Shown piece by piece: positions 1 through 64,000 of a stretch of 64,000 bases of DNA. The translations under genes and the position numbers were made by a program. The DNA comes from Escherichia phage EC.W2-6. The first letter of the stretch is position 1. The number at the start of each line of letters is the position of its first letter. The DNA lies in the sequence record PP445229.1, one strand, 5' to 3'. The notes beneath the pieces were generated by a model. That model had not been told where the DNA came from and did not search any database. It saw only the letters and a program-made list of their open reading frames with translations.

Positions 1-9293: not shown

Positions 9294-9569
9294 ATGTCTA
9301 AAGTAATTAAGTTTTATAGCGATCAGTGTGCTCCATGTAAAGCAATGGCTCCTACCTTTGAGAAGGTTGTTAAGGAGTTTGATGTAGAAGTGGAAGAGAT
9401 TAACATCCTTGAAGGTGATGGTCGTGAACAAGCTGTTAAGTATGGTGTACGAAGTATCCCTGCTTTCGTTGTGCCTGACCGTAACAGTGGTGCGCACTAC
9501 AGCCTCTCCGGTATGCAGACTGAAGCAAACCTGAAAGCATTTTTGGACACAGCCCTGAGAAATAAGTAA
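9294..9569 (+). CDS. thioredoxin
   Basis: CAPC active site in a ~90-aa thioredoxin-fold-sized protein with the cis-Pro context (IPAF). Confidence 0.75.
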   Translation: MSKVIKFYSDQCAPCKAMAPTFEKVVKEFDVEVEEINILEGDGREQAVKYGVRSIPAFVVPDRNSGAHYSLSGMQTEANLKAFLDTALRNK

Positions 9570-9584
9570 TAAGGATATTCACGG

Positions 9585-10241
9585 ATGAATGAACAACTAC
9601 AAGCAACATTAATCGAAGCTATGGGAAGTGATCGTAGCGTAGTAAACGCAGCTCGAGTTTCCTTTGGCGTAACCCGTGAAGGTGATTTAAATGAACGTGA
9701 TGAACGTCTCATCAACTTTCTCGCAAGAGAGAAGCATGTTACCCCATTCCGACACCCGCAAGTCAGTTTCCGATGCAAAGCACCTATCGCAATTGCGAGA
9801 CAGCTGGGCAAGCATCAGGTTGGATTCTCGTGGAACGAAATGTCCCGGCGGTATAAAGATGGAGCAGTTGAAGTCTTCATCCCTAAAGAGATTTTTGCGA
9901 GACCTTCGGACCTCCATGCAGGTTCAGGGATTCAACTCATCGACGGAGAGCGAGCTGAAGCATTAATGCTGATTAATGATGCATATGAAGCTTCTCTAGC
10001 AGCATATGACAAGTTGATTGAATTTATTGCACCAGAGCAGGCTCGATTTGTTCTTCCTCAGGGGATGATCACTGAGTGGGTGTGGACTGGTTCTTTGTAT
10101 GGCTGGTTTGAGTTGTGCCGTCAGCGACTCTCCTCTCACGCTCAATATGAAGTTCGAGTGTTTGCTAAATCTCTAGATGAAGAGATGGCTAAACTCTACC
10201 CAATCTCGTGGGCAGCTCTGAAGAAAACTTTGGAGAGTTAA
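9585..10241 (+). CDS. thyX: ThyX-like flavin-dependent thymidylate synthase family protein (divergent signature motif)
   Basis: ARVSF, CKAPIAIARQ, SWNEMSRRY and SSHAQYEVR are collinear with ThyX blocks as I recall them; the canonical RHR is KHQ here. Confidence 0.65.
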   Translation: MNEQLQATLIEAMGSDRSVVNAARVSFGVTREGDLNERDERLINFLAREKHVTPFRHPQVSFRCKAPIAIARQLGKHQVGFSWNEMSRRYKDGAVEVFIPKEIFARPSDLHAGSGIQLIDGERAEALMLINDAYEASLAAYDKLIEFIAPEQARFVLPQGMITEWVWTGSLYGWFELCRQRLSSHAQYEVRVFAKSLDEEMAKLYPISWAALKKTLES

Positions 10242-10242
10242 A

Positions 10243-10491
10243 ATGGCTAGTAAAAGTATTTGGATTCTGAGTCGTGTTGAAGAGACAGACAGAGGGGAGT
10301 ACACAGAAGTGCTTTGCTCTTTCATTACATACCCCACAAAACAACAGCTTGAAGATGCTGGAGTAGAAATAAATCTTTCTCAATCTCTTTTTGATAAAAA
10401 GGTTTCCAAGTCAACAGCCCCATTCTTTGGTTATTACTACACACTTGATAGTTTGGAGCTACTGATGAATGATTCTTGTTTGGAGAATTAA
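10243..10491 (+). CDS. hypothetical protein (82 aa)
   Basis: ORF in operon context. Confidence 0.45.
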   Translation: MASKSIWILSRVEETDRGEYTEVLCSFITYPTKQQLEDAGVEINLSQSLFDKKVSKSTAPFFGYYYTLDSLELLMNDSCLEN

Positions 10492-10625
10492 TGTTGGAAG
10501 AAGATGACGATGTGTTCTGCACCAAGTGTGGGATGACAGTTGATGATGCATATGACCCAAGTGTAGAAATTTGTCCATGTTGCAGAGTATGTGAATATTG
10601 CTGTTCCCACAACTCAGAGGATTAG
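10491..10625 (+). CDS. small Cys-rich protein (44 aa)
   Basis: Not in track; TAATG overlap with upstream gene; CxxC ... CPCCRVCEYCC pattern. Confidence 0.3.
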   Translation: MLEEDDDVFCTKCGMTVDDAYDPSVEICPCCRVCEYCCSHNSED

Positions 10626-10637
10626 CAGGAATTCCTT

Positions 10638-10871
10638 ATGAAGATAAAACATATTACAGATATTCAGGAGGCATTTAGAATGCTTCCTCGAAGAGAGAAA
10701 GATAAGATTAAGAAGCTTATTCAAGTCTATGGTCATACATCTGAAGGTGATGTAGATTATATGCCTGCCACTTTTAGAGAATGCGGAATTGCTCGTAATT
10801 TCACATTTGATCATAAAGTATTTCAGCAATTCGTTGACCACTGGAGAAAAGATGGAAAAGAAAGTCTGTAG
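10638..10871 (+). CDS. hypothetical protein (77 aa)
   Basis: ORF with AGGAA Shine-Dalgarno. Confidence 0.45.
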   Translation: MKIKHITDIQEAFRMLPRREKDKIKKLIQVYGHTSEGDVDYMPATFRECGIARNFTFDHKVFQQFVDHWRKDGKESL

Positions 10872-11037
10872 CTTCTGTAATAAAGAGAAGACTGTCGCCA
10901 ACTTTAAACCTAATCCTGTAACTGGTCTGACCCATGTCATGTGCCACTCTTGCAGGATATATCTTGAAACAAAACACACTATCAATAGATTGCATTATTA
11001 TCACCCAACAACATTCAAATTTAAGGTTGTGAAATGA
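10852..11037 (+). CDS. small zinc-ribbon protein (61 aa)
   Basis: CSFC ... CHSC cysteine pairs; start taken at internal ATG with GGAGAA upstream. Confidence 0.4.
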   Translation: MEKKVCSFCNKEKTVANFKPNPVTGLTHVMCHSCRIYLETKHTINRLHYYHPTTFKFKVVK

Positions 11038-11363
11038 TTGACAGTAATACATTTAGGACTTCAAATGGAAGTGAAATAAGTCCCGCTGAAGTAATCAATC
11101 GGCATAGAAGGCAATTGATCATCCATTCCTATTTGTATTACTGGTTGGATGACCCTATCTGGTCTGATGATAAATGGCAACAAGTTGCTAATGATCTAGT
11201 GGAGCTGCAAGCTCTGTATCCAGAGCCTACCGGAGTCTTTGACAGTGAGTTCAAAGATTGGGATGGTTCTACAGGGATGCACCTCCCACACAATGAGACT
11301 GTTGCTTGTATGGCGACAGCTGTTTACAGGATTCATAAAGATATGAACCATGAAGTGCTCTAG
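11034..11363 (+). CDS. hypothetical protein (109 aa)
   Basis: ORF overlapping upstream stop. Confidence 0.45.
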   Translation: MIDSNTFRTSNGSEISPAEVINRHRRQLIIHSYLYYWLDDPIWSDDKWQQVANDLVELQALYPEPTGVFDSEFKDWDGSTGMHLPHNETVACMATAVYRIHKDMNHEVL

Positions 11364-11535
11364 ATGTGAAGGAACAAACCTTCATTTAAGTAACAAGGTT
11401 ATCAGAGAGCTTGCCAAAGGCTCTCCAACCAAAGGGAAGAACAAACGATTTACTAACGTCAGGGTTTATACAGCAATCTGCAAAGACTGCTTAACTACTG
11501 AGTGTCATTACGAAGAAATTGGAGAGCGTAAATGA
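11350..11535 (+). CDS. small zinc-ribbon protein (61 aa)
   Basis: CSRC ... CKDC pairs. Confidence 0.4.
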   Translation: MKCSRCEGTNLHLSNKVIRELAKGSPTKGKNKRFTNVRVYTAICKDCLTTECHYEEIGERK

Positions 11536-12269
11536 GTCGTCGTCAATCACGGAAAGAATCACGGAAAGACCTTCGTCGAGAAGCACTTGTTACTCGTAAG
11601 GGTAAGCGAGAGTATGAAGAGGTGGTTTTAGCAAAGCCTGTAGTCCCTCAGAACCAGTTTCAGTCTGAGCTACTCAATGCTATTAAGACTAAACAAGTTG
11701 TGTTCACAGACGCTCCTGCGGGCTGTGGTAAGACCTTTGTAATCACTTCCACGGTTATTGATGCACTGAAGAGTGGTAAGATTCAGAAGATCATCCTGAG
11801 TCGACCTTCAGTTGGCATGGGTAACTCTCTTGGGTTACTTCCGGGAGGAATGCGTGAGAAGTTTGAACCATACCTGATGCCTATCATTGATGTTATTACT
11901 CAGCGATACGGTAAGGGATTCTATGAATGCCAAATCGGAAATGGTAACATTGAATTTGTACCTCTGGAATATCTCCGTGGTCGCTCTTTCAACGATGCCA
12001 TTGTTATCGTAGATGAGTTCCAGAACACAACTAAGGATGAAGCCTTCTCCATCATGACTCGATTGGGAGAAACCTCTCAATTGTTCTGTATGGGTGATAC
12101 AAACCAGCATGATATGCGTGGTCGCGAGAGTGGTCTAACTTGGGCTACTAACTTTATTGATGAACACGATCTGTATGAGTTTGCTGAGATTGTAGATGGT
12201 GAATCAGATGATATTGTTCGTTCTGGTTTCTGTAAGGCGATTGTTAAAGCAATGGAAAAGAAAGCTTAA
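11532..12269 (+). CDS. phoH: PhoH-like ATPase
   Basis: Walker A DAPAGCGKTF, Walker B IVIVDEFQN and PhoH-type GDTNQHD motif. Confidence 0.8.
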   Translation: MSRRQSRKESRKDLRREALVTRKGKREYEEVVLAKPVVPQNQFQSELLNAIKTKQVVFTDAPAGCGKTFVITSTVIDALKSGKIQKIILSRPSVGMGNSLGLLPGGMREKFEPYLMPIIDVITQRYGKGFYECQIGNGNIEFVPLEYLRGRSFNDAIVIVDEFQNTTKDEAFSIMTRLGETSQLFCMGDTNQHDMRGRESGLTWATNFIDEHDLYEFAEIVDGESDDIVRSGFCKAIVKAMEKKA

Positions 12270-12280
12270 ACAGTAACTTA

Positions 12281-12289
12281 TAATGTATA
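12281..12289 (+). promoter_or_regulatory. TAATGTATA element (candidate phage-sigma-dependent promoter)
   Basis: Exact 9-mer about 37 nt upstream of the 12326 start codon. Confidence 0.45.
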
Positions 12290-12325
12290 CTCCTTAGTGT
12301 ACACTGATATATTAAGGAGTTTTAA

Positions 12326-12643
12326 ATGGCAGATCATGTAGGAAAGAGAGATTATGCACAAGAAAGACGTACCGCAATTGCCCGTGGTGAGACAGGCGTT
12401 GGGAGCAAGAGCGGAGATGCTCAGCGCCACCGTGCACGTCGCATCGTTGAAAAGCGCGATGGAAAAGCTGCTGTCAGAGGTAAAGACGTTGGACACAAAC
12501 GAGCTGTCAAGTCTGGAGGCTCTAATGCGTCAAGCAACTTACGTGTTGAATCAGTCAGCTCAAACCGTTCAAACGGCGGCAAAAGTGGTGATCGAGCTGG
12601 AAAAGCAAACGGAGCTAGGAAGGGGGCGTTGAGTGGTTCTTGA
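12326..12643 (+). CDS. basic Gly/Arg/Lys-rich low-complexity protein (KGG-repeat-like)
   Basis: AAGGAG Shine-Dalgarno 8 nt upstream; T/A-ending codon preference like the rest of the phage; TAATGTATA element about 37 nt upstream. Confidence 0.5.
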   Translation: MADHVGKRDYAQERRTAIARGETGVGSKSGDAQRHRARRIVEKRDGKAAVRGKDVGHKRAVKSGGSNASSNLRVESVSSNRSNGGKSGDRAGKANGARKGALSGS

Positions 12644-13124
12644 TGACACCTTATCTTACGATGCGGTCACAGGTAACCTATATTACACAAAATCTCCTAG
12701 CAAAGGAGTGATGTGGAACAAAAGCCACCCCGGAAAGATAGCTGGATGTATGATATCGAAAGGCTATATCGGTGTGTATTTCCAAGGAAGACGATGGAGA
12801 GCGCACCGACTTATAGCTACGCACTTTATACCAAACCCTAACAATTATCCAGAAGTCAACCACATCAATGGGATAAAAGACGATAATCGACTGGAGAATC
12901 TTGAATGGGTATCCGCTTCTGAAAACATACAACATTCCTTTGATACAGGGTTGAATAAAGGGCACACTCGTGACAATAACGGAATGACCAAATTATCCTC
13001 TGGAGATGTTGTAAAGATTAAACAGATGTATGTGAAGGGTTCTAGGGATTTTGGCTCTAGAGGTCTTGGTAAGTTGTTTGGCGTGAGCCATACAGCTATA
13101 CTCCATGCTTTAAAGGAGCTTTAA
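12633..13124 (+). CDS. HNH-family homing endonuclease
   Basis: HFIPNPNNYPEVNHINGIKDDNRLENLEWVS is the classic HNH (HNH_3) core; C-terminal helix-turn-helix-like tail; GTG start overlapping upstream stop. Confidence 0.75.
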   Translation: MVLDDTLSYDAVTGNLYYTKSPSKGVMWNKSHPGKIAGCMISKGYIGVYFQGRRWRAHRLIATHFIPNPNNYPEVNHINGIKDDNRLENLEWVSASENIQHSFDTGLNKGHTRDNNGMTKLSSGDVVKIKQMYVKGSRDFGSRGLGKLFGVSHTAILHALKEL

Positions 13125-13140
13125 GCTCATCGTAATATGA

Positions 13141-13169
13141 GGCTACCCAAATGGGTGGCCTTTTCTTTC
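13141..13169 (+). terminator. rho-independent terminator
   Basis: GGCTACCC-AAAT-GGGTGGCC hairpin followed by TTTTCTTTC. Confidence 0.6.
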
Positions 13170-13203
13170 ATATAAACCAAAATAAACTTCTTAGGTAATA
13201 AAT

Positions 13204-13458
13204 ATGTCTATTGTAAAAATCGTAAATATTTTTGATGTAACCAGAGATGGCAAGATTGTTAAGTGGACTTTCACTAACCACCACAACAAATCAAACAAGA
13301 TCATCGAACGGATGATTGAGATTAACCCAAAAACAGCTCGCACTAACGTACTCCTTCGAGGAGCTGATGGAAAATTTATCTCTTATAAGAATAAGAACGT
13401 AGAAAAATCTTTCCGTGTTGCAGTAGAAAATCTCATCCCATTCCCTAAAGGAGTTTAA
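13204..13458 (+). CDS. small protein, paralog 1 of a tandem pair
   Basis: Shares KTARTNVLLRGADGKFISY ... AVENLIPFPKG with the next ORF. Confidence 0.55.
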   Translation: MSIVKIVNIFDVTRDGKIVKWTFTNHHNKSNKIIERMIEINPKTARTNVLLRGADGKFISYKNKNVEKSFRVAVENLIPFPKGV

Positions 13459-13459
13459 T

Positions 13460-13744
13460 ATGAATAAGTTAGCTATGGTTCAGATTCGAGACACATACCC
13501 TAACCGCCCGGAGCAGAAACCGCGTACTTGGTCTTATCTGTTGGCTGAAAGTAAGACTATTGACAAATACGCTGTAGGGATTGATGCTATTCCAAATAGT
13601 GTCACATTACTCCCTCACAAAACAGCCAGAACTAATGTAATGTTACGTGATAGCAAAGGTAAGTTTATCTCTTATCGTGATTCAAGAATCAATAATGAAA
13701 TTAAATCTGCTGTGGAATTTTTGATGCCATTCCCAAGAGGTTGA
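13460..13744 (+). CDS. small protein, paralog 2 of a tandem pair
   Basis: KTARTNVMLRDSKGKFISY ... AVEFLMPFPRG. Confidence 0.55.
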   Translation: MNKLAMVQIRDTYPNRPEQKPRTWSYLLAESKTIDKYAVGIDAIPNSVTLLPHKTARTNVMLRDSKGKFISYRDSRINNEIKSAVEFLMPFPRG

Positions 13745-13747
13745 GTT

Positions 13748-13906
13748 ATGAAAGAGTATATTTACGTTGGTCAGCGGTGGTTCGGTGATGAATGGGAAGG
13801 TGGATACAGCGTTGTGAAAGCTTTTAAGTCTGAAGAAGATGCCAAGGCATGGGTCTTAAAAGATGACGTTGGCGAGAGAACTTACATTGAAGTAGAGGTG
13901 GAGTAG
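13748..13906 (+). CDS. small hypothetical protein (52 aa)
   Basis: Not in track; tightly packed between flanking genes. Confidence 0.3.
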   Translation: MKEYIYVGQRWFGDEWEGGYSVVKAFKSEEDAKAWVLKDDVGERTYIEVEVE

Positions 13907-13907
13907 A

Positions 13908-14330
13908 ATGCCATTACCAGCTAGACACCAAAACCGTTTCTTAGTTCTTAAGTGGGATGATATCGAAATGAATCTCACTGAACATGAACTTGATTTGTTC
14001 CATGAACTACTGTCAGAGATTCGCTCTGGTATCCCTGAACGTCAGTATGTGGTTATCAGTGATAAGCACCCTCAAGAGTTTGAAGAAGCTTGGGGTATGA
14101 AGTTGGCTTACATTCAGAGAGCTATCCGAGAAAGAGAAGAAGTCGCTAACCAAAGGGTTGTGGCTCATTTAGTACGAGAGCAACCTCGTGAAGCTAGGGC
14201 TAACCATGCACCACCTCCACCTACTCCTCGGATAGTTGTTAACGGGGCGGTTAGGGCTTACAGTTATGAAGCTACCGCGTTAGATGTGATAGAAGATAAC
14301 CAAGCATTTACAGATTTACTTTACCAATAA
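13908..14330 (+). CDS. hypothetical protein (140 aa)
   Basis: ORF immediately upstream of DNA polymerase catalytic gene. Confidence 0.5.
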   Translation: MPLPARHQNRFLVLKWDDIEMNLTEHELDLFHELLSEIRSGIPERQYVVISDKHPQEFEEAWGMKLAYIQRAIREREEVANQRVVAHLVREQPREARANHAPPPPTPRIVVNGAVRAYSYEATALDVIEDNQAFTDLLYQ

Positions 14331-14346
14331 TTTAAAGGAGTATAAA

Positions 14347-16191
14347 GTGAGCAACCCGGACGCTCTTCCATTTTTGACAGAGATGACTGTCGCTGATATA
14401 ATCTCTAAGCAAGCAAAGCACGGAGTTAGTTTCAACCGAAGAAATGCTCGGTGGTATGTTCACCTCCTTAAAGAGATTATTGTTAATATTGACAGAGAGT
14501 TGATTCCTCTCTTACCTAAGATGAGATTAGATGGCTCTACTTATATGAAGCCGTTTAAGAAGTCTGGAGCTTTACAGAAGTGGCCTCAAGCTTATTGTGA
14601 TAGGGTTGGGCTGAAAAGAGAAGACATTGGTGGAGCATTCACCTGTGTCGAATATGTAGACTTTGATCCATCGAAAGATGCACGAGTTAAAGAAGCTCTT
14701 ATGGATGAGGGCTTTCTTCCTCCAGAGTTTAACGTATCTAAGAAGCCTTGGAATACTTTCGAAATTAAGAAAGATATGAGAAAGTATGGAACATACCAAG
14801 CATGGTATACTGCTTGGATGCGAGGTAATGCTAAACAGAAGCAGACAGCCGAGATGGTTGACGCTGATATTAGAAAGTTCTTAGAGAAGCATTTTCGGTT
14901 TAAAACTAAGAACTACATGAAGGCTTACGTATTTGGTTTGGGATTAAACCCTAATCGCCGTAATCCTGTAACGTTTGATGAGATTAAGAAAGCACTAGCC
15001 ACATCAAACAAGTGGCCTACAGCTCCTACAAACCTCGAGGAGACTCTTGAAGAAGGGTTAGGGGGTGAGCTAGGGAGTGTCGGAAGTTTGCTTAAGAGAC
15101 GCGTTGTGGCGGCTCACAGGCTAGGTCTTATCAGTGGACTCATAGCAAAGGAACGCGAAGATGGTAAACTTTCGGCAGAAGCTAACAGCTGCGCTACGCC
15201 GACTTTTCGATTCAAACATCGTATCGTGGTTAATATTCCCTCCCGTGGTCTGTTTGGTCACGAGTGTCGCAGTTTGTTTGAGTCTGACTATAACTCAGAC
15301 AGTGATCACTCTCGTCCTTTCGTTATTACTAACGTTGTTCCTGATGGTTGTTATATACGAAAAGGTACTAACGTAATTTACGAGAAAGGTAAGCCGGGGA
15401 AGAAAGACAAACCTGTAGGCGCTTACAAATATTACATACCCACTGGTAAAGAAGTATTCTTAGGGTATGATGGTTCTGGACTGGAACTTCGTATGCTCGC
15501 TCACTACCTCATTAAAGAGTGTAGGGATATGCTTGCTGAGGCAATTGAAGAGAACAACCCAGCTAAGAAAGCTCTGGCAGAACGTGGTTTAGCTTCTGCT
15601 ATTATGTATCGTGATATTCTCCTTGAAGGTGATATCCACTCCCACAACCAGAAACTTGCTGGTCTTCCTACTCGTGACAACGCTAAGACATTTATCTATG
15701 CATTCAACTACGGTGCTGGCGATGCTAAGCTTGGTTCAATTGTAGGTGGTGGGGCTGACGAAGGTTCAGTGATGCGAGCACGTTTCTTAGCAGAGAACCC
15801 ATGTATTGCAATCCTCATTGATCGTATGACAGAGAAAGCTGCTCAAGGATACTTGATTGGAGTTGATGGTCGTAAGATTACAATGAGACGGGATGCCACT
15901 GGTAAGGTTATGGTTCATAAAGCCCTTAACACACTCCTGCAATGTGCTGGTGCTGTTGTTATGAAATATGCTATGATGTTCCTTAACAAGTGGATTGAGA
16001 AAGATAAGGTTCGTTGTGCTAAGGTAATTGATATGCACGATGAAGGTCAATTCTCAGTAAACCGTAATGATGTACAGAAACTCAAAGAGCACACTGAGCT
16101 TTGTGTTAAGAAAGCTGGCGAGTATCTGAACATGGAATGTCCTCTGGCATCTGATTGTCAGATTGGACTTAACTGGATGCATACACACTAA
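14347..16191 (+). CDS. DNA polymerase I family (T7 gp5-like), polymerase domain; C-terminal part of split polymerase
   Basis: GYDGSGLELRMLAHY (motif A), LPTRDNAKTFIYAFNYGAGDAKLG (motif B), VIDMHDEGQF (motif C); AAAGGAG Shine-Dalgarno before GTG start. Confidence 0.85.
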   Translation: MSNPDALPFLTEMTVADIISKQAKHGVSFNRRNARWYVHLLKEIIVNIDRELIPLLPKMRLDGSTYMKPFKKSGALQKWPQAYCDRVGLKREDIGGAFTCVEYVDFDPSKDARVKEALMDEGFLPPEFNVSKKPWNTFEIKKDMRKYGTYQAWYTAWMRGNAKQKQTAEMVDADIRKFLEKHFRFKTKNYMKAYVFGLGLNPNRRNPVTFDEIKKALATSNKWPTAPTNLEETLEEGLGGELGSVGSLLKRRVVAAHRLGLISGLIAKEREDGKLSAEANSCATPTFRFKHRIVVNIPSRGLFGHECRSLFESDYNSDSDHSRPFVITNVVPDGCYIRKGTNVIYEKGKPGKKDKPVGAYKYYIPTGKEVFLGYDGSGLELRMLAHYLIKECRDMLAEAIEENNPAKKALAERGLASAIMYRDILLEGDIHSHNQKLAGLPTRDNAKTFIYAFNYGAGDAKLGSIVGGGADEGSVMRARFLAENPCIAILIDRMTEKAAQGYLIGVDGRKITMRRDATGKVMVHKALNTLLQCAGAVVMKYAMMFLNKWIEKDKVRCAKVIDMHDEGQFSVNRNDVQKLKEHTELCVKKAGEYLNMECPLASDCQIGLNWMHTH

Positions 16192-16196
16192 GGTGA

Positions 16197-16565
16197 GTGA
16201 TGAAAGAAACCAATATCATCTACAGAACATTGAGATGTTTAGCTAAAGAGAGGGGGATGGAGGATTTCCTCCTCCAATATTATGAAATAACTAAGACTGG
16301 AATTTATCCAAAATGGTTTAGTGAAGATCACGGATTATGCTTCAACTTTCGCTGTTATAAGAGGTATTACTATTTCACAAAGCATTTAGATATTGACGAC
16401 ATGAAGAATATGTTTAATCAAGAAAAGTTTTTGGACCCAACATACCCATTCGGATGTTATCAATATTTTAGAGATAGGGAAAACGGGGCACATCATAAGA
16501 ATCCAAAACGACGGGCTTGGATTAAAGATACACTGAAAACTCTGTACAGTATTGAGGTTGAGTGA
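16197..16565 (+). CDS. hypothetical protein (122 aa)
   Basis: ORF in operon context. Confidence 0.45.
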   Translation: MMKETNIIYRTLRCLAKERGMEDFLLQYYEITKTGIYPKWFSEDHGLCFNFRCYKRYYYFTKHLDIDDMKNMFNQEKFLDPTYPFGCYQYFRDRENGAHHKNPKRRAWIKDTLKTLYSIEVE

Positions 16566-16756
16566 TGAGTGTTCGTGGTTATTATGAATCTTGGGCCGTC
16601 TTCAGCGGTGGCTCCACTCTCGTAGCATTAAATGGTCAACTGTGTATCTTTGAGACAGAGAACTTAGCAATAACCAAAGCAGCAGAGCTAGTTCGAAAGT
16701 TTCCAAACAAGACATTCACAGTTAAAAGGATAGAAGTACCTGCATTGGTAGAGTGA
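16562..16756 (+). CDS. hypothetical protein (64 aa)
   Basis: ATGA start/stop overlap. Confidence 0.4.
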   Translation: MMSVRGYYESWAVFSGGSTLVALNGQLCIFETENLAITKAAELVRKFPNKTFTVKRIEVPALVE

Positions 16757-16912
16757 ATAAATAAGACGAATGAACTATTCTTATTGATTGGTTCGTAACA
16801 AGGAGATTGAAGTGGAAGAGATGCCATCGGATTGGTGTTATCGTCAGAGCGCCATCTGTAATGAACAAGGTCGTCCTGATGAGGCTGAGTTCTATCTAGA
16901 GCTAGCCGAACT

Positions 16913-17107
16913 GTGGAAAGAACGAGAGGAGAAAGAGTGATGGAAGGTATTTACCGTAAACCGCCTCCAAAATATAACATCCTTTATACTGATGCAACAG
17001 GTGAGTTTAGAAGTGTGTTAGTTTACACGGATGAAGAACGAAACCAAATGGTTGCTGCTATTGAAGCCAATGGTGGTACAATCATGCGAATTTATAACAT
17101 AACATAA
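16913..17107 (+). CDS. hypothetical protein (64 aa)
   Basis: ORF with GGAG upstream. Confidence 0.4.
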   Translation: MERTRGERVMEGIYRKPPPKYNILYTDATGEFRSVLVYTDEERNQMVAAIEANGGTIMRIYNIT

Positions 17108-17116
17108 GGAATATCA

Positions 17117-17293
17117 ATGACTGCTTCTGAATTAAAAGAAACCCTATCCACTGAAGAAGGTAAAGCTTTCTTCTTATCTCAAGTACACTCTATGGGTAAA
17201 GATGCCCTTCGCCAAGCAGTCGTTGAGCTTACTGGTGTAGTGATTGACTTGAGTATTGAAAATGAAACACTTGAAGCTAAAGTGAACGGTTAA
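17117..17293 (+). CDS. small hypothetical protein (58 aa)
   Basis: Not in track; AAGGAATATCA upstream; followed by hairpin terminator. Confidence 0.35.
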   Translation: MTASELKETLSTEEGKAFFLSQVHSMGKDALRQAVVELTGVVIDLSIENETLEAKVNG

Positions 17294-17300
17294 ATAAGAA

Positions 17301-17323
17301 GCTGCCTTCGGGCGGCTTTTCTT
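17301..17323 (+). terminator. rho-independent terminator
   Basis: GCTGCC-TTCG-GGCGGC hairpin followed by TTTTCTT. Confidence 0.6.
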
Positions 17324-17339
17324 GTCTAAAGGATTTGAC

Positions 17340-17732
17340 ATGAATATTGGTTTAGATTATGATGACACTTACACAGCAGATAGACGTCTGTGGAGAGATG
17401 TGATAGGATTGATGAAAGGGTATGGACATGATGTAAGATTCGTGACTTTCCGTTTCTCAGAGCCTAATGGTTATGATAACGTGGATATCCTCTATGATGC
17501 AGAGACCCTGCAAATCCCTGTCATCTTTTGTAATGGTGTGCAGAAGGATGAGGTGTGTCGACAGTTAGGTTTCTTCGTCGATATCTGGATTGATGACTTC
17601 CCTGTTGGAATCCCCAAAAAGGACCACCTAGATGGTATGCTGAAGGGCGTAAGACTTAATGACCTTAGGGCAGCACCTCCTGTAGAAATAGCCGCTCCTG
17701 TGTACTCTGAAGAGCCTTTGGTGATTCGATGA
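17340..17732 (+). CDS. HAD-superfamily-like hydrolase (putative nucleotidase)
   Basis: N-terminal GLDYDDTYT fits the DxDxT motif I; IWIDDFP is motif IV-like. Confidence 0.45.
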   Translation: MNIGLDYDDTYTADRRLWRDVIGLMKGYGHDVRFVTFRFSEPNGYDNVDILYDAETLQIPVIFCNGVQKDEVCRQLGFFVDIWIDDFPVGIPKKDHLDGMLKGVRLNDLRAAPPVEIAAPVYSEEPLVIR

Positions 17733-17896
17733 AGAAATATAGTGTATGGATTAACGAGGAAGAAGAAGGTTTTGATGAAGCTGGAGGGTGGGTGAATATC
17801 CTAAACACCGACGACATAGAAGAGGCCGAGAAGTGCGCCCTAAACTATAACTCTGGATATTATGAAAGAAATTGGGAATATGGGGAAGAAGAATGA
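17729..17896 (+). CDS. small acidic hypothetical protein (55 aa)
   Basis: Not in track; ATGA overlap with upstream gene. Confidence 0.3.
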   Translation: MKKYSVWINEEEEGFDEAGGWVNILNTDDIEEAEKCALNYNSGYYERNWEYGEEE

Positions 17897-18114
17897 TTTG
17901 GGTTCACACTTATAGAATTGGAAAGAAAGGGCTTACTACTATTCATACCTCTGAAGACAGTGCTAAAGCATCTCAGGCTGTACTGAAAGGGAAGATCACA
18001 CCTTATGTAGTCGCTGAAGAAAAGAAGAGTCCTCCAGTTTTGGAATACTTAGGAACAGGTAAAGCTTATACAGCACTGGATGTTATTAACAACAAACAAG
18101 GAGATGTGGCATAA
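17893..18114 (+). CDS. hypothetical protein (73 aa)
   Basis: Start moved to ATG overlapping the upstream stop (ATGA). Confidence 0.4.
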   Translation: MIWVHTYRIGKKGLTTIHTSEDSAKASQAVLKGKITPYVVAEEKKSPPVLEYLGTGKAYTALDVINNKQGDVA

Positions 18115-18116
18115 AA

Positions 18117-18332
18117 ATGGAATACATTGATAAATACTCAAGTGAAGACTCAACCAACGCTGAAGTTTTGTTCGTACTAAAAACAGACTGCCTCGAACAT
18201 GGTCAGCTCATTAACTTTATGGAGTTGGCAAAACTTAAAGAAGAGATTGATCAACTATACAGCGATGAGCAATCCAGATTACTTTCCCTGTCCCTGCTAG
18301 GTGACTTAACTTGTGATGGGTGTACTATCTAA
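18117..18332 (+). CDS. hypothetical protein (71 aa)
   Basis: ORF in operon context. Confidence 0.4.
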   Translation: MEYIDKYSSEDSTNAEVLFVLKTDCLEHGQLINFMELAKLKEEIDQLYSDEQSRLLSLSLLGDLTCDGCTI

Positions 18333-18341
18333 GAGGTCTTT

Positions 18342-18845
18342 ATGGCTGAAGTTTATTTTGCAGGGGATGGTCACTTAGGCCATCGCAACATCTGTAGTTT
18401 TCGTAAGCAATTTAAAACCATCGAAGAACACGACAAAGTAATCCTAGCTGCATTTGATCATGTAACTAAGCGTGATAAAATCTTCTTTACCGGTGATTGG
18501 GTGTTTGAAAAGTATGCCCTTGATATCATCGCTGAAGTAAGAGGAGAGAAGCATCTAGTCTTAGGAAACCATGACAGGTTAGAACTTCTCCCTGATATGA
18601 TGAAAGTCTTCCGTAGAATCTCTGGTGATTATAAATATAAAGAGTTTTGGGTAACTCATATTCCTATTCACACTGATGAGATGAGAGGAAAGTTTAACAT
18701 TTATGCTCATACACACAACCATGTAATTGATGATTGGAGATATTTCTGTACATCAATGGAGCAAATTGACTATAAAGCTGTTTCTCTGCAAGAGATTAGG
18801 AAGGTCTTTGATGAAAGAAGAAAAGAACAAGATCTCATTATTTAA
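18342..18845 (+). CDS. calcineurin-like metallophosphoesterase
   Basis: GDGHLGH, TGDWV, GNHD and HTHNH motifs in the canonical order. Confidence 0.7.
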   Translation: MAEVYFAGDGHLGHRNICSFRKQFKTIEEHDKVILAAFDHVTKRDKIFFTGDWVFEKYALDIIAEVRGEKHLVLGNHDRLELLPDMMKVFRRISGDYKYKEFWVTHIPIHTDEMRGKFNIYAHTHNHVIDDWRYFCTSMEQIDYKAVSLQEIRKVFDERRKEQDLII

Positions 18846-19323
18846 AGAACCTGTAGTACATAAAGATTCTATCAGAGATCAATATAATGAGATGTTAAAG
18901 AAACAAGCTGATTCTAATCTTCGTTATCAGAGGATAGTAGAACAATCTAACTTTAAAGGTTTACTTGAATGGTAACTTATATCCTTTACTTTTTAGCTTT
19001 CTTAGGAATAGTCTTTTTATCTATTCTTATTGAATTTGGTTTAAGTAAGTTAGTTAATTATTTAGGTAATAAGTAATTAATATTCTTTTAAATAGAGAAT
19101 CAAAGTCCCTAGGAGTCCCTACAACCTAAATCAAGGATTCCTTAATTCTCTATTTTTATCTCGCAGGTGGCTCCTGCCCTTCGGTACTTGCAAGGGATTC
19201 TGTGAATTGCCCAATATACAAGCCTGCAATAACTTTATCAGCTATACAATATATACATTACTAGTGTGATATATCTACTACCAAAGATACTTATATTATA
19301 TAGTACTCTTATCGGTATAAGCG

Positions 19324-19332
19324 TAATGTATA
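19324..19332 (+). promoter_or_regulatory. TAATGTATA element (candidate phage-sigma-dependent promoter)
   Basis: Exact 9-mer about 60 nt upstream of the putative SSB gene; mirrored by an inverted copy at about 19255. Confidence 0.45.
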
Positions 19333-19391
19333 CTATACATAACCGCTCAAAGAGAGCAACAATCTTTCAAATTAAATAAGGAAATTAAAAT

Positions 19392-20138
19392 ATGTCTATG
19401 ATTCCAACTATCGCAACCGCTTCCCGTAAATCCAACTACGATGTAATCCCTGATGGTGAGTACGAAGCACGTATCGTTCGTGTAGTAGGTTTGGGTGTTC
19501 ACAATCGTGACCCTTGGATTGACCCGAAGACCAAAGCAGTGACTCCTAAGAATCCGGCTTTCCGTATGGATTTAGCTTTCGAGCTGATTGGTGTTGATGC
19601 TACTGGTAAAGATTCCGATGGTAAGGCATTAGAACCACGTCCAGCTTGCCAGTTCAAGAGCTATGATGTAAACCCACGAGCTAAGAACTCTGGTATTCTT
19701 GATCTTTGCAAGATGATTGACCCAAGTATTCAAGCACTGAAAGGTGATCTATCTTGGTTCAAGGATGTTCTGTTAGGTCAGCCTGTTAACATTCTGGTTA
19801 ACTCTTATACTAACAAAGCTGGTGAAGTTAAAAACTCCATCAAGACCATTTCTCCAATCCCAACCAAATATCGTGCAGCAGTTGGTGAAGCTCGTAGTCC
19901 TCTGGTATTCTTCGAACCATATGCTGAAACCGACGAGAACGTAGCATCCTACCAACTGATGTTCCCGTTCCAGCGCAACCTGCTTACTCAAGCTAATGAC
20001 GCTAAGAACATGCCTCTGGCTGGTCGTGAAATTACTCGTGCTTCTGAAACAGAGCAGAAAGAAGCTACTCCTTCAATCCCTACGATTGATAAAGAGCCTG
20101 CTTCTACTTACGAAGACGACAACGATAGCCCATTCTAA
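19392..20138 (+). CDS. putative single-stranded DNA-binding protein
   Basis: Acidic C-terminal tail ending in Phe (EDDNDSPF), as in T7 gp2.5 and bacterial SSB; long promoter-bearing leader upstream and hairpin terminator downstream. Confidence 0.5.
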   Translation: MSMIPTIATASRKSNYDVIPDGEYEARIVRVVGLGVHNRDPWIDPKTKAVTPKNPAFRMDLAFELIGVDATGKDSDGKALEPRPACQFKSYDVNPRAKNSGILDLCKMIDPSIQALKGDLSWFKDVLLGQPVNILVNSYTNKAGEVKNSIKTISPIPTKYRAAVGEARSPLVFFEPYAETDENVASYQLMFPFQRNLLTQANDAKNMPLAGREITRASETEQKEATPSIPTIDKEPASTYEDDNDSPF

Positions 20139-20160
20139 TAACTCTCCTTGTTATAGCTTA

Positions 20161-20182
20161 GCCACCTCCGGGTGGCTTTTTT
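20161..20182 (+). terminator. rho-independent terminator
   Basis: GCCACC-TCCG-GGTGGC hairpin followed by TTTTTT, directly after the putative SSB gene. Confidence 0.65.
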
Positions 20183-20195
20183 CGTTGGAGACAAC

Positions 20196-20546
20196 ATGCA
20201 AAACACATTAAGTGATAACTTAGGGTTTATCGTTTTCTCAGCTCTTGTATTCTTTGGTGGTATGAAGTTTAACGAATATCAAACAGACAGCAGTAATCTG
20301 GACAAAGAGAAGCACCAGCAAGAGTTAGAGATTGAAAGAAGTAGAGCAGCTGATGAAGTTGCTCAGAGAGTTCTTACCGGTTTATCTAACTGGAAGAAGA
20401 ACACAGAAACCGTTTATAAAGAGATGCATTATGAGAAAACTAAACCAGTTTTTTATGATGTCTGCGCTAGTGATGACTATGTCCGCATGTTCAATGATCG
20501 ACAGCAGCAGGCAATCAATGCCCTTACCAACAAACCTAAAAGCTGA
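20196..20546 (+). CDS. putative i-spanin (Rz-like)
   Basis: N-terminal TM helix (LGFIVFSALVFFGGM) followed by charged coiled-coil-like periplasmic region; contains an overlapping lipoprotein ORF in another frame. Confidence 0.5.
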   Translation: MQNTLSDNLGFIVFSALVFFGGMKFNEYQTDSSNLDKEKHQQELEIERSRAADEVAQRVLTGLSNWKKNTETVYKEMHYEKTKPVFYDVCASDDYVRMFNDRQQQAINALTNKPKS

Positions 20547-20690
20547 ATGCAGGGTTGACTTACCTTTTTTAGAGAGTGCTCAAGGAAAAGCACTAGCCAC
20601 TACGTTGGAGTGGTATCAGGACCAGTACACAGAATGTGCTGCCAATCACAATGGATTGTTAGAAGCTCTGAAAGAGCGTGGAATAGAATA

Positions 20691-20691
<1 letters not shown>
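20431..20691 (+). CDS. putative o-spanin (Rz1-like lipoprotein), overlapping the i-spanin gene
   Basis: Signal peptide MRKLNQFFMMSALVMTMSAC with lipobox-like MSAC; Pro-containing mature part; overlapped architecture. Confidence 0.45.
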
Positions 20692-22183
<1,492 letters not shown>

Positions 22184-22187
<4 letters not shown>

Positions 22188-23077
22188 ATGAAGAGGTAAA
22201 AGCTTTAAAGAAAGCTCTTGCAATTAAAATCAAACATTTAAATTTCGTCAGAGATGAGTTGGAGGAGCTATCCAACTTATCAGGATATGAGTTACAGAAT
22301 GAGCTTGTAGAGTTTCAAATCAATATTGATGGCGGTAAATACGTAGAAACAACTAGAGCGATTTTACCTAAAGTTACTGGTAACAAAACTTCTCCAGTAG
22401 ACTACTCACATGACCACACGGAGCAATTAGAAATGGAATCTCAAGGCAATCCAGCACTGACCAATATGGTGGGAGATTCCCATTATAAGCCTTTAGTAGT
22501 AATTCTTAATGGGCCTCCGGGTTGTGGTAAAGATACGATAGCCAATGCTTGGGTCAATGCCCATTCATACCATCACAATTATTCAACCAAATCCTTCAAG
22601 GAGCCAATGTACAAGGTAGCTGCTGCTGCACTAGGCATACCTCTAGAAAACTTTCTAGCACGCTATGAAGACCGTGAATGGAAAGAAAAACCTAGACCAG
22701 AATGGGGAGGGAAGTCTGTAAGAGATTTGATGATTTCTACAAGTGAAGACTTCTTAAAACCTATGTTTGGCAACAGCCATATGGGGGATCTTGCTGTAAA
22801 AAGCATCAAACAAGAAGGGTTAGGTCAGGATGATATTGTCATGTTTACTGACGGAGGTTTTGATGCAGAGGTACGAGAACTAGAAAAGAATTTCCATGTC
22901 CAAGTTGTACAAGTTCTTAGAGATGGTTGCTCTTTTGATGGAGACTCTCGCTCATATATTGAAGGCGAACAGAGAAAAACATATCTACTGTTTAATGACT
23001 CAACTATTGAATCAGCAGTATCAGATCTAGATTGGATTATTGCTCAAGCTCAGGATGATATTTATGGAAGAAGTTAA
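22184..23077 (+). CDS. deoxynucleoside monophosphate kinase-like P-loop kinase with N-terminal coiled-coil extension
   Basis: ILNGPPGCGKDT Walker A and C-terminal VQVLRDG ... NDS blocks resemble T4 Dnk as I recall it; start at ATG overlapping upstream stop. Confidence 0.6.
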
Positions 23078-23882
23078 GCTCCCTGAAGTTGCTATAGTGG
23101 ACGCTGACGTTCTTCGGTATGAAGTGGGCGCTCTTACTCAGGAGCATCCCTTTCTTGACACAGGACGTGTTCCAGTTGATTACAATTTCATGATTGAACG
23201 ACTTCAGTACAAGATCGATACAATCATAGCTCGCTCGGGTTGTAGTAAGGTTGTATTCTACTTCAGCGAAGGTGGTAACTTTCGTTTCGATGTTGCTAAG
23301 CAACAAGACTACAAGGCAAATAGACCTCCCGGAGAAAGACCTTTTCACTGGCAAAACGTTGGCGATTACATTAAAGCCAAGTACGAATATGTTGAGGTCT
23401 TTGGGAGAGAAGCTGATGATGCATTAGCTGAAAGGCAACGTAGGGATAAGAATACTATCATCTGTACTAGAGACAAGGATTTGTTGATAACTCCCGGATG
23501 GCATTATCGCTGGGCTTGTGGAGAAAGACAGAAAGAAGTACCTCCTCATTATGTATCTGACTTGGTATCATGGCAAAATTTCTTCTATCAAATGTTGATT
23601 GGGGATGGGACAGATAACATTCCCGGATGTGGTGAACGTAAAGAAGTTATGTGGGGCGGTAAGCTCCAGCTACGACGTCAAGGTGTCGGGAAGAAAGCAG
23701 CAGCTAGTCTGTTGGCTGGTGTTGCAGATAAGTGGACCATGTATCATATAGTACGAATGGAATATTATAAGAAGTTCGATACTGAAGATGAAGAGAAGAT
23801 GCTCGAGAATGCTCGGCTTCTCTTTGTTGGTCAGACTCCGGAAGACCTGTTCGACTGGACATGGTTAGATAAATCTTGGTAA
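23064..23882 (+). CDS. 5'-3' exonuclease (FEN / T7 gp6-like)
   Basis: VAIVDADVL, GREADDALAE and ICTRDKDLL fit the metal-binding motifs of 5'-3' exonucleases. Confidence 0.7.
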   Translation: MEEVKLPEVAIVDADVLRYEVGALTQEHPFLDTGRVPVDYNFMIERLQYKIDTIIARSGCSKVVFYFSEGGNFRFDVAKQQDYKANRPPGERPFHWQNVGDYIKAKYEYVEVFGREADDALAERQRRDKNTIICTRDKDLLITPGWHYRWACGERQKEVPPHYVSDLVSWQNFFYQMLIGDGTDNIPGCGERKEVMWGGKLQLRRQGVGKKAAASLLAGVADKWTMYHIVRMEYYKKFDTEDEEKMLENARLLFVGQTPEDLFDWTWLDKSW

Positions 23883-23895
23883 TAAGGATATTATA

Positions 23896-24075
23896 ATGGG
23901 TAAATTTGATTATCGTTCATATGATGAAAACTCCTCCAACCGTGAATCTCGTAAAGACCAAAAGATTAAACATCAACTGTTTGATCAGAGAACTGGTCGT
24001 ATTCCTCGTGAGGGTAAGGTGAGCCATCGTGTAAACAAACGAGTTTGGGAAGAAGCTGATTATGGCGAAGTCTGA
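23896..24075 (+). CDS. small basic hypothetical protein (59 aa)
   Basis: Not in track; AAGGA upstream. Confidence 0.3.
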   Translation: MGKFDYRSYDENSSNRESRKDQKIKHQLFDQRTGRIPREGKVSHRVNKRVWEEADYGEV

Positions 24076-24463
24076 GAAGACTCGCTGTAGTGGAATGTGG
24101 ACTGAAGCTCGTTACAACTCTTTCATCAAGTCAGGGATTCGTTCTCTGACTAGAAAGTGGAAGCCCATGTTCGATGCACTAGCAGACGCCAAGACAGAGC
24201 AGAAGATTAATCCAAAGACAGGAAGACTGGCAATGCACTTTAAATGTGCCATGTGTGGTTCTGACCACCCTGTAAAGGATATGGCTATTGACCACATAGA
24301 GCCTATAGTTCCCTTAGATCATGAAGCAACTTGGGATGAAATCATCTCTCGTGCTCTGTGTGAGAAAGAAGGTTTTCAGGTTCTATGTAAAGACCCTTGT
24401 CATAAGATTAAAACAAAAGAAGAGAATGATGCAAGAAAACAATTCAAAAAAGGAAATGAGTGA
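24062..24463 (+). CDS. HNH endonuclease (zinc-binding)
   Basis: CAMCGS ... IDHIEPIVP ... CKDPCHKIK HNH/zinc-finger signature. Confidence 0.7.
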   Translation: MAKSEKTRCSGMWTEARYNSFIKSGIRSLTRKWKPMFDALADAKTEQKINPKTGRLAMHFKCAMCGSDHPVKDMAIDHIEPIVPLDHEATWDEIISRALCEKEGFQVLCKDPCHKIKTKEENDARKQFKKGNE

Positions 24464-24683
24464 TGATCAAAAATCTACGCAACAAGTGCTTCGCTTTCGC
24501 TATCGCAATTGGAGAGGCGAGGTTGCTGACCGGTCCGTTATTCCACTCCGAACCTCCGTTGCTAGCTCCCGTTTTCATAACGGTGGCAAACCTTGTTGGA
24601 TTATGACAGCGATAGATGTAGAGAAAGATGAGATTCGAGAGTTCAAACTCTCTGACATTATTCAGTATTACGATTTAATCTAG
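24456..24683 (+). CDS. hypothetical protein (75 aa)
   Basis: Start at ATG with AAAAAGGAA upstream, overlapping HNH stop; last gene before bidirectional terminator. Confidence 0.4.
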   Translation: MSDDQKSTQQVLRFRYRNWRGEVADRSVIPLRTSVASSRFHNGGKPCWIMTAIDVEKDEIREFKLSDIIQYYDLI

Positions 24684-25007
24684 GAACTGACATTATCACA
24701 CAAGCAGATAAAAATAAACTCTTCGACTTAATCCACGACCTATTAGAAGCTCAGAGCTTTATTGACAATGCCGATACTTGGGAGATGGAAGCAGCTGGAA
24801 AAGCTTTTGATGAAAGTGAAGAGAAACTTACTAATTTTATAAACACAATCTAGGAGGGTATATGAATGAAGAAGTTGTTATCCTTGGAAGTAAATCAGAT
24901 TGGTTCTATGGAGGCATCTCAGGATGCTTTGAAGATGAACATCCAGACTTCTGAAGAAAATTGGGATGTATGACGAATTTGATGGTTTTTAAAACTTAGA
25001 AACAAAT

Positions 25008-25041
25008 AAAGCCCCTTCCTTTCGGTTGGGGCTTTTCTTTT
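25008..25041. terminator. bidirectional terminator between convergent arms
   Basis: GCCCC-(loop)-GGGGC hairpin flanked by A-run upstream and T-run downstream, so it reads as a terminator on both strands. Confidence 0.6.
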
Positions 25042-25042
25042 A

Positions 25043-28000
25043 TCACTCCTTAGGTCGAACTCTTACACGGAGTCTCGATTGACGCTTACTGCGTTCAAGC
25101 TTCTCTGACAATGAGCCACGTTTAATCTTAGGCTTCCCTTCGTCATTAAACTTCTCCAAGAACTGCAAGTACTCAGTACGATTTGTTGTCTTGTAAGAAG
25201 GAATCTTGATATCAGGGTTCTCTTCAATCACACGTCTCATCTTCGCTACATCATCCCTACCAAGCAACTTACTCTTAGCCTGTTCAGCTGTAGAACCAAA
25301 GATCTTCTCCAGTGCTCTGGATTTGTTACCACCTGCGGAAGAAGCACCAAGTTTAGCAATGGCAGAGTAATCATCAGCACTAAACCAAGCTACTGGATTA
25401 TCACCATACTTCTTCTTGTTTTCAGCAGCAGTCTGCAATGCACGTACAAAGCGACGGTTGTTACCAGCCTTATCTGCACCATGAACCCTGTCTAAAACTT
25501 CAGCCACACTAGCTAATTCATCCAAGCTCTTCCCGCTTAAGAAAGCTTTCTCTACTTTATCAGCAAAGACCTCTTCCTGTTGTTTAATGCTTTCCAAGAT
25601 ATCAGAATTTGCTTGAGATTTTTCATCATCAGGTAGAGCAGAACGAATCTTCTCCATCTCCAATTCTTCCTCTTGCAGTTTCTTAATATCAGAGTCAACC
25701 TTCTGAGCCTCCTCAATAGCCTTCCTAGTATCCGCATCCAAGTTATCAAGCTTACCTTCAGTATCTCCAGTAACCTTAACAATCTCTTTCTCGATAGGAG
25801 TCATTGATTCGTACTTCTTAGCAAACTTCTCAACATCAGCTTCGATACGAGAACGAGCATTCTGATGTTCAGTAGGAGTCATAGGTTTCTCAAGAAGTGC
25901 ATAACGGTTGTCCATATAGGAACCAGCAAACGCTTCAGCATCCTCTCTAGATATGCCCTTATCTTCCATAGTACGCATCAGGCGGCGATGAATGTCATCA
26001 CGTTGACGTTGTACTGCCATAAGATCATTCTCACGCTCTTGGGCCGCTTTAAGCTCTTCACTGCGCTTAACTCTCTTGTCCACATCAAACTTACGGTTCA
26101 TCTCTTCCGCTTGCTCGTACATCTTGTTCCACTTGGCCTGACGAGCATCTTCCTCTGCATCAGTTAAACGACGCTGACGATCAAGGTAATCTGACTCGGC
26201 GTTGTGGATACGTTCAATGTAACTACGGAACTTCTCTGGAGGAACTGGAGAGTTCTTGTCATGGTGAGCAGCCAACTGTTTCAATGTACGAGATTCCTGA
26301 GCCTCACGAACAGGTTTAGGTAAACCTTCCATCATCTTCTCAATCTCACTCTTCTGAGCTGCAATAGCCTCTAAAGTTTTACGTTCATTCTCAACAGCAG
26401 CCTTAGCATCTGAACGAGCCTGAGCCTTTTTCCTGAGGGTAGCAAGACGTTCTTCACGAGCCTGTAAGTGCTTAGCAGCAGCTTCGTACTGAGAGTTCTT
26501 GTTAGCTTTGTTGAAGGCATTCACTTCTCTGTTGTAGGTGTTAATAAACCCATCCCAAATATCCTTCATCTGACCAACTTCCAAAGCCTCTTCCCTACCA
26601 GCCTTCTCTGAAGATTTAAACTTCCCATCTACAAAGTCATTCATCAGCTTACGCATAGCATCTTTCTGAGCAGGACGTAAAGGTTCTGAATCAATCAAAG
26701 CATCAATCTCAGACTGAAGCTCTTTCTTCTGATCAACCAGTTTAGGAGCATCTTTCTTATCGAAAGCTTTGTTCTCTTCTAGAGCTTGTTGGTACAGTCT
26801 ATCAAACTCATCCTCACGCTGCTTCTGATACAACCTTTCAGCACGACGTTTCAGACTATCCAAGTTAGTTACGTTCCCACCTAAACCTTTCTCTTCAGCA
26901 CGTAATGCCTTAGTAGCAATGTCTTCTGGCAGACCACGTTCTTTAACCCATTCAGCAAAATTAGTTCGTACAGTGTTGTTCTTAGCAGTAGCAATACCTT
27001 GCTGAGAGGCCAGCTGGTTACGAGCCATTTCTTCATGACGTTCAGTGTTGATAGCATTATCTTCCTGACGAATACGACGCATCAGTTCCTTAGGATCGCC
27101 TTTATAAGCCAAGAAGTTTTCAGCAGTAGCTTTAGCTTTAGCAGCCTTAGAGTACAGAGAACGAGCAAAGCGTTCTGCACGATCTTTAGTAGCCTGACGA
27201 GCAGCACTAGACATAGCAGCTAAACGTTCTACACCACTTGCCGGTTTAACGTCCTGTACAGCTTCCTTAGGAGCTTTAGGAGCACGAGCAGGTAACGGCT
27301 CAGCTTTGACTGTTGGTTCCTCTACGGTTGGTTCTGGAGCCTGTGCGGCCTCTTCTTGAGCACGTTGCTGTTCCATTGCACGACGCTCCTCTAGAGGGTT
27401 ACGAGCAGGGAGAGGTTCAGCCTGTGGAGCTTGTTCGACCGGAGCTTCTTGAGCTGCTGCTGCCTCTTCTTCAGCTCGACGCTGTTCAGCCTGACGGATA
27501 GCGCGTCTTTGCGCAACTAAATCACGAGCTGTGAGAGGGGTTTCTTGAGGAGTAGAAGAAGGAAGATTTTCTTCCGTCACAGTACTAGAAGAAGGCTCCC
27601 GAACCGGTTCGGTTTCCACGTCATTTTGCGTCTTAAATTTAATGTCATCAACAACTGGTTCTTCTTCCATCTTAGCACGAGCTTCATCAGCAGTAGATTT
27701 AGCACGAGCAACTTCCAAATCACCACGAGCCAGAGAGCGGATAGCTTCACTATTAGACTCTTGTTGCTTAACACGTTGAGAACGGGCACGCTGAGAAGAG
27801 AAGCGATTCAGAGCATATTTAGCAGCACCGAGAGTGTTCATCACCAGACTAGGAGAAGAAGCCTCACGGAATCCATCATCAGTCAAGGAAGTCCAACCAC
27901 GATCTTGGTTGCTCATGAATTTAGCTGTATTGTTCAGAGTATAAGCATCTTGAATAGGATTAAAACCTTCAGGCATACCTTTCAGTTTCTTCAACCCACC

Positions 28001-29464
28001 AATAGCTTTCTTCATCTCTGGAGAAACATTATCAGCCATCTTCTGTAGTTCAGCAGCTTTCTCTACAAAGTTATTAAAGTCTTCGCCATCACGAGCTTTG
28101 AATCGATTTGCTTCATTGTAGAAAGTCTTGTAAGCATCAATGAAATCACGGTCGGCTTGTGTACGGTTCTTAATATCAATCGGACTACCAGTAAAATCAC
28201 CAGAAGCTCGGAGAGAGGTTAATTCACGATCTAGATTATCTAGAACATCTGTAAGAGCTTTCGTGTTGTCTTTGGTGTAGTCAGCCATTGCATCCTTCAT
28301 AGCAACAGCCTGCTTCTGGTTGTGCTCGTTATCAGCGAATGCTTTACCACGAGTCTTAGCAGGAGAAGCTAAAGGGTTGAGGCCCGGAATGTTGGAATGT
28401 TCTTTCTGAATGGAAGCAGCTTTCTCAGCACGAGCTTGGTCAGTATTAAGAATACGCTGAGCAGCAGGAGAGTCTACAGCAACAGCATCTGTAATACGGA
28501 ATCCATTCTCATCCAGAAGGTTCAGAGCAGAAGCAGCGTTAGCAGTTTCAGCTTTAGAGTAAGCTTCTTTCAGTTCATCAATATTCTTAGCACTACGAAT
28601 TAGTTCATCATCAGCAGCAATATCAGTCTTCGCATACTCTGGAGTGTTCTTGAAGACAGTAGAATCCGGACGGTTAATCAAACCATGAACCCCACCAACT
28701 GCACCACCGAATGCAGCACCCATAGCACCTTCTTCGATAGCACCTTCTAATACATTAGCAAAGGTTGTATCATCTCCATGCTTGTTCTGAGCTTCAGCAG
28801 CACCTACAAGAGCGCCACCTTTAGCACCAGCCACTGCGTTAGTAGCAACGTTCTGACCAATACGTCCAAGTGTGGACTCAGCTGTACCAACAGCGCCCGG
28901 AAGGATTCTCTGAGCCGCATAGTTAGCACCACCAACTAAGGCTGCATCTAGAATAGATTTATCTTCCCCCTCTTCAGGGGTTTGGTCTGCATATGCACGA
29001 CCTGTCTCACGACCTGCGATGATAGCAGCAGCAGCCAATGGGTTAGCAACAGTCATACCAATATCACCAGCAACGCCAGCATACTGACCTACAGTTTTAC
29101 CAATCCCATCCTCAATCTTATCCATACGTTCTTTCAGAAGATTCTGAGAGTTCTCTTGGATACGCTTACCATAACTAGTTTGTGCTCCAGCTAGATTCTC
29201 ACCAATCTCAACTAAACCACCAATACCTTTAGCAGCACTAGCTGCAATATTTGCACCACCAGATTGAAGAGCATTTGACACACCTTGAGCAAACTCACCT
29301 ATAGCACCACGTTCTTCTTGTTGTGGTTGTGCTACTGGCTGTTCCTCAGGAATAGAGCCACCTGCTGCCTTATATTGTTCTCTCATTTGAGCTTGTTGCT
29401 CCGGAGAGGCATTCAGATACGCAGGAGCTTTGGAAGCTTCTTCCCACGGTTTAATGTTAGCCAT
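25043..29464 (-). CDS. large internal virion / ejection protein (1473 aa)
   Basis: Start placed at internal ATG (MANIKPWEE) about 40 nt downstream of a TAATGTATA element; Gly/Ala-rich N-terminal region and long coiled-coil-rich body. Confidence 0.55.
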   Translation of the reverse strand: MANIKPWEEASKAPAYLNASPEQQAQMREQYKAAGGSIPEEQPVAQPQQEERGAIGEFAQGVSNALQSGGANIAASAAKGIGGLVEIGENLAGAQTSYGKRIQENSQNLLKERMDKIEDGIGKTVGQYAGVAGDIGMTVANPLAAAAIIAGRETGRAYADQTPEEGEDKSILDAALVGGANYAAQRILPGAVGTAESTLGRIGQNVATNAVAGAKGGALVGAAEAQNKHGDDTTFANVLEGAIEEGAMGAAFGGAVGGVHGLINRPDSTVFKNTPEYAKTDIAADDELIRSAKNIDELKEAYSKAETANAASALNLLDENGFRITDAVAVDSPAAQRILNTDQARAEKAASIQKEHSNIPGLNPLASPAKTRGKAFADNEHNQKQAVAMKDAMADYTKDNTKALTDVLDNLDRELTSLRASGDFTGSPIDIKNRTQADRDFIDAYKTFYNEANRFKARDGEDFNNFVEKAAELQKMADNVSPEMKKAIGGLKKLKGMPEGFNPIQDAYTLNNTAKFMSNQDRGWTSLTDDGFREASSPSLVMNTLGAAKYALNRFSSQRARSQRVKQQESNSEAIRSLARGDLEVARAKSTADEARAKMEEEPVVDDIKFKTQNDVETEPVREPSSSTVTEENLPSSTPQETPLTARDLVAQRRAIRQAEQRRAEEEAAAAQEAPVEQAPQAEPLPARNPLEERRAMEQQRAQEEAAQAPEPTVEEPTVKAEPLPARAPKAPKEAVQDVKPASGVERLAAMSSAARQATKDRAERFARSLYSKAAKAKATAENFLAYKGDPKELMRRIRQEDNAINTERHEEMARNQLASQQGIATAKNNTVRTNFAEWVKERGLPEDIATKALRAEEKGLGGNVTNLDSLKRRAERLYQKQREDEFDRLYQQALEENKAFDKKDAPKLVDQKKELQSEIDALIDSEPLRPAQKDAMRKLMNDFVDGKFKSSEKAGREEALEVGQMKDIWDGFINTYNREVNAFNKANKNSQYEAAAKHLQAREERLATLRKKAQARSDAKAAVENERKTLEAIAAQKSEIEKMMEGLPKPVREAQESRTLKQLAAHHDKNSPVPPEKFRSYIERIHNAESDYLDRQRRLTDAEEDARQAKWNKMYEQAEEMNRKFDVDKRVKRSEELKAAQERENDLMAVQRQRDDIHRRLMRTMEDKGISREDAEAFAGSYMDNRYALLEKPMTPTEHQNARSRIEADVEKFAKKYESMTPIEKEIVKVTGDTEGKLDNLDADTRKAIEEAQKVDSDIKKLQEEELEMEKIRSALPDDEKSQANSDILESIKQQEEVFADKVEKAFLSGKSLDELASVAEVLDRVHGADKAGNNRRFVRALQTAAENKKKYGDNPVAWFSADDYSAIAKLGASSAGGNKSRALEKIFGSTAEQAKSKLLGRDDVAKMRRVIEENPDIKIPSYKTTNRTEYLQFLEKFNDEGKPKIKRGSLSEKLERSKRQSRLRVRVRPKE

Positions 29465-29502
29465 AACGTCTCCTTTTATAAATAAAAATGTCCTACCCCC
29501 TA

Positions 29503-29511
29503 TATACATTA
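29503..29511 (-). promoter_or_regulatory. TAATGTATA element on minus strand (candidate phage-sigma-dependent late promoter)
   Basis: Exact 9-mer (minus-strand sense) about 40 nt upstream of the large internal protein gene start. Confidence 0.45.
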
Positions 29512-29531
29512 TAGAAGGCAGGACTTAGGTC

Positions 29532-31187
29532 TTATTGAGTAAACCAGCTAGTGTCTTCGACAGCTGATAAAGCACCATTGAGCTTAGGATTGGTTGCTGC
29601 ACCACCAACTGCTTCTTCTGCTTGTTCAGAGAAAACACCTAGAGGGTCATAGAAACCACCAGAAGGGATTGCACGGTTAACCAATGCAGTAGCTCTCTTC
29701 TTATCCATACCAGAACCGATGTAAGCTTCAATCGTAGCTCTCTTAGCATCAGCAACACCTTTCATTGCAGAGGTGTGACCAACGTTAGCTTGCTTACGAG
29801 CATAAGCAAGAGCAGAATCAGTAGGACGCCATCCAGATTTCAGTGCAAACTTGTTGCCAACACGAACGAAGATTGATGGGTCTTCTGCAAAGTGCCCCAA
29901 GTCTTCTTCGGTAAGAGAACGAGTAGCACCGATTTCAGCCCTTGCGGAGTTCATGATAGCCTGCATGTAAGCAGAACGAGCTGTCTGATAGTCTTTATCC
30001 TTAACAGCCTTATCAGCCAAATCCAAGTCTTTGTTAGACTGGTTAAACAGGCCACCTTTCTCTGCCCACTGCTTAGCAACCGTACCTTCAGCTGTATTCT
30101 GAGCAAGACGAACTTCTTTCGGGTTAAAGTTAAAACTCTGAGCAGCTTGTTCAGCACGTTCAGCCTTAACCTTATCACGATAACCAATCAACTCTTTCTG
30201 ACGTTCAAAGTTCATGTTAGCTCTTTCTTCAGCGGCACGACGAGTTTCATCAGCACGCTCACGCATAGTTTGCTCTTGAATCTGTTGACGTCTATCCCAT
30301 TCAGCATTTTGTCGTTCTTCACGAGCAGCATACAACGCTTCTTTCTGAGCAGGGTCTACAGCTCTCATCTTCAGTAGAGATGGGTCTCCGTTAGCAATAG
30401 CAGCTGCAATCGAGTCTTGAGAGAAGCCTTGTTCAATCAGAGCATCACGGTTAGCTTCCAGTTGCTTCTTAGTCTCATCTTGATTAGCCATTCCCTGACC
30501 AATCTGGAAAGCTTCAATAGGAGACTTACCTGACATAATGGAAAGACCTACACCCATCAAACCTGTGTAGAAACTAGAGTTCTGATAGAATGGTTCTTTC
30601 TGTAGCTTGTTCCAAGCTTCCGAAGGGTCTTTAGCTTTCGCAACTTGCAAGATATCATTGTTAACACGTTCCTGATCTTTAGCACGAGTAGCAGCAGCCA
30701 TTCCATCACCAGTATCTTGTCCTTGAGCAAGAGTATTAATCACACCTTGTGCCTGTTCCACCTGAGAAGGAGTAAACTCCATAGGACCAGCTTCTAACGG
30801 TTTAGTAGGAGGTGTTACCGGAAGAGGGTCACTAGGCATAAGCCCAGCATCCTGTAAACCTTGATCAGTGGATAGGTTAGGGTTAGACGCTACAGGGGCC
30901 GGTGCTCCAATATCAATACCTTGAAGACTTGTAGGAGTTCCTTGATTCTGCTGTTCCATAAGACGTTGCTGGAATCCCGGATTAACCATAGCAGTCTGAT
31001 CTTCTTCTGCCTGAGAGACAAGACCCGCAAGAGATGAAGGTACAGCAGGACGTTGATACATAGAAATATCTGCTGTCTGAGTTGGTCTAGCCATATAAGG
31101 AGAGGCCGAAGCCGCTCCCGGATTAACACCATAGAAAGTATTTCTCGGGTCACGACTTCTGACCTGAGCGTAAGTTGTCTGTTGCAT
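29532..31187 (-). CDS. internal virion protein (551 aa)
   Basis: Position in virion gene block; mixed low-complexity N-terminus and helical C-terminus. Confidence 0.45.
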   Translation of the reverse strand: MQQTTYAQVRSRDPRNTFYGVNPGAASASPYMARPTQTADISMYQRPAVPSSLAGLVSQAEEDQTAMVNPGFQQRLMEQQNQGTPTSLQGIDIGAPAPVASNPNLSTDQGLQDAGLMPSDPLPVTPPTKPLEAGPMEFTPSQVEQAQGVINTLAQGQDTGDGMAAATRAKDQERVNNDILQVAKAKDPSEAWNKLQKEPFYQNSSFYTGLMGVGLSIMSGKSPIEAFQIGQGMANQDETKKQLEANRDALIEQGFSQDSIAAAIANGDPSLLKMRAVDPAQKEALYAAREERQNAEWDRRQQIQEQTMRERADETRRAAEERANMNFERQKELIGYRDKVKAERAEQAAQSFNFNPKEVRLAQNTAEGTVAKQWAEKGGLFNQSNKDLDLADKAVKDKDYQTARSAYMQAIMNSARAEIGATRSLTEEDLGHFAEDPSIFVRVGNKFALKSGWRPTDSALAYARKQANVGHTSAMKGVADAKRATIEAYIGSGMDKKRATALVNRAIPSGGFYDPLGVFSEQAEEAVGGAATNPKLNGALSAVEDTSWFTQ

Positions 31188-31200
31188 ATTTATCTCCTAA

Positions 31201-32169
31201 TTAAGTACTAGCCAACCCACCGATTACACCCCCAGCTAATGCACCCCAAGGCCCAAAGGAAGAGCCAGCTGCTGCACCACTCATAGCTCCACCAAGGAAA
31301 CCACCTTTGCCACCAGATGTTTTAGTAGTTGTAGTTTGTCCGAGAGCACCGTTAAGTACACCTGCTGCACCGAGTTGGTTATTGATATCTTGCCATCCCC
31401 AATTAGCTGCGTTCTGAGCATTCTGGTAGGCATTATCATATTCATTCTGTTGTTGCTGTTGTTGCTGCAACCCTGCATTCCATTGATTCATTATTTGCTG
31501 TTGAGACAAATTAGCACCCTGCTGACCTAGGTTAGAAAGGTTAGAACCAATATTAGAAAGACCAGAGAGAGCAGCTGCCTGATTCTGTCTATTACCAGAG
31601 AGGATGCTTTCAGCTTGGCTAATAGCCGAGTTATAGGCACTATTGGTAATATCTGTTGCTTGGCCTTGCATCTGATTCAGAGCATCACCTTGGGCAAAAG
31701 ACTTAGCCATACGAGCACCTGAACCTTGTTGACCAGCAAACTGTTGAGCTAACTGAGGAAGAGCATTACGTGCCAAGTTCTGTTGAACCTGTTCATTATT
31801 AGCTGTAATGGCTGCTTGCACAGCGTCATCATCATACAGTTGACCAGCGAGAGCACCAATCTGCTCTCCAGTAATCCCACCTTGTCCAGAGAGGCTCTGA
31901 TAACCTTTATAGGCATTATCTAGATAACCCAAGCCTTGACCTGCTGCATCCATATACTGCTGTGAGAGAGTACCTAGAGCGCCAGATTGTGCTAGGTTGT
32001 TAAGTGCCTCTGTCTGATTGTTATTAAACCCTACATTGTCACGATAAACATAATCCCCTGAACTAGTATTACCAATCTGTTGGTTAAGCTGGTCAATATA
32101 CTGTTGAATGTATTCAGGGCGAATCATTTGGGAAGTAGTTTTACTACCCCCGCCTCCGAAAAGTCCCAT
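31201..32169 (-). CDS. Gln/Asn/Gly-rich internal virion protein
   Basis: Strongly Q/N/G/A-biased low-complexity composition (QQQQQQQNEY, NLSNLGQQGANLSQQQ). Confidence 0.45.
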   Translation of the reverse strand: MGLFGGGGSKTTSQMIRPEYIQQYIDQLNQQIGNTSSGDYVYRDNVGFNNNQTEALNNLAQSGALGTLSQQYMDAAGQGLGYLDNAYKGYQSLSGQGGITGEQIGALAGQLYDDDAVQAAITANNEQVQQNLARNALPQLAQQFAGQQGSGARMAKSFAQGDALNQMQGQATDITNSAYNSAISQAESILSGNRQNQAAALSGLSNIGSNLSNLGQQGANLSQQQIMNQWNAGLQQQQQQQNEYDNAYQNAQNAANWGWQDINNQLGAAGVLNGALGQTTTTKTSGGKGGFLGGAMSGAAAGSSFGPWGALAGGVIGGLAST

Positions 32170-32181
32170 ATCAAATCTCCT

Positions 32182-33234
32182 TTAGTTTGCTCCAAATGCC
32201 CCTAAGACACCACCTAAGATATTACTACCTGCTGTGGATAACCAGTTAGACTGACCTTTCTGTTGAGAAAGATTAGAACCACCAATCATAGGACCAGCCA
32301 TTCCAGATTGCCCACCTGAGTTGTTATAGGAACTCCAAGCATTCTGAGTCTGTTGATTAGGAGAGAAAGCACCCATACGACCTGCAATACCTAATCCAGT
32401 GATACCAGCACCTAGGAGCTGTTGTCCAGTATTAACCCCCGGAGCAGCATTCTTAATCGTGTACCCAGCCATTGGGCTTACACTATTTAATACATTAAGT
32501 TGGTTGTTAAGCTGATTCCACCTATACTGTTGAGAGCCAATAGCGTTCTGCCAATTAATATCAGCTTGAGCTTGGGCTTGTTGCTGTTGTAGATTACCAG
32601 CCATGAGTTGATTCTGGATAGCTTGTTGAGTTGCCTGAACACCTTGAGCACCAAGATTGAGATTCTGTCCAGCCAATCCTGACTGAGCACCAAGTAAGCC
32701 CCTCTGGAAGTTTTGGTCTTGTTGAAGAGCACTGATTCCCATATTCTTGCCACTGATAGTACGAGCTAAGTTTGTATTAGCACTGTTCAGAGCAGCACCT
32801 TGAGCAGCAGCTCTACGGAGAGAGCCTGAATCAGAACCATTTCCGAGGGATACATTGGAAGCTGCCTTACTAGTCGCTTGAGCAAGAGCTGAGTTATTCA
32901 ATCCTTTACTAAAGTTATTAACACCATCAGCAGTTAGACCACCACCATTGACAATATTCTGATACTGCTGTGCAAGAGAGTTTAATTGGTCCAACCCTTG
33001 CTGTGTACGAGGCGTGTACATATCAGCCAATTGCTTCTGAGTAGTAGAAGCTGCTAAGTTGTTCAGAGCACCCTGTTGGTTGCCATTAAACCCAGCCAGT
33101 TGTTGGGAGATGAATCCCGGATCGTTGTTCTGCATATTCTGAGCATTAGCAACAATCTGCTTCAGCAGGGCATCAACCTGAGAGGAAGGGGCCACTGTGG
33201 TTTTGCTAGAAGCTGATTTTCCAAATAAAGACAT
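32182..33234 (-). CDS. Gln/Asn/Gly-rich internal virion protein
   Basis: Similar composition to the downstream gene; likely paralogous. Confidence 0.45.
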   Translation of the reverse strand: MSLFGKSASSKTTVAPSSQVDALLKQIVANAQNMQNNDPGFISQQLAGFNGNQQGALNNLAASTTQKQLADMYTPRTQQGLDQLNSLAQQYQNIVNGGGLTADGVNNFSKGLNNSALAQATSKAASNVSLGNGSDSGSLRRAAAQGAALNSANTNLARTISGKNMGISALQQDQNFQRGLLGAQSGLAGQNLNLGAQGVQATQQAIQNQLMAGNLQQQQAQAQADINWQNAIGSQQYRWNQLNNQLNVLNSVSPMAGYTIKNAAPGVNTGQQLLGAGITGLGIAGRMGAFSPNQQTQNAWSSYNNSGGQSGMAGPMIGGSNLSQQKGQSNWLSTAGSNILGGVLGAFGAN

Positions 33235-33253
33235 AAGTCCTCCTTAAAGATTA

Positions 33254-34036
33254 TTACTTTACACCAATGCTAGCCAGACGTCTGAGCACTGCTTGTGTTT
33301 GTGGACTGTACTGAGAACCTGCTGCATGTGGTGCACTTGCCCTCTGAACTGTTTGAGAAGTGGGAGGTTTACCAGCAAGCATAGCAGCTACCCCTAATAC
33401 TGCATTACCAAAGTTCTGTTGAGGTTTCTGATTTTCGCCTTCCTGCACTTCATCAGAGTAAAACTCTACTGGATTTCCACCTAAAGCACCTGTCTTAGAA
33501 GCAGCAATCTCTGCCTGAGTTGGAGCTTGTGCGGCCTTCTCTCTATCTAACAAGTCAGGACTAAACTGATTGACTGGTTGAACAGCTTGCAAAGCTCCAA
33601 CAGGGTTAGCAATCTGAGAAGCTGCATCACCATAGAAAGGAAGAAAGTGTTTATTGTTCATGGAGTCAAGAGCTTGTGGAGTAAACCCCTTTTTACCAGC
33701 GAACATTTGCTTAGCTCCACCGATACCTTCTGAATAACCAACCATTGCTTTCTTAACATCACCATTAAAAGCTTTTAAGTTATCTCTTATGTAACGAGCG
33801 CCCATATCAATATTCTTTGCTGGGTCAAGTCTATCTTCTAGTTTGTAACCGTAATCTTTAGCCAACCCTTTACTGATCTGCATTAAACCTACAGGACCAG
33901 TTCCAGAGGCCACTGTAGGACGACCACTGGACTCTCTTTGGATGACAGCATGAATCAAAGCAGCAGGAATCCCATACTTCTTTGAAGCTTGCTGTACCAT
34001 TGGGTCTAGTTCTTCGATACCCATTCTGATTGCCAT
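33254..34036 (-). CDS. virion-associated lytic transglycosylase (SLT domain)
   Basis: IQRESSGRP ... GPVGLMQIS ... AYNGG-like SLT motifs (ES, GLMQ). Confidence 0.7.
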   Translation of the reverse strand: MAIRMGIEELDPMVQQASKKYGIPAALIHAVIQRESSGRPTVASGTGPVGLMQISKGLAKDYGYKLEDRLDPAKNIDMGARYIRDNLKAFNGDVKKAMVGYSEGIGGAKQMFAGKKGFTPQALDSMNNKHFLPFYGDAASQIANPVGALQAVQPVNQFSPDLLDREKAAQAPTQAEIAASKTGALGGNPVEFYSDEVQEGENQKPQQNFGNAVLGVAAMLAGKPPTSQTVQRASAPHAAGSQYSPQTQAVLRRLASIGVK

Positions 34037-34045
34037 AATATCTCC

Positions 34046-35080
34046 TTATTGTATACTCCTGAATATCTTTCTAGCATCTAATATTGGAATACTTAACCCG
34101 AGGGCACCACCCCCTCCTAAATCATATTGACTACTCCAAGAGTAAATCATCCTTCCGAAACCTGTACCGAAAGAAGAGCCATTCATCATGTGAGATCTTG
34201 TGTGTTGAAAATACCAACCACTAGCCTTGCCTCTTATTGCTCCTGCTCCGTAAGATAGTGGTATCATTGGATAGGCCAGAGATGTGTTACCGCCACTCAT
34301 AGGCATAAATCCCTCAACACTAAAAGGGGTTCTATATGTAGAAAATACACACTGAGACCCATTTGGAGAGAAGATATTTAAACCACCATTGTGGGTTGGT
34401 ACTCCAGAACCATCACAGAAGACGGCAATTCTAACACCACCAATGTATCCTGTTTGGTTTGTGTTACCATTATCATGAGACCTGTTCTGGTACACATAAA
34501 CAACCCTATTGGATGGATTGTATAGCAGCCCTGCTCCACCGTTACTCCAATTCGCGTAGACAGTTGCTCGGCTCATATCAAAACCACCAATATCTGGTAT
34601 TTGAAGAGAACCATTTATGTCACCCTCCCAAGCCCAAATACATTGACCAACAACCCCAGAATCGGATATTGAGAAATAGTCAGCAGAGTTGGAGAATGTG
34701 ATTCCATAATTCCTGTTAGCTCTAGGCCATATTTGATACACATTAAAAGCCATATCAAATACCCAACCGTTTACATTATAGTCCATAGTAACTCTGAAGG
34801 TTGAGTTATTAATAACAGATATATCCGTTATCCAATACACATCAGACGTTACGTTAGGAGGTATGTATCTCTCCCAAACAACAGACCCTGTTGGAACTAC
34901 AACTATCTGACCACTACCATCCCAACCACTTATAGGCAAGTCACAGGTATTTCCACTAAAAGAGAAATTCCCACTGACTCTATTTCTGAGTTGAGGGAAT
35001 GTGCTACCACTATCGATGTAAATATCAGCAGGTGCCGCTGGACCCGGACCAACCGGGCGTGTCCATATTCCATATGCCAT
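34046..35080 (-). CDS. tail/baseplate protein (344 aa)
   Basis: Position; beta-rich, Gly/Asn/Ser-rich. Confidence 0.4.
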   Translation of the reverse strand: MAYGIWTRPVGPGPAAPADIYIDSGSTFPQLRNRVSGNFSFSGNTCDLPISGWDGSGQIVVVPTGSVVWERYIPPNVTSDVYWITDISVINNSTFRVTMDYNVNGWVFDMAFNVYQIWPRANRNYGITFSNSADYFSISDSGVVGQCIWAWEGDINGSLQIPDIGGFDMSRATVYANWSNGGAGLLYNPSNRVVYVYQNRSHDNGNTNQTGYIGGVRIAVFCDGSGVPTHNGGLNIFSPNGSQCVFSTYRTPFSVEGFMPMSGGNTSLAYPMIPLSYGAGAIRGKASGWYFQHTRSHMMNGSSFGTGFGRMIYSWSSQYDLGGGGALGLSIPILDARKIFRSIQ

Positions 35081-35081
35081 G

Positions 35082-36116
35082 TTACCAACTCCCTATTCTT
35101 ATGCGAAGAGTTCCACTCCCATCATAAAAATCTATTCTATTACCATTCATCCACAACTGAGAACCACCTGTACCACCCATAACAAAATCACCACCAACAG
35201 TAAGTCTCCAGTTAGAACCCCACATAGAACCAGCAGTGATTTTATCCGCTGATAAGTTCTGAATCTGAGCATTGGAGATAGATACGTTATCAATCTGTGC
35301 CCATTGGATCCTAGCGTTGGCAATCTGAGCAGTTGTGATGTTGACGTTCTTTATGTCAGCGAATTCCATCCTAGCTCGCCCACCCTCAAATACGAAGGGG
35401 GTATTCCCAGAGCTGCCATCACCAACAATAAATTTGTTAGCTGTTACTTGGAATTGACTGTTTGTTCCGTTGTTAGTTAACTTGACCCCAGCATATCTTC
35501 CGTTGACTGTAGAGTTAACACCCCACGTAGCTTCATACTCAGAGAGTTTCATATACTGAGAAAGGCTTCCGTTGATATTTTGCAGTTCTGTCTGAACAAG
35601 AGCAATCTCTTGACCTTGATCGTTAACAATACCTTCTACTGTCTGAATTTTAGTTGTGTTACCTTCGATGCTGGTCTTAAAACCAGATACAGTGCTTTCT
35701 AGCTTCACAGGGGGTTGAACAGAATTATCCCAAATGTCCTCAGTGGACAGGTTCCCCATCTGGGTTTGGATATCTGCAATAGCTGTTTCTATCTCTGTAG
35801 TAATTCTATTCTCAAGCTCATCAAATTGTAGATTCATTGCATTAAGAGCTTTAATACGAACATCAATCTCTTCGTGAATTTCATCTATAGCTTGGAACAT
35901 TTGGTTAGTAGCTGTGCTAACTTTTTGTAATTCATCATACACGGCTACGTTATATGTTTCTGTGTCCTGTACATTATTGAGAAACCCAACGTTGTACGGG
36001 AGTGTGGTGTTGTTGCGACCAGTGTTCTTACGAAAACCACCTGCACCCATAAGTTCCTCCAAAACAATAAAAGGGGCACGAAGCCCCTTGTTGTTATCTC
36101 CGCCCGCCAACAGCAA
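35082..36116 (-). CDS. tail fibre-like protein (344 aa)
   Basis: N-terminal coiled coil then repetitive ANARIQWAQIDNVSISNAQIQNL segment. Confidence 0.4.
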   Translation of the reverse strand: MLLAGGDNNKGLRAPFIVLEELMGAGGFRKNTGRNNTTLPYNVGFLNNVQDTETYNVAVYDELQKVSTATNQMFQAIDEIHEEIDVRIKALNAMNLQFDELENRITTEIETAIADIQTQMGNLSTEDIWDNSVQPPVKLESTVSGFKTSIEGNTTKIQTVEGIVNDQGQEIALVQTELQNINGSLSQYMKLSEYEATWGVNSTVNGRYAGVKLTNNGTNSQFQVTANKFIVGDGSSGNTPFVFEGGRARMEFADIKNVNITTAQIANARIQWAQIDNVSISNAQIQNLSADKITAGSMWGSNWRLTVGGDFVMGGTGGSQLWMNGNRIDFYDGSGTLRIRIGSW

Positions 36117-39111
36117 ACTCTATCGTTAAACCATTGATAGCAGCATTACTATTAACATCATTATCTATAACATTATAGAAAAGGTATGGATGGTTCAGTC
36201 TCACCGAGACATGCCTGTCAACACCGATCGTATATGTCTTAGATGTGTGTGGGTGTCCATATTCATTTGAGAATTGACTACCACCAGCTTCAAATATGTA
36301 AGTACCTGAACCAGTTGTCTGAGGTCGGAACCTGTTAATATGCTTCTGATTCCACTCATTCGTCACATTATCAAAATCTATACCAGTCCTCTCCAACCTC
36401 ATTTCCAGAGGCTTCTCTATAACAACATCATTTAGCCTGTCATAGAAGTAATCAAGAGCACCTACATCCACTTGATAGAATCCCTTCAAGAATGAACCTA
36501 CTATCGTAACCCTCTGTCTAAAGTTTGTTGCATCCTTTCTCCAAACGAGTTCTTTAATAGATGGGTCATCCCAAGTGATTTCTTGGAAGTCAGACCAGAT
36601 TGGACCTCTTTCTAAAACAGGAGGATCAACCAGACCAATACACTGAGCATATGGGATAGTACGGAATGACCAAGTATCAAACTCGTAGTTCCATACAGCA
36701 GCTTTAGTACAAGCGAAGCTTTCTTTTGGCTCTCCCGGACCTACGTACAGAACCCAAACTTCTTTCTTATCCTGATGCAAATGCACTCGAGTTGCTAGAG
36801 GGTTAACCAGACATACCTCGTTAATCAGCATATTCTTAACACGGTTAGATGCAATTGACTTCTTAGTTGCACCGTTGTGTAAGATTACATCGTTCTGAGT
36901 AACTACGAAGTGACTACCTTCTACTTCAACCACACACTCAGGAGCAAGGATACCAGAGTCGTTAAAGAGCTTCTTGAACATTAGAGGTTGGTACGTGTTA
37001 TTAGTCGGAGAACCAATATACGTTTCAAACTCTGTATAAACGAACAAGTAATCTTTAAGAGGTAGGATATCAATCAAGCTACCATTAGAATCTGCTAAGT
37101 CAATGTAACCAGCATACCCATTCTCTAGAGCCTGAGTCTGCCCTACGATGTTAGAAGCTAAGTCCGAAGACACAACTCGATCATAGGCAAAGTCATCCCA
37201 CAGTGTAGGAGCCTTGTTCTCATTGGCAAAGTTAGACCAACGAAGACGAAGCGGGTAGTTAGTGGTAACACCAGAAGCATTAGCCTCTCTCATATTCAGA
37301 GCAAAAAGACGGTTGTTAAAAGATCTTACTCTCTCACATTTCCAGTTAAACTTCTTGACTGAAGGGTTTCCATCACTATCCACCACTGTTTGCTCACCCC
37401 ACCCCGGAAGGTCTACAAAGTATTCTGATTCGAATTCTTTTACCTGAGGAGTTTCATAGTGAGTTGTAGCAACTGCACAGTTAGAGATAACAGCGTGATA
37501 CCAAGGGTAGTCATCAAAAGCATCGTAATCCTTCTGAGTCATCTGACTGACAGTACATGTTACGTTAATCTCTCCTTTACGAAGAGCAACCAGTTTGATA
37601 GATTTACCAGTGACTGAAGTTGTAGAAACATAACCAGTTTTATCAACAGACCACTGATAAGAGTACTCACCTTCTGGAGAAGCTGTGGCTGTAATGACAA
37701 CCTCTTCACCAACATCAAGAGAAGCGCTGACAATATCTAAGGTTACAGATGACAAAGGGGTTGCCAGTAAAGAAGCTCTTGCAAAACCTTCAATGTCATT
37801 CACGTTAGAGTAGTCATAGAAGTTATTACCTTCGTACATCCCTGACGTATCAATACCGGATGTAGGCTCAGCAAAATAAACCGTCTCTTCACTTTCAGGA
37901 GGAGTTACTACTTCTTCCTCTTGAGTTTCTACTGACTCTGACACAGGAGCAGCAAATGCCATAGAACTTGTTCTCATTGTTCTTCCAGCTAAATCTACAC
38001 GTACAGTACAGACAGCAACCCTGTTGCCTTCTTCAGTGGTAGCTGTAATCTCAGTAAAGCCAGCAAGTAAAGCGTTGATCGTCCCTTGTGTGCTAGTCCC
38101 TGATACTGTTGCAATATTTGGATTAGAAGAGGTCCAAGTAATATTTTGATTAGGGGCGTTAGCAGGAGAAAGGGTAGCAGTTAAGATATACTGAGAACCT
38201 CTACTCACAATAACATCTGACTGGCTTAAAGAGATACTATCAATCTGAGGGATGGAAACAACCTCACAAGAAGCAGTCTTAGTTCCGTTATCAGCAGTGA
38301 TTGTTACATTACCTTCTCCATTCGCTGTAATGACAGCAGTTAAAGAATTGGCGTTAGGGGTTACGGATACAATAGAAGCGTTATTGCTGGACCAAGTTAC
38401 AGGAGTCTTGCCAGTAACAGCCGTGAGAGTAGTAGTCCCTCCTTTACGAATTGTAACAGTGTCTTGACTCAAGAAGATGCCTGAATCACCGTCGATGATA
38501 TTAACAGCAATCTGAGCCACTACGGATTCGTTGGCAGTAGAGATAGTTACTACAAGATTACCTTCTTTCTCAAAAGATGTTAGAGTAGCAAGTTTAGAGT
38601 CACTAGGGTCTACCGTAATACTTCCATAGGATGAGTTACTAACCTCCCAAATAAGATCAGTATTGTTAGCATCAGCAGGGAGAAGAGAAACCTCTAGATT
38701 CTTGGTCTGATTGAAGTTCATTGAGATAGTTGATTCTTTAGGAACGATCTGAGAAACAACTGGATAAATCTTAATTGAGGCAGAAGCCTTCTTAGTGACT
38801 GTAGCAACCTTACGGCTAATATCAGTCAAGCTTTCATCTGTCAGTTTATATAACTTCTTATCCGTACCTACAACAAGAAAGCTATTACCTGCGCTATAAT
38901 AATCGAAAGGCATAGAAACGAAAGACAGAGGGGTTAAATCCTTATCTTCATCTACATAAGAAAGAGGGGCATTGCCCCCCGTCTTAAATACTCTCTGCTC
39001 AACAAATCGAGCATTTATAGCATTAGTGAAAGCATTAGGAGCTAAGTCTGTCGGAGCCTGATCAGCGATAATGCCTACAGCACCTAGTGACTTTATTGGA
39101 TACAGCGCCAT
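36094..39111 (-). CDS. large tail protein with Ig-like (BIG2-type) domains
   Basis: Several ~80-aa Thr/Ser/Val-rich repeats resembling bacterial Ig-like domains in the N-terminal third. Confidence 0.45.
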   Translation of the reverse strand: MALYPIKSLGAVGIIADQAPTDLAPNAFTNAINARFVEQRVFKTGGNAPLSYVDEDKDLTPLSFVSMPFDYYSAGNSFLVVGTDKKLYKLTDESLTDISRKVATVTKKASASIKIYPVVSQIVPKESTISMNFNQTKNLEVSLLPADANNTDLIWEVSNSSYGSITVDPSDSKLATLTSFEKEGNLVVTISTANESVVAQIAVNIIDGDSGIFLSQDTVTIRKGGTTTLTAVTGKTPVTWSSNNASIVSVTPNANSLTAVITANGEGNVTITADNGTKTASCEVVSIPQIDSISLSQSDVIVSRGSQYILTATLSPANAPNQNITWTSSNPNIATVSGTSTQGTINALLAGFTEITATTEEGNRVAVCTVRVDLAGRTMRTSSMAFAAPVSESVETQEEEVVTPPESEETVYFAEPTSGIDTSGMYEGNNFYDYSNVNDIEGFARASLLATPLSSVTLDIVSASLDVGEEVVITATASPEGEYSYQWSVDKTGYVSTTSVTGKSIKLVALRKGEINVTCTVSQMTQKDYDAFDDYPWYHAVISNCAVATTHYETPQVKEFESEYFVDLPGWGEQTVVDSDGNPSVKKFNWKCERVRSFNNRLFALNMREANASGVTTNYPLRLRWSNFANENKAPTLWDDFAYDRVVSSDLASNIVGQTQALENGYAGYIDLADSNGSLIDILPLKDYLFVYTEFETYIGSPTNNTYQPLMFKKLFNDSGILAPECVVEVEGSHFVVTQNDVILHNGATKKSIASNRVKNMLINEVCLVNPLATRVHLHQDKKEVWVLYVGPGEPKESFACTKAAVWNYEFDTWSFRTIPYAQCIGLVDPPVLERGPIWSDFQEITWDDPSIKELVWRKDATNFRQRVTIVGSFLKGFYQVDVGALDYFYDRLNDVVIEKPLEMRLERTGIDFDNVTNEWNQKHINRFRPQTTGSGTYIFEAGGSQFSNEYGHPHTSKTYTIGVDRHVSVRLNHPYLFYNVIDNDVNSNAAINGLTIEFAVGGRR

Positions 39112-39120
39112 AATTCCTCC

Positions 39121-39924
39121 TTAGCTAATACGTCTCCAAATGTGAGCTGCTCTGAATGGTGGCAAAGTGTTAATAGGTTGACGAGAGATATCATCACGAC
39201 CAAGACTTACACTACCAGAGATTGTATGAGTGTGAGTATCATTATCAGTTCTCTGACTGTATCCACCACCCGGACTATACCAGTTTGGCGAGCTGTTATG
39301 ACCACTAGCATCTCCACGACCAAATACCATGTTGTGACTGTGAGTATTACTGGATAGAGAGAAGCTGGAGCCATTAACTGTCATCAAAGGTACGTTCTCA
39401 GTTCGAATAGTATTGAAGACACGACCACCAGTACCACCTGCTTGGAACTCAACTCTCTGAGCATTAGGGACAGAACCATCAGGGTTTACTACACCAGTAC
39501 CCATGATAACACCAGTCACTTTAGCCCAAGAGCCAAACCCTAAGGAGATGGAATCACCGGGGTTAATATCTTCTTCAGTGATGTAGTAAGAACCAATTCG
39601 ATAGAGCTTATTCTCCATCCAGTTCTTCATGAACGCTTCCATCTGGCCTTTAGTAACAACATCCTTGTCACCAGTTCCCGGAGTAACGTTCTTGATCATA
39701 AGACCACCAACATCCATTGAATCACCAGTAAACTTGAGCTTCTCTGACATAATCTTAAAGGTGTCAGAATCTATATCAACTGGTTCTGTAACATTGGGGA
39801 ATGTGTTCTGTAACGTTTGTTTAATGAGGCGGATTTGAGCCGCCCCTTCGTAGATGTAATCCCTGTCTCTAGGATAGAGCGGGTTTAAGTCGGTAATAAC
39901 TACCGCATTAGTTTCGATAGCCAA
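39121..39924 (-). CDS. tail fibre / receptor-binding-like protein (267 aa)
   Basis: Position between large tail gene and endolysin; Gly-rich beta composition. Confidence 0.35.
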   Translation of the reverse strand: MAIETNAVVITDLNPLYPRDRDYIYEGAAQIRLIKQTLQNTFPNVTEPVDIDSDTFKIMSEKLKFTGDSMDVGGLMIKNVTPGTGDKDVVTKGQMEAFMKNWMENKLYRIGSYYITEEDINPGDSISLGFGSWAKVTGVIMGTGVVNPDGSVPNAQRVEFQAGGTGGRVFNTIRTENVPLMTVNGSSFSLSSNTHSHNMVFGRGDASGHNSSPNWYSPGGGYSQRTDNDTHTHTISGSVSLGRDDISRQPINTLPPFRAAHIWRRIS

Positions 39925-39936
39925 AAGGCACCTCCA

Positions 39937-40428
39937 TTAATATTTACCTTCGGTGTAAAGATTAGCTTCTGCAACTCTTCTATTATGAAGACCCTGACTT
40001 CTCTGCTTCTCTCCCTTGACCGTTATTTTATCCCAACGAAGAAATTCGGAATAAACATCCCCCTTAACATCTCCATTGATTACCTTCCTTAACTTAGATG
40101 TGCTCAAAGCCCCACTGCCAACATTGAAGTTGAAAGAAGTGAGTGCATCAAACTCATGAACTAGTAAAGGAACCTTTATGTTCTTCTGAGTAGCACGAAC
40201 AGAGTCTTGTGTGTCTCTATCTAGCAGAGCTAGACAATCCTCTATAGAATACGTTAATCCTTGTCTAACCGGATAACCATTCATATCGCGCGTAGCCCCT
40301 ACACATATAGTCCAGATACCTGCGGAATCTTTATAAGCCTTGGTTCTCATACCCTCATGCTTCATGATGAATTCCATTCCAGCTGGGCTTAAGTTTAATT
40401 GTACAGGTGGCAATGCGGCGTTATCCAT
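39937..40428 (-). CDS. endolysin, T4-lysozyme-like (GH24)
   Basis: FIMKHEGMRTKAYKDSAGIWTICVGAT matches the catalytic E ... D ... T region of phage lysozymes. Confidence 0.8.
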   Translation of the reverse strand: MDNAALPPVQLNLSPAGMEFIMKHEGMRTKAYKDSAGIWTICVGATRDMNGYPVRQGLTYSIEDCLALLDRDTQDSVRATQKNIKVPLLVHEFDALTSFNFNVGSGALSTSKLRKVINGDVKGDVYSEFLRWDKITVKGEKQRSQGLHNRRVAEANLYTEGKY

Positions 40429-40457
40429 TTCTAACCTCCTTTTGTAGTCCCTTTAAA

Positions 40458-40676
40458 TTAAGGTAGTATCTTTCTCAGAGCGTTAGATTCAGCATCAGGG
40501 CAAATAACAACTAAGTTATTTTGAATTGTTCTCTGCTTGCATTGAGAGCTAAGCTTCTCTACTGGAGCAGGGACAGTTACTAATGGATGAACTGCGCCTA
40601 CAGGAACTGCGGTGGATACCACAACACCTGCGCCTAAACATATTAAACCATATGCAGCTTGTTTCATCATTTTCAT
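40458..40676 (-). CDS. small secreted protein (72 aa)
   Basis: N-terminal signal-peptide-like hydrophobic segment; two Cys in mature part. Confidence 0.4.
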   Translation of the reverse strand: MKMMKQAAYGLICLGAGVVVSTAVPVGAVHPLVTVPAPVEKLSSQCKQRTIQNNLVVICPDAESNALRKILP

Positions 40677-40742
40677 TTGAGTGTCTCCTATATATTAACC
40701 TCTTGGGATATAGTAGTTTCATTACTTATTCACCAGTTTTAC

Positions 40743-40766
40743 TCCTAAAAGCCCCCGAAGGGGCTT
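40743..40766 (-). terminator. rho-independent terminator (minus strand)
   Basis: GCCCC-CGAA-GGGGC hairpin with T-run in minus-strand sense, after the tail fibre gene. Confidence 0.5.
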
Positions 40767-40769
40767 ATC

Positions 40770-42938
40770 TCACTTCTCTGCTAACTTCGCTTCTAGAACT
40801 TCAATACGCTTCAGCAGATCTTGAACAACCTGCATGGTATCTAAAAGCATTGGAGTTGCATCCAACTCTTTCTGTTCCTGCTCTACCCCATCGTTGTCAT
40901 GGAATTTACGAGTTTTAACATAAAGAGGTTCAACTTTCTCTGCCTGCTGTGCAATGATACCACGACGAGTTCTTCCTTGATTATCATTGTTGTACACAAA
41001 CGATTTGAAATCCAAACCTTTTATCGCACGAATTGCTTCATCAGGAGAGATATCTTGGATGTTATGTTTCAACTTTTCATCAGATACAGGATTCATAGCA
41101 AGAGTATAAGTTCCGGTTGAACTTGGCTGCCAAGTGTAGTAGTAAATCTCGTTCCTGTTTGGTCGGAGAGTTAAACGACAACCATATTTGTTGTCTTCAT
41201 CTCCCGAAACATGCCAACAGGAATCAGCAAAAGATCCAGCATCATTGTGAATCATCCCTACATGGGTAGTAGTTTTGTATCCACCTTGGGATGCTTGGGA
41301 AGCACTCAGTATAGAGTTAAAAGAGTAGTTAGCACCAACCCCTTGGTTGTCTATAGAAAACGTCCCTCTGCGACTTCCTGTTTCACTCCAAGACATCAAT
41401 GTTCTAGACCGAGCAACATATCTATCAGAGTTCAGGGTTCCAGAATCGTCAAAAGCTAATTGCTTGGTAACTCCTTTGGTTTTATTATAAACATTGATAA
41501 TCCCATAATAAGCTCCGTCGATATAAGCATCAGTTTGGAGCGTAGTAGAGGCTTCTACTTCTGAACCTATTTTATATTCAGAAACAACTGAACCGCTAGT
41601 TACCCTAGTTCCACCAGCAGGACGGTTTGCATCACTGTTAATAACTGACCAAGAGGTGTTAGCAGCAGTAAAACCTCCATGAGCACGAATAGTCCAAACA
41701 CCTACAAAGTTACGGGTCAGAATCTCCTCAGTGGAGCGACCATAAATAGGACTGGAACGCGATGCGTCAAAGTTTGTGGATATGTATTTACCTCCAGCCC
41801 CCACTGGAGCCACATCGTCTGTAGAGGTGATTGATTGAATTGCCCCGTTAGTCGCCACCTGCCCCGGAGCGGAGGCTAGTGTTACCATTGTGTGAGGGGA
41901 CGCATATGTGATATTCGGTGCAGCAGAATCAAACACTTGGCCATTTGCAGCAGAATTACCACCATCACCACGGCCATATAAAGCTCTCAGTGACCCCTCT
42001 TGGATACCATTTCGGTCAGGAACACGGAAAGTTGTTGTACCATTTCCGGTAGAATACCTACCCCTCTGATAGATATTAGACAACCAAAGAGAGTCTTCAA
42101 TTGGGGATAGCAGTTGTGCATAAGCCCATAAATCTGGGTAGTCAGCACGATTCAAAAGCTGCCCATCCGACACAACCTCAAAAGCTGGGATGAAAGCTCG
42201 ACTGTCACGTAAATGGAAATCACCAATACCAAAGTTAGAGATACCGCTCATCGTAGGACCACCAGAGCCACCACCACTGTTTCGAAGCTGTCTCAAAGTA
42301 ACCGCATCATAATCACCAACTGCATCAGGGACAGTTACTGGTTGAGTGAAAGTAACTTTCTGTGTGAGCTGTTTGATATCAGAGTTAATCCCTGTACGAG
42401 TAACACCTACCGTACGACCTTTAGAGTCTTTAACATAAGAACCAATTGCAGCAAAAGGCAAATCCTCAATCTCAGGACGGTAACGTTTAGAATAAACTGG
42501 ATACTTAGTTTCTACCCCAGAGTCATTCTGGTCAACAACCTGAAGACGACCAGCAGAATGAATCTCTACACCTTGAACTGAAGAGGCATAACTACCAATC
42601 TTGATTGAGTTATCAGTAGTAACTTTCATCATATCAACTGATTCTACACCATTAGCTCCAGTAGAACGGAATGGGGTATCATTAACAACCCAAGGGTCTT
42701 CTCGGAACAGCGCACCAGACATAATAGGTTGAATCGAATCCAGCACAAAATCTTTAGATGCACCCTCTGTTTTAGTTTGATAGGTAGCAGCTGCGTCGGT
42801 TTTCTGTAAATATTTTCCGGTGAGGTTAATAGCTCCAGTCTGTCCATCTACAGTAGAAACCCCAACAACAGCCGCGTCTCTGGTTACAACCACATGAGGC
42901 ATCATTATACCAGATTTGGGCATTAATTCTCTAGACAT
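40770..42938 (-). CDS. tail fibre / tail spike with C-terminal intramolecular chaperone (peptidase S74-like) domain
   Basis: C-terminal SDEKLKHNIQDISPDEAIRAIKGLDFKSF ... GIIAQQAE matches the self-cleaving chaperone domain of endosialidase/L-shaped tail fibres as I recall it. Confidence 0.6.
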   Translation of the reverse strand: MSRELMPKSGIMMPHVVVTRDAAVVGVSTVDGQTGAINLTGKYLQKTDAAATYQTKTEGASKDFVLDSIQPIMSGALFREDPWVVNDTPFRSTGANGVESVDMMKVTTDNSIKIGSYASSVQGVEIHSAGRLQVVDQNDSGVETKYPVYSKRYRPEIEDLPFAAIGSYVKDSKGRTVGVTRTGINSDIKQLTQKVTFTQPVTVPDAVGDYDAVTLRQLRNSGGGSGGPTMSGISNFGIGDFHLRDSRAFIPAFEVVSDGQLLNRADYPDLWAYAQLLSPIEDSLWLSNIYQRGRYSTGNGTTTFRVPDRNGIQEGSLRALYGRGDGGNSAANGQVFDSAAPNITYASPHTMVTLASAPGQVATNGAIQSITSTDDVAPVGAGGKYISTNFDASRSSPIYGRSTEEILTRNFVGVWTIRAHGGFTAANTSWSVINSDANRPAGGTRVTSGSVVSEYKIGSEVEASTTLQTDAYIDGAYYGIINVYNKTKGVTKQLAFDDSGTLNSDRYVARSRTLMSWSETGSRRGTFSIDNQGVGANYSFNSILSASQASQGGYKTTTHVGMIHNDAGSFADSCWHVSGDEDNKYGCRLTLRPNRNEIYYYTWQPSSTGTYTLAMNPVSDEKLKHNIQDISPDEAIRAIKGLDFKSFVYNNDNQGRTRRGIIAQQAEKVEPLYVKTRKFHDNDGVEQEQKELDATPMLLDTMQVVQDLLKRIEVLEAKLAEK

Positions 42939-42978
42939 TTAAATCTCCTTAAAGCCCCCCGAAGGGAGCATTGTTAAA

Positions 42979-45537
42979 TTACTCAGAAGGCATTTCAACA
43001 CGAACTGAAATAAAAGCATCACTCGGGATATCAATAGGATCACCGTCAGAAAAACCTTCTATCTCATTTCTAGAAAAAACCGGAGAGGTTGGATGGGTTC
43101 TGTGATAGGTTTTAACTAAAATAGAACCATCTTCTTTAATCTCATAGTCCAGCCAAACCCTAGGTTGTTTGTTGCGGTCAGTAGGGATTTCAAAGCCGCC
43201 GTCAATGCCTCCCCATTTTGCATCTGCGTTTAAGCCAAGGCAACCGGTAATCAAGTACTCACCAACACCTTGCCGAATGACATTAACCCCCTCAGATTCC
43301 TCGTTCGTCTCATATCGACCGTCGGAGTAAATATGAACTACCGGAGATGCCGCTTTGATAAATCCGTTTACATCAACAGTGGTGTTTTTGTTTGTAAGAC
43401 AATGGACATATTTTATTGTTCCGTCTGCAATCTTTATTGCGTAAGATATGCGACCGTATTGTGAGGCTTCGCCACCAGACCCTGCATATGACACACCGTG
43501 GGCAATCCAGAAGTTAGTATCCTCTGGCTGCATATACCAGTAGCAGTTAAACAAGTCTAAAGTAAACAGGCCGTTCCCGGAGGCATGTTGGACACGATCC
43601 CCAGTACCACCTACGCCTGAATTTGCTGGGGTGTTACTTAGCGCTCCAATATTGAACCTTGCACCAGCAGCATCTCCAGCCCCTGTCCCACCATTAGCAA
43701 TAGGTACATTATCCAGAGTAGAAACACTTCCCAACCCTAGATTAGAACGAGCACTAGCAGCATTTTTAGCTCCAGTGCCTCCTCTTTCAACACCTAGAGC
43801 CAAATCGCCAACTCTTCCAGGCGAGGTACTGTAACATCCCCACCCATTATTATCCACAAAGAGGTAGGTTTCTTTGTTAGGAGATAGTAATCTACTCTCC
43901 CCAGAGGCTTGATCAACTCTATCTATAGATAAATTGGAACGAGCAGCATCAACAGTAGTTGCCCCTGTACCACCATTAGCTATAGGAATTGTGTTGAGTG
44001 TAGCTATGGAGCTTAGACCTAGATTAGAACGAGCACTAGCAGCGTCTTTAGCTCCAGTGCCTCCTTGTGTGACAGACAGTGCTGTAGTGAGTCCCGTGAG
44101 GGATGTTATATCAGAGTTTGTACCAGAAGCGGCAGCACCTAAAATTGATCTGGAGATGTTCACATTACCAGTAATCTCATCAGGAGCTTGGTTATTTACA
44201 GTAACAACATAAGGTTTCTGAGCCTGTACAGACCCATTGTACTGAGAGTCTTTATCAGAATCTGGTGCTCTTATTGCCTCCCCTCCAGTCCAATCAGGAA
44301 GTCGAATGTTGATAAAATTAGTAGAATCTGCATCGGTAATACCATCTGCCAATTTACCCCAAGAGAAGTATTGTTTAGCCCCTGCTTGCCATTCAGTTTC
44401 AGAAACAACAGGAAGTTGTCCACTGACAAGGGATGGGCCTAAATCTGAAGCAGACTCTTTAGACACTAGACGACCATCGGCTGGAAGAACGCCCGGATAG
44501 GAGATATTCTTTGTTGGGTCATAAGGGAACATTACCATCTCACCAAGATATAGAGAAGGGTTTCCTGTTGGAATGGTAATGTCAATATTACCACTGGAGT
44601 CTGGAGAACGGGAATTAACAGTAAGAATTCTACCTTCAGTTTTAACAGGAGTTAATGTTTTGTTAGCAGCAACAGTATAAAATTCATACTTAGTAGCTTC
44701 CCAAACTAAGACCTTCTCACCAACTTGGCGATACTGAGCGTCAGCATCAGCTTCTGCTTTAGATTGATATGTCTTGGTGGTTTTATCAAACTTGTCATTA
44801 ATCTCTTGACGACTGTACTGAGCAACGTTCAGAACATTTCCTAAACCTACCGTCTCTTTGTTAAGCGTTAGAGCAACCTCTCCATCAAGAGCTGGACCGC
44901 CGTTAATAGAGACAGAACGGACAGATGGGATTAAGTTAGCAATGTTATCTAGAGTAGTTTTGTGGACGGTGTTGTCATCTTTGTCAACATAGAAACCTAA
45001 ATCACCTAGCTCTGGAACACCTGTAGGTGCTGTATCCAAATCCTTAACAGAACCATCTTTTCCGGGATCACCTTCTGGAATACCTAAAGAGATTACACCA
45101 GTGTTAGGATTAAAAGAGCCAGTAGCTGGAGTTCCCGGAGGGAGAGTTGTTACATCAACAGACATTCCTAACAGAACATCAAGCTGATTCTGGACTTCAA
45201 TAAGTTTTTGGTTAATGAGAGCAACGGCATTATTAGCATCCGATACTGCTGCGTTGGTTTGGGCAATCAGAGTCATCAAACGAGCATCTTGATCCTTAAA
45301 ATCCTGCTTAAGATCTTCAATATCCTGCTTCATCAGAACACCCTGTTGATATAGACGCTCTACTTCAGCGATTAAATCATCAATTGTACCAAACTTAGAT
45401 TCTGCTAGCAGTGCCCAATATTTGGAGTCAGCTGCATATTCTGCTGCTTGCTTGTAAGCTCCGATAGAGCCTTCAGTAGCACCAAACTGCCCAACGTTAT
45501 TCACTGCATCAGGTGCTTGGTTATTATAAACGATCAT
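42979..45537 (-). CDS. tail fibre protein with internal repeats
   Basis: N-terminal coiled coil; two copies of a ~45-aa unit (GGTGAKxAASARSNLGL ... PIANGGTGA). Confidence 0.55.
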   Translation of the reverse strand: MIVYNNQAPDAVNNVGQFGATEGSIGAYKQAAEYAADSKYWALLAESKFGTIDDLIAEVERLYQQGVLMKQDIEDLKQDFKDQDARLMTLIAQTNAAVSDANNAVALINQKLIEVQNQLDVLLGMSVDVTTLPPGTPATGSFNPNTGVISLGIPEGDPGKDGSVKDLDTAPTGVPELGDLGFYVDKDDNTVHKTTLDNIANLIPSVRSVSINGGPALDGEVALTLNKETVGLGNVLNVAQYSRQEINDKFDKTTKTYQSKAEADADAQYRQVGEKVLVWEATKYEFYTVAANKTLTPVKTEGRILTVNSRSPDSSGNIDITIPTGNPSLYLGEMVMFPYDPTKNISYPGVLPADGRLVSKESASDLGPSLVSGQLPVVSETEWQAGAKQYFSWGKLADGITDADSTNFINIRLPDWTGGEAIRAPDSDKDSQYNGSVQAQKPYVVTVNNQAPDEITGNVNISRSILGAAASGTNSDITSLTGLTTALSVTQGGTGAKDAASARSNLGLSSIATLNTIPIANGGTGATTVDAARSNLSIDRVDQASGESRLLSPNKETYLFVDNNGWGCYSTSPGRVGDLALGVERGGTGAKNAASARSNLGLGSVSTLDNVPIANGGTGAGDAAGARFNIGALSNTPANSGVGGTGDRVQHASGNGLFTLDLFNCYWYMQPEDTNFWIAHGVSYAGSGGEASQYGRISYAIKIADGTIKYVHCLTNKNTTVDVNGFIKAASPVVHIYSDGRYETNEESEGVNVIRQGVGEYLITGCLGLNADAKWGGIDGGFEIPTDRNKQPRVWLDYEIKEDGSILVKTYHRTHPTSPVFSRNEIEGFSDGDPIDIPSDAFISVRVEMPSE

Positions 45538-45546
45538 ATTATCTCC

Positions 45547-46299
45547 TTATACACGAGAAGTACGAATACCATAAATATCAGGCAAGCTGCTCTGAAGCCG
45601 AGTCATGTTATTCGGAATTGCGATAGGTGAACCTGAGTACTCTTGTTTCTTATTCTGCTCTACCATTTCATCAAGGATAGCTTTTCCTAATGCTGACCAT
45701 TTCTGAACACCGTTATCATCTTGAACAAAGAGACAAGCATGACGTAGGGTGAAGTACAGAAGAAGTTCTGGTGCGATAGTAAGAATAGCACTGGTATCTG
45801 TATCTTCGTGGAATTCCGGTGGGTCTGCATAATAGCTAAGAATCACTGAGTTTTCTGCTGGAATTAAAGGGCTTCCATCATCAGGATAAACAGGAGTATC
45901 TGCTTCAATACTAGGGTAGAAAATGAAACGACTCCCGAAACGAGCAAAGTTAACAGGTTGGTTATTCCAGTGAGATGGATTAATTGTTCCATGCTGTCTA
46001 CGATAGCTAATCTCCTCAGGAGAGGTTACTTGGAAGATTGTACCATCTTTGGCTCTCATCATCCATTGAGCTTCTAAGTAATCAGGAGGAATATAAGCTA
46101 CTCCATCTTTGATATCTAAATACACTTCTTTTTCCAGAGGAGGAATACGTAAGTTACGATAAATCTCTTTCTCTGCAAAGTTAATAAAGTTTGGAATTTG
46201 ATTAACAAATTCATCGTCGTCCCTATCTGCCCAGAGGGCCACGGCCTTCTTTAGCCACCCATAGGTATTGATGGGGTATTGAACATCTGGCATTGCCAT
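45547..46299 (-). CDS. hypothetical virion protein (250 aa), possible head-tail adaptor
   Basis: First gene after the capsid terminator; TAATGTATA element about 34 nt upstream of its start. Confidence 0.35.
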   Translation of the reverse strand: MAMPDVQYPINTYGWLKKAVALWADRDDDEFVNQIPNFINFAEKEIYRNLRIPPLEKEVYLDIKDGVAYIPPDYLEAQWMMRAKDGTIFQVTSPEEISYRRQHGTINPSHWNNQPVNFARFGSRFIFYPSIEADTPVYPDDGSPLIPAENSVILSYYADPPEFHEDTDTSAILTIAPELLLYFTLRHACLFVQDDNGVQKWSALGKAILDEMVEQNKKQEYSGSPIAIPNNMTRLQSSLPDIYGIRTSRV

Positions 46300-46332
46300 A
46301 GGTTGTCCTCCTTGTTATATGTAGACAAAGAA

Positions 46333-46341
46333 TATACATTA
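46333..46341 (-). promoter_or_regulatory. TAATGTATA element on minus strand (candidate phage-sigma-dependent late promoter)
   Basis: Exact 9-mer about 34 nt upstream of the 46299 start, just after the capsid terminator. Confidence 0.45.
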
Positions 46342-46361
46342 CACACTAGCTTGTATAGGTC

Positions 46362-46392
46362 TTAAAACGAAAAAACCCCGCCCGAAGGCAGG
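46362..46392 (-). terminator. rho-independent terminator after the capsid/Ig-like ORF (minus strand)
   Basis: CCCTGCC-TTCG-GGCGGGG hairpin followed by TTTTTTCG in minus-strand sense. Confidence 0.6.
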
Positions 46393-46400
46393 GTCTGATT

Positions 46401-46913
46401 TTAAGCAGGTGTTACACCAGTAAAAGTGCATGTTGCATTGATGGACGGGTCAGCTGTCAAACTTGCTTGAACAGTAACTTCGCCACTTGCAGCAGCATCT
46501 AAGGTTAACGCACCAGCGGCGCTTACTGTACCGGCTTCTGTAGGAGTTACAACAAACGTGTAATCCGCAGCAGCAGAGTTAGTTACAGTAAACATGGTAG
46601 TGAAATTAGTGGAAGAACCACCAGTTTTACCCGTAATTGGACCCTTAGCTACAATAGTAGGAGCAGGAGCAACAATTTCAGAAATGGTTGCTGTACCAGA
46701 AACACCTTCTAAAGTTGCAGTAATGGATACATCAGTGGATTGAGACGCACTCGGAGCAGTATACAAACCAGACTGAGTGATAGAACCACCTCCTGTCACT
46801 GACCAAGTAAAGCCAGTTGTTTCGGTAGAACCATCACTTTTCTCCGCGCTTGCAGTGAACTGCCGAGTAGCCCCTGTCTCTAGACTTGCTAAAGACGCAG
46901 GGCTAACAGTCAC
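46401..46913 (-). CDS. Ig-like domain ORF, probable -1 frameshift extension of the major capsid protein
   Basis: Open in the -1 frame relative to the capsid gene from a GGGAAAG heptamer 4 codons before the capsid stop; Thr/Ser/Gly-rich Ig-like composition; hairpin terminator just downstream. Confidence 0.55.
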   Translation of the reverse strand: MTVSPASLASLETGATRQFTASAEKSDGSTETTGFTWSVTGGGSITQSGLYTAPSASQSTDVSITATLEGVSGTATISEIVAPAPTIVAKGPITGKTGGSSTNFTTMFTVTNSAAADYTFVVTPTEAGTVSAAGALTLDAAASGEVTVQASLTADPSINATCTFTGVTPA

Positions 46914-46924
46914 ACTGTCTACTG

Positions 46925-47983
46925 TTACGCCGCCACCTTTCCCGCAGCAGTGAACAGAACGCCGGAAGCATACGGGTTGCGGTGACGCAGACCAACTTCC
47001 ATTTCAATCATCCACTTCTCGTAAGAACCGTCTTTAGCCAGTTCAGTACGTTTCGGAGCACGCAGAACCATCTGAGTCCAGTCAGCGCTACGGAAGAAGT
47101 AAACTGCATCGGTAGGCATCCAACGGTTAACGATGATTTTGTAGCTCTGGCCCAGCGGGTCAGTGATGCTGTTAACTTCGTAGATGAACTGCTTGGTGTT
47201 CTCAAAGATACGCTTACGTGAACCCTGAGTATTTTCTTGCAGACCAGCAAAGATCTTAGCATGAGCCGGGTTAATCATGATGATATCTGCTTCAGAACCA
47301 GCGGTATACAGTTGCAGAGTCATATCAAAGATATCAGCTTCGTCGAAACCAATGTTAGTGGTCGGGTTAGAAGCATTCTGTGCAACTTTAACAGTTACTG
47401 CACCAGTGTCCGGGTCAGCAGGACCATTCTTGGTCTTGTCAACAACGCCACCAGCCAGACCACCGTGAGCACACAGGAACTGGAATGCACCAGTCTTACG
47501 AGCTGCATGGGTGTCATTCAGACCAACAACAGCAGGATCAGTTGCAGAGTTAGTCAGATACTGGTCAGCCAGAACGTCGGTACGAGCCTGACCGGACAGA
47601 AGGATTTTCTCGAGGTCACGCTTGATCTCTTTACCTTTCTTCTCCAGCTGATACATCAGTTCACGACCACGACCGTAGTTAGCGGTGGTGTTAGCAGTAT
47701 CAGAAACACGAACAACCTTACGCAGAATCTGAGTAACGTTAGATTTGATAACAGTCGGTTTCATTTCACCGTCTTCAGCACGAGAGCCTTCGACGTGTGC
47801 GTTATTACCGTCAACGCTTGCCAGTGCATCGGTCTGCCAGCTAAAGATAGTCTGGTTGATAGACTCTTTACCGGTCATAGATACGAACGGGGTATCCTGA
47901 GGGGACAGAACAGAAATCCAGTTAGCAAAAGAAAGTTTTTTACCATTCTGGTCATACGATACAAATAAAGTTGGATTAGCCAT
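46925..47983 (-). CDS. major capsid protein
   Basis: 352 aa, directly downstream of scaffold gene and upstream of the strongest late terminator. Confidence 0.7.
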   Translation of the reverse strand: MANPTLFVSYDQNGKKLSFANWISVLSPQDTPFVSMTGKESINQTIFSWQTDALASVDGNNAHVEGSRAEDGEMKPTVIKSNVTQILRKVVRVSDTANTTANYGRGRELMYQLEKKGKEIKRDLEKILLSGQARTDVLADQYLTNSATDPAVVGLNDTHAARKTGAFQFLCAHGGLAGGVVDKTKNGPADPDTGAVTVKVAQNASNPTTNIGFDEADIFDMTLQLYTAGSEADIIMINPAHAKIFAGLQENTQGSRKRIFENTKQFIYEVNSITDPLGQSYKIIVNRWMPTDAVYFFRSADWTQMVLRAPKRTELAKDGSYEKWMIEMEVGLRHRNPYASGVLFTAAGKVAA

Positions 47984-48024
47984 GTTATGTTAGCTCCTAT
48001 ACTATTAATAATTTAATTTGTCGA

Positions 48025-49101
48025 TTAATCTACGAGGAATTTGAATGCGTCTTCGTGACTAACGCGACCCTCTGCGAATGCCTTGGCAACCTTAGCGTTG
48101 TCGGGCTTATTGGAAGTGCGAGACTTTGCAGCATCAGACTTCACAACCTTGCGTGGAGCACCGGGACGTTTAATCTTAGCCATCACCTGTTGCTTACCTT
48201 TATCAAATTGGTATGCTTTGTGGAGAGCTAGGAAAATAGACGGACGGTTTTCCTTCAATACTTCTTCTTCAGTAGCACCTAAGTCAATTGCGTATTGCAT
48301 TAAGTTTTGATATAAGTTTTCATCCCAATTTGGAATCTCACGTTTCAGAATATTAACACATTCAATACTCTTGGCTTGGAAAGCTTCCTGCTCTTTAGCT
48401 GCTGCTTCCTGCTTAATACGGACCTGAGCCTGTTCAAGCTGTTGACGGCGAGCTGTGTACTTCTCTAGGAAACGTTTGTTTTCAACATATGCTTGAGGAT
48501 CTTCTACTGCAAGCTTGTCCCAATCAAAACCGTTATAATCTTCAATTACTCGGTCTGCTTCTAAAGACGCTAGTTCTAATACATCCTTCAAACCTACTAC
48601 ACGTTCCTCGAATGCTTCCATATGACGCTGAAGAGTTGATTCTCGTTCTGTCATATCAGCACCAGTAAGATAGCCATTAGAAAGTTCTTCAATAGTCATC
48701 TCACGTCCATCAGGAAGGGTGATAACGGTTTCGTAGTCTACATCAAAGACTTCACCTTCACCGTCAGCAGAATCATCTTCATACTCTGCATCGCTTGAAT
48801 CTTCTTCCTCTTGTTCTTCTGCTTCAGAGGATTCGTCTTCATCTTCTTCGACTTCGCCTTCCTCTTCACGATCTTCCCAACCATCTTCATCTTCGAACTT
48901 AAGCTCATCGCTTTCACCGAGAAGGTCGGTATCAAAGTCGAAATCGTCACCGTCTTTTTCCGGGAACTCATCGTCAATGTCCACTTCTGGTTCTTGTTCA
49001 GATTCTAATCGACCGAGTTCTTCTTTGAAAGAACCTTTCAGGTCATCCAGTTGGAGGAAAGATTTAAAATCGTTCGGGTCAATATAATTATCTTGTGGCA
49101 T
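48025..49101 (-). CDS. scaffolding protein
   Basis: Extremely acidic N-terminal third followed by coiled-coil-like helical region; between portal and capsid genes. Confidence 0.55.
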   Translation of the reverse strand: MPQDNYIDPNDFKSFLQLDDLKGSFKEELGRLESEQEPEVDIDDEFPEKDGDDFDFDTDLLGESDELKFEDEDGWEDREEEGEVEEDEDESSEAEEQEEEDSSDAEYEDDSADGEGEVFDVDYETVITLPDGREMTIEELSNGYLTGADMTERESTLQRHMEAFEERVVGLKDVLELASLEADRVIEDYNGFDWDKLAVEDPQAYVENKRFLEKYTARRQQLEQAQVRIKQEAAAKEQEAFQAKSIECVNILKREIPNWDENLYQNLMQYAIDLGATEEEVLKENRPSIFLALHKAYQFDKGKQQVMAKIKRPGAPRKVVKSDAAKSRTSNKPDNAKVAKAFAEGRVSHEDAFKFLVD

Positions 49102-49337
49102 TATGAAACATCTCCTGCACTATTGATAGCAGCTTTTATGACCTCTTTTAAGCTACCAACCATTTTATACTTTTGATAACAATCTTCGCGTTTCTTATTC
49201 TCATGAGGTTCTGTTTGAACTATCTCTGTCATGAGTCTTTCTTTCAATGCCTCTAATGCTGCGTCAAGACTGCCGTTAAGGTTGAGAGCCGCCAAAGCGG
49301 CGGCGTGCTCTTTATTAAATTGATGTCTAATGTTCAT
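49101..49337 (-). CDS. hypothetical protein (78 aa)
   Basis: Small helical ORF between portal and scaffold. Confidence 0.4.
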   Translation of the reverse strand: MNIRHQFNKEHAAALAALNLNGSLDAALEALKERLMTEIVQTEPHENKKREDCYQKYKMVGSLKEVIKAAINSAGDVS

Positions 49338-49346
49338 TCGACGTCC

Positions 49347-51590
49347 TTAGTTTTTACTTCCAAGACGTTTGCCTGGAATCCGTGAATCTTTGAGAGAAGC
49401 TTGTTGCTCTTTCTTAGTTACATTAGCTTCTTTCTTTTGGAGTTCCAAAGTTTTATCCTGAACACGAGCTTGCTGAACAATCTTCTCTTGGTCTACCTGA
49501 TGCTCCATAACCATCTGCAATTCTTTCAGTACAGACTCATACTGACGGACCTGCTGTTGCATAAGAGCTAACTTGTGCTTAGCTTGTTCCAGAGTAGCAT
49601 TGTTATCCTCTTTACGGTTTTCCAGAGTCATAGCATCTGCTGCATTTTCTTGCTTGAACTGCAACTCTTCCTGACGCAGACTTAATTCATCCGCAGCTTT
49701 CTGCTGTTCGAATGTAGTACGTTCACGTTGGTCGAATGCATCAGCAATCATCTTCTGAGAAGAAGCCTGTACGTTCTCAACCTGTGCTTTAGTCATCTCG
49801 AGTTGGAGGATTTCCATTGGAGACGGCTCAGGAGGCTGATACTGTTCCAGAGGCAGTAAGTATTTATGAGTGTCCTTAATACCCATCAACTCAAAGATCT
49901 GTGCAGTCATGTAACGGTCTTGCTCCAAACCGAAGAGAGGTGCTAACTGTGCATCTGCTGCAATCAGCTGTTTCAAGCTAATCAGTTTCTGTGCACGTTC
50001 TGCTTTCTCATTAGGAGAGATAGCTACAACAACTTGAAGATTGTGACGAGCTGGCAATTGTTTCGGATTTACCTGAACCATACCACGAGGGGTTTGTACC
50101 TCAATAGGAACTTCACCATTTTCTCTGATAAGGCTGTAAATACCACGCATCAATTCAACCATACCATTGTGAGCAATGTTACGACATACCATACGGAGAC
50201 GGTTCTGTGCAGCATTCATCATCAAGCCTACAGTTGCATAAGCGTTATCATTCTTAAACACATCAGGGTTGATACCCATGCCTAGTTTGGTTACACCTGT
50301 ACGTGTCTCTTTAAGCTCCTCAGACATGCCTAGGAGGCCGTCAATACCTTGAGGTAGGTTATGGTATGGGAACAGGTCAATAGCGTCCTGACGTTCCATT
50401 TCAACCACTCCACCGGGACGGTTATCAAGCAGAGAGCGACGGTCGTATGCACCAACAAGAGCTTTGTATCGACCATAGTTAGCATTGTTGACGTTATCAA
50501 TATAACCACGAACTAACGCGGTACGTAAATCTTGAATATCTTTCGTAATGTCATAGACCGATTGACCATAGAAGGAACCCGGAATCGGATATGGGCAGAA
50601 GGTTACAAACGGAATGTGAGTTACTTCTTCAGTGTGAAGGATATGCTCACCAGCTTGGATAACCTGATAGAGTTTAGACTCTTTATTCTTATCTAGAACA
50701 CCAGTACGAATGTAGTGCTCGTAAACCCAAACCATAGAAGCGATATCTTCGGTATCTGTACCAATATCAGCATCAATATCTTGACGCCAGTCAGTACGAG
50801 ACCAAGCAACTGTAGATTGAGTAGTATCCATCGTGTCTGTCCAGTCGTTGAATGCTTCAATCTCATCTTTAGGGAAGCCCATAGCAACCAGATCTTCTTT
50901 AGAACGACGTACACGATGACAGAAGTATTGTGCATCTGCAAAAGAGGTAGCATGTTCATCAACAAAGATTTGCTCTGAAGGAACATATTCAACTTTCACA
51001 CGTTTAACAGTTTGTTCGTAAGTAACTTTAACATCGACTGTACCGTCTTCATTTTCTTCAGTGAAGACTTCCAGATTCTTGAGTCCACCAGCTTCTAATC
51101 CCTGAACATATGCAGCCAATGCTTCCGGTGGTACACCTTCAGCTTCTTCAGTTTGAGTAGAAGTTTGTTCATCCCAATAATACTTGATAAAAGAGTTACG
51201 AGTAACTAGACATTCTTGTGCAGCAGAAGAGATAATATTGTATCCCGGATTATCACGCAGAAGAATTTGGTTAACTAATTTAGTTGCTACATCAGCAGCA
51301 TCAGAATCCTGTTGGTTGTCAGCTACGAAAGTAACTGCTTCATCACCAGAACAGAATACGTTAATAATATCTTGCAATGTACCGTTAACAGATTCCCAAA
51401 CAGTACGATCTACCCAACTAGAGCTGCCAGCAGTTACTGGTGCAGGTAAGTTACCATAGAAATATTCCCAAGCTTCACGAGCATAGCCCTTAACAGCCAT
51501 GTCCACGTAACCTTGAGCGTAATTAAAACGACGTTGAAGGTCAACACGTAACTCGTCCAACACCTCTTCACTATATTTTTGCTTAGCCAT
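49347..51590 (-). CDS. portal protein
   Basis: 747 aa, immediately downstream of the large terminase gene; long C-terminal coiled coil. Confidence 0.65.
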   Translation of the reverse strand: MAKQKYSEEVLDELRVDLQRRFNYAQGYVDMAVKGYAREAWEYFYGNLPAPVTAGSSSWVDRTVWESVNGTLQDIINVFCSGDEAVTFVADNQQDSDAADVATKLVNQILLRDNPGYNIISSAAQECLVTRNSFIKYYWDEQTSTQTEEAEGVPPEALAAYVQGLEAGGLKNLEVFTEENEDGTVDVKVTYEQTVKRVKVEYVPSEQIFVDEHATSFADAQYFCHRVRRSKEDLVAMGFPKDEIEAFNDWTDTMDTTQSTVAWSRTDWRQDIDADIGTDTEDIASMVWVYEHYIRTGVLDKNKESKLYQVIQAGEHILHTEEVTHIPFVTFCPYPIPGSFYGQSVYDITKDIQDLRTALVRGYIDNVNNANYGRYKALVGAYDRRSLLDNRPGGVVEMERQDAIDLFPYHNLPQGIDGLLGMSEELKETRTGVTKLGMGINPDVFKNDNAYATVGLMMNAAQNRLRMVCRNIAHNGMVELMRGIYSLIRENGEVPIEVQTPRGMVQVNPKQLPARHNLQVVVAISPNEKAERAQKLISLKQLIAADAQLAPLFGLEQDRYMTAQIFELMGIKDTHKYLLPLEQYQPPEPSPMEILQLEMTKAQVENVQASSQKMIADAFDQRERTTFEQQKAADELSLRQEELQFKQENAADAMTLENRKEDNNATLEQAKHKLALMQQQVRQYESVLKELQMVMEHQVDQEKIVQQARVQDKTLELQKKEANVTKKEQQASLKDSRIPGKRLGSKN

Positions 51591-51617
51591 CTATTCTCTC
51601 CCTCGGTTGATAGCTTA

Positions 51618-51646
51618 AATAAAAGAAGGGAGGACAAACCTCCCCC
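51618..51646 (-). terminator. rho-independent terminator after large terminase (minus strand)
   Basis: GGGAGG-(loop)-CCTCCC hairpin followed by TTCTTTTATTT in minus-strand sense. Confidence 0.5.
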
Positions 51647-51651
51647 TTACT

Positions 51652-53193
51652 TTAGTAACTCTGATTCCATCTGCTTACGTTTGCCTCATACAGAGAAGCA
51701 CTTCCGTAGCTAACGTCATGCTTAGAGCGACCACGATGTGTAACAGAGCACGCTGAATAGCGCATTGCATCCATTAAGTCATCATGTTCTTTAATAATCT
51801 TACCAACCTTACGGTGATATCTAGCTTTCTCTTCGAATAGCTTAGCATTAGCGGCTGTGTTAAAGATTTTAAAGCGTCCACTCATCATTCTTTCTCGGAT
51901 ATCTGTGATTCCCGGTTCTACAAAGAAGTTCTTTTTACCATCCATTCCAATTTTGTTGTAGAAGGTCTCACTCTGTACGTTAACTCCTGCATTCTTATAG
52001 AATTGAGCAACAGATGAGCCACTACCTTTCTCAATATTGTCCGCATCGTGCGGTAGGATGACAGGAATCCACTGACCACGACCATTAATAGCTGGAGCAT
52101 GATACACTGGAGTAAAGCCACCTTCTTTATATGAGTCGTAAACATAGATAGTATCCGTGTTTGCATCGTAAGCTGTCCAAACAGCAGCAGTTGGGTGATC
52201 AATACCAATATCAATTGCACAGACACGTTTCCACGTATCAGGAATTTCGAATGGTTCACATTTAATTGTGTCATCCGATACATCATAAATCAAACCACTT
52301 CCTAACAATGGCATACCTTTCGAACGCATCTCTAACTGCCACGCTGGAATACCTTCAGTCATATCTTTTATATCTTGGTCAGTGATATGTCCACCTAGGT
52401 CTGCATGAGCATCCCACCAAGAAGCGTTCTGGAAATATAGAGAACCTGTGTTCTCATCCCCTTCGCCTTTCATAAATTTATCTACCAGTTCAGTTAAACC
52501 GTTCTCTGGTGTAGCTGTAATTGTAACTAGACCTTTAGTTGTGAGTGTACGTGTGACGCACTGTGCGAATATAGCCATAGACTCGTATGGATCTTCTTCG
52601 TCTAACCAAATGTAGTCAACTGTTGCACCCATCAATGTGTGTTCACCCTGTTGGGTTGAACGGAATTCTAATGTACTTAAACCGTCAAACTCCCCTCTCT
52701 CATTTTGATGTTTGATTTGTACGATTTGAAGTTTGTTACCATCTCGTTCTATCGTGTCAATGACGATAGCATCACGAGGAATGACACCTGTCCCCAATAA
52801 GTTTGTATCCTTTCCGATAGGTGTACCAAACAATTCCTTTTGCAATACTTTCCTTGTGGAATCCCCTGTAATACCAACTGCCCATGCTAAGATAGGTCTT
52901 TTAAATTTATATCCTGTCCACCAAGTTGGGTAGCGACCTGTGACATGACAAGCAAACTCGTATGCCTCGCTATAAGATTTACCAACACGGTTCGCTGCAC
53001 ACAAGAATCTAAAGCGATGCTTCAATCCTGCTGCATAAAATTTCTTTTGGAAGTCATACGCCTTGAAAGACAAAATCTTATTATACTTCCTCCATTGGTC
53101 ACGCTCTTTCAACATATTCAATAGTGCTTTCTTTTCCTCTACACTAAGATTGTTACCAGTTAGAGCTTCATAAATTTGTTTATCTAATGACAT
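51652..53193 (-). CDS. terminase large subunit
   Basis: Walker A AANRVGKS, Walker B YIWLDEE, C-terminal nuclease-like acidic motifs (AIDIGIDHP, DAMRY). Confidence 0.85.
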   Translation of the reverse strand: MSLDKQIYEALTGNNLSVEEKKALLNMLKERDQWRKYNKILSFKAYDFQKKFYAAGLKHRFRFLCAANRVGKSYSEAYEFACHVTGRYPTWWTGYKFKRPILAWAVGITGDSTRKVLQKELFGTPIGKDTNLLGTGVIPRDAIVIDTIERDGNKLQIVQIKHQNERGEFDGLSTLEFRSTQQGEHTLMGATVDYIWLDEEDPYESMAIFAQCVTRTLTTKGLVTITATPENGLTELVDKFMKGEGDENTGSLYFQNASWWDAHADLGGHITDQDIKDMTEGIPAWQLEMRSKGMPLLGSGLIYDVSDDTIKCEPFEIPDTWKRVCAIDIGIDHPTAAVWTAYDANTDTIYVYDSYKEGGFTPVYHAPAINGRGQWIPVILPHDADNIEKGSGSSVAQFYKNAGVNVQSETFYNKIGMDGKKNFFVEPGITDIRERMMSGRFKIFNTAANAKLFEEKARYHRKVGKIIKEHDDLMDAMRYSACSVTHRGRSKHDVSYGSASLYEANVSRWNQSY

Positions 53194-53204
53194 ACTTCCT
53201 CCAG

Positions 53205-53245
53205 TTTAAAAATAGAAAAGGGAAAGTCCCTTCGTCAAAGAACCT
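53205..53245 (-). terminator. possible attenuator hairpin between small and large terminase genes
   Basis: AAGGGA ... TCCCTT hairpin with T-run in minus-strand sense in the 70-nt gap. Confidence 0.3.
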
Positions 53246-53262
53246 CCCCTTCTTTCCTTTAC

Positions 53263-53736
53263 TTAACTCTCGTCCGCTTCCTCCCCCTTTTCAGCGTCCT
53301 CAGAGTTGTCTTCTTCTGGAGGCATAACGTCGATACCAAGTGCTCCAGTCAAGAAGTCCTTGATTTGTGCATTCAATGATTCTTCGTTGATTACATTCTC
53401 TTCCTCAATCTTAACTTCAACAGAGGCCGCCTTAGGATATACCAGATCTGCAACTTTTGATGCAGCCTTGAATCTAAGATCAGGTGGAATATTAGGATCT
53501 TCGTAAATTTGAATTAACACTTCATCAGGAGACAAATGACTTGCAGCAACACGGTCCAACATTAATTGTGTCAGTTTACCTCTACTACCTCTGGGTCGTC
53601 CGAATTTATTTCCCTTTTGAAACTTCCCATTGCTTGGGTTCATACCACGGCCTTCAAGTTCTTCCGTTACTCCGGGTAATCTTCCTGTAATCTCAGCTAC
53701 CTGTGCAGGCGTGAGTTCTCCGTTTTCTCCAAACAT
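53263..53736 (-). CDS. putative terminase small subunit
   Basis: N-terminal helix-turn-helix-like LTPAQVAEITG, basic GNKFGRPRGS segment, acidic C-terminus; directly upstream of large terminase. Confidence 0.5.
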   Translation of the reverse strand: MFGENGELTPAQVAEITGRLPGVTEELEGRGMNPSNGKFQKGNKFGRPRGSRGKLTQLMLDRVAASHLSPDEVLIQIYEDPNIPPDLRFKAASKVADLVYPKAASVEVKIEEENVINEESLNAQIKDFLTGALGIDVMPPEEDNSEDAEKGEEADES

Positions 53737-53792
53737 TTTATACTCCTTCTACATTATCAACAACACAAAAAGCCTCCCAACGGAGGCAAATA

Positions 53793-54425
53793 TTACTTAC
53801 AATCACCAACGGACAGGTTAAACATCTTACCTAGAGCAATCGTCTCACCTTCCCACGGAAGTTCTGCACCCTTCTCTTCCTCTAAAAGAATAGAGCCGTC
53901 GACCAAAAATTTTTCGTAGTCTCGCAGTGCGTCGTCTACTAGCTCACTCTTGTGAATCCATGTAATTGTTTCTGTACCATCCTCTTCGATTCTAACATCA
54001 CGATGCCATTCATCTTTGGAGGTAATATAATCATGGAGCATTTCGTATTCAGCTTCTTCAATCATCTCAATCATTGCACGAGCATAGTCAGGGAGGTGAT
54101 CATGTTTAGTAGATTCGTATTCAACTACTTCCAGAGTAGAAGGCTTAGCCCGTGCAACTTCTTCAAGTACTTTTGAGCGATCTTTGTAGTAGTTCTCATA
54201 TTTATCACCAATAGTACCGACTTGAAGTCCACGGTATTGTTCTACTAAACTCATCATATCTTTCTTCTCCGTAATAGTTGGTTTAAGAATACTTCCACTA
54301 TATAAATCTTGTACAGCCAATCCTGAAACATTTCCCATAGTTTCTAAATGCTGTAAGCTACAACCAGATCGACATAGCTGTGAATTGTAATCGTTAAGGT
54401 CCATCGCTTGGATTAAATTATTCAT
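53793..54425 (-). CDS. hypothetical protein (210 aa)
   Basis: Start at internal ATG overlapping upstream gene stop by 8 nt. Confidence 0.4.
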   Translation of the reverse strand: MNNLIQAMDLNDYNSQLCRSGCSLQHLETMGNVSGLAVQDLYSGSILKPTITEKKDMMSLVEQYRGLQVGTIGDKYENYYKDRSKVLEEVARAKPSTLEVVEYESTKHDHLPDYARAMIEMIEEAEYEMLHDYITSKDEWHRDVRIEEDGTETITWIHKSELVDDALRDYEKFLVDGSILLEEEKGAELPWEGETIALGKMFNLSVGDCK

Positions 54426-54672
54426 TTGTATCTCCCTTGCTGTAATCTTTGTATGTTTCTTTTCTGTAAGTGCGGAATGCTCTGAAGAAGAGCCAACCAA
54501 AACTACTTACATCAATTGTAATATCGAAATCTGTTTCATCATCTAAATCAACAAGACGGCCTAAGCAAGTAGCTTCCATCCCTTCTTCAGAGTCACTGTT
54601 GACCACGAAAGCGTATGTCTCCGTTCTGAACCGAGGCACCATCTCTGATAAAAAGTCTAGTACTAAATTCAT
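54421..54672 (-). CDS. hypothetical acidic protein (84 aa)
   Basis: First minus-strand ORF after the large non-coding junction. Confidence 0.4.
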
Positions 54673-55261
54673 AATTCTTCTCCTCTGAATAAGAGTATAA
54701 AGGGCACATCATAAGACCTACCCGTAAAGGCCACCTCACATTAACACCCGTGAGAATACCTGTATTCATTTTCGTAGTCTTCTTCAGAGAAGCTACCGTA
54801 TTCATCTTCTGTCATACATCCCTCTGATAAAGTTAAGACATAAAGGGGACGTCATCTTTGATGACTACTTCACATTAAGGCACCCCCATAAAGGCCATGT
54901 CACGTTAAGGCCTATCCATCCATGTGCTGTGTTTAAGCTTACCACATTTACTACATCTCCAAGTGGACTTATAAAGGGTGTGAACTCTTTCATCCCCGTA
55001 AGCTTTGCGTATCCGATAGTACTCATGATCACATTTGAATTGCTTAATGATTAACTTAATTTTCCACATAAGTTCTCTTTCAACCTTATATATAAGAGTT
55101 TAAAATACAGATTTATAAAAAATAAAGATGTATATATCTGTTTAAAATTCTGATTTGACCGAGTGGGGCTAGCCGCTCGCCGCGCGTTTCCTAAAAGGGG
55201 GGAGTCCTCATTTAAAAAAGGGTTATTGGCAATGCCTTTACACCTCCTTCCACGTTCCAAC

Positions 55262-55330
55262 CTTTCCCCGTGCCTACTCCCCGTTATTCTTTCCCCGTGT
55301 ATACCATCCTATTCATTAGCTACCCGTTTA
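55262..55330. repeat. iteron cluster 1 (four YCCCGTR repeats)
   Basis: TTTCCCCGTG, CTCCCCGTT, TTTCCCCGTG and CTACCCGTT within 70 bp. Confidence 0.55.
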
Positions 55331-55635
55331 TTTAGTACCCCTTTAGAGAGTGAGAGAAAGGCTATACTCTGATAAGGCACAATCATAACAGGTCTAATAA
55401 TACCGTATTGTTACCGTTCAGCTCCCCATAGTTTGAATGTAAATAGTTTCAATAGTAATGATTATGAGTGCAATAATGATGTATGTATTAATTAAGTGGA
55501 TGATTGTAATTCTTTTAATAATTGCTTTTATTCTTTTCTTTTTCAGCGTGCCTTTGTGAGCGTAGCGAACGTCTTTGATGTTTGAGTTATACAATTATTT
55601 AAGTGGTATATTATTACCGCACTATCTTGCTATGT

Positions 55636-55722
55636 TTCCCCGTGGTCTACCCTGCGGTTGTATGCTCCCCGTGTCCTGGTCTGTTGGTCTGCTACCCGTA
55701 GCACCAGCGTAACACCCGTAGG
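55636..55722. repeat. iteron cluster 2 (four YCCCGTR repeats, ~25 bp spacing)
   Basis: TTTCCCCGTGG, CTCCCCGTG, CTACCCGTAG and AACACCCGTAG; separated from cluster 1 by an AT-rich stretch. Confidence 0.55.
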
Positions 55723-55836
55723 ATTAGTGTTATAAAGTAACAATAGCTAGTAAGCTGATTCTCTGAGTATGGAAGGTTTAGTAAATTAAATTCCTTTAGT
55801 TTTCAGTGAGTTATAAGAAAGTTAGAAAATAAATGG

Positions 55837-55866
55837 TTGACAGGTTTTTCCTTTATTATATAGTTG
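55837..55866 (+). promoter_or_regulatory. sigma70-like promoter (TTGACA-N16-TATAGT)
   Basis: Near-consensus -35 and -10 hexamers about 45 nt upstream of the 55909 gene; spacer closely resembles the promoter at 58091. Confidence 0.55.
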
Positions 55867-55908
55867 CGATTGTAATTTGTAGTTTTCATCAACCATAAGG
55901 AATATCAA

Positions 55909-56781
55909 ATGTCTAAAGTAGCAATTAACCACTTGAACAAAGCAAACGAAAGCCTTTCCTCTTTAGGCTTAACCGTTGGTAGTCCTGATGCGTGGATGGA
56001 AAACGAAAGCGCACGTAAAGGATTCAAAAACTCTGTAATGCTGGCTTGCTTGATCATTAATTCTACTGCGAACGCCTTACAGTGTGAAGATGAAAGCACG
56101 TTCAAAGAGAATGGCTTTACCGATATACAGGACGCTATCAACTGTTACATTCAGGCAAATTTGGATAGCTGGAATCAGAAAGATTGGCCTGAGTCATGCC
56201 GTGATGTGAAAGCTGAATTATCCCGCTTGTCTGTCATGGTTGAAGCATGGAACAAGAAAAACAAGAAACAACCAATCAAGCCTACTGTTGCAAGTAAGAT
56301 TATGAAGTCTGTTAATCTGGCAAGTTATGCACTGGTTGCAGCTATCGGTGTTAGTGCACTGGTCACGTCTCTTTCTGATAAGGCTATCGCTAGTCCTGCT
56401 CCTGCAACTGATGCGGCTAGTGTCTTCTCTAGTTCCATCAATAAGGGTTGGATGATTTGCAACGGTGCGGATAGTGACGGCAATAATATCGTGCTAAAGA
56501 TGAAATTTAGCAACGTAACAAATGATGGAGTTCTCTTTCAATCTAAAACGTTAGATAATCAGCCTAACAGTGATCTAGTTCTCAAGCGTACTGATAACGA
56601 TGCGGATATGGTGACATTTGGCACTGTACAACGTTATGAAGACGTTAAAGCTGTAACCAACCTAGTGAGCTATGGCCCGATCAATGAGTCGATGATCGCC
56701 ACCACGGTTTACAATAACGCTGATAATGCTGTTTATACTGTTCACGTTAATTTAGCCAACTGCATTAAGGCTAGTAAGTAA
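55909..56781 (+). CDS. membrane protein with central TM helix (290 aa)
   Basis: Hydrophobic LASYALVAAIGVSALVTSL between a helical N-domain and beta-rich C-domain; sigma70-like promoter about 45 nt upstream. Confidence 0.5.
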   Translation: MSKVAINHLNKANESLSSLGLTVGSPDAWMENESARKGFKNSVMLACLIINSTANALQCEDESTFKENGFTDIQDAINCYIQANLDSWNQKDWPESCRDVKAELSRLSVMVEAWNKKNKKQPIKPTVASKIMKSVNLASYALVAAIGVSALVTSLSDKAIASPAPATDAASVFSSSINKGWMICNGADSDGNNIVLKMKFSNVTNDGVLFQSKTLDNQPNSDLVLKRTDNDADMVTFGTVQRYEDVKAVTNLVSYGPINESMIATTVYNNADNAVYTVHVNLANCIKASK

Positions 56782-56805
56782 ATAACCTATTTTGGGAGTG
56801 TAAAA

Positions 56806-57069
56806 ATGGCTATCAAAGAAATTAAGTTATCTAATGGCTTTTCTTGTTTTGTTGGTGGAAGCTCTATCCTGTTTAATACACTTGATGGTCAGATAACGTT
56901 ACCTGTTATCACTTTTTGCAGGATGGAATATCAGCCTCTTAAAGATTGGCTAGCCTTTGCTGATTTTGAAATTACCCGTGAAGACTTCAAATCAATCTAT
57001 ATTGACGGTGATTTATCACTGGCTAACCTGCTCAATCATGGACTAATTAAGGGTGATATTAATGGGTAA
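56806..57069 (+). CDS. hypothetical protein (87 aa)
   Basis: ORF with GGGAG upstream. Confidence 0.4.
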   Translation: MAIKEIKLSNGFSCFVGGSSILFNTLDGQITLPVITFCRMEYQPLKDWLAFADFEITREDFKSIYIDGDLSLANLLNHGLIKGDING

Positions 57070-57316
57070 TGAAACAATCGCACTGATTGACACGCACAAT
57101 TACGGTGGCGTTACGCTCTCCTTTGATGAGTCAATCGACTACACTTATTTGTCCTTTCTAACTAAGGGTGAAATAAAAACTATTAGCTTTCCTGCGGTCT
57201 ATTTAGTACAGGATTATCTCACTATTGGGAAGTATTTAGCCCAACGCGGGATTCTTCTGTCGCTGGAAGAAGTGGAACAGGTTAGCGTAGCATTTTTTGG
57301 CGAGGATAGCAACTAG
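57053..57316 (+). CDS. hypothetical protein (87 aa)
   Basis: Overlapping ORF in operon. Confidence 0.4.
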   Translation: MILMGNETIALIDTHNYGGVTLSFDESIDYTYLSFLTKGEIKTISFPAVYLVQDYLTIGKYLAQRGILLSLEEVEQVSVAFFGEDSN

Positions 57317-57408
57317 TGATTCATGATTATTTTTGGCGTTGCTTGTTCGTTGTTACAGTGGCGTTATTCGTCGCTGATATGCTTTATTCTTATATTCTCT
57401 AACTATAG

Positions 57409-57786
57409 GTGATTATTATCATGGGTATTATCAAATTTGTAGTAAAAGTATTCGTGGGCTTCTTCCTTGTCGTTCTCCTGCTGGGTGTGCTCCTATCGGC
57501 TATGGGTAGCGTTAAGGCTGCAACATTCTCCCCTGCTACGGTGGAAGGTTTACAGTGCACCTATTTGATAGAAAATTATGATACCGGTAAAAAGTCACCT
57601 AAAGTTATTATTTTGCATGTAAATGATTTCGATCATGTGCAATCAGATAGTAAAACTATTCTACTGGTAAATGAAACTACTGGTAAACAAATCACGGTCG
57701 ATCACTTGATGCGCTCATCGTTAACGCTCTTTGATGAGTCCATGAATGAAATGGCATCCGGTAATGGTCAATGTGTAAATCCATAG
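57409..57786 (+). CDS. membrane-anchored/secreted protein (125 aa)
   Basis: N-terminal hydrophobic segment (IIKFVVKVFVGFFLVVLLLGVLLSAMG); two Cys in extracytoplasmic part; terminator downstream. Confidence 0.45.
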   Translation: MIIIMGIIKFVVKVFVGFFLVVLLLGVLLSAMGSVKAATFSPATVEGLQCTYLIENYDTGKKSPKVIILHVNDFDHVQSDSKTILLVNETTGKQITVDHLMRSSLTLFDESMNEMASGNGQCVNP

Positions 57787-57862
57787 GCTTAATCTTTCTC
57801 CTGTATTGTGCCGTAGTCATGCCTATGGTCATAATTTATCTGATGCTTTAAATCCTTCCTGT

Positions 57863-57890
57863 AAGCCTCCTAGTGAGGCTTTTCTCTTTT
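57863..57890 (+). terminator. rho-independent terminator
   Basis: AAGCCTC-CTAGT-GAGGCTT hairpin followed by TTCTCTTTT. Confidence 0.6.
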
Positions 57891-58090
57891 ATGAGGTGAT
57901 TGTATGCCTTACTCCCTTTTAGCTCGTTGTGGTGCGTTACAGGCCGCTTATTATTGCTTTACAAGCCGTTTTCTATGATGTATCACGCGCCCCCGCTCTT
58001 TTACCTCCTGATTTCTTCCGGTGTCCTACCGACAATAAAATAAATTCCTTTATAAAACAGTGAGATGAAAAATAATTTGAAAAAAGGGTA

Positions 58091-58118
58091 TTGACATGAT
58101 TTTCCTTTATAGTAATAT
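58091..58118 (+). promoter_or_regulatory. sigma70-like early promoter (TTGACA-N16-TAATAT)
   Basis: Consensus -35, 16-nt spacer, good -10; preceded by an A-rich UP-like tract. Confidence 0.55.
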
Positions 58119-58296
58119 GAATCCCGTAGTAAGCAGTAAGTAACAACAAGTAGTAAAAACTCCTCGATAGGTGATTAGCATCACGGTAAAAGGCTTCAAC
58201 GGGGAGCGGTAGGAATACCGACAGTAAGACGCACAATGAAGGTGCTACGCTCTTTAAAAATCAGGCTAGAAAGTGAAAATATTCTTAAAAAGAGTA

Positions 58297-58325
58297 TTGA
58301 CACCGAAAACAGCCTGATTCATAAT
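58297..58325 (+). promoter_or_regulatory. sigma70-like early promoter (TTGACA-N17-CATAAT)
   Basis: Consensus -35 with 17-nt spacer; near-duplicate of the promoter at 58600. Confidence 0.6.
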
Positions 58326-58444
58326 AAGCACTCAGTCAGCGATGACTTAAAAAATCCCGCTCTTTAAAAACTTATCATCTTGCCTTTTCGCATAGATTCA
58401 CGCGAGATAAGGGAAAAGAATAAAAGAAGATGATAAAAAAGAGA

Positions 58445-58479
58445 TTGACAAGCTAACACGATGTGTTAAGCTGTAAATG
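58445..58479 (+). promoter_or_regulatory. possible weak promoter (TTGACA with poor -10)
   Basis: Consensus -35 only; no good -10 hexamer at 16-18 nt spacing. Confidence 0.25.
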
Positions 58480-58599
58480 CTACACCGCTCTTTAACAATA
58501 TGAATCATAAGTTAAGCATCACCGCTTAATCTTCAATCAAATAAAGCTGATTGATATATCCTCCCAATAGCGGGAACGACGAAAAAGATTAAAAAGTGG

Positions 58600-58628
58600 T
58601 TGACAGCGAAAACAACATGATTCATAAT
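58600..58628 (+). promoter_or_regulatory. sigma70-like early promoter (TTGACA-N17-CATAAT)
   Basis: Same architecture and nearly identical spacer to the promoter at 58297. Confidence 0.6.
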
Positions 58629-59549
58629 GAGCACTCACTAAGCAAATCACCGCTTCAGTGAAAAGCGTAACAACGGCTAACAGTTGCATAGTGTGAGAAA
58701 GCACACTGATAGATTTACCGCTCTTTAATAATTTAAACATTCTCCTATATCGGTTGAATATGTTAGATGATAATAACCATCGGATAACATACCAGATAAA
58801 ACGGTGTAAGATTCTCTAAACTATCAGAGAAAACAATCTTATAATCCCTTGCTGGAAACGTCACCACTGATAAACGGATTCATTGAGTGTACGCAAAGAT
58901 TTAAGCTAATCGCCCACGGTTAAGGGTAGCGGCGGTCATCGCTAACAAGGCGCTACAGTGAAAGAAGTTAATCAGGGTAGGCAAGCCCGAAGAATTAACG
59001 CTCAATTGAGAGCGGCGGGGAGTGGTTAAAAAGTGGCAAATTGCTATTTAACAATAAGGTTTAGTGTGAACGTTTACGATGTGAATGATTTGAGGCCACT
59101 ATTGATGGCGTACATAGTCAGTTTATGTAGTAAACTTGCCGAAAGATATAAAACGTCAGAACATTAGACGGTCAATGACTCTTTCACAATAGCATCCCGT
59201 TGTGGGCGATGGCTAGTGATTGAGAGTTGATACAAAAGGATAGGCGAGAGCGAAAGCAAAGTAGACGATATTGCCGACGGTTACAATAAACGTAACTAAT
59301 TAGAGTCGGACGCACTGCCTTATTGTGATGATTGATCATCGCTATCAGGTCGGCTTCGTTTATAGCGACTAATTAAAGATACCAGATGAAACATCACGGA
59401 TAAGGGGGCGGCAAGGTTAACTCCTGATAAGACCGCCCCGCTTACCTATAACTACTTAACAACGAGTGGTTATAGTTAAGTTAATAGTGACTTAAACAAG
59501 CTCATAGAGAGCGGGGCAATAGCGCCCTTACAAGTGAAAGGTGAATATC

Positions 59550-60449
59550 ATGGCTAAAATCTTTACTCTGGTTAACGAATCCGGTTTTAATGCTCTGGCT
59601 AACAACATTCGCAGTAATAACGCGGCGATCAAACAAGATGTTTCTAACTTCCTGTTAGGGCACTTACAGCACTTCCGCAGTAATGGTAAGAAGCTGGACG
59701 TATTGCAGTCGGCGGTTGACTTTCTGTTAACTGAACGTTTCCGTGATATGGATGTTATTGCCACTGCAATTACTTTCTTAACTCCTATCAAGTTTAACAC
59801 CGATGCGGCAAATGGTCGTAAAAAGTGGATTAATCTGGAAGGTGAGGCGAAAGCTAAAGAAGACGCGAAAGAAGCGCAAATTAAAACCAAAATGGAACAA
59901 AACCGCGCTCGCTGGTCAAATGCTTTCGAGAATTTTGCTTTAGGCCGTGAAATTGAAGTTGATAATCCTAACTTTTACAAGGGTTGCAATGACAACGTGG
60001 CGGCACACCTGCAAATCCCGGCGAAAAACAAGGAAGATTTTAATCAGGATATTTACGCTTTAGTTGAACGCTTGAATGCAATCCGTATTGAAGCCAAATT
60101 ATTGGCTGATGAGCGCAATGGTGCTACCAGCGATAACACTATCGCCTTAAGTGAAGAAGTGGGCAAAGTTAAGAAGTCATTCGACTCGCTCATCAAGAAA
60201 GTCACGGCCTCAACGGTAGCGATCTCTGATAACTACCTGATGAACGCATCAAGCAAGGAATTAGAATCACTCGATTCATACGCTGATGAAATGGAAAAGA
60301 CTGTTGCAGCTATGCAGGAGAAGTTAGAAAGTCTGCGCGGTCGTATCTCTTCAACGGTTGCTACCCGTACCGAACAAGCTGCGAAAGCAGAAGAGGAAGA
60401 AGTATTGCGTAAAGCGGCTGAAATTATGGCGGCACGTCAAGCGGCATAA
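59550..60449 (+). CDS. hypothetical alpha-helical protein (299 aa)
   Basis: First ORF after the ~0.9 kb untranslated leader; GAAAGG Shine-Dalgarno; terminator downstream. Confidence 0.5.
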   Translation: MAKIFTLVNESGFNALANNIRSNNAAIKQDVSNFLLGHLQHFRSNGKKLDVLQSAVDFLLTERFRDMDVIATAITFLTPIKFNTDAANGRKKWINLEGEAKAKEDAKEAQIKTKMEQNRARWSNAFENFALGREIEVDNPNFYKGCNDNVAAHLQIPAKNKEDFNQDIYALVERLNAIRIEAKLLADERNGATSDNTIALSEEVGKVKKSFDSLIKKVTASTVAISDNYLMNASSKELESLDSYADEMEKTVAAMQEKLESLRGRISSTVATRTEQAAKAEEEEVLRKAAEIMAARQAA

Positions 60450-60473
60450 GTAAGACAATTTAAATAAACATAA

Positions 60474-60506
60474 GGTGCTATCTTAACGGGTAGCGCCTTT
60501 TCTTTT
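60474..60506 (+). terminator. rho-independent terminator
   Basis: GGTGCTA-(10 nt)-TAGCGCC hairpin followed by TTTTCTTTT. Confidence 0.5.
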
Positions 60507-60551
60507 ATCAGTGCATTGATTCAGTGCATTAATCAAAGAATTTAATCAAAG

Positions 60552-60779
60552 GTGATGATCATGTTAATTACGCATACCACGATTTATAGGAATCTTGTCA
60601 ACGGTCAACATTACCGCCTATCTAAAAAATATGGCGTTGAATGTAAATGTATTATTACCGGTGAATGGTATCCGTCACCAATGAAGATTGAAACATTGGA
60701 ACGTGAAGCGATCAGCTATATTATCACGCAAGAAACAACGTTAGGCCGTATCTTAAGAAAGTTGGGATTGAGAAAATGA
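60552..60779 (+). CDS. hypothetical protein (75 aa)
   Basis: ORF with AAAGG upstream; exact start (GTG 60552 / ATG 60555 / ATG 60561) uncertain. Confidence 0.4.
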   Translation: MMIMLITHTTIYRNLVNGQHYRLSKKYGVECKCIITGEWYPSPMKIETLEREAISYIITQETTLGRILRKLGLRK

Positions 60780-61000
60780 TATTCAGTAATAATTTTGGCA
60801 AGTGTCCTATTTGTGAGAAACATCGCAGCACGGGAAACCATCGCAAATGTAGTAAGATATTACAGCGCCAACGTGATAACAACCATTGGGATACTGTACA
60901 CGCTAATCAGCGTAAAGAAGAAGTTAAAGAAATGGCTGTTAAAGCATCCTTTGCCCAATCCACCCGTATTGAACACATCCAAAGGTATCAAGCATTATGA
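60776..61000 (+). CDS. small zinc-binding protein (74 aa)
   Basis: CPICEKH ... HRKC pattern. Confidence 0.4.
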   Translation: MIFSNNFGKCPICEKHRSTGNHRKCSKILQRQRDNNHWDTVHANQRKEEVKEMAVKASFAQSTRIEHIQRYQAL

Positions 61001-61206
61001 TCACTAATATTTCAGAGTTTAAGAAAGCGCCTTCTCGTCTGTTAGGTCGTCGTGTTGTGTATCTTTATAGCAATAAAGGTAAAGCTACAACTGGACGAAT
61101 TACAACAGTAAGTAGTGTTACTAAAGGTTTGCTCAAGTTATGTGTAGCTATGGACGATGGTACAATCCTGCTACGCAGTTGGAAGTCATTTAGTTTACTC
61201 GATTAA
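60997..61206 (+). CDS. hypothetical protein (69 aa)
   Basis: ATGA overlap with upstream gene. Confidence 0.4.
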   Translation: MITNISEFKKAPSRLLGRRVVYLYSNKGKATTGRITTVSSVTKGLLKLCVAMDDGTILLRSWKSFSLLD

Positions 61207-61275
61207 GTTATTTGTTCAAGCCTGTCACCTTGATGGGCTTGCCCGATATAATTTATCACTAAAAGGAATAAGGTT

Positions 61276-61719
61276 GTGGCTAAATCTAAAATCAGCATGA
61301 AGGGCGGGCGTTGTTTTTCTATATCTGAACTGGAGAAAGAGAATCCAAAGGCAACCAATCACGTCAGCAAGCGTAGTTTAAAACGTCGTGCTGCAAAGGC
61401 TGAAGCTGAATCCCATATCCCTTCTAGTGTGGCAAAACGTGTAGGCCATCGTGTCCATCGTGCTGATGCGTTATTGTTAGCCGATCATAAACGTTCTTTG
61501 TTAAAGAGCGGGGGAGCAAAAACAGAAGAGGAGAAGAAGTTAGAAATCTTCTGTAATGGTCGCACCCGTGGTAAACAGAAGTTTAAGGGTAGCACGAAAG
61601 ACCCGCAGGCTTTTCCTAAGACAAGCCAGTGCGCACCTGATGTTTTCTACGCAGACAGTAAACACAAGTGGGGCGTTGAAAAATACATTGATCCCATCAA
61701 AGAGGCGAGGGTAAAATGA
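61276..61719 (+). CDS. highly basic protein (147 aa), possibly nucleic-acid binding
   Basis: Lys/Arg-rich throughout; GTG start with AAAGGAATAAGG upstream. Confidence 0.4.
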   Translation: MAKSKISMKGGRCFSISELEKENPKATNHVSKRSLKRRAAKAEAESHIPSSVAKRVGHRVHRADALLLADHKRSLLKSGGAKTEEEKKLEIFCNGRTRGKQKFKGSTKDPQAFPKTSQCAPDVFYADSKHKWGVEKYIDPIKEARVK

Positions 61720-61889
61720 TTTATTCAGAGATTCTAAATAAAGTCAGAGAGATGCGGCAAGGTGATGCAGTAGTTGATGTTCTGGTCCATCTGGTAGCAT
61801 CCTTGCAAGAAGAAAACGAATTGGTTAAACAAGAAAACAAGGCATTAAGGAAGGCAATAAGTAACCTCTCCAATAGCCTCTCTTTTTAG
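61716..61889 (+). CDS. small coiled-coil protein (57 aa)
   Basis: Not in track; ATGA overlap; leucine-zipper-like heptads. Confidence 0.3.
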   Translation: MIYSEILNKVREMRQGDAVVDVLVHLVASLQEENELVKQENKALRKAISNLSNSLSF

Positions 61890-62040
61890 TACTATGACGC
61901 TCTTTCTGTCGCGTCGTGCCCTCTCCCCATTTGAAGCTTCCGCATAGCCGCCTTTGAGCGGCTTTTTGCGTTGCTGTAAGTGCATTTGCGAGTGTATTTA
62001 TAGCAACGGTCATGTGTTGCTTTCAGGTTTGCCCCGGCTA

Positions 62041-62067
62041 CGGCTGGGGCTTTTTTATGCCCGTAAA
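62041..62067 (+). terminator. rho-independent terminator
   Basis: GCCCCGGC-TACG-GCTGGGGC hairpin followed by TTTTTTA. Confidence 0.65.
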
Positions 62068-62105
62068 ACAGGAGGTATCAAGTTCTGATAACAACGGCAC
62101 AGCTA

Positions 62106-62495
62106 ATGTTGACATTGACTATTTATTATGAGGCAGGGAATCAGCCAACCGCATGTAAGGCTTTAGTTGCGGATACCGTGATAAATAGAATGGCCCAACG
62201 AAAACTGACCGCTGAACAGGTGATAAGACAAAAGAACCAGTTTGAGTGGATTCCGGTACTATTAAAACAGGAGAAACCTTATAAACGTTATGTAAAGCTG
62301 ATTCGTGATAAAAATCCGATGACTAAGCAAGCCATTGGAGAAAGCGAGCGGCTGGCTAAACGTGCCCTTAAGAAGAATTATGTTCCGCTGTACAGTGGGA
62401 CTTACTTTCAGAGTAAGAGCGAAGGGGTGCCAAAATGGTATGCCAATCCTATGTATTGTGGTGATTTAGTATTTGATAATAGCTCTAGGGAATAA
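62106..62495 (+). CDS. cell-wall hydrolase, SleB-like (Hydrolase_2 family)
   Basis: TIYYEAGNQP ... KALVADTVINRM and GTYFQSKSEGVPKWYANPMYCGDLVF parallel the conserved blocks of SleB-type hydrolases as I recall them. Confidence 0.55.
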   Translation: MLTLTIYYEAGNQPTACKALVADTVINRMAQRKLTAEQVIRQKNQFEWIPVLLKQEKPYKRYVKLIRDKNPMTKQAIGESERLAKRALKKNYVPLYSGTYFQSKSEGVPKWYANPMYCGDLVFDNSSRE

Positions 62496-62694
62496 TCACT
62501 AGTGCCAGATTTGACAAACTAAATTCCTTTATAAACCAACCACTTAGTAAATTTATTGAAAAAGATGGTAGTATTCTGGGACTATGGGTAATGCTCTGTA
62601 TATAGACCCTTTGAAAATTTCTTAGAAAATAAGTTTACTAAATATAACTTACTTAAATAATATTACTTTTAATCTCTGATAAAGGGTAAATAAT

Positions 62695-62991
62695 ATGACT
62701 TTAGAAGTATATAAATTCCTTTTTGTAAGCTGTTTAACTATCAGCGTTCTAGGATTTATTGTTCTAAGAAACAAAGCAGCAAGCTGGGAAAGAATGTATA
62801 AATCCCTAGTCCGAGTGGATGAGATGTATAATGAGAAGGTTAAAGTAACACTCAACGATCTTATTATGCAAGTTGAGGACAGAAACAAGCGTCTTCAGAA
62901 CCTCAATCACGAAGTGTTACGCCTTGCTCGTGCTAATGAAGACTTGCGAATAGCTATTGCTAAGCAGCAGGAGATTAACAGTGATAATTGA
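62695..62991 (+). CDS. membrane protein with N-terminal TM helix and coiled coil (98 aa)
   Basis: FLFVSCLTISVLGFIVL hydrophobic segment followed by heptad-rich helix. Confidence 0.45.
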   Translation: MTLEVYKFLFVSCLTISVLGFIVLRNKAASWERMYKSLVRVDEMYNEKVKVTLNDLIMQVEDRNKRLQNLNHEVLRLARANEDLRIAIAKQQEINSDN

Positions 62992-63217
62992 TATGAACAA
63001 CGCCCCAAAGGTTTTAACTCTTGGGGATTTAGAATCAGGTGATGTATTCCAGTTCCCTCTGGATGGGGAGAATTACTATATGTTATCTAGTCAGAAGTTT
63101 GGGACAACAGACAAGAGAAGTTATATCAATCTTTCCTGTGGCGTTATTGCAACGGATGAAGGTAATACAGTCATCAAGAAGGTCAGCAATGCTCGGCTTA
63201 CCAATAAGGTGGATTAA
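62981..63217 (+). CDS. small protein, paralog A of a tandem quartet
   Basis: Shares LGDLxxGDVFQ ... Y ... N-L motif with the next three ORFs; GTG start 6 nt after AGGAGA. Confidence 0.5.
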   Translation: MIIDMNNAPKVLTLGDLESGDVFQFPLDGENYYMLSSQKFGTTDKRSYINLSCGVIATDEGNTVIKKVSNARLTNKVD

Positions 63218-63219
63218 CA

Positions 63220-63456
63220 GTGAAAGTTAATATTAAATCCGATCGTACAATGCTTCGCTTAAACAACATGAAGCCGGGCGTTCTATTTGAGCGTAAAGAA
63301 TCCCTTTACATTAGAACCGACACATTGTACGCAGACAATTATGTCAACTGTGTTGATGTGGTAACTGGAAAGCTCATTCCTTTTAAACGGGATGAAGTCT
63401 GCCAAGTACGCAGCGATCTCCACATAACTAACATAGAGGCTAAAGATGAAGATTGA
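63220..63456 (+). CDS. small protein, paralog B of a tandem quartet
   Basis: Same length class and motif spacing; GTG start. Confidence 0.45.
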   Translation: MKVNIKSDRTMLRLNNMKPGVLFERKESLYIRTDTLYADNYVNCVDVVTGKLIPFKRDEVCQVRSDLHITNIEAKDED

Positions 63457-63703
63457 TTTGAAGGTAAATGAACCATCTTTGTGTGTTGGTGATCTCAAAC
63501 TTGGAGATGTATTCCAAATCAGGGAAACACGAGCAGATTTCTACATGGTTGTTCAGCTATTTACCTCACAGATTGAAGAGACCAAGCCTTCTGATGGGGG
63601 TTGTGTCGTCCTTAGTCTGACAAATAAGCAAGTCCTTAAGCTTAGCTCGAAAAGCAAGGTTGTTCTTCTTCATGATGTTGTTATTACTAACAAGGGCAAG
63701 TAG
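63446..63703 (+). CDS. small protein, paralog C of a tandem quartet
   Basis: VGDLKLGDVFQIRE ... YMVV core. Confidence 0.5.
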   Translation: MKIDLKVNEPSLCVGDLKLGDVFQIRETRADFYMVVQLFTSQIEETKPSDGGCVVLSLTNKQVLKLSSKSKVVLLHDVVITNKGK

Positions 63704-63922
63704 ATGGAAATTAAAGTAGTTGATTATCCTAAATATGCAAATGCAGAAGATGTTAAAGGTGGTGATGTTTTCTCTTACGACAGACGTTTCTGGCTGATGT
63801 TAGAAGATAAAACTCCCGATGGTTTATGTAAGGCCGCCAATCTGAACAGCGGTTCTGTTGAAGTCTTCGGTCTATCAACCACTGTTATGCCACGCCCTGA
63901 TCTGTGTTTATCCCAAAAGTAA
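63704..63922 (+). CDS. small protein, paralog D of a tandem quartet
   Basis: DVKGGDVFSYD core. Confidence 0.5.
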   Translation: MEIKVVDYPKYANAEDVKGGDVFSYDRRFWLMLEDKTPDGLCKAANLNSGSVEVFGLSTTVMPRPDLCLSQK

Positions 63923-64000
63923 CATCGACTTATAGCCCTTGTGTTTATCAGAGGGCTATGTGAGGGTGTTCCTCATTAACTTATTAATTCAGGCATATGC

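Follow-up and report, generated by a model that had tools for sequence, protein, structure and literature searches.

Positions 12270-13124 of the DNA analysed here, a stretch of 64,000 nucleotides from Escherichia phage EC.W2-6 (PP445229.1; hereafter the window) whose sequence is 100% identical to that of the phiEco32-like Kuravirus Escherichia phage EC.W8-1, had been presented in a preliminary description as a mobile homing-endonuclease cassette containing a GC-rich, KGG-like gene and its own promoter element. The features on which this proposal was built are all present where it placed them, namely a TAATGTATA element, a Gly/Arg/Lys-rich ORF of 105 amino acids (aa) behind a strong Shine-Dalgarno (SD) sequence, an HNH homing endonuclease ORF followed by a hairpin terminator, and a 92-aa ORF in an overlapping frame. 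These and several further elements are listed in Table 1.

Table 1. Coordinates of the features at the gp58-like locus, numbered from the first nucleotide of the window.
Feature	Coordinates	Strand	Basis
TAATGTATA promoter element, phage sigma factor gp36 type	12281..12289	+	exact match to published consensus
13-bp hairpin	12289..12320	+	inverted repeat; arms 12289-12301 and 12308-12320
Resident 105-aa gene, phiEco32 gp58 homologue, phrog_4590	12326..12643	+	homology
92-aa +1-frame ORF, not a gene	12354..12632	+	GC3, substitution pattern, stops
Invariant 47-nt stretch inside the 105-aa gene	12407..12453	+	no substitution in 13 relatives
Recoded tail of the 105-aa gene (last 12 codons)	12608..12643	+	comparison with native tails
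Intact freestanding homing endonuclease gene of HNH_3 (I-HmuI) type, encoding 163 aa	12633..13124	+	Pfam HNH_3
Native 3' end of the 105-aa gene, now displaced; AAAGGAGCTTTAAGCTCATCGTAA reads K G A L S S S stop	13112..13135	+	identity to empty alleles
Intrinsic terminator of the resident unit	13139..13172	+	stem 13139-13162, then T-run

Promoters recognised by gp36 follow the consensus tAATGTAtA and start transcription 6-8 bp downstream (PMC8948821), and in phage SU10 one such promoter lies between CDS56 and CDS57, the homologues of the 105-aa gene and PhoH (PMC4281155). The window holds five exact copies of TAATGTATA where 0.68 are expected, a number reached in 1 of 100 shuffles, and both the sequence and the position of the present copy fit a gp36-dependent middle/late promoter. 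Among 13 related loci, some with the endonuclease and others lacking it, 12 share an identical promoter and 5'UTR; the promoter belongs to the resident 105-aa gene and not to the endonuclease. The terminator at the other end, a 10-bp GC-rich stem (-17.9 kcal/mol, z=-4.17, 0/200 shuffles as good), is likewise common to occupied and empty alleles, and is found directly 3' of the 105-aa gene in relatives free of the endonuclease.

The inverted repeat pairs an anti-SD sequence (ACUCCUU) with the ribosome-binding site AAGGAG (12314-12319), which is located 6 nt upstream of the ATG of the 105-aa gene, with a folding energy of -14.7 kcal/mol (z=-4.16, 0/200 shuffles). The predicted start of the promoter-initiated RNA (12295-12297) falls within the 5' arm, and the predicted probability that the SD sequence is unpaired is 0.00 in read-through RNA versus 0.64 in RNA begun 6 nt after the motif. 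An anti-SD sequence upstream of a promoter-like motif is kept in two distant loci (L019 and L020) as well. On these folding predictions, the ribosome-binding site of the gp58-like gene would be masked by the hairpin in read-through RNA only. Of the four other promoter copies of the window, one (at 46341 on the minus strand) has the same hairpin design.

The product of the 105-aa gene is rich in small and basic residues (17 Gly, 15 Arg, 14 Ala, 13 Ser, 10 Lys). Each of the 98 related records that form our comparison set has a match to its DNA, an intact homologue is present in 16/16 relatives examined, and the homologue is listed among the genes common to all five sequenced C3-morphotype phages (PMC4281155). 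The segment is locally GC-rich as had been pointed out, with values of 0.48-0.53 in 200-nt windows over 12300-12699 versus 0.421 for the whole window. The excess, however, lies at codon positions 1 and 2 of the 105-aa gene (0.61 and 0.585), while its GC3 of 0.358 is phage-like; the local richness arises from the Gly, Arg and Ala codons of this gene and is not a sign of foreign DNA. A foreign origin of the 105-aa gene is ruled out by its phage-like GC3 and its presence in all relatives, and the endonuclease gene itself, with a GC content of 0.417, is no different from the window and displays no compositional anomaly.

The label KGG-like found no support, as the KGG stress-protein repeat (PF10685) gave nothing at E<=0.1 for the 105-aa protein and nothing at E<=1 among 28 family members. 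The protein comprises instead a cysteine-free HNH-like core (His57, Asn71, Asn80) and a Gly/Lys/Arg tail (residues 82-105) that is predicted to be disordered. The window's own protein has no Pfam match by itself, whereas 21 of 28 homologues match PF01844 at E<=1 (best 1.9e-4) and 7 of 28 match HNH_3 (best 7.5e-5); conversely, a search with the family profile recovers canonical HNH proteins (E=1e-5), and hhalign of the family against the HNH_3 alignment places the motifs in register (E=0.0018). An hhalign comparison with a single classical HNH ORF from phage ES17 was not significant, the family profile found nothing meaningful among the sequences of solved structures, and the N-terminal parts of four long family matches, inspected for domain fusions as a clue to function, carried no Pfam domain. 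Zinc-binding CxxC pairs, which are common to many HNH proteins but not to all, are missing from the cysteine-less 105-aa protein. Moreover, the catalytic His is preceded by Gly in the window protein and all Gordonclarkvirinae homologues (Gly56-His57), where most of the wider family carries Asp-His or His-His; catalytic competence of the 105-aa protein is uncertain, because this Gly replaces a metal-ligand residue (Asp, Asn or His). The family members share about 55-60% identity across unrelated phage groups, and distant phages, too, have the gene upstream of the DNA polymerase gene; in 45-kb phages it is located between split exonuclease and polymerase parts. The HNH-like family to which gp58 belongs is small, conserved and devoid of cysteine, and is found in phage replication modules. 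Genes neighbouring the gp58-like locus carry misleading names.

The downstream ORF encodes an HNH_3 protein, with a Pfam score of 40 bits where the cut-off is 24.8 (E=3.1e-10), which also matches phrog_59 (E=1e-32) and keeps His77, Asn89 and Asn98/His101 together with all 27 columns invariant among eight homologues. Its close protein homologues share 62-99% identity; the next-best reach at most 52% and carry NUMOD4 plus HNH_3, and more distant ones combine NUMOD4 with the I-HmuI-like domain PF22083. NUMOD4 was not detected in the endonuclease of the window, the C-terminus of which gives a weak HTH_50 match only (E=0.09), although a conserved C-terminal GxRGLGKxFGVSHTAI looks HTH-like. The GTG start overlaps the stop codon of the 105-aa gene by 11 nt, while the overlap takes the form (A/G)TGA in allele groups B and C. 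Since its start overlaps the gp58 stop, the endonuclease gene has no separate promoter, and the promoter formerly assigned to the cassette is that of its upstream neighbour. The claim that the insertion is wired into phage transcription holds, in that the endonuclease is expressed via the phage's own transcription signals.

The endonuclease gene occurs in 16 of the 98 related records, always between the body of the gp58-like gene and its terminator, and its alleles fall into three groups with at least 95%, about 79% and about 68% nucleotide identity. A different ORF of 97 aa occupies the same slot in 23 of the 98, leaving by subtraction about 60 with neither, and the inspected records of this last kind match contiguously, in a single piece, across the junction. 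In ES17, two different HNH genes lie upstream in the same neighbourhood.

The junctions are precise in 16 loci, with a recoded tail in every occupied allele and a native tail in every empty one. The last 12 codons of the 105-aa gene read AAC GGA GCT AGG AAG GGG GCG TTG AGT GGT TCT TGA in the window and GCT GGA GCA CGC AAA GGA GCT TTA AGC TCA TCG TAA in phiEco32 and KM01. Over the remainder of the gene, close (Kuravirus) relatives share 98.6-100% identity. All nine occupied alleles examined depart from the native Leu-Ser-Ser codons TTA AGC TCA, and all seven loci without the endonuclease keep GCT TTA AGC TCA/TCT, so that occupied and empty alleles differ at the presumed target, which is split by the insertion. 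The endonuclease is accompanied by a recoded left flank, the length of which is 36 nt in group A, about 12 nt in group B and at least 30 nt in group C. The codons AGG AAG GGG GCG are common to groups A and C. The recoded tail also holds the SD-like AAGGGGG (12620-12626) and the GTG start of the endonuclease. On the right-hand side, the displaced native end supplies the endonuclease stop codon (13122-13124). It is identical to the gene end of the endonuclease-free phages 172-1 and KM01, and phiEco32 matches it over all 24 nt, with the first difference just downstream. In group C the endonuclease ORF continues in frame into ...ALSSS*, and in general the remnant matches each lineage's own native gene end. 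An origin of the empty alleles by simple deletion between the two tail copies is ruled out, because the native codons that these alleles have ahead of the 24-nt remnant cannot have come from it. This applies also to SU10, in which nt 1-280 of gp58 are 100% identical to the window and yet the tail is native and the endonuclease lacking; such an allele requires allelic exchange.

Taken together, we are fairly confident that the region represents the resident single-gene transcription unit of a phiEco32-like phage that has taken up, by insertion, a freestanding HNH_3 homing endonuclease gene devoid of a promoter. The freestanding insertion, missing from most relatives, is the part of the proposed mobile cassette that stands; promoter, 5'UTR, 105-aa gene and terminator are resident, and the variable part amounts to only about 504 bp (12608-13111). 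Insertion inside the last codons of the gp58-like gene, together with a synonymously recoded replacement, leaves the host protein intact, and the recoded copy at the same time provides the endonuclease with its SD-like sequence and GTG start. The original gene end has been pushed downstream, where it supplies the endonuclease stop codon, with the terminator kept in place. Because the insertion is embedded in the resident unit and reuses its signals, the endonuclease would be transcribed only as the second cistron of the host-gene mRNA, and it is probably translated by coupling to the gp58-like gene. In a mixed infection, the enzyme may nick or cut the uninterrupted allele near GCTTTAAGCTCA, and recombinational repair may then transfer the endonuclease gene, along with the 12-36 nt of recoded sequence on its left, to the recipient; a contiguous target is missing from the occupied allele. 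Against this last point, the displaced native tail and the downstream flank persist in the occupied genome, so that immunity would depend on the enzyme needing upstream gp58 sequence.

Alternatively, the endonuclease might be an old, vertically inherited and immobile resident, perhaps domesticated, with its patchiness arising from repeated loss and mosaic recombination. The identity of the endonuclease between phages (68-99.8%) does roughly track that of the fast-evolving downstream gene (57-98%), its ORF is intact in 12 of 13 carrier phages, and a compositional difference from the phage, which the preliminary description had predicted from a comparison with relatives, is absent. The presence/absence polymorphism addressed by the same comparison favours mobility, however, as near-identical backgrounds differ in occupancy, SU10 and the window among them. 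In addition, the recoded flank travels with the endonuclease across 15% divergent backgrounds (groups A and C), and the copy in SR02 is pseudogenised by an in-frame TGA at codon 117, as expected of a degenerating element. We therefore consider vertical residence unlikely, even if occupancy, travelling flank and the SR02 pseudogene, as sequence observations, would not prove that the endonuclease is active at present.

A functional rather than parasitic linkage of the two genes was also considered. Both belong to the HNH superfamily, they are co-transcribed with overlapping stop and start codons, and I-HmuI-type enzymes are nickases. Nevertheless, about 80% of relatives, as well as unrelated phage groups, have the resident gene but no endonuclease, and the neighbourhood is used by other insertions too, both the 97-aa ORF and the HNH genes of ES17, which makes such a linkage very improbable.

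Across 13 relatives, whose divergence elsewhere reaches 16-20%, a stretch of 47 nt in the resident gene shows zero substitutions, synonymous or not. By comparison, the longest invariant runs are 11 nt in PhoH (744 nt) and 14 nt over the initial 260 nt of the DNA polymerase gene. Outside Gordonclarkvirinae, the synonymous sites of this stretch vary freely. A search for RNA structure in the stretch or elsewhere in 12200-13250 gave z values of about 0 and only sub-threshold Rfam matches, and no second copy is present within the window. Dual coding would account for the invariance if the 92-aa ORF, in which the stretch falls, were a real overlapping gene, and this frame is open in 13/13 close relatives and is annotated in place of the 105-aa frame in one GenBank record (YW01). 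We regard this as extremely doubtful. As had already been remarked, the G/C-ending codons of the ORF (GC3 0.62) are unlike those of the phage genes (0.33-0.40); 48 of 85 variable columns lie at the third position of the 105-aa frame, which is the second position of the +1 frame, a pattern that fits the 105-aa frame only; and the +1 frame holds 4-7 stops in six distant homologues (L023, L025, L032, L037, L039 and L043). Besides, the ORF has no PHROG or Pfam match, and the invariance spans just 47 of its 279 nt. An open run of this length appears in 6% of synonymous recodings, because codons with T at position 2 are scarce in the 105-aa gene. On GC3, substitution pattern and the stops in distant homologues, the 92-aa ORF was rejected as a gene. 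Finally, the original notion that promoter, 105-aa gene and HNH gene entered the phage as one mobile cassette, suggested by their contiguity and the local GC richness of the 105-aa gene, retains next to no probability: relatives lacking the endonuclease still have promoter, 5'UTR and 105-aa gene, which refutes it, in line with the phage-like GC3 of this gene, its occurrence in all five sequenced C3-morphotype phages (PMC4281155) and its place upstream of the DNA polymerase gene even in distant phages.

As phage mobile elements go, the promoter-less HNH endonuclease gene inserted into a resident unit is ordinary, though its junction is very clean, and the main value of the analysis is a correction: the mobile unit measures about 0.5 kb rather than the whole 0.85 kb of the supposed cassette, and the GC-rich 105-aa gene is a core phage gene and not cargo. 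The correction also bears on the annotation of kuraviruses, which are in use for phage-therapy work. The junction, moreover, shows clearly in a natural case how a selfish endonuclease may settle in a coding sequence and leave it unharmed. More tentatively, and with less than even confidence, we speculate that the 105-aa gene represents an uncharacterised cysteine-free mini-HNH family tied to DNA polymerase genes, that its translation is gated by the anti-SD hairpin in the phage-sigma promoter, that the endonuclease exploits this gate by translational coupling, and that the 47-nt stretch marks a further signal at the nucleic-acid level. The mini-HNH family and the promoter-embedded hairpin provide small, testable leads on replication and gene control in phiEco32-type phages.

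Compared with the small phage HNH nickases (Gme HNH, 4h9d; GVE2 HNH, 5h0o; HK97 gp74 class), the 105-aa protein is without zinc-binding cysteines, carries Gly in place of the metal-ligand Asp before the catalytic His in its phage group, and has a conserved N-terminal RGETGxGSxSGDAxRHRARR motif in addition to the disordered basic tail; its gene is situated in a replication module and not beside terminase genes. The predicted geometry of the hairpin is the same as that of the promoter-dependent hairpins of T4, where I-TevI, gene 49, e and soc are controlled in this manner. Hairpins of this type hide the ribosome-binding site in long read-through transcripts, while transcripts begun inside the hairpin from a later promoter leave it accessible (reviewed in PMC2988022). 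At the present locus, in contrast, the promoter is one for the phage sigma factor gp36 and not a T4 late promoter, and the effect is predicted only. The endonuclease has the catalytic core in common with I-HmuI and HNH_3 (PF13392), above the Pfam threshold, but I-HmuI is intron-encoded whereas the gene described here is freestanding. A close parallel in lifestyle is the 'intronless homing' of the T-even freestanding HNH endonucleases (mobA-mobE, of which mobE has been characterised), which are likewise standalone genes between or at the edge of conserved genes, one of them also starting with GUG. The use of upstream promoters by promoter-less freestanding endonuclease cassettes is established in T4 (PMC2988022), and the T-even mob genes, like the gene found here, are patchy among close relatives, promoter-less and ride an upstream phage promoter (PMC2988022, PMC2790892). 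The present element differs from them in its phage family (Gordonclarkvirinae), in being embedded in the last codons of its neighbour instead of an intergenic spacer, and in carrying a recoded replacement tail while reusing the displaced native stop region.

Behind the 105-aa gene, a homologue of phiEco32 gp58 and SU10 CDS56, the window holds an ORF that matches Pfam HNH_3 with 40 bits (cut-off 24.8) and is followed by a hairpin terminator, both as preliminarily described. The element is a freestanding HNH homing endonuclease, a well-known kind of element; the public record already names it "HNH homing endonuclease". Its insertion in the end of a conserved gene is unusually neat, and the sequence suggests that it is expressed wholly through that gene's signals. 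A presence/absence comparison, which had been proposed as a check, was made over 98 related records matching window 11500-14400, among them EC.W8-1 (PQ030848.1; Kuravirus, Gordonclarkvirinae, phiEco32 group), which is 100% identical over this interval. Endonuclease DNA occurs in 16 records, representing 13 phages, at the same site every time and in three allele groups, while the DNA of the 105-aa gene is matched in 98 of 98. The endonuclease slot is occupied in 23 records by a different, 97-aa Cys/His-rich ORF, for which no Pfam match was found; about 60 records have neither (by subtraction), and in those inspected the junction is spanned by one contiguous match. The idea of a cassette with its own promoter does not hold, as the TAATGTATA region and the 105-aa gene are also present in endonuclease-free relatives, and so is the terminator directly 3' of the gp58-like gene. 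What stands of the proposed mobile insertion wired into phage transcription is therefore a freestanding HNH gene of patchy occurrence that uses phage signals; promoter, 105-aa gene and terminator are resident.

Features of the PhoH-polymerase interval in the window, with allele groups and additional ORFs in related phages
Feature	Position	Strand	Remarks
PhoH	11532-12269	+	
Spacer, PhoH/105-aa ORF		+	56 nt
TAATGTATA promoter element	12281-12289	+	five copies in window vs 0.68 expected
13-bp hairpin, 5'UTR	12289-12301 pairs 12308-12320	+	-14.7 kcal/mol, z=-4.16
105-aa ORF	12326-12643	+	
HNH ORF	12633-13124	+	
Hairpin terminator	stem 13139-13162	+	after HNH ORF; fold -17.9 kcal/mol, z=-4.17
Two paralogous small genes	13204-13458, 13460-13744	+	between terminator and DNA polymerase gene
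DNA polymerase ORF	14347-16191	+	
Allele group A			at least 95% nt identity; EC.W8-1, EC.W14-3, SGF2, SR02
Allele group B			about 79% nt identity; YF01, YW01, EcoN5
Allele group C			about 68% nt identity; 4E8, Bas89, EK010, TH34, TH42, E20-1
97-aa ORF, SU10 locus (L005)	2382-2675		
97-aa ORF, ES17 locus (L012)	2327-2620		
97-aa ORF, SR02 locus (L003)	3144-3437		
149-aa ORF, ES17 locus (L012)	1135-2002 region		HNH_3, E=4e-5
109-aa ORF, ES17 locus (L012)	1135-2002 region		classical CxxC...DH...CxxCH HNH, E=4e-4

The 97-aa insertion follows ...GCTCA at the end of the gp58 gene and carries a variant terminator along; SR02 holds both this ORF and the endonuclease, so the two insertions are nested. 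The small genes further downstream are fast-evolving tandem phrog_6814 paralogues (relatives share 57-98% nt identity); several records name the first one "autotransporter adhesin", apparently a propagated mis-annotation. Just within the 5' end of the DNA polymerase ORF sits a sigma-70 promoter of perfect consensus (14374-14402; TTGACA, 17 nt, TATAAT, extended TG; 12/12 matches).

In phiEco32 and KM01, the empty alleles end ...GCT GGA GCA CGC AAA GGA GCT TTA AGC TCA TCG TAA, followed by the terminator, and 172-1, KBNP1711 and EP335 have minor variants of this end. The window gene ends with AAC GGA GCT AGG AAG GGG GCG TTG AGT GGT TCT TGA (12608-12643); the tail peptide is almost the same (NGARKGALSGS vs AGARKGALSSS in empty alleles), yet 11 of 12 codons are changed, and the 280 nt before the recoded tail are 98.6-100% identical to close (Kuravirus) relatives. 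The native gene end AAAGGAGCTTTAAGCTCATCGTAA is found intact again at 13112-13135, 3' of the endonuclease gene, whose stop codon TAA (13122-13124) falls within this copy. The recoded tail and the reappearing native end thus delimit a variable unit of about 12608-13111 (504 bp), which takes the place of 12 native nt. The native codons TTA AGC TCA (Leu-Ser-Ser) are altered in all nine occupied alleles examined, and GCT TTA AGC TCA is kept in all seven endonuclease-free loci (TCT in EP335). In group C the endonuclease ORF continues in frame to the native ...ALSSS stop, and in each lineage the downstream remnant is that lineage's own native gene end.

A simple deletion leading from the occupied to the empty allele is ruled out, because the empty-allele codons GCT GGA GCA CGC are missing from the 24-nt remnant; allelic exchange via the flanks is required. 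SU10, with the native tail and without the endonuclease, matches the window at 100% identity in gp58 nt 1-280 and at 97.6% in PhoH, where the carrier SGF2 is less similar (95.4%). Groups A and C have the flank AGG AAG GGG GCG in common in backgrounds about 15% divergent, which would fit a short co-converted tract. In the SR02 endonuclease (L003 2634-3125), codon 117 is an in-frame TGA (window: GGA, 12981-12983), which truncates the gene by taking away the C-terminal region, and this is probably a decaying copy; such degeneration is expected of homing elements. Counting against recent activity, the divergence of the endonuclease is roughly in step with that of the fast-evolving gene downstream, and the endonuclease gene bears no compositional signature. 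We infer cleavage and homing by the endonuclease.

The segment around the 105-aa gene is indeed GC-rich (0.48-0.53 over 12300-12699 vs 0.421 in the whole window), and the strong Shine-Dalgarno sequence noted earlier is there (AAGGAG, 6 nt upstream of ATG 12326). GC3 of the 105-aa frame is 0.358, with neighbouring phage genes at 0.33-0.40; the surplus GC lies at codon positions 1 and 2 (0.61 and 0.585), reflecting the protein's high content of Gly, Arg, and Ala. The overlapping 92-aa ORF also exists (+1 frame, GC3 0.62), but as a by-product rather than a gene. Variable columns among 13 relatives split 25/12/48 over positions 1/2/3 of the 105-aa frame, so that most changes fall on what is second position in the 92-aa frame. 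Because T seldom occupies position 2 in codons of the 105-aa protein, the +1 frame meets few stops; a stop-free run of at least 96 codons arises in 6% of synonymous recodings, and in distant homologues the +1 frame is interrupted by 4-7 stops. At the YW01 locus (L062 329-613), GenBank annotates the spurious +1-frame ORF, not the gp58 homologue. A homologue of the 105-aa gene is among the genes common to all five sequenced C3-morphotype phages (PMC4281155). Across 13 relatives, gene nt 82-128 (12407-12453, 47 nt) show zero substitutions; unchanged runs reach at most 11 nt in PhoH and 14 nt in the polymerase gene start. Outside the subfamily, synonymous sites of this stretch vary freely. It includes the palindrome CGTGCACG, and none of the features sought there (RNA structure, Rfam family, repeat) accounts for the invariance.

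Pfam searches did not bear out the label "KGG-like" for the 105-aa protein. It belongs to phrog_4590, a small family (298 representative clusters at E<=1e-3) with homologues 55-88% identical in very different phages, including genomes of 45 kb, about 90 kb (e.g. Salmonella phage 7-11), and about 108 kb. The second half of the consensus, RDYxQERxTAIxRGETGVGSKSGDAxRHRARR...VDHKKxVKxGGSNxxSNLRVxSxxxNxSDGGK, follows the HNH motif order. Pfam HNH is matched at E<=1 by 21 of 28 members (best 1.9e-4) and HNH_3 by seven (best 7.5e-5), and a search of 1.8 billion proteins with the family profile retrieves canonical HNH proteins at E=1e-5. Aligned with HNH_3 by hhalign (E=0.0018, probability 15%), His57, Asn71-Leu72, and Asn80 correspond to His77, Asn89-Leu90, and Asn98 of the endonuclease. 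The AlphaFold model (pLDDT 63, core about 75) has a strand-strand-helix at 53-82 and a tail disordered from residue 82. Two usual HNH features are lacking: the protein has no cysteine, and Gordonclarkvirinae homologues have Gly where Asp normally precedes the catalytic His, which makes its activity uncertain. The gene lies 1.3-1.8 kb upstream of the polymerase gene in the window and in 7-11, and we read its product as a replication-module protein, not mobile-element cargo. In 45-kb phages (L031 3460-7753; L029 3481-6984), it stands between the two parts of a split DNA polymerase, exonuclease and polymerase, and is directly preceded by a primase/helicase gene.

The promoter-like element suspected upstream of the 105-aa ORF was confirmed as TAATGTATA. 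Promoters read by gp36, the phage sigma factor, have a single consensus element tAATGTAtA with starts 6-8 bp downstream (PMC8948821), the element also being given as AATGTA (PMC12276001), and one was placed between SU10 CDS56 and CDS57 (PMC4281155), an interval corresponding exactly to the window's PhoH/105-aa gene spacer. Of 13 loci, 12 share the same 50 nt running from ATAATGTATA to the start codon, with or without the endonuclease; the odd one is ES17, which has an upstream insertion of other genes. The 3' arm of the hairpin is the 105-aa gene's ribosome-binding site, paired with an anti-SD; at the published start distance, promoter-initiated RNA would begin at 12295-12297, within the 5' arm. 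The SD is predicted to be unpaired with a probability of 0.00 in PhoH read-through RNA vs 0.64 in promoter-initiated RNA. Since the expected start lies within the 5' arm, the 105-aa gene should, by this prediction, be translatable only from TAATGTATA-promoter RNA. The same masking recurs at one of four further TAATGTATA copies (46341, minus) and is absent at 19324+ and 29511-. From 46341 down to its ATG the hairpin design is the same, UUCUUUGU immediately past the motif pairing with the ribosome-binding site ACAAGGAG (0.10 read-through vs 0.70 promoter-initiated). Two exact elements 64 nt apart face away from each other within 19252-19332 (19260 minus, 19324 plus), probably a divergent promoter pair. 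In two distant homologue loci an anti-SD upstream of a promoter-like motif is kept, though with different geometry.

No promoter-like element was found between the gp58-like gene and the endonuclease. The GTG start (12633) follows AAGGGGG (12620-12626), which lies inside the recoded tail, and has an 11-nt overlap with the gp58 stop; in groups B and C the start/stop overlap is GTGA or ATGA. The overlap and the lack of an intervening element point to a second cistron without a promoter of its own, and the endonuclease, presumably coupled to gp58, would inherit the hairpin control. The PhoH/gp58 neighbourhood is a hotspot for endonuclease genes. In ES17-type phages the TAATGTATA promoter region is replaced by two extra ORFs of HNH type, located between PhoH and the gp58 homologue. 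The 5'UTR hairpin is reminiscent of T4 hairpins through which some genes are translated from late transcripts only, and the arrangement of the endonuclease is the same as that of seven T4 freestanding endonucleases, which were described as promoter-less second cistrons (PMC2988022).

Follow-up and report, generated by a model that had tools for sequence, protein, structure and literature searches.

A tandem pair of small paralogues in the DNA polymerase operon of phiEco32-like phages combines a conserved half with hypervariable cassettes

Introduction

In phage T7, small anti-host genes are also found among the class II replication genes, and in phage T4 the regA gene is encoded next to gene 43. 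Both arrangements place small genes close to the replication functions of a virulent phage. For phiEco32, the promoter consensus of the phage sigma factor gp36 is tAATGTAtA, gp36-dependent promoters have been mapped experimentally for six genes, gene 58 among them, and the polymerase cluster is assigned to the middle expression class (PMC8948821). Phages of the subfamily Gordonclarkvirinae are reported to be unusually resistant to restriction-modification and other defences, with no known inhibitor (PMC11990801). Two phiEco32 proteins of the polymerase region, gp57 and gp56 (phi32_57 and phi32_56), are annotated as hypothetical in GenBank; the genes and their family (phrog_6814) are already catalogued and uncharacterised, and no paper on the family was found by gene names, accessions, motif or PHROG id in the literature other than the primary phiEco32 papers.

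Here we describe the corresponding gene pair in Escherichia phage EC.W2-6 (PP445229.1), a phiEco32-like phage of the Kuravirus group of Gordonclarkvirinae, from which a stretch of 64,000 nucleotides (the window) was analysed. Between positions 12600 and 14400 the window is a 100% megablast match, at equal coordinates, to Escherichia phage EC.W8-1 (PQ030848; ECW8-1). The two genes, ORF A and ORF B, are direct orthologues of phiEco32 gp57 and gp56, to which they are 65% and 89% identical, respectively, and occupy the same operon position. We refer to the paralogue family to which they belong as X, and to the two copies as X_A and X_B.

Results

Paralogy and selection

A first-pass annotation had singled out positions 13204-13744 as two tandem paralogs that share a KTARTNV ... 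GKFISY ... PFP motif downstream of a homing endonuclease gene. The interval coincides exactly with two annotated genes, both on the + strand; all three motifs are present in each of them, and an HNH gene lies directly 5' of the pair. The features are as follows:

12633-13124: HNH homing endonuclease gene (Pfam HNH_3, E=3e-10), between g58 and a conserved hairpin
13204-13458, + strand: ORF A, 84 aa, orthologue of phiEco32 gp57, with an AGGT Shine-Dalgarno sequence at 13193-13196
13460-13744, + strand: ORF B, 94 aa, orthologue of phiEco32 gp56, with an AAAGGAG Shine-Dalgarno sequence at 13447-13453
13330-13455, + strand: conserved half of ORF A, comprising the KTARTNV loop, a predicted β-hairpin with GKFISY, the C-terminal helix and the PFP tail
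13619-13741, + strand: conserved half of ORF B, KTARTNV ... GKFISY ... PFP
13330-13350 and 13619-13639, + strand: KTARTNV of ORF A (residues 43-49) and ORF B (residues 54-60)
13369-13386 and 13658-13675, + strand: GKFISY of ORF A and ORF B
13438-13446 and 13727-13735, + strand: PFP of ORF A and ORF B

The two genes are separated by one base, and the last codons of ORF A contain the Shine-Dalgarno sequence of ORF B, so that translation of ORF B is probably coupled to that of ORF A.

The two proteins are related over their full length (BLASTP E=4e-16, 32% identity), far above chance. The earlier description of the C-terminal segments as nearly identical in pattern was too strong in its wording; the shared pattern is present, but 23 of the 41 C-terminal residues (56%) are identical, and outside this segment the identity is ~15%. 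At the DNA level the C-terminal segments are only 58% identical, with pS=0.67 and synonymous sites near saturation, which argues for an old duplication and not for a DNA repeat. Judged from the sequences, the resemblance is one that has been kept at the protein level since that duplication, with no recent DNA repeat or gene conversion. The N-termini differ, as had been observed, yet they are homologous: M1, V7 and D11 are kept, the same β1-β2-α1 elements are predicted in both proteins, and the N-terminal pattern h-x-h-x-I-x-D is conserved throughout the X family. The proposal of a duplicated unit of unknown function was upheld as far as the duplication goes; the unit is the whole one-domain gene and not a C-terminal domain. 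ORF A and ORF B are real, co-transcribed genes from an old tandem duplication of one small (~85 aa) α/β protein, and their adjacent position suggests a single duplication event.

Selection on the shared segment was measured by comparing orthologues, and the objection that the motif might be a repeat artefact not under purifying selection failed. Among ten kuraviruses, dN/dS of the C-terminal half was 0.10-0.12 (0.105 for ORF A and 0.116 for ORF B), and within allele classes the conserved half of ORF A gave a value of 0.03. That the ORFs are not genes at all, or that the motif is a DNA repeat devoid of meaning at the protein level, is practically inconceivable: ~98 phage genomes, as well as metagenomes, keep the frames open, the AlphaFold2 models are confident, dN/dS lies far below 1, and the shared DNA has diverged to the extent given above. 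Selection and conservation data together refute this reading.

Predicted fold and comparison with known protein families

Both paralogues fall at full length into one PHROG, phrog_6814, a phage family of unknown function (ORF A, E=3.7e-36, residues 1-84 on profile positions 1-86 of 86; ORF B, E=2.4e-36, residues 1-94 on profile positions 1-85 of 86). Structure prediction, which had been proposed as a check, was conducted with AlphaFold2 on a 47-sequence alignment. The ORF A model (pLDDT 84.8, pTM 0.73) contains strands at residues 6-12, 18-24 and 48-52 and helices at 30-38 and 68-75; the ORF B model (pLDDT 83.8, pTM 0.76) contains strands at 6-11, 22-28 and 60-63 and helices at 41-48 and 79-87. 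The two share a β1-β2-α1-β3-β4-α2 topology, and in the models each protein is one compact β-β-α-β-β-α domain, in which the variable part is the predicted first hairpin plus first helix and forms no separate module. Model confidence is lower at the extreme C-terminus that bears the PFP motif (block means 61 and 75). The ORF B model superimposes on independent BFVD models of copy-2-type and 83-aa members of the X family with TM scores of 0.68-0.77.

The invariant half of the family consists of a T-A-R-T-N loop, a basic hairpin of the form V-x-L-R-x-x-x-G-K/R-F-I/V-S-Y/F and a C-terminal helix with an L-x-P-F-P tail. This half is net positive in most members, and the overall pI ranges over 4.6-10.8.

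No relative of either protein was detected in scans of Pfam, NCBIfam and PADLOC (nothing at E<=0.1 in Pfam or NCBIfam); the PADLOC scan gave a stray match of ORF B to a Cas8 model (E=0.021), and neither protein belongs to the anti-phage defence components that PADLOC covers. A profile search against PDB sequences returned single-hairpin noise at E>=0.09 and no known relative, and fold searches of the PDB yielded no match to a replication factor, a nucleic-acid-binding fold or any solved relative. The single hairpins of fascin-like/β-trefoil and lamin-tail proteins (7zoi, 3jt0) show the same local tight-hairpin pattern, h-x-L-R-G-x-x-G-K-F-I-S; however, these hits (E 0.09-0.3) involve one hairpin only, with no match at the level of the fold, and the likeness is a chance or convergent resemblance.

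Specific candidates were considered in the same way. The five-stranded OB β-barrel of SSB and T7 gp2.5-like proteins was not detected in either protein by profile or fold comparison, and neither matched the RegA fold or its sequence family. DNA-mimic anti-restriction proteins such as Ocr and ArdA, which are strongly acidic, were rejected, since ORF A and ORF B are basic (pI 10.3 and 10.0, respectively) and have no Pfam match. On inspection of the alignments, neither a β-clamp motif (QL[SD]LF-type) nor a mimic of the SSB tail (D-D-D-I-P-F) was present; the conserved tail of the family, E-x-L-x-P-F-P-x-G, has no Gln and no acidic run, and its Phe is not the last residue. Several GenBank records give ORF A, and some others ORF B, the product name 'autotransporter adhesin'. 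This name is unsupported: autotransporters are hundreds of residues long, with a β-barrel or YadA-type anchor, a passenger domain and a signal peptide, whereas ORF A has 84 aa, profile support is absent and the gene belongs to a middle replication operon; the name looks like a propagated annotation error.

Distribution and copy number

Searched exhaustively with an HMM, 1.84 billion cluster representatives gave 32 matches, of which ~27 are real clusters of 79-103 aa; the five long matches (554-1465 aa), with their repetitive and nonsensical multi-family Pfam matches, were discarded as spurious. Among GenBank phages the family was found only in ~98 Escherichia/Shigella genomes of Gordonclarkvirinae, and a scan of 185,579 bacterial and archaeal species genomes detected no relative. 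Two tandem copies are present in most Kuravirus genomes, in Suseptimavirus (SU7, ECBP2) and in KBNP1711; EP335, Bas89 and Bas92/94 carry one copy, of the A type, and all metagenomic relatives carry one copy. In a neighbour-joining tree (86 columns), the A clade and the Kuravirus B clade each received 100% bootstrap support, and the deep branching of copy-1 versus copy-2 types was without support. Copy B, which is missing from some lineages, would be a diverged and dispensable specialisation.

Operon context

The genes around the pair were compared in phiEco32, SGF2, SR02, YW01, EcoN5, YF01, Paul, SU7, Bas92, Bas89, EP335, KBNP1711 and six metagenomic contigs. The block has the same layout in all of these genomes: g58, a GC-rich hairpin with a T run, one or two X genes, a gp54-like gene and PolA. 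This order is kept in the metagenomic relatives, with a gp54 homologue at the same position, even though their X proteins are only 38-47% identical and their polymerases ~80%. The elements of the window are:

12281-12289, + strand: TAATGTATA element in the gap between PhoH and g58, an exact match to the gp36 (phage sigma) middle/late promoter consensus
12326-12643, + strand: g58 homologue, 105 aa, phrog_4590, first gene of the operon, very basic and of low complexity
13139-13170, + strand: GC-rich hairpin followed by a T run, intrinsic-terminator-like, found by a terminator scan directly 5' of ORF A
13748-13906, + strand: homologue of phiEco32 gp55, 52 aa, phrog_17007
13908-14330, + strand: gp54 homologue, 140 aa, phrog_11427, always between the X family and the polymerase
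14347-16191, + strand: family A DNA polymerase, polymerase domain only (Pfam DNA_pol_A, E=2.5e-23), last large gene of the block

By its position and motif, TAATGTATA is likely to be the promoter of the operon that holds both paralogues. The intergenic gaps around the paralogues are 1-3 nt, and these short gaps, the upstream TAATGTATA element and the Shine-Dalgarno sequence of ORF B inside ORF A suggest that the paralogues are middle genes co-expressed with the polymerase.

The g58 protein is 104-105 aa long, always precedes the X family and is 81-100% identical in all relatives. Its +1 frame (12354-12632) is open for ~92 codons in 9/9 relatives checked, and its synonymous divergence is below that of PhoH and Pol at equal distances; the two observations could reflect an overlapping gene or a constraint at the RNA level. 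The 52-aa gene is patchy, being missing in YF01, Bas92, SU7, KBNP1711, EP335 and the metagenomic relatives. Wherever the X family occurs, the polymerase shows 79-100% identity.

Several observations concern the polymerase and the DNA metabolism genes of the window. The family A polymerase is split, with a 185-aa 3'-5' exonuclease gene (5008-5565) located 9 kb from the gene for the polymerase domain, and in the metagenomic relatives it is broken further, into pieces of 449-457 aa and 95 aa that are separated by endonuclease genes. A perfect sigma-70 consensus promoter sequence at 14374-14402 (TTGACA, 17 nt, TATAAT, with an upstream TG; 12 of 12) sits within the first ~20 codons of the DNA polymerase ORF. 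Elsewhere, in the interval 5567-7471, a 453-aa protein with a weak match to the poly(A)-polymerase head (nucleotidyltransferase) adjoins a dCTP deaminase; it has been suggested in the BASEL paper that the nucleotidyltransferase/dCTP deaminase pair may underlie a DNA modification that explains restriction resistance.

The hairpin at 13139-13170 is present in 13/13 relatives examined, with other stem sequences in the metagenomic ones; possible roles are attenuation of transcription downstream of g58 and stabilisation of the mRNA. Its location directly upstream of the paralogues, together with that of the polymerase gene downstream, raises the idea that X regulates the polymerase operon by binding RNA, as a translational repressor or an RNA chaperone similar to T4 RegA. 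In that case the basic β-hairpin of X would bind the conserved RNA hairpin or the ribosome-binding sites of the operon. The invariant R, T, N, K/R and aromatic residues of the β-hairpin would suit such a role; however, the PDB searches gave no fold similarity to RegA or another RNA-binding domain, a hypervariable half is unexpected in a reader of a conserved RNA, and an Rfam scan of 11000-17000 found nothing meaningful and no RNA family in the region. We consider RNA-based regulation of this kind highly unlikely.

Hypervariable cassettes

In a sliding comparison, nucleotide identities of 90-100% were interrupted by three hypervariable cassettes with sharp boundaries:

13199-13320, + strand: HV1, residues 1-39 of ORF A (β1-β2-α1), 55-60% nucleotide identity (against other kuraviruses) with flanks of at least 90%
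13469-13620, + strand: HV2, residues ~4-54 of ORF B, peak at 13529-13590, 70-78% nucleotide identity with flanks of at least 92%
~14159-14270, + strand: HV3, C-terminal part of gp54, 42-48% nucleotide identity (against phiEco32, EcoN5, SR02 and YW01) with flanks of at least 90%

The cassettes assort independently. ECW8-1 resembles Paul and not YF01 in HV1, YF01 and not Paul in HV2, and NJ01 in HV3; all allele combinations are seen among ECW8-1, YF01, Paul and phiEco32. In the middle of ORF A, dN/dS between alleles is 0.44, and dS reaches 1.06 compared with 0.2-0.3 in the flanks. Within an allele class, dN/dS of the variable half of ORF A is 0.20, which argues that this half is functional and not decaying; positive selection (dN/dS>1) was sought in the variable half and none was found, either between or within alleles. 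The picture that these comparisons suggest is one of old, discrete alleles that are kept and exchanged by recombination. The 'diversified N-terminal specificity' put forward in the first-pass annotation is a reasonable reading in this respect, once the variable halves are taken as discrete, reassorting cassettes that are constrained within each class.

The HNH gene is an insertion polymorphism that lies outside the conserved block, and its first 11 nt are shared with the end of g58. ECW8-1, SGF2, YF01, YW01, EcoN5, NJ01 and Bas89 carry it, and phiEco32, Paul, Bas92, EP335, KBNP1711 and SU7 lack it; SR02 carries other inserted genes at the same site. Its insertion at exactly this junction favours the view that the variability is a by-product of homing traffic and does not stem from selection on protein specificity. 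The enzyme would cut genomes without its gene, the flanks would be co-converted during repair, and immune genomes would have diverged targets, leaving ORF A with patches of deeply diverged DNA; the raised dS of HV1 is consistent with foreign DNA having been imported or with nucleotide-level selection. Both HNH-bearing and HNH-free genomes are found in every allele class. This explanation concerns the cause of the variability only and is compatible with either of the functional readings discussed below. As a general account it appears distinctly unlikely: the insertion is 350-1100 bp distant from HV2 and HV3, whose assortment is independent of HV1, similar variation occurs in lineages without an HNH gene at the site (SU7 and the metagenomic contigs), and the variable half is under purifying selection within allele classes. 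Homing traffic may contribute to the mosaic of HV1; it offers no explanation for HV2 and HV3.

At the protein level, PhoH, g58 and Pol are 92-100% identical within Kuravirus (97-100% for PhoH and Pol), and X_A, X_B and gp54 are 65-98%, 77-99% and 80-99% identical, respectively. That X evolves far faster than its neighbours PhoH and Pol is one of the points in favour of a role as a host-takeover or anti-defence protein, that is, a small inhibitor or decoy for a host factor. In such a protein, the conserved face would either maintain the fold or recognise a conserved region of the target, and the hypervariable face would keep pace with host proteins that are polymorphic, for example sensors or effectors of defence; duplication would broaden the set of targets. 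The family is small and phage-only, its fold is an orphan, its alleles are discrete, old and freely reassorting, and its copy number varies, all of which suits a protein of this type; so does the general precedent of T7, in which anti-host genes occur amid the class II replication genes. The reported defence resistance of Gordonclarkvirinae (PMC11990801) points in the same direction. On the other hand, X is never missing and never moved in any genome of the clade, and probably not in Grimontviridae either, and anti-defence genes seldom behave in this way; its promoter motif places it in the middle rather than the early expression class; it has no PADLOC match and no likeness to DNA-mimic inhibitors, the Kuravirus copies having a pI of ~10; and there is no non-synonymous excess within allele classes. 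We regard an anti-host role as possible, if on the doubtful side.

Discussion

The reading that we favour, tentatively and at somewhat less than an even chance, is that X, as a component of the polymerase operon, acts by binding and not by catalysis and presents two faces, an invariant one formed by the basic β-hairpin and an exchangeable one for specificity. X would be a fixed part of a middle DNA polymerase operon that runs from the phage-sigma promoter through g58, the hairpin, X and gp54 to PolA. Through its invariant half X would contact a conserved ligand, which could be nucleic acid or a replication protein that is itself conserved, for instance the split PolA; its β1-β2-α1 half would serve as an exchangeable specificity face, or as a face that evades recognition, represented by discrete old alleles shuffled by recombination. 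Three observations lead to this reading: X is fixed beside PolA across deep divergence and never absent in the genomes examined; its predicted expression is that of the middle class; and one face is constrained (invariant R, T, N, R/K, K/R, F, S and Y/F), the other being exchangeable. From these we infer binding rather than catalysis, the link to replication and the likely nature of the ligand. Against a replication-linked function stand the lack of any homology or fold match to a replication factor or nucleic-acid-binding fold, the fact that the overall charge of the family is not conserved, and the rarity of cassette hypervariability, copy-number change and copy loss among core parts of the replisome; moreover, synteny with the polymerase is an association and not a proof.

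An anti-host function accounts almost as well for the cassette diversity, the duplication and loss of copies, the orphan fold and the defence resistance, and it would merge with the replication-linked binding protein if the variable face served to escape host sensors of replication proteins. In a broader form, which we regard as unlikely, the operon would hold a modular system, not described before, in which the X_A, X_B and gp54 cassettes are independently shuffled old alleles; X would have a new fold, its hairpin would dock on the replisome or on replicating DNA, and the other face would blind immune sensors or inhibit polymorphic host factors. If true, such a system could help to explain the defence resistance of Gordonclarkvirinae. 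If X is a replisome factor with an exchangeable face, it would represent a compact case of an essential phage module that stays functional under a changing surface, and X itself would then also be a candidate for the unexplained defence resistance of these phages, which are used in phage therapy.

What this analysis adds to the catalogued genes is a predicted one-domain fold without a solved relative, an invariant hairpin core that probably extends to Grimontviridae, a strict linkage to the polymerase operon and three independently assorting cassettes. The finding is modest and unsurprising; X is nonetheless a useful experimental target: its invariant motif invites mutagenesis, and the BASEL collection offers phages that naturally carry one copy or two.

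Among known systems, the T7 genes 4.3, 4.5, 5.5, 5.7 and 5.9 and T4 regA are, like X, small genes that lie within the DNA replication cluster of virulent phages and are expressed with it; they resemble X in neither sequence nor fold, and the analogy is one of position only. LUZ24-like phages, whose polymerase is 39% identical to that of the window, have no X-like gene upstream of the polymerase. The nearest comparison outside Gordonclarkvirinae is with Grimontviridae (7-11, SeKF_80, GAP52, A24 and ECO319P1), whose Pol is 46% identical to that of the window. These phages encode a protein of similar size, 88-91 aa, two genes upstream of the homologous PolA (CDS0075 of 7-11/SeKF_80; GAP52 gp062, K4F6W0), and its end, R-T-N-[VI]-x-[VI]-R-D-x-K-(T)-G-R-F, has the hairpin in common with the X family. 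An hhalign comparison gave a probability of 86% (E=5e-6) over 23 columns only, and in a Foldseek search of BFVD, GAP52 K4F6W0 was a weak third match (probability 0.66). The Grimontviridae proteins differ from X in that they stop right after the hairpin, without the C-terminal helix and the PFP tail, and they are separated from the polymerase by a MazG-like and not by a gp54-like gene; a direct comparison showed gp54 and the MazG-like gene to be unrelated. On sequence grounds, the 88-91 aa protein is a probable truncated, deeper relative of the X family. If this homology is true, the basic β-hairpin would be the ancient core of the family, and its association with PolA would span two phage families.

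Follow-up and report, generated by a model that had tools for sequence, protein, structure and literature searches.

The mirrored TAATGTATA boxes upstream of the homolog of phiEco32 gene 40 are probably the marks of two divergent promoters of the phage sigma factor gp36, and the leftward promoter, for which we use the name PL, would make a structured non-coding RNA. In the arrangement that we propose, the boxes would be the -10 elements of two independent promoters standing back to back, both read by the host RNA polymerase together with gp36 and aided by gp79. The rightward promoter, the known P40, drives gene 40 and the genes after it. At PL, the C-terminal domain of gp36 would read TGGTAG (with G-37 and A-34) and its N-terminal domain AATGTA (-14 to -9), with transcription starting near position 19245, and the product would be a non-coding RNA of ~150-160 nt composed of a hairpin H1, a central domain that differs between lineages, a hairpin H3 and a 3' hairpin H4. 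This last hairpin probably acts in either direction: helped by its T5 run, it would halt transcription of the upstream operon that runs rightward, and it would end the leftward RNA less efficiently.

Since phiEco32 is the model system for the phage-encoded sigma factor gp36 and its partner gp79, a candidate seventh gp36 promoter with the full -35/-10 architecture of the published promoter P68 would bring an untranslated RNA into a transcription map that is centred on genes. None of the 98 deposited Gordonclarkvirinae genomes has an annotation for the RNA locus, and many such phages have been isolated as therapy candidates.

The intergenic region and its inverted repeats

The boxes lie in the gap that separates the gene 40 homolog (19392-20138) from a set of small middle genes. 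Over positions 17000-22000 the window (the whole stretch of 64,000 nucleotides analysed here) agrees at 100% identity, and with the same coordinates, with Escherichia phage EC.W8-1 (PQ030848.1, Kuravirus, Gordonclarkvirinae); EC.W8-1 is a close relative of phiEco32. The two coding features that bound the region are as follows.

18969..19076, plus strand: 35-aa ORF MVTYILYFLAFLGIVFLSILIEFGLSKLVNYLGNK, unannotated in this record; phrog_24970, E 1.8e-25
19392..20138, plus strand: gene 40 homolog, 248 aa, C-terminal ...DDNDSPF; OB-fold, SSB-like

The annotated gap measures 416 bp and conceals the 35-aa ORF, which is annotated in SU7, MN05, SR02 and further relatives; the true non-coding stretch is therefore 19077-19391. 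The intergenic region of 400 bp in the preliminary description comes to ~315 bp of non-coding sequence.

Two inverted repeats had been described within this gap, and both are perfect, with small corrections to their spacing. The 10-bp arms of IR1 (TATACATTAC, 19252-19261, and GTAATGTATA, 19323-19332) are separated by 61 nt rather than 58, and those of IR2 (AATAGAGAAT, 19091-19100, and ATTCTCTATT, 19145-19154) enclose 44 nt rather than 43. IR2 can be lengthened to 11 bp without a mismatch (19090-19100 / 19145-19155), or to 14 nt with 93% matching. As bare inverted repeats, IR1 and IR2 are not beyond chance expectation: simulated sequences contain 8.7 +/- 3.8 perfect 10-bp inverted repeats whose arms are <=100 nt apart, and the window has 11; GTAATGTATA with <=1 mismatch occurs 8 times where 4.6 occurrences are expected. 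The significance of the mirrored repeats comes from the identity of the motif and not from the repeat as such, with a chance expectation of only ~0.012 inverted TAATGTATA copies <=100 bp from any of the six known promoters. A third, imperfect copy of the mirrored motif, GTTATGTATA on the minus strand (19343->19334), makes 19323-19343 a near-palindrome; this motif is not conserved among the relatives compared.

The rightward element is the middle promoter P40

The rightward half of the finding is already known. The sequence TAATGTATA is the published -10 consensus of the promoters read by gp36, of which six are listed, namely P6, P13, P26, P40, P58 and P68, and P40 with its TAATGTATA is placed before gene 40 in phiEco32, NJ01, ECBP2, KBNP1711, SU10 and 172-1 (Lavysh et al., 2022, Table S3). 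The exact sequence of the rightward element, 'aagcgtaatgtatactatacataaccgctcaaagagagcaa', is given in SU10 Table S2, which has no entry for the leftward one; the gene equivalence is phi32_40 = SU10_37. These literature lists (Lavysh 2022, SU10) bear out the earlier suggestion that the gene downstream is driven by the rightward element, which is orthologous to the phiEco32 middle promoter P40, with TAATGTATA 5' of gene 40, and we see no difference between the two.

19301..19306, plus strand: P40 -35 region TAGTAC, which has A-34 and is without G-37
19324-19332, plus strand: P40 -10 element TAATGTATA, the right arm of IR1; known from the literature, 9/9 positions invariant
19339, plus strand: predicted P40 transcription start, placed by P68 numbering
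19345..19357, plus strand: hairpin GCUC-AAAGA-GAGC, close to the start of the gene 40 mRNA, with compensatory variants

In the variants that carry an insertion between the two promoters, the -35 region of P40 reads CGGTAG. The compensatory variants of the hairpin at 19345-19357 are found in distant relatives, where the paired segments are GUCC/GGAC, GUUC/GAAC and GAAGG/CCUUC.

A probable leftward promoter of the P68 type

The leftward box is embedded in a second complete set of promoter elements, for which P68 is the reference.

19283->19271, minus strand: PL -35 element TGGTAGTAGATAT, at -38 to -26; P68 has the same element at the same spacing
19260->19252, minus strand: PL -10 element TAATGTATA, the left arm of IR1; 9/9 positions invariant in 28 haplotypes
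19245, minus strand: predicted leftward start, an A 7 nt after the -10 element, placed by P68 numbering
8089..8120, plus strand: P68 middle promoter, TGGTAGTAGATAT-N10-AAATGTATA, the sole other site of the composite motif in the genome

PL is, in our view, very probably a genuine gp36-type promoter of the P68 kind that had not been listed before. It appears in neither Table S3 of Lavysh 2022 nor SU10 Table S2, each of which gives six gp36 promoters. The pattern [AT]AATGTA[TG]A has exactly seven matches in the full 76,408-bp genome, and these are the six published gp36 promoters and PL; in the alignment of the seven sites, PL reads TGGTAGTAGATAT-N10-TAATGTATA. Exact copies of TGGTAGTAGATAT are limited to two in the 64-kb window, at PL and at P68, the next-best matches having >=2 mismatches. 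The chance expectation for this element is ~0.004 per genome, and it is found twice, each time 10 nt 5' of [AT]AATGTATA. Five IMG/VR Kuravirus genomes, phiEco32 among them, likewise carry the composite motif at exactly two sites each, P68 and PL, and the PL of phiEco32 itself is identical to that of the window.

The correspondence extends to the bases that are known to matter in P68. In the cryo-EM structure of the gp79/gp36 open complex on this promoter, AATGTA occupies -14 to -9, R187 of gp36 bonds to -37G and Y186 packs on the T opposite -34A, and mutation of the R187/Y186 contacts, whether in the residues or in the bases, abolishes transcription (Nucleic Acids Res 2025, PMC12276001). By P68 numbering, TGGTAG stands at -38 to -33 in both P68 and PL, so that G-37 and A-34 are both present, and A-34 is common to all seven sites. 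The comparison suggests TGGTAG with A-34 as a general -35 determinant, which would be useful where gp36 is borrowed as an orthogonal sigma factor. Altogether, PL shares with P68 the 13-nt -35 region, the 10-nt spacing, G-37, A-34, the AATGTA of -14 to -9 and a GTA where transcription is predicted to begin. It differs from P68 in being a predicted promoter, in having T instead of A at -15 (which is nearer to the consensus), and in its orientation against the surrounding middle genes, without an ORF downstream. Unlike the six listed gp36 promoters, it has no gene in sense orientation 3' of it; a sense gene downstream of gp36 promoters is, however, a habit of annotation and not a mechanistic requirement.

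A scan of sigma-70 promoters gave no enrichment, with fewer sites than in shuffled sequences. One sigma-70-like site, TAGATA-18-TATATT (9/12), overlaps PL on the minus strand. A literature search for stranded RNA-seq or 5'-end data on any Kuravirus found none; the one RNA-seq study found to mention Kuraviruses mapped its reads to the host, leaves the phage used for RNA-seq unnamed and centres its results on non-Kuravirus phages.

Conservation of PL and its distance to P40

The comparison covered 30 relatives from GenBank, IMG/VR and metagenomes, which carry 28 distinct haplotypes of the region. Across these haplotypes the -10 elements of PL and of P40 are each invariant at 9/9 positions and the -35 element of PL at 10/13, while the 10-nt spacer of PL (19261-19270) has 0/10 invariant positions and a mean majority frequency of 0.57, its length being constant in the 30 genomes. 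Invariant elements on either side of a spacer that is variable in sequence and fixed in length are the signature of a two-element promoter and do not reflect recent common ancestry. The mirrored copy, whose conservation in relatives had been in question, is thus conserved, with its -10 element intact at 9/9 positions across the 30 genomes.

The distance between the two promoters behaves differently from the spacer within PL. It amounts to ~71 bp in most relatives, to ~61 bp in MN05 and SR02, and to ~190 bp in six genomes, in which an insert with a 48-aa ORF lies between the promoters. The whole unit is also kept in a distant metagenomic clade (L049, L050, L053 and L054), whose gene 40 is ~71% identical, and in L051; TGGTAG and a variable spacer are followed there by TAATGAATA or GAATGTATT. 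In the distant clade the -10 element has a changed base at position -10 (AATGAA), and the spacer is reduced by 1 nt. Outside the Gordonclarkvirinae, the mirrored promoter is absent from the 7-11-like SeKF_80, Cronobacter A24, Aeromonas LAh_8 and the clade of L008/L052/L056, all of which have the rightward promoter only and a short intergenic region.

A predicted small RNA from PL

PL probably makes a conserved, unannotated small non-coding RNA of ~155 nt (150-160). The evidence lies in the P68-type -35 element at the right spacing, in the variable spacer between invariant elements, in a compensated hairpin and in strand-asymmetric G.U pairs; sequence architecture, conservation pattern, compensatory changes and strand asymmetry are all direct observations, and firing of the gp36 holoenzyme at PL, the exact start and the 3' end are predicted from them. 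Of the earlier proposal, a short antisense RNA running leftward and ending at the hairpin, the promoter and the RNA are well supported by the comparison, and we infer the 3' end at the hairpin. The word antisense is loose, because the leftward RNA overlaps no gene up to H4 (19245 to 19090). Read-through of H4 would be needed for an antisense overlap with the 35-aa ORF, or with the phosphoesterase gene where this ORF is absent. No conserved ORF runs leftward from 19245: ORFs of 21 and 32 aa, both starting with TTG, lie in the allelic region, and these small ORFs were rejected as they are not conserved across alleles.

The predicted RNA has five parts, which are H1, the central domain, H3, a linker GAGAUAAAAAU and H4.

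19229..19245, minus strand: H1, 5'-terminal hairpin AUAGCU-GAUAA-AGUUAU, +1 to +17, beginning at the predicted +1
19183..19228, minus strand: variable central domain, >=3 unrelated alleles, always between UUGCA and GAAGGGC
19164..19178, minus strand: H3, small GC hairpin GCAGG-AGCCA-CCUGC, 100% paired in 15 haplotypes
19090..19155, no strand assigned: H4, long hairpin corresponding to IR2, basal 12-16 bp kept in 15 haplotypes
19088..19182 (93 nt: 19090-19182), minus strand: non-coding core (H4, linker, H3 and GAAGGGC), 92-100% identity

All eight types of stem sequence seen have a hairpin where the RNA is predicted to begin (+1 to +3). Six of these are the H1 variants of the Kuravirus set, all of which fold on the minus strand, and the distant clade uses other stems, CAUC...GAUG in L049/L053/L054 and CUCU...AGAG in L051. 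One pair position of H1 is C-G, U-A or A-U in different phages. Two of the variants, carried by 14/30 genomes including the window, fold on the minus strand only, as a G.U pair becomes an A.C mismatch on the plus strand. In H3, L051 has one compensatory change from A-U to U-A (GCUGG/CCAGC), and by reading of the sequences the hairpin of central-domain allele C shows two compensatory pairs between L054 and L051. A long-range stem UUGCAGG/CCUGCGA closing the central domain, proposed by RNAalifold, was rejected: the changes in L051 compensate H3 and break this stem.

H4, which contains the tandem AGTCCCTA x2 (19104-19121), has two invariant G.U pairs and one substitution of A-U by G.U, all of them mismatches on the plus strand, and its minus-strand fold is 3.8-9.6 kcal/mol more stable than that of the plus strand in 8/8 variants. 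Folding of the whole unit gives -46.8 kcal/mol (z -2.3) on the minus strand versus -35.3 (z -1.3) on the plus strand, and in three allele B genomes that were tested the minus-strand fold again had the greater stability. Covariation is confined to H1, the one pair in H3 and the allele C hairpin, most of the RNA (its 3' half) being invariant; the covariation score of the core was reached by 26/500 shuffles.

The flanks of H4 differ between the strands. On the plus strand it is followed by the T-run TTTTTAT at 19155-19161, with T5 in all haplotypes except L021 (TTTT), and H4 plausibly terminates the upstream rightward operon. On the minus strand 2-4 U come after the invariant stem, in the weak U-tract UAUUUAAAAG. 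A scan with a simple terminator consensus did not call H4, which has an AU-rich stem and a large loop; 2 of the 11 basal pairs are G-C, and the interior is large. With so few U on the minus strand and a hairpin that fails the terminator scan, the 3' end at H4, and with it a length of ~155 nt, is to be taken as predicted. Bidirectional intrinsic terminators likewise consist of a single hairpin set between an A-run and a T-run (here CTTTTAAATAGAG...CTCTATTTTTAT). Unlike them, H4 has an AU-rich stem and an interior of 38-44 nt and fails the consensus scan, and the conservation of its sequence goes far beyond the needs of a terminator.

Searches for a known RNA family were negative. Rfam 15 gave no match in the whole window at the gathering threshold, and at E<=10 the region and its relatives had only chance-level matches with E ~1 or higher. 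Among these, the DUF2815 RNA was rejected, its 15 bits comparing with a gathering score of 41 and its alignment covering ribosome-binding-site sequence only. A scan for tRNA and tmRNA found none. No significant complementarity to the RNA was seen among possible trans targets in the phage genome; the best, at 11913-11928 (15/16 nt, E 0.6), pairs with the allelic part and was set aside as chance. Ideas of a CRISPR repeat or a CsrA sponge were likewise dropped, the resemblance being loose and the four GGA motifs comparing with about three expected by chance.

The conserved core and possible roles of the RNA

The 3' part of the predicted RNA forms a core with an unusual degree of conservation. It is 92-100% identical in relatives whose gene 40 is 62-72% identical at third-codon positions, a level comparable to codon positions 1 and 2 of gene 40 and to non-synonymous sites. 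One copy is found in each of 98 phage records and is annotated in none. A counterpart of the core or the region was absent from 5,426 E. coli genomes, and host mimicry was rejected. Since a plain terminator does not need such conservation of sequence, the core probably has a sequence-specific partner.

Several roles can be envisaged. As the 3' core is conserved in sequence and the pairing pattern is specific to one strand, our best guess, offered tentatively, is that the RNA itself could be the functional product, acting via a conserved partner. We hold it to be less likely, indeed rather unlikely, that the only role is to insulate the gene 40 unit from read-through; a role in priming or activating replication seems less likely again than the conserved-partner role, and unlikely in its own right. 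A fuller picture, which we put forward as doubtful, would have an abundant middle or late RNA of ~155 nt in every phiEco32-like coliphage, in which the 93-nt 3' core would be the part that works during infection, as origin primer or activator or as binder of a conserved factor of phage or host, and the lineage-specific central domain would adapt it to different partners. If the RNA marks a replication origin or sequesters a host factor, a gap in the understanding of these phages would be filled.

The oop RNA of phage lambda, a short RNA with its own promoter that runs against the neighbouring operon and ends at a terminator hairpin, offers a parallel. Like oop, the PL RNA would be small and untranslated, made from a dedicated promoter in a replication region, directed against the flanking genes and ended by a hairpin. 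While oop covers the 3' end of cII and is synthesized by the sigma-70 polymerase of the host, the PL RNA runs over no gene as far as H4, is predicted to depend on the phage's sigma factor, and shows no similarity in sequence to oop.

Three other explanations of the region have to be weighed against two divergent promoters and a structured RNA. PL is a promoter without an ORF, lies in the replication gene cluster directly 5' of the SSB-like gene, and could belong to a transcription-primed replication origin, at which it would supply an RNA primer, an R-loop or activation, with the core and its AT-rich flank acting as an origin at the DNA level. The core is conserved in sequence beyond what structure accounts for, the tandem 8-mers (AGTCCCTA x2) are spaced at 10 nt and change together in another haplotype, a stretch of >80% A+T (counted from the sequences) follows just beyond H4 in both flank types, and gene 40 has a weak, sub-threshold match to the NCBIfam 'phage replication initiation protein'. 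Origins of the T4 oriF/oriG type combine a middle promoter with a downstream unwinding element to give an R-loop primer, and PL is similar in being a middle-type promoter without a gene, beside replication genes and followed by an AT-rich stretch, with the difference that ~155 nt of structured, GC-richer sequence separates promoter and AT-rich stretch. The T7 primary origin would be a further model. Against an origin, GC skew does not change here inside the block of co-oriented genes, neither an initiator nor an iteron array is evident, and the G.U pattern points to a constraint on the minus-strand RNA rather than on duplex DNA, even if a structured primer RNA would fit it as well. A literature search for the phiEco32 replication origin returned nothing. 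We regard an origin of this type as quite unlikely.

PL might instead matter only locally, with the RNA irrelevant, by insulating the gene 40 unit through polymerase collision or by tuning P40 through shared DNA or supercoiling. The promoters do stand back to back, their -38 positions being 17 bp apart, a terminator-like hairpin lies ahead of PL, and the version that is shorter by 10 bp preserves the helical phase. Against this, the PL-P40 spacing is not kept (~61, 71 and 190 bp), and a purely local role would leave unexplained the compensated 5' hairpin, the pairing specific to the minus strand and the conservation of the 93-nt core at the level of non-synonymous sites. We regard it as slightly less probable than the origin. 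The same variation in distance bears on the preliminary description's other suggestion, that the mirrored pair is an operator: a dimeric regulator bound to TAATGTATA half-sites, or a cruciform, would control gene 40. IR1 is a perfect 10-bp inverted repeat and 19323-19343 a near-palindrome, as such a site might be; the distance between the half-sites, however, varies three-fold among relatives, the upstream copy stands as a single half-site, the motif of the third copy is not conserved, such inverted repeats are no commoner than chance in the window, and each arm sits in the context of a complete gp36 promoter of its own. The operator pair is not supported by these observations and appears very improbable.

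The gene 40 product

The preliminary description's label for the gene downstream of P40, a putative SSB, is reasonable as judged from a model of the protein. The product has no sequence match in Pfam or PDB, and its match to the NCBIfam 'phage replication initiation protein, NGO0469 family' is below threshold (E 2e-5, 24 bits versus a cutoff of 75). Single-sequence AF2 gave a pLDDT of 36 and was unusable, whereas AlphaFold with a 30-sequence alignment gave a confident model (pLDDT 82), for which the Foldseek list consists mostly of SSB, RPA and PriB, with modest scores. The product combines a modelled OB fold with an acidic C-terminal tip; the C-terminus of the family has the consensus DDDxPF, a tail that we take to resemble the tip of bacterial SSB.

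Upstream elements of gp36-type promoters

The promoters recognised by the phage sigma factor gp36 have hitherto been described as 'single-element', and we compared positions -38 to -33 across seven gp36-type sites, which include the predicted leftward promoter PL.
8112, 12281 and 19324, plus strand; 19260, 29511, 46341 and 53756, minus strand: gp36-type sites
The hexamers are TGGTAG (twice), TAGTAC, AAGAAA, TGGGAG and TAAGAC (twice). With A at -34 in all seven sites and T at -38 in six of them, the alignment suggests that promoters of this type share a weak, general -35 consensus. Further upstream, TAAGACCTA is common to the published late promoters P13 and P26, where it lies exactly 14 nt upstream of TAATGTATA, while the middle promoters P68 (published) and PL share TGGTAGTAGATAT in its place; the two sequences may represent a class-specific upstream element.
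46364 to 46333, minus strand: late promoter P13 with TAAGACCTA
29534 to 29503, minus strand: late promoter P26 with TAAGACCTA

The mechanically called ORF 25043..29509 starts at an ATG within the P26 -10 element ATAATGTATA (29503-29511, minus strand); its true start codon is presumably the ATG that follows aaaggagacgtt, further downstream.

Promoter region of gene 40 in relatives

Six relatives (L004, L025, L026 and L044-L046) carry an insert of about 120-146 bp between PL and the back-to-back rightward promoter P40, encoding a 48-aa ORF whose ATG adjoins the PL -35 element and which is followed by a CTACC-TTCC-GGTAG hairpin; positions -38 to -33 of P40 read CGGTAG in these six. In a sister clade (L008-L010, L052, L056), the gene 40 homolog appears to be driven by TAATGGATA or TAATGGACT; position -38 has TGGTAC or TGGAAC, and the homolog's leader contains an AGCATAT...ATATGCT inverted repeat.

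Gene 40 leader and product

A short hairpin lies about 6 nt downstream of the predicted P40 start.
19345-19357, plus strand: hairpin GCUC-AAAGA-GAGC
Upstream of the gene 40 homologs of distant relatives (L008, L010, L030, L031), compensatory changes preserve this hairpin, with the pairs GUCC/GGAC, GUUC/GAAC, GAAGAG/CUCUUC and GAAGG/CCUUC. It could act as a 5' stem that stabilises the mRNA, or as a translational operator of the SSB-like gene. The product of gene 40 (19392-20138, plus strand) resembles an SSB in its fold and its DDDxPF tail, whereas its sub-threshold NCBIfam match (E 2e-5; 24 bits, where the cutoff is 75) is named 'phage replication initiation protein, NGO0469 family'.

Variation within the predicted RNA

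The central part of the candidate non-coding leftward RNA from PL (19183-19228, and its counterpart in relatives) occurs as unrelated alleles, which form a mosaic across phages that are otherwise similar; a loop with AUAAGUU is common to alleles B and C.
Allele A: about 41 nt
Allele B: about 67 nt
Allele C: in the L049 clade

The long 3' hairpin of this RNA, H4, contains a tandem repeat, both copies of which are jointly shortened to AGTCCT in another haplotype.
19104-19121, plus strand: AGTCCCTA AGTCCCTA, 10-nt spacing
Also in H4, TTCCTTAATT (19138-19147, plus strand) shows 90% complementarity with AAATAAGGAA, the ribosome-binding region of gene 40 (19374-19383, plus strand); the two would occur together only in a read-through plus-strand transcript.

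A small ORF before the non-coding region

A hydrophobic ORF of 35 aa, matching phrog_24970 (E 1.8e-25), shares sequence with the stop codon of the gene before it.
18969-19076, plus strand: 35-aa hydrophobic ORF
It carries no annotation in the record of the window and is annotated in SU7, MN05, SR02, EcM-vB1, SDYTW1 and UKE3.

Follow-up and report, generated by a model that had tools for sequence, protein, structure and literature searches.

A pair of small Kuravirus ejection proteins: diverged paralogs of a glycine-zipper module and candidates for the membrane-proximal end of the DNA channel

The ejection cassette and its identity with that of SU10

The DNA analyzed here, a 64,000-nt window of Escherichia phage EC.W2-6 (sequence record PP445229.1), comes from a phiEco32/SU10-like Kuravirus; the whole window matched EC.W8-1 at 100% and phiEco32 at 97.9%. 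Two adjoining open reading frames (ORFs) lie on its minus strand, exactly where the initial annotation had placed them. ORF B (32182-33234) encodes a protein of 350 aa (35.9 kDa, pI 10.0) that is the ortholog of SU10 gp21 and phiEco32 gp23 and represents a basic, B-type paralog. ORF A (31201-32169) encodes a protein of 322 aa (33.3 kDa, pI 4.3), the acidic, A-type paralog, which is orthologous to SU10 gp22 and to phiEco32 gp24, a protein annotated as “DNA injection/ejection protein.” The cassette runs in the order needle, DUF6453, SLT, gp21, gp22, gp23, and gp24 in SU10 numbering, and the surroundings of the pair were also described correctly at the outset, with a transglycosylase gene on one side and genes for internal proteins on the other.

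The first gene of the ejection cassette (33254-34036, minus strand) encodes an SLT lytic transglycosylase orthologous to SU10 gp20 (Pfam SLT, E = 1.2e-23; phrog_12507). On the other side of the pair, 29532-31187 (minus strand) encodes a 551-aa ejection protein (SU10 gp23 ortholog; phrog_12130), which by its size and position is a candidate periplasmic-tunnel subunit; sequence comparison detected no similarity between it and LUZ24 gp51, T7 gp15, or P22 gp20. Beyond it lies the gene for an ejection protein of about 1,473 aa (25043-29464, minus strand; SU10 gp24 ortholog; phrog_14629), by the same two measures a candidate inner-membrane or cytoplasmic component. The mechanically called ORF runs to 29509 and would encode 1,488 aa, and translation likely begins at the ATG at 29464: positions 1-1473 of the phrog_14629 profile align to residues 16-1488 of the 1,488-aa ORF, and the orthologs in SU10 and phiEco32 are annotated at 1,473 aa. 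A hairpin at 29490-29524 overlaps the 5′ extension of the longer ORF. An Rfam scan of the whole 64-kb window gave zero matches, and a sigma-70 promoter scan found sites to be rarer than in shuffled sequences.

A shares 100% amino acid identity with SU10 gp22, and B shares 97% with SU10 gp21. Gene order and sizes in the region are the same as in SU10, and the predicted masses of A and B (33.27 and 35.94 kDa) fit the SU10 table. Both SU10 proteins have been detected in virions by MS, with 49% and 53% sequence coverage (PMC4281155), and again in Suppl. Table 1 of PMC9509320. By SDS-PAGE, SU10 virions contain gp20-24, and genome-release intermediates formed in vitro lack them (PMC9509320, text and Suppl. 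Fig. 4C); the tail needle departs along with them, and the same work lists gp20 among the ejection proteins, with transglycosylase activity (PMC9509320). In the SU10 reconstructions the ejection proteins lie inside the head without ordered density, and the authors propose that they extend the nozzle to form a trans-periplasmic channel (PMC9509320).

Because their orthologs are present in SU10 virions and absent from the genome-release intermediates, A and B are ejection proteins, packed in the capsid and expelled at infection, as shown experimentally in this sister phage. The initial annotation had called them internal or ejection proteins, which the experiments on the near-identical gp21 and gp22 bear out, and had held that absence from purified virions would speak against it; the SU10 orthologs are there by MS, so the proposal is not refuted. 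This identity was already known from the SU10 literature, and the finding, while real, is largely already explained. Nothing material distinguishes A and B from SU10 gp22 and gp21, the same proteins from a different isolate. The published SU10 work neither mentions the paralogy of gp21 and gp22 nor says where in the channel they would sit.

A conserved module beneath a biased composition

A and B had been described as Gln/Asn/Gly-rich proteins of low complexity with poly-Q runs and NLxNLG repeats. The bias is real: Q, N, G, A, and S together make up 61.8% of A and 62.6% of B, compared with 32-43% in six neighboring virion genes, and K, R, D, and E contribute only 7-9%. Mean Shannon entropy over 30 residues is 3.14 and 3.24 bits, compared with about 3.55 bits in the neighbors. 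A carries a Q7 run at residues 235-241 (31447-31467, minus strand; P = 2e-4 versus shuffles), inside a long predicted helix (residues 218-275), together with a Q3 run; the longest run in B, a Q4, falls short of significance (P = 0.10 versus shuffles), so that the description of poly-Q runs holds for A and not for B. The NLxNLG repeats did not withstand inspection. A has a single copy of the motif (NLSNLG, residue 210) and B a single degenerate one (NLNLG, residue 191), and the best local scores for internal repeats (60 and 58) were not above shuffle controls (means of 56 and 60). On the DNA, TRF found only two tiny 9-nt arrays, one of which, CTGTTGTTG, coincides with the Q7 run of A. Both proteins have the bias toward Q, N, G, and S with few charges that is typical of prion-like or disordered proteins. 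The conserved columns and motifs, the lack of repeats, and the long helices predicted with low confidence do not fit this classification.

In a profile search both proteins matched phrog_4287 (B, E = 5.5e-117; A, E = 3.5e-109). They are 30% identical to each other (E = 9e-12 with compositional adjustment), and they are diverged, ancient paralogs of one module. The module consists of a conserved N terminus of the MGLFGG type, a Q/N-rich helical body of about 250 residues, a T/S/G linker, and an uncharged glycine-zipper tail. Searches among 1.84 billion representatives returned 372 relatives at E ≤ 1e-3, and alignments of 24 and 51 sequences contain invariant and near-invariant positions down to about 25-30% identity. 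The most conserved block of B, where the last long helix ends (residues 227-259, NWQNA..W.QLNN.LNVLNS.SPMAGYT; 32458-32556, minus strand), includes N230, W239, N244, L246, and G257, all invariant in the 24-sequence alignment, plus several near-invariant residues. A search of Pfam with A and B returned no family at E ≤ 0.1, and when the PDB was searched by sequence with A, with B, and with the family profile, the matches did not rise above chance. With tblastn, B matched E. coli and Shigella phages of the Kuravirus type only among phage genomes, a search that missed even the paralog A because of composition filtering.

The pair itself is widely maintained. The order SLT, B-type, A-type, a protein of about 570 aa, and one of about 1,300-1,600 aa is kept in contigs whose B is only 43-62% identical and in an E. 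coli chromosomal element, and an SLT gene adjoins the pair in every Kuravirus-like locus examined. A-type orthologs from different phages are 51% identical, compared with 33% for A and B inside one phage. All 47 A-type orthologs are acidic (pI 4.05-5.24), and 94% of the 52 B-type orthologs are basic (median pI 9.78). By these comparisons the tandem pair is old and non-redundant, with complementary charges on its acidic and basic members; its age and its charge pattern are new here.

AlphaFold2 (AF2) monomer models were built for B from the 24-sequence alignment and for A from the 51-sequence alignment. Their pLDDT was low throughout (43 for B and 50 for A), so the fold is not established. With that low confidence, the models place long alpha-helices, including some of 50-58 residues, over about 75% of A and B and leave the last 50-100 residues or so as predicted coil. 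Foldseek comparison of the A model with the PDB found generic helical hairpins only (best E = 0.35, TM about 0.15).

The tail of A comprises residues 283-322, KTSGGKGGFLGGAMSGAAAGSSFGPWGALAGGVIGGLAST (31204-31323, minus strand), and is a candidate membrane-inserting or oligomerizing segment; the highest Kyte-Doolittle window in A is 0.94, at residue 299. B has two such segments. The first (residues 272-291, QLLGAGITGLGIAGRMGAFS; 32362-32421, minus strand) is conserved across the family as GAG-TGLGI-G-LG-F, with G275, G277, L281, G282, G285, G288, and F290 near-invariant in the 24-sequence alignment; the highest Kyte-Doolittle window in B is 1.16, at residue 273. The second, C-terminal segment (residues 331-350, WLSTAGSNILGGVLGAFGAN; 32185-32244, minus strand) has a 19-residue value of 1.03 at residue 331, with SNILGGVLGAFGA conserved in B-type orthologs. 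Across 169 members the tails are 27% Gly, and their charged fraction is 0.024 compared with 0.118 in the body, about fivefold fewer. The hydropathy of the A and B tails (0.9-1.2 over 19 residues) is moderate and below that of a classical transmembrane helix.

Relatives in other phages and the Peptidase_S74 site

In 25 of 197 relatives, by motif count, the SDxxxK motif that carries the Ser/Lys dyad of Peptidase_S74 follows directly after the equivalent of this tail. The domain itself scored at or above the Pfam gathering score in P0089, P0098, GAP52_022, P0077, and P0084 (in GAP52_022, residues 328-382, 22.1 bits against a cutoff of 22) and below it in BUCT695 gp111 (16.9 bits), P0075, P0078, and P0087. 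A and B have no Peptidase_S74 domain (Pfam, E ≤ 0.1); they stop exactly where their relatives begin SDxxxK, the tail of A ending at the position that corresponds to the cleavage site. The S74 domains of endosialidases and tail fibers act on trimers.

Longer relatives place the module N-terminal to Hydrolase_2, Phage_lysozyme2, or SLT domains. In fusions resembling “internal virion protein D” (such as MW202675 UOF80297, P0089, and P0188), the first 300 residues or so are the same module, aligned from about residue 5, followed by Peptidase_S74 and then by 500-1,700 more residues with Hydrolase_2, Phage_lysozyme2, or SLT domains; these further residues form a separate family. A phmmer comparison of the large ejection proteins of T7, P22, LUZ24, GAP52, and Kuravirus with the C-terminal parts of the long fusions found no match except that of the SLT protein of the window with P0136. 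The functions joined in the long fusions sit on separate polypeptides in Kuravirus.

A counterpart outside the Kuraviruses is the “DNA injection protein” of Grimontviridae (GAP52_022, the 7-11 and SE131 types, and BUCT695 gp111), which has the same module (phrog_4287, E = 2.7e-130), is 28% identical to A, and occupies the same place in the late operon, before proteins of about 550 aa and 1,300-1,400 aa. It differs from A and B in being present in one copy, in carrying a C-terminal Peptidase_S74 after the tail, and in lacking an SLT gene directly upstream.

A remote homolog is LUZ24 gp53 (313 aa), which hit phrog_4287 with E = 2e-10 and scored 41.3 bits against a hidden Markov model (HMM) of the module built from 187 sequences; HMM positions 3-333 aligned to residues 3-308, and 300 shuffles scored -3.5 bits or less. 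An hhalign comparison of the 24-sequence profile with LUZ24 gp53 as a single sequence fell short of significance. This homology was seen only with the PHROG profile and with the 187-sequence HMM and its shuffle controls. Like A and B, LUZ24 gp53 is of similar size, has a Q/N-rich helical body and a glycine-zipper tail, and is encoded upstream of virion proteins of about 500 aa and more than 1,000 aa, a gp14-like position. From size, synteny, and genus-level conservation, we take it to correspond to Pa223 gp56, a 313-aa protein proposed as an outer-membrane channel on the basis of predicted membrane helices at residues 278-291 and 296-311 and an AF3 nonamer (Pa223 preprint). These two helices are the glycine-zipper tail. 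Unlike A and B, Bruynoghevirus gp53/gp56 is present in a single copy without an adjoining SLT gene, and BLASTP found no similarity of the 551-aa and 1,488-aa neighbors to LUZ24 gp51 and gp50. The outer-membrane role in Bruynoghevirus is itself a prediction (Pa223 preprint).

To match ejection proteins between groups of phages, size and synteny are usually all that is used (PMC8954989). In operon position A and B fit T7 gp14, P22 gp7, and DEV gp73, the first and smallest members of an ejection operon, ahead of a midsized and a very large protein; in size they do not, since those proteins have 151-229 aa, about half the size of A and B (322-350 aa), and those proteins are single copy. The most hydrophobic segments of P22 gp7 (AIGGGASGAIAGAGLAKLI) and T7 gp14 are small-xxx-small stretches of Gly and Ala with a hydropathy similar to that of the A and B tails. 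Membership of A and B in the T7 gp14 or P22 gp7 family was rejected: the module HMM scored T7 gp14 at -11.7 bits and P22 gp7 at -14.1 bits, within the shuffle distributions. It gave no signal above shuffles for P22 gp7, gp14, gp16, gp20, and gp26 or for T7 gp13-16. For these characterized pore formers, DEV gp73 among them, pore activity has been demonstrated; for A and B such activity is putative.

Possible roles in the DNA channel

Our preferred reading, which we hold at about even confidence, is that A and B, as the small ejection proteins of a Kuravirus, form the part of the DNA channel next to the membrane, most likely the outer membrane, and probably do so as a hetero-oligomer. As experiments on SU10 show, these proteins travel inside the capsid alongside the DNA and leave through the tail with the SLT, 551-aa, and approximately 1,473-aa proteins. 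After ejection, acidic A and basic B would probably assemble with each other, the grounds for a heteromer being the conserved charge complementarity and the co-retention of both copies. This assembly would extend a nozzle of the SU10 type, its helical bodies lining or buttressing the conduit and its glycine-zipper tails inserting into or sealing against the membrane. The SLT protein would clear peptidoglycan, and the two larger proteins would complete the periplasmic and inner-membrane parts. A and B would in this way play the role of T7 gp14, P22 gp7, or DEV gp73 without being their detectable homologs, and they are homologs of LUZ24 gp53, the Bruynoghevirus candidate for the outer-membrane channel.

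Alternatively, A and B might form or lengthen a periplasmic tube that continues the SU10 nozzle, with another protein, such as the 551-aa or 1,473-aa one, touching the membrane. The nozzle extension across the periplasm proposed for SU10 (PMC9509320) agrees with such a tube, as do the predicted helices of 50-58 residues, which suit a helical tube, and the modest hydropathy of the tails. The “extensible conduit” of the initial annotation is close in spirit to that proposal; the contribution of A and B themselves to it is putative. However, the tunnel protein in the T7, DEV, and Pa223 schemes is the product of the middle-sized gene of about 500-750 aa, here the 551-aa protein, and the homologous LUZ24 gp53/Pa223 gp56 is in a gp14-like position. 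A conserved, uncharged glycine-zipper tail would also have no obvious use in a soluble tube. We consider a purely periplasmic role unlikely, if still deserving of some weight.

The Peptidase_S74 chaperone found right after the tail in relatives, and the termination of A and B exactly at the equivalent of its cleavage site, point toward another device, a helical rod of three strands, its tips Gly-rich and membrane-active, that pierces the membrane in the manner of a trimeric fusion protein rather than as a pore of 6-12 subunits. It could act with or after the trimeric tail needle, and the SU10 needle is lost together with gp20-24 (PMC9509320). Against this, A and B have no S74 domain, so that a trimer would follow by analogy, and AF3 gave a Pa223 gp56 channel only as a nonamer, though nine is a multiple of three. 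Such a device seems to us quite improbable.

The initial annotation had suggested flexible, possibly gel-like proteins, and A and B might accordingly be a disordered filler that occupies the capsid or tail channel as a matrix, either flexible or phase-separated. The strong compositional bias, the lowered entropy, and the significant Q7 run of A fit a filler, as do the low AF2 confidence, the coil predicted for the last 50-100 residues or so, and the SU10 maps without ordered ejection-protein density (PMC9509320). Yet columns are invariant across proteins only 25-45% identical, position-specific conservation extends down to about 25-30% identity, and the alignment is collinear from end to end even with LUZ24 gp53. 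Repeats are absent, about 75% of residues fall in long predicted helices, and each paralog conserves its own charge. Low monomer pLDDT is also expected of proteins that fold only as oligomers, as reported for other ejection proteins (PMC8954989; Pa223 preprint). This pattern does not support the gel-like description, and we regard a filler as very unlikely. Least credible is a role confined to the capsid, in which A and B serve to organize or buffer the DNA of the prolate head, or to plug the portal, and then exit passively with no part in the channel: the SU10 proteins do lie inside the head without resolved density (PMC9509320) and the strongly basic B (pI 10) could bind DNA, but A is acidic in all orthologs, the glycine-zipper tail is conserved, and the family-wide fusion or adjacency to peptidoglycan hydrolases points to the cell envelope.

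To our knowledge, only in T7-, P22-, and N4-like phages is there a structural understanding of how a short-tailed phage builds its DNA channel through the Gram-negative envelope. As first stated, the finding at this locus adds nothing to the SU10 literature on small Kuravirus ejection proteins. What is new is a sequence-level link among the small ejection proteins of Kuravirus, Grimontviridae, and Bruynoghevirus, accompanied by the conserved glycine-zipper tail, the S74 self-cleavage site that recurs where this tail ends, and the conserved acidic/basic paralog pair. Together these features lead to specific predictions for bilayer, cryo-EM, and genetic work in tractable E. coli phages. Kuraviruses are used in E. 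coli phage therapy work.

We tentatively extend the preferred channel-end reading to a broader proposal, which is possible but doubtful: phrog_4287, Bruynoghevirus gp53/gp56, and the N termini of many internal virion proteins of 800-2,000 aa may be one widespread, undescribed ejection-protein module, represented by A and B. Autoproteolysis by an ancestral Peptidase_S74 would imply a trimer-based helical assembly whose membrane-active, glycine-zipper C terminus was exposed at cleavage. Kuraviruses would then have lost the chaperone, duplicated the module, and come to use an acidic/basic heteromer at the outer-membrane end of the DNA channel. If this is true, the device with which a large fraction of short-tailed phages get through the outer membrane would have no sequence relationship to T7 gp14 or P22 gp7.

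Genomic context and virion identity of ORFs A and B

ORF calling placed two adjacent genes on the minus strand of the window, ORF A (31201-32169, 322 aa) and, 12 nt from it, ORF B (32182-33234, 350 aa). The biased composition described in the initial annotation was confirmed: Q, N, G, A, and S together account for 61.8% of A and 62.6% of B, versus 32 to 43% in six adjoining virion genes, and only 7 to 9% of the residues are charged. Mean entropy over 30-residue windows is 3.14 bits for A and 3.24 bits for B, compared with ~3.55 bits for the neighbors. The setting between a transglycosylase and internal protein genes also held, with an SLT gene (33254-34036, minus strand; Pfam SLT, E = 1.2e-23) upstream of B and genes encoding proteins of 551 aa (29532-31187) and then ~1473 aa (25043-29464) downstream. 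The reported NLxNLG "repeats" reduced to one conserved motif in each protein (NLSNLG at A210 and NLNLG at B191), and no internal repeats in either protein exceeded shuffled controls. Poly-Q runs were borne out for A, whose Q7 run at residues 235 to 241 is unusual relative to shuffles (P = 2e-4), and not for B, whose Q4 run is not unusual (P = 0.10).

The 2-kb region containing A and B is 100% identical, at equal coordinates, to that of Escherichia phage EC.W8-1 and 97.9% identical to that of phiEco32 by megablast, and all 75 megablast matches are E. coli or Shigella phages. A corresponds to phiEco32 gp24 and B to gp23, both now labeled "DNA ejection protein" in RefSeq; SU10 gp22 is 100% identical to A, and SU10 gp21 is 97% identical to B. 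The computed masses of A (33.27 kDa) and B (35.94 kDa) agree with the 33.3 and 35.9 kDa in the SU10 proteomics table (PMC4281155). LC-MS/MS of SU10 identified gp20, gp21, gp22, gp23, and gp24, with coverage of 49% for gp22 and 53% for gp21 (Mirzaei et al. 2014, PMC4281155). SDS-PAGE bands of SU10 were likewise identified by MS (Supplementary Fig. 4C), and gp21 and gp22 are listed at 350 and 322 aa (Supplementary Table 1); gp20 to gp24 occur in virions and are missing from genome-release intermediates produced in vitro (Siborova et al., PMC9509320). These orthologs, 97 to 100% identical to A and B, are packaged in the head and leave with the tail needle and DNA. The SU10 ejection proteins are without resolved density and were proposed to lengthen the nozzle into a trans-periplasm channel, with gp20 degrading peptidoglycan (Siborova et al., PMC9509320); the ejection-protein assignment is repeated in a Kuravirus genomics paper (PMC9965538). 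The virion proteomics that the initial annotation named as a check had therefore already been performed and published on essentially the same proteins, supporting its reading of A and B as internal or ejection proteins. A and B are almost certainly ejection proteins; that inference was correct, but it is already established for the Kuravirus genus. A literature search found no later work giving gp21 or gp22 a specific role.

A and B are co-oriented without interruption with the SLT and 551-aa genes; there were no Rfam matches and no excess of promoter-like sites. The 551-aa and ~1473-aa genes are separated by a strong terminator-like hairpin (29490-29524, minus strand; 15 pairs, T-rich tail), which could act as an attenuator for the latter, giant-protein gene. 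The ATG at 29464 is indicated as the true start by the overlap of this hairpin with a 15-codon 5' extension of the mechanically called 1488-aa ORF, by a PHROG alignment starting at residue 16, and by annotations of 1473 aa. Between a 1005-aa Ig-like gene and the tail-needle gene is a GC-rich hairpin (36071-36089), scored as a terminator on each strand. The needle ORF (Phage_Tail_Tip; 35082-36116, minus strand) was called with a TTG start at 36116, probably an artifact of mechanical ORF calling; its PHROG alignment starts at residue 23, giving a 322-aa protein as annotated in SU10 and phiEco32. Between the needle and SLT genes, a position kept in distant relatives, a DUF6453 gene (34046-35080, minus strand) encodes a 344-aa protein with 11 Trp and 4 Cys and the PHROG label "membrane protein." It is absent from the SU10 virion proteins in the portion of the list available to us (PMC4281155) and may act in assembly or be an additional ejection or tail protein.

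Conservation of the module and divergence of the pair

A and B are paralogs (30% identity across ~310 residues; E = 9e-12 with composition-adjusted statistics), and both match phrog_4287 (E ~1e-110), the family unit that we call the module. Conservation was read from alignments of 24 and 51 family members. The module opens with MG/S-L-F-G-G, in which M1 is invariant and L3 is at least 90% conserved, followed by an S/T-rich (S/T/K-rich) stretch, and invariant or near-invariant residues occur throughout its Q/N-rich body. A strongly conserved block, NWQNA..W.QLNN.LNVLNS.SPMAGYT in B, is followed by a T/S/G linker and then a glycine-zipper segment, GAG-TGLGI-G-LG-F in B and FLGGAMSGAAAGSSFGPWGALAGGVIGGL in A. 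Confidence in the AF2 monomer models was low, with a mean pLDDT of 43 (B) and 50 (A); the two models agreed in predicting long helices (residues ~18 to 252 of B and ~19 to 275 of A) and in leaving the glycine-rich C-terminal part unstructured. Foldseek with the A model, the better of the two, returned only insignificant generic helical hairpins and was thus uninformative, and we draw no conclusion about the fold. The family is probably helical and conserved despite its biased composition. A featureless low-complexity tract was rejected, as the family is conserved position by position.

The N termini of A and B (32131-32169 and 33196-33234, minus strand) are among the best-conserved parts of the family, and the long fusions described below have similar G/S/T-rich N termini. 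This region might signal packaging or incorporation, or be a site of processing; in P22 gp7, the host protease OpdA removes the N-terminal 20 residues (P22 sequence record).

Long metagenomic contigs encoding proteins 43 to 62% identical to B retain the order Tail_Tip, DUF6453, SLT, B-type, A-type, ~563-583 aa, and ~1318-1613 aa. The second module gene of a distant contig is a clear ortholog of A (51% identity), and the A-type and B-type proteins of that phage share 33% identity. Every one of the 47 retrieved A-type proteins has an acidic pI (4.05 to 5.24), and 94% of the 52 B-type proteins are basic (median pI, 9.78). Judged from these sequences, the pair is old and subfunctionalized. That both copies persist, with net charges that are opposite and conserved, speaks against redundancy, and the simplest explanation is a heteromer or separate binding partners for the two; a heteromer of A and B is possible, though we would not yet favor it.

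Fusions and Peptidase_S74 in the wider family

Searching 1.84 billion representative proteins with a profile yielded 372 relatives (E ≤ 1e-3). Stand-alone module proteins are 290 to 430 aa long; among the matches listed, 67 of 197 exceed 800 aa (800 to 2000 aa) and carry the module at the extreme N terminus (~300 residues), as confirmed by PHROG scans. Long fusions include P0089, P0098, P0188, and P0136. The "internal virion protein D" of the environmental podovirus MW202675 (L006:8986-12543), adjoining a P22 gp10-like gene, is also a module fusion. Among the 74 relatives that exceed 600 aa, the C-terminal regions of 73 group into a single family, without similarity to T7 gp15/16, P22 gp16/20, or Kuravirus gp23/24.

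In several long relatives, Pfam places Peptidase_S74, a self-cleaving intramolecular chaperone of endosialidases and tail fibers, directly after the module, and in several, Hydrolase_2 or Phage_lysozyme2 lies beyond it; one contains an SLT domain like that of the window's SLT neighbor. In 25 of 197 relatives, a strict motif search found SDxxxK, the S74 start with its Ser/Lys dyad, right behind the glycine-zipper tail. The C termini of A and B fall exactly at the equivalent of this start, so A and B correspond to the predicted mature, postcleavage product of these relatives. A literature search found no description of a module-S74 link, which to our knowledge has not been described before.

Grimontviridae (GAP52, the 7-11 group, and Aeromonas BUCT695) have a single module copy in the same late-operon place as in Kuravirus. 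This protein is 28% identical to A and, unlike A and B, has its own C-terminal S74 domain; GAP52_022 just reaches the Pfam S74 cutoff, and BUCT695 gp111 is below it. Between it and the ~550-aa protein come two small, unrelated proteins rather than a second module or SLT (L004:10240-11626, GAP52_023 and GAP52_024; L005:10220-11440; 280/225 aa and 177 aa; phrog_27929 and phrog_25101). Both GAP52 proteins scored ≤0 against the module HMM.

An SU10-type structural block lies at ~204-225 kb within the 389,554-bp E. coli chromosomal contig DAHCAP010000002.1 (L013, GCA_023211535.1). It encodes SU10_MCP, terminase, and SU10_portal and then SLT and proteins of 334, 322, 498, and 1113 aa, of which the 322-aa protein is A-type (44% identity to A). 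The SU10-type group is regarded as strictly virulent; this block looks like a candidate integrated or prophage-like relative. P0238 is a comparable case, on an Enterobacter cloacae contig of 317,682 bp.

Possible place of A and B in the ejection channel

The structural modules of Kuravirus and Bruynoghevirus are related. The ejection proteins of Pa223 are gp56 (313 aa), gp54 (505 aa), and gp53 (~1000 aa), and gp56 was proposed to be an outer-membrane channel based on predicted membrane helices (residues 278-291 and 296-311) and an AF3 nonamer (10.1101/2025.06.11.659172). LUZ24 gp53, the 313-aa protein at the position of Pa223 gp56, is at least 94% conserved among P. aeruginosa Bruynogheviruses. 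It matches phrog_4287 (E = 2e-10) and aligns end to end with a 187-sequence module HMM (HMM 3-333, residues 3-308) at 41.3 bits, versus a maximum of -3.5 bits for 300 shuffles of its own sequence. These matches identify A and B as remote homologs of the Bruynoghevirus outer-membrane-channel candidate. The module HMM found nothing above shuffles in P22 gp7, gp14, gp16, gp20, and gp26 or T7 gp13-16, and no PDB chain matched A or B in sequence.

The characterized pore formers P22 gp7 and T7 gp14 resemble A, B, and LUZ24 gp53 (glycine-zipper tail, residues 276-311) in that their most hydrophobic segment is of a Gly/Ala small-xxx-small type. In P22 gp7 this segment is AIGGGASGAIAGAGLAKLI (KD19, 1.31; likewise 1.31 in T7 gp14), and the tails score 0.94 in A, 1.16 in B, and 1.29 in LUZ24 gp53. 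In 169 family members, Gly makes up 27% of the tail, whose charged fraction is 0.024 versus 0.118 in the body.

We propose that, once ejected, A and B would assemble together at the membrane-proximal end of a channel continuing the SU10 nozzle, most likely at the outer membrane, and that their glycine-zipper tails would insert into the membrane or pack helices tightly. Going solely by protein size and gene order, the tunnel through the periplasm would fall to the 551-aa protein, and the part at the inner membrane or in the cytoplasm to the ~1473-aa protein. We hold the outer-membrane-proximal role of A and B tentatively, as plausible but just short of probable. A and B might instead form a periplasmic tube or, as the S74 association of their relatives suggests, a trimer-based, fusion-like piercing device; a purely capsid-internal role is a further alternative. 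The gel-like matrix of the initial annotation is the reading least compatible with the conservation pattern. The relationships of A and B to LUZ24 gp53 and to the S74-tailed and hydrolase-fused relatives are leads drawn from sequence, together with another group's prediction, and as such they are modestly interesting for studies of podovirus genome delivery.

Follow-up and report, generated by a model that had tools for sequence, protein, structure and literature searches.

A putative three-step lysis system divided between two transcription units in a phiEco32-like Escherichia phage

The lysis genes of the phiEco32-like kuraviruses have been placed on the genome in several published descriptions. 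The papers on SU10, YF01, and Privateer report a holin-endolysin pair inside the morphogenesis module (PMC9965538, PMC7881722, and PMC4281155 for the layout), and the related C3 phages 7-11 and GAP52 are described as missing both genes of that pair (PMC4281155). The phiEco32 spanins are catalogued as an overlapped two-component pair, with the i-spanin in the JH2 overlapped family and the o-spanin group also listed (PMC6139136). In phiEco32, the holin-endolysin pair is represented by gp16 and gp17, the latter named a “lysis protein,” and in SU10 by gp14 and gp15; in both phages the spanins are encoded in the same middle operon as the sigma factor.

Scattered lysis genes are equally familiar from T4 and T7, and the dispersed layout reported below is, as found, of little importance. 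In T7, the holin gene 17.5 lies between the tail fiber gene 17 and the terminase gene 18, the amidase gene 3.5 is located elsewhere, and the spanin genes are 18.5 and 18.7. The T4 lysis genes e, t, and rI and the T4 spanin genes are likewise dispersed, and the N terminus of the RI protein is a signal-peptide-like SAR anchor.

Here we describe the lysis genes in a window of 64,000 nucleotides from Escherichia phage EC.W2-6 (PP445229.1). Their layout is the standard, published phiEco32-like Kuravirus arrangement and was already known. With a probability of roughly 0.8, we read them as a three-step phiEco32-like lysis system that is split over two transcription units and in which the lysozyme is the lysis enzyme and not a part of the virion.

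Arrangement of the lysis genes and their promoters

The genome is laid out in two convergent arms, with the middle genes on the plus strand up to approximately 24.97 kb and the late morphogenesis genes on the minus strand, starting at approximately 54.8 kb and ending at 25.04 kb. Over 4 kb around the endolysin locus, the sequence matches that of Escherichia phage EC.W8-1 (PQ030848.1; Kuravirus, Gordonclarkvirinae) at 100% identity, and the same slice shows 84 to 94% identity to many other phiEco32-like podoviruses and kuraviruses. The endolysin locus on the minus strand and the spanin locus on the plus strand are about 19.5 to 20 kb apart and are transcribed from convergent strands. An earlier note on this DNA had proposed a dispersed lysis system with the endolysin embedded in the tail gene block, and our analysis bears out both points: the endolysin gene and the gene for a 72-residue protein belong to the late tail block, the spanin genes belong to a middle operon, and the lysozyme, of the GH24 type and with its coordinates correctly given, lies between the genes for the distal long tail fiber protein and the short tail fiber.

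The tail genes on the two sides are readily assigned. The upstream neighbor (40770..42938, minus strand) is the homologue of SU10 gp13, the distal protein of the long tail fiber, as indicated by phrog_6921 (5.8e-285), a Peptidase_S74 match, and the SU10 structure. The downstream neighbor (39121..39924, minus strand) is the homologue of SU10 gp16, the short tail fiber (PF21939 Gp10_C, 3.6e-10; phrog_6465, 8.1e-114; SU10 structure), and its TTG start lies 12 nt past the endolysin stop. The nozzle protein (36094-39111) was assigned by homology to the SU10 cryo-EM model. Within this block, the gene for the 72-residue protein and the endolysin gene form one tight unit; the 29-bp spacer between them (40429..40457, minus strand) provides the endolysin with a strong Shine-Dalgarno sequence, AAGGAGG, and is kept in SU10, SU7, and Bas87.

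These flanking tail genes and their order are identical to those around gp16/gp17 of phiEco32 and gp14/gp15 of SU10, and the spanins share a middle operon with the sigma factor, as they do in those phages. SU10 has an HNH endonuclease gene before the spanins that is missing here, but otherwise there is essentially no difference between the two. The likeness to T7 is of a more general kind and consists of a small single-transmembrane holin of about 70 residues (a putative one in the present case) encoded in a late structural operon beside a tail fiber gene, together with dispersed lysis genes. T7 differs in that its holin and endolysin genes are apart and its spanin genes are near the holin gene, whereas here the holin candidate adjoins the endolysin and the spanins are remote. 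Furthermore, T7 uses an amidase as its endolysin in place of a GH24 enzyme, and the 72-residue protein has no sequence relation to the T7 holin.

Both transcription units can be connected with the promoter motif of gp36, the phage sigma factor. A motif search located an exact copy, TAATGTATA, upstream of the spanin operon (19324..19332, plus strand), which, by the SU10 paper and the SU10 gene order, corresponds to the middle promoter that SU10 and phiEco32 have between CDS38 and CDS37. A further exact copy of TAATGTATA lies between the Ig-like and adaptor genes (46333..46341, minus strand), with a terminator at 46396-46373 ahead of it; this copy corresponds to the late promoter between CDS10 and CDS11 in SU10 (PMC4281155), and no other described late promoter lies closer on the upstream side of the tail and lysis genes. 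We also considered a gp36-type promoter belonging to the 72-residue gene itself, for which TAATATATA at 40689-40697 was the candidate, with one mismatch. That sequence is not conserved in SU7 or Bas87, and motifs with one mismatch are not enriched in the window (22 found versus 19 expected from shuffled sequences); we therefore claim no promoter for this gene.

Each lysis locus sits directly behind a terminator-like hairpin, and the two hairpins are possible attenuators. The one at the spanin locus, found in a terminator scan, is followed by a T-run and ends 19 nt before the i-spanin start (20160..20177, plus strand). The other (40747..40766, minus strand) lies past the stop of the long tail fiber gene and upstream of the 72-residue gene, and has the sequence GCCCC-TTCG-GGGGC followed by TTTT. 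It is conserved in four kuraviruses, but since its fold of -13.3 kcal/mol is no better than that of shuffled sequences (z-score, -1.24), we call it only terminator-like.

The endolysin and its site of action

The endolysin gene (39937..40428, minus strand) encodes a soluble GH24 muramidase of the T4/P22 type with 163 residues, equivalent to phiEco32 gp17 and 98% identical to SU10 gp15. The match to PF00959 (Phage_lysozyme) spans profile positions 2 to 125 of 125, with an E value of 3.7e-32 and a score of 111.7 bits against a cutoff of 22.3, and the match to the endolysin family phrog_7 has a value of 3.8e-46. Among proteins in the PDB, the closest solved relatives are the endolysins 8app (1.2e-27) and 7m5i (4.3e-25), and the matches also include P21 R, P22 gp19, and RrrD. 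The catalytic triad, Glu-x8-Asp/Cys-x5-Thr, is present as E25, D34, and T40 and is aligned with those of 8app and 7m5i. The protein consists of the catalytic domain alone, lacking an attachment domain, and a hydropathy analysis detected neither a SAR domain nor a signal peptide.

Two other views of this enzyme have to be weighed, and both concern where it acts. In a SAR-endolysin/pinholin system, the enzyme would export itself by means of an N-terminal SAR domain and would need only the depolarization of the membrane. The label “SAR-endolysin” is attached to the protein in the MN03 record (MT129653), the same is stated for ZCEC16 (PMC13417854), and the E-x8-D-x5-T triad is one that P21-type SAR endolysins share. 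The sequence, however, contradicts these labels. The first 24 residues, MDNAALPPVQLNLSPAGMEFIMKH, hold Asp2 and Glu19 in addition to Q10, N12, and three prolines, and the highest Kyte-Doolittle average over 19 residues is 0.82, compared to a threshold of 1.6. The N terminus aligns instead with helix 1 of soluble endolysins such as 7m5i, and it is even more polar in the divergent L013 homologue. We regard self-export as very improbable. Because of the polar N terminus, the low hydropathy, and the alignment with soluble endolysins, we consider the enzyme to be cytoplasmic, and since it is soluble and has no export signal, it should need a hole-forming partner for its passage through the inner membrane.

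The second view, put forward in the earlier note, is that the lysozyme is carried in the virion and used at infection rather than as an endolysin. All that speaks for it is the position of the gene between tail fiber genes. The SU10 data argue strongly in the other direction: the proteome, obtained from a PEG-only preparation that yielded nonstructural proteins as well, includes the neighboring gp11, gp12, gp13, gp16, gp17, and gp18 at 40 to 75% coverage but neither gp14 nor gp15, and the cryo-EM model of the virion, with its portal, adaptor, long and short fibers, nozzle, needle, and ejection proteins, has no gp15 either. Entry is moreover provided for by a separate enzyme. The gene at 33254..34036 (minus strand) encodes an ejection protein with an SLT lytic transglycosylase domain (PF01464, 1.2e-23; phrog_12507, 3.1e-176); its SU10 homologue, gp20, was found in virions and has been assigned to the degradation of peptidoglycan at entry. 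This ejection protein is the virion-borne wall hydrolase. With a bare 163-residue catalytic domain whose nearest solved relatives are endolysins, a virion location for the lysozyme is hardly credible, and we continue to treat it as the endolysin.

The 72-residue protein upstream of the endolysin

The gene directly preceding the endolysin gene (40458..40676, minus strand), at a distance of 29 bp, encodes the protein known as gp16 in phiEco32 and gp14 in SU10. It is 100% identical to phi32_16 (gp16) of phiEco32, a “putative holin,” and to SU10_014, and it matches PHROG 11161 over its full length (2.8e-50); the “holin” name of that PHROG derives from these same phages. The holin label is carried throughout the Gordonclarkvirinae, in SU7 and the BASEL phages among many others, and in phage Paul it takes the form “holin class III,” based only on BLAST similarity to phiEco32. 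BLAST matches to the “putative holin” of phiEco32 are the source of all of these labels. In phage MN03, the gene was left as “hypothetical” by its CPT annotators.

The earlier note stated that no typical holin flanks the endolysin, and this statement does not stand, as the adjoining open reading frame is the field's annotated holin (phrog_11161; 100% identical to phiEco32 gp16) and the SU10, YF01, and Privateer papers all describe a holin-endolysin pair. The same note had named an adjacent canonical holin as the finding that would count against it. The neighbor is indeed annotated as a holin, but it is not a canonical one and its label is putative. Calling it a signal-peptide protein, as the note did, is defensible as a description, given the V/T-x-A motif and the SignalP report on a homologue discussed below, but it passed over the fact that this is the gene annotated as the holin.

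The gene is closely tied to these phages and to the lysozyme. By tblastn, it is present in all 98 of the phage records that match the region, and a GH24 lysozyme always follows directly downstream in all of the relatives examined. The pairing holds in the most divergent relatives, which come from metagenomes, despite different tail fiber genes upstream. The protein is also the only annotated small protein of the late strand with a hydrophobic segment, and an off-frame scan for hidden or embedded holin genes, covering the late strand and the surroundings of the spanin genes, returned only Leu-rich open reading frames within large genes, none of them convincing.

Beyond these phages the family appears to have no relatives. 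A word-indexed search of 5.8 billion proteins gave 23 family matches, one of them a partial sequence of 54 residues and the others 69 to 72 residues long, and a profile searched exhaustively against 1.84 billion representatives added just two more real members. Two long repetitive matches and one match limited to the N terminus, which might have been taken as distant homologues, were judged to be spurious. Searches of Pfam (with all 24 members), NCBIfam, and the PDB detected no relative of the family and no homology to a characterized holin. The family thus appears, as far as sequence searches reach, to be an orphan confined to these phages. No experiment in support of a holin role, such as a demonstration of lethal holes that can be triggered by energy poisons and let the endolysin out, was found in the literature searched.

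The protein is made up of three parts: a single N-terminal hydrophobic segment (residues 7 to 29; Kyte-Doolittle value, 2.15), a linker of variable sequence, and a C-terminal domain that is almost unchanged across the family and contains Cys46 and Cys59. Mean pairwise identity in the family is 63% for the hydrophobic segment, 49% for the linker, and 84% for the C-terminal domain. The two cysteines are invariant and flank a predicted beta-hairpin; the AlphaFold2 model computed from the family alignment has a helix at residues 3 to 23 and the hairpin at residues 47 to 58, with a mean pLDDT of 55, and is thus of low confidence. The C-terminal 33 residues are hydrophilic, with five basic and three acidic residues, and from the invariant pair of cysteines and the lysines at the N terminus, we infer that this domain is periplasmic. 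The protein has hardly any cytoplasmic portion and lacks the charged cytoplasmic tail that is normal for holins, which speaks against the holin label. A lambda S-type dual start from the sequence MKMMK was considered and rejected, since the second Met is not conserved.

The hydrophobic segment itself has features that pull in two directions. Gly, Ala, Ser, and Thr make up 39 to 52% of it across the family, and Y9, G10, C13, and G17 (Y-G-x-x-C-x-x-x-G) are invariant even at 40% overall identity. This pattern suggests a role for the segment beyond targeting and hints at helix-helix packing. At its end, the segment has an invariant V/T26-x-A28 with a variable residue at -2, resembling the -3/-1 signature of signal peptidase I, and a 2026 study of ZCEC16 (PMC13417854) reported that SignalP 6.0 and DeepTMHMM, applied to a homologue, predict a signal peptide some 30 residues long and no transmembrane domain. 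We read the protein as a borderline case, in which the segment could be a signal peptide that is cleaved off or a signal anchor that stays in place.

If the segment is cleaved after Ala28 following Sec-dependent export, the product would be a 44-residue disulfide-stapled peptide in the periplasm, and the protein would not be a holin. Such a peptide might regulate lysis timing or act as an antiholin, as T4 RI does, or it might bind or inhibit a wall hydrolase. In addition to the invariant V/T-x-A that closes the hydrophobic segment and the published predictions on the homologue, this reading accommodates the fact that conservation is highest in the C-terminal domain, with its two invariant cysteines around the predicted hairpin, and it is in keeping with the “hypothetical” label chosen for MN03. 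The true holin would then have to be sought among the other small membrane proteins of the genome, namely, a 59-residue protein or an 85-residue multi-transmembrane protein (66773-67030), or in an unrecognized gene. The 59-residue protein (9106..9285, plus strand; phrog_9296, function not assigned) does have the two hydrophobic segments that the earlier note ascribed to it, as judged by hydropathy, but it makes a weak candidate: it has no charged C-terminal tail, its gene lies in the middle region amid genes of nucleotide metabolism, and it occurs in 73 phage records, compared to 98 for the 72-residue gene.

Against this reading, the endolysin, being soluble, depends on a holin, and the 72-residue protein is the best candidate for that role. 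The invariant Y-G-x-x-C-x-x-x-G would also be unexpected in a disposable signal peptide, and the stretch of some 19 to 22 uncharged residues before the putative cleavage site appears to have the length of a signal anchor. Signal anchors typically have a hydrophobic region of that length; those of cleaved signal peptides are shorter as a rule. T4 RI offers a precedent, in that its N terminus was first read as a signal peptide and is actually an uncleaved SAR anchor. On balance, we consider the secreted peptide a possible but doubtful explanation. The protein as a holin, with the topology proposed here, has in our estimate about an even chance, given the endolysin's need for a holin and the want of any other protein that qualifies.

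In the proposed arrangement, the protein would resemble T4 T and RI in an N-in/C-out orientation, a single N-terminal hydrophobic segment, and a periplasmic domain with cysteines. It differs from T in scale, as T has 218 residues and a large periplasmic domain, compared to about 43 periplasmic residues here under the proposed topology. Homology to T4 T or RI was not detected in the Pfam and PDB searches, and the class III assignment does not hold for this protein.

Spanins and the proposed course of lysis

The spanin genes confirm the Rz/Rz1-like pair that had been noted at 20196-20691 on the plus strand. The i-spanin (20196..20546, plus strand; phrog_1152, 5.5e-37) has an N-terminal transmembrane segment (hydrophobic residues 9 to 25) and a periplasmic helical domain, and is 95% identical to SU10_035. 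The o-spanin (20431..20691, plus strand) is an 86-residue lipoprotein that matches phrog_2425 over its full length (1e-25); translation from the ATG at 20431 gives MRKLNQFFMMSALVMTMSAC, with the lipobox MSAC and the lipoprotein cysteine at position 20. The start of its gene falls within the i-spanin gene, in a different frame, and its end lies 145 nt past that of the i-spanin gene, so that the pair has the overlapped architecture. In the sequence record of the phage, the o-spanin is truncated.

The same i-spanin and o-spanin architecture is found in other overlapped spanins, i.e., those of the P2 LysB/LysC type and of the JH2 and phiEco32 families (Kongari et al. 2018). The present pair differs from other overlapped spanins in that it is unlinked to the holin and endolysin genes and is located in a middle operon, beside the genes for a macro-domain protein and the phage sigma factor.

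Taken together with the promoters, these assignments outline the following course of events. The spanin genes, in the middle operon of the plus strand, would depend on gp36 as the late block does and would probably be transcribed earlier than that block. The muramidase would accumulate in the cytoplasm, dependent on a hole-former for crossing the inner membrane. The 72-residue protein would insert into that membrane with its N terminus inside and its C terminus outside, by means of its single hydrophobic segment, and would expose to the periplasm a small C-terminal domain stapled by a disulfide. When infection comes to its end, it would form lethal holes, with a topology like that of class III holins in a very small protein. 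Once the wall has been degraded, the spanins would fuse the inner and outer membranes.

In approximately 100 phage genomes, the label “holin” rests on a single positional guess made in 2008, and the label “SAR-endolysin” in the same family is contradicted by the sequence. Kuraviruses are under development for therapy and biocontrol, and the timing of lysis hangs on the putative 72-residue holin. If the peptide is secreted, the Kuravirus holin would lie elsewhere, or the peptide would be an effector or regulator of lysis of a new kind. If the uncleaved form makes the holes, these proteins would be holins of a new, minimal family whose transmembrane domain resembles a signal peptide.

Gene starts and record labels

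Read from the ATG at 20431, the o-spanin gene (20431-20691, plus strand) encodes an 86-aa lipoprotein that matches phrog_2425 end to end, an entry that is labelled 'unknown function' in PHROG. The GenBank record of EC.W8-1, PQ030848.1, sets the start at 20518 for a product of 57 aa, and with this annotated start the protein loses its lipobox cysteine along with the signal sequence; SU10_034, the counterpart in the closely related kuravirus SU10, is truncated in the same way. The 163-aa lysozyme (39937-40428, minus strand) is labelled 'SAR-endolysin' in phage MN03 (L014 1438-1929), and the ZCEC16 paper (PMC13417854) describes it as a SAR endolysin that carries a signal peptide. That identity is contradicted by the hydropathy of the protein and by its alignment to soluble endolysins.

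Three other labels in PQ030848.1, all on plus-strand genes, look wrong. The 'integrase' (8482-9045) belongs to the Dps/ferritin-like DNA-binding proteins (PF00210; phrog_3636), and the 'terminase' (57421-57786; 121 aa) and 'DNA helicase' (62695-62991; 98 aa) are both small proteins with strongly hydrophobic N termini, the latter having a helical tail and a type II, i-spanin-like topology.

Putative membrane proteins of the early region

Two more proteins are encoded beyond the window, in this genome's early region: one of 99 aa that resembles a lipoprotein, with the lipobox LTGC (record 65802-66101; L006 20803-21102), and one of 85 aa that has two or three hydrophobic segments (record 66773-67030; L006 21774-22031). 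These two proteins could act in superinfection exclusion or, as a remote possibility, be holin candidates.

Promoters, hairpins, and the spanin junction

In the gene-free interval at 18976-19391 (416 bp), the promoter motif TAATGTATA of gp36, the phage sigma factor, occurs four times across the two strands; two of the copies are exact, and the other two each have one mismatch. There are minus-strand copies at 19243-19260, one at 19324 on the plus strand, and one at 19334 on the minus strand. Only the plus-strand copy matches a described promoter. A near-consensus sigma-70 promoter (21103-21132, plus strand; TGGACA, 18-nt spacer, TATAAT) lies immediately 5' of the phage sigma factor gene (21154-21798) and corresponds to the promoter described for CDS32 of SU10.

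In SU10, an HNH homing endonuclease (L016 5006-5419) is inserted with the CDS37 homologue on one side and the i-spanin gene on the other; EC.W8-1 lacks it, and the junction upstream of the spanins is thus an insertion hot spot. Immediately upstream of each lysis locus is a GC-rich hairpin with a T-run behind it, at 20160-20177 (plus strand) for the spanins and at 40747-40766 (minus strand) for the 72-aa gene and endolysin. These hairpins may attenuate read-through, holding the dosage of the lysis genes low relative to that of the genes upstream.
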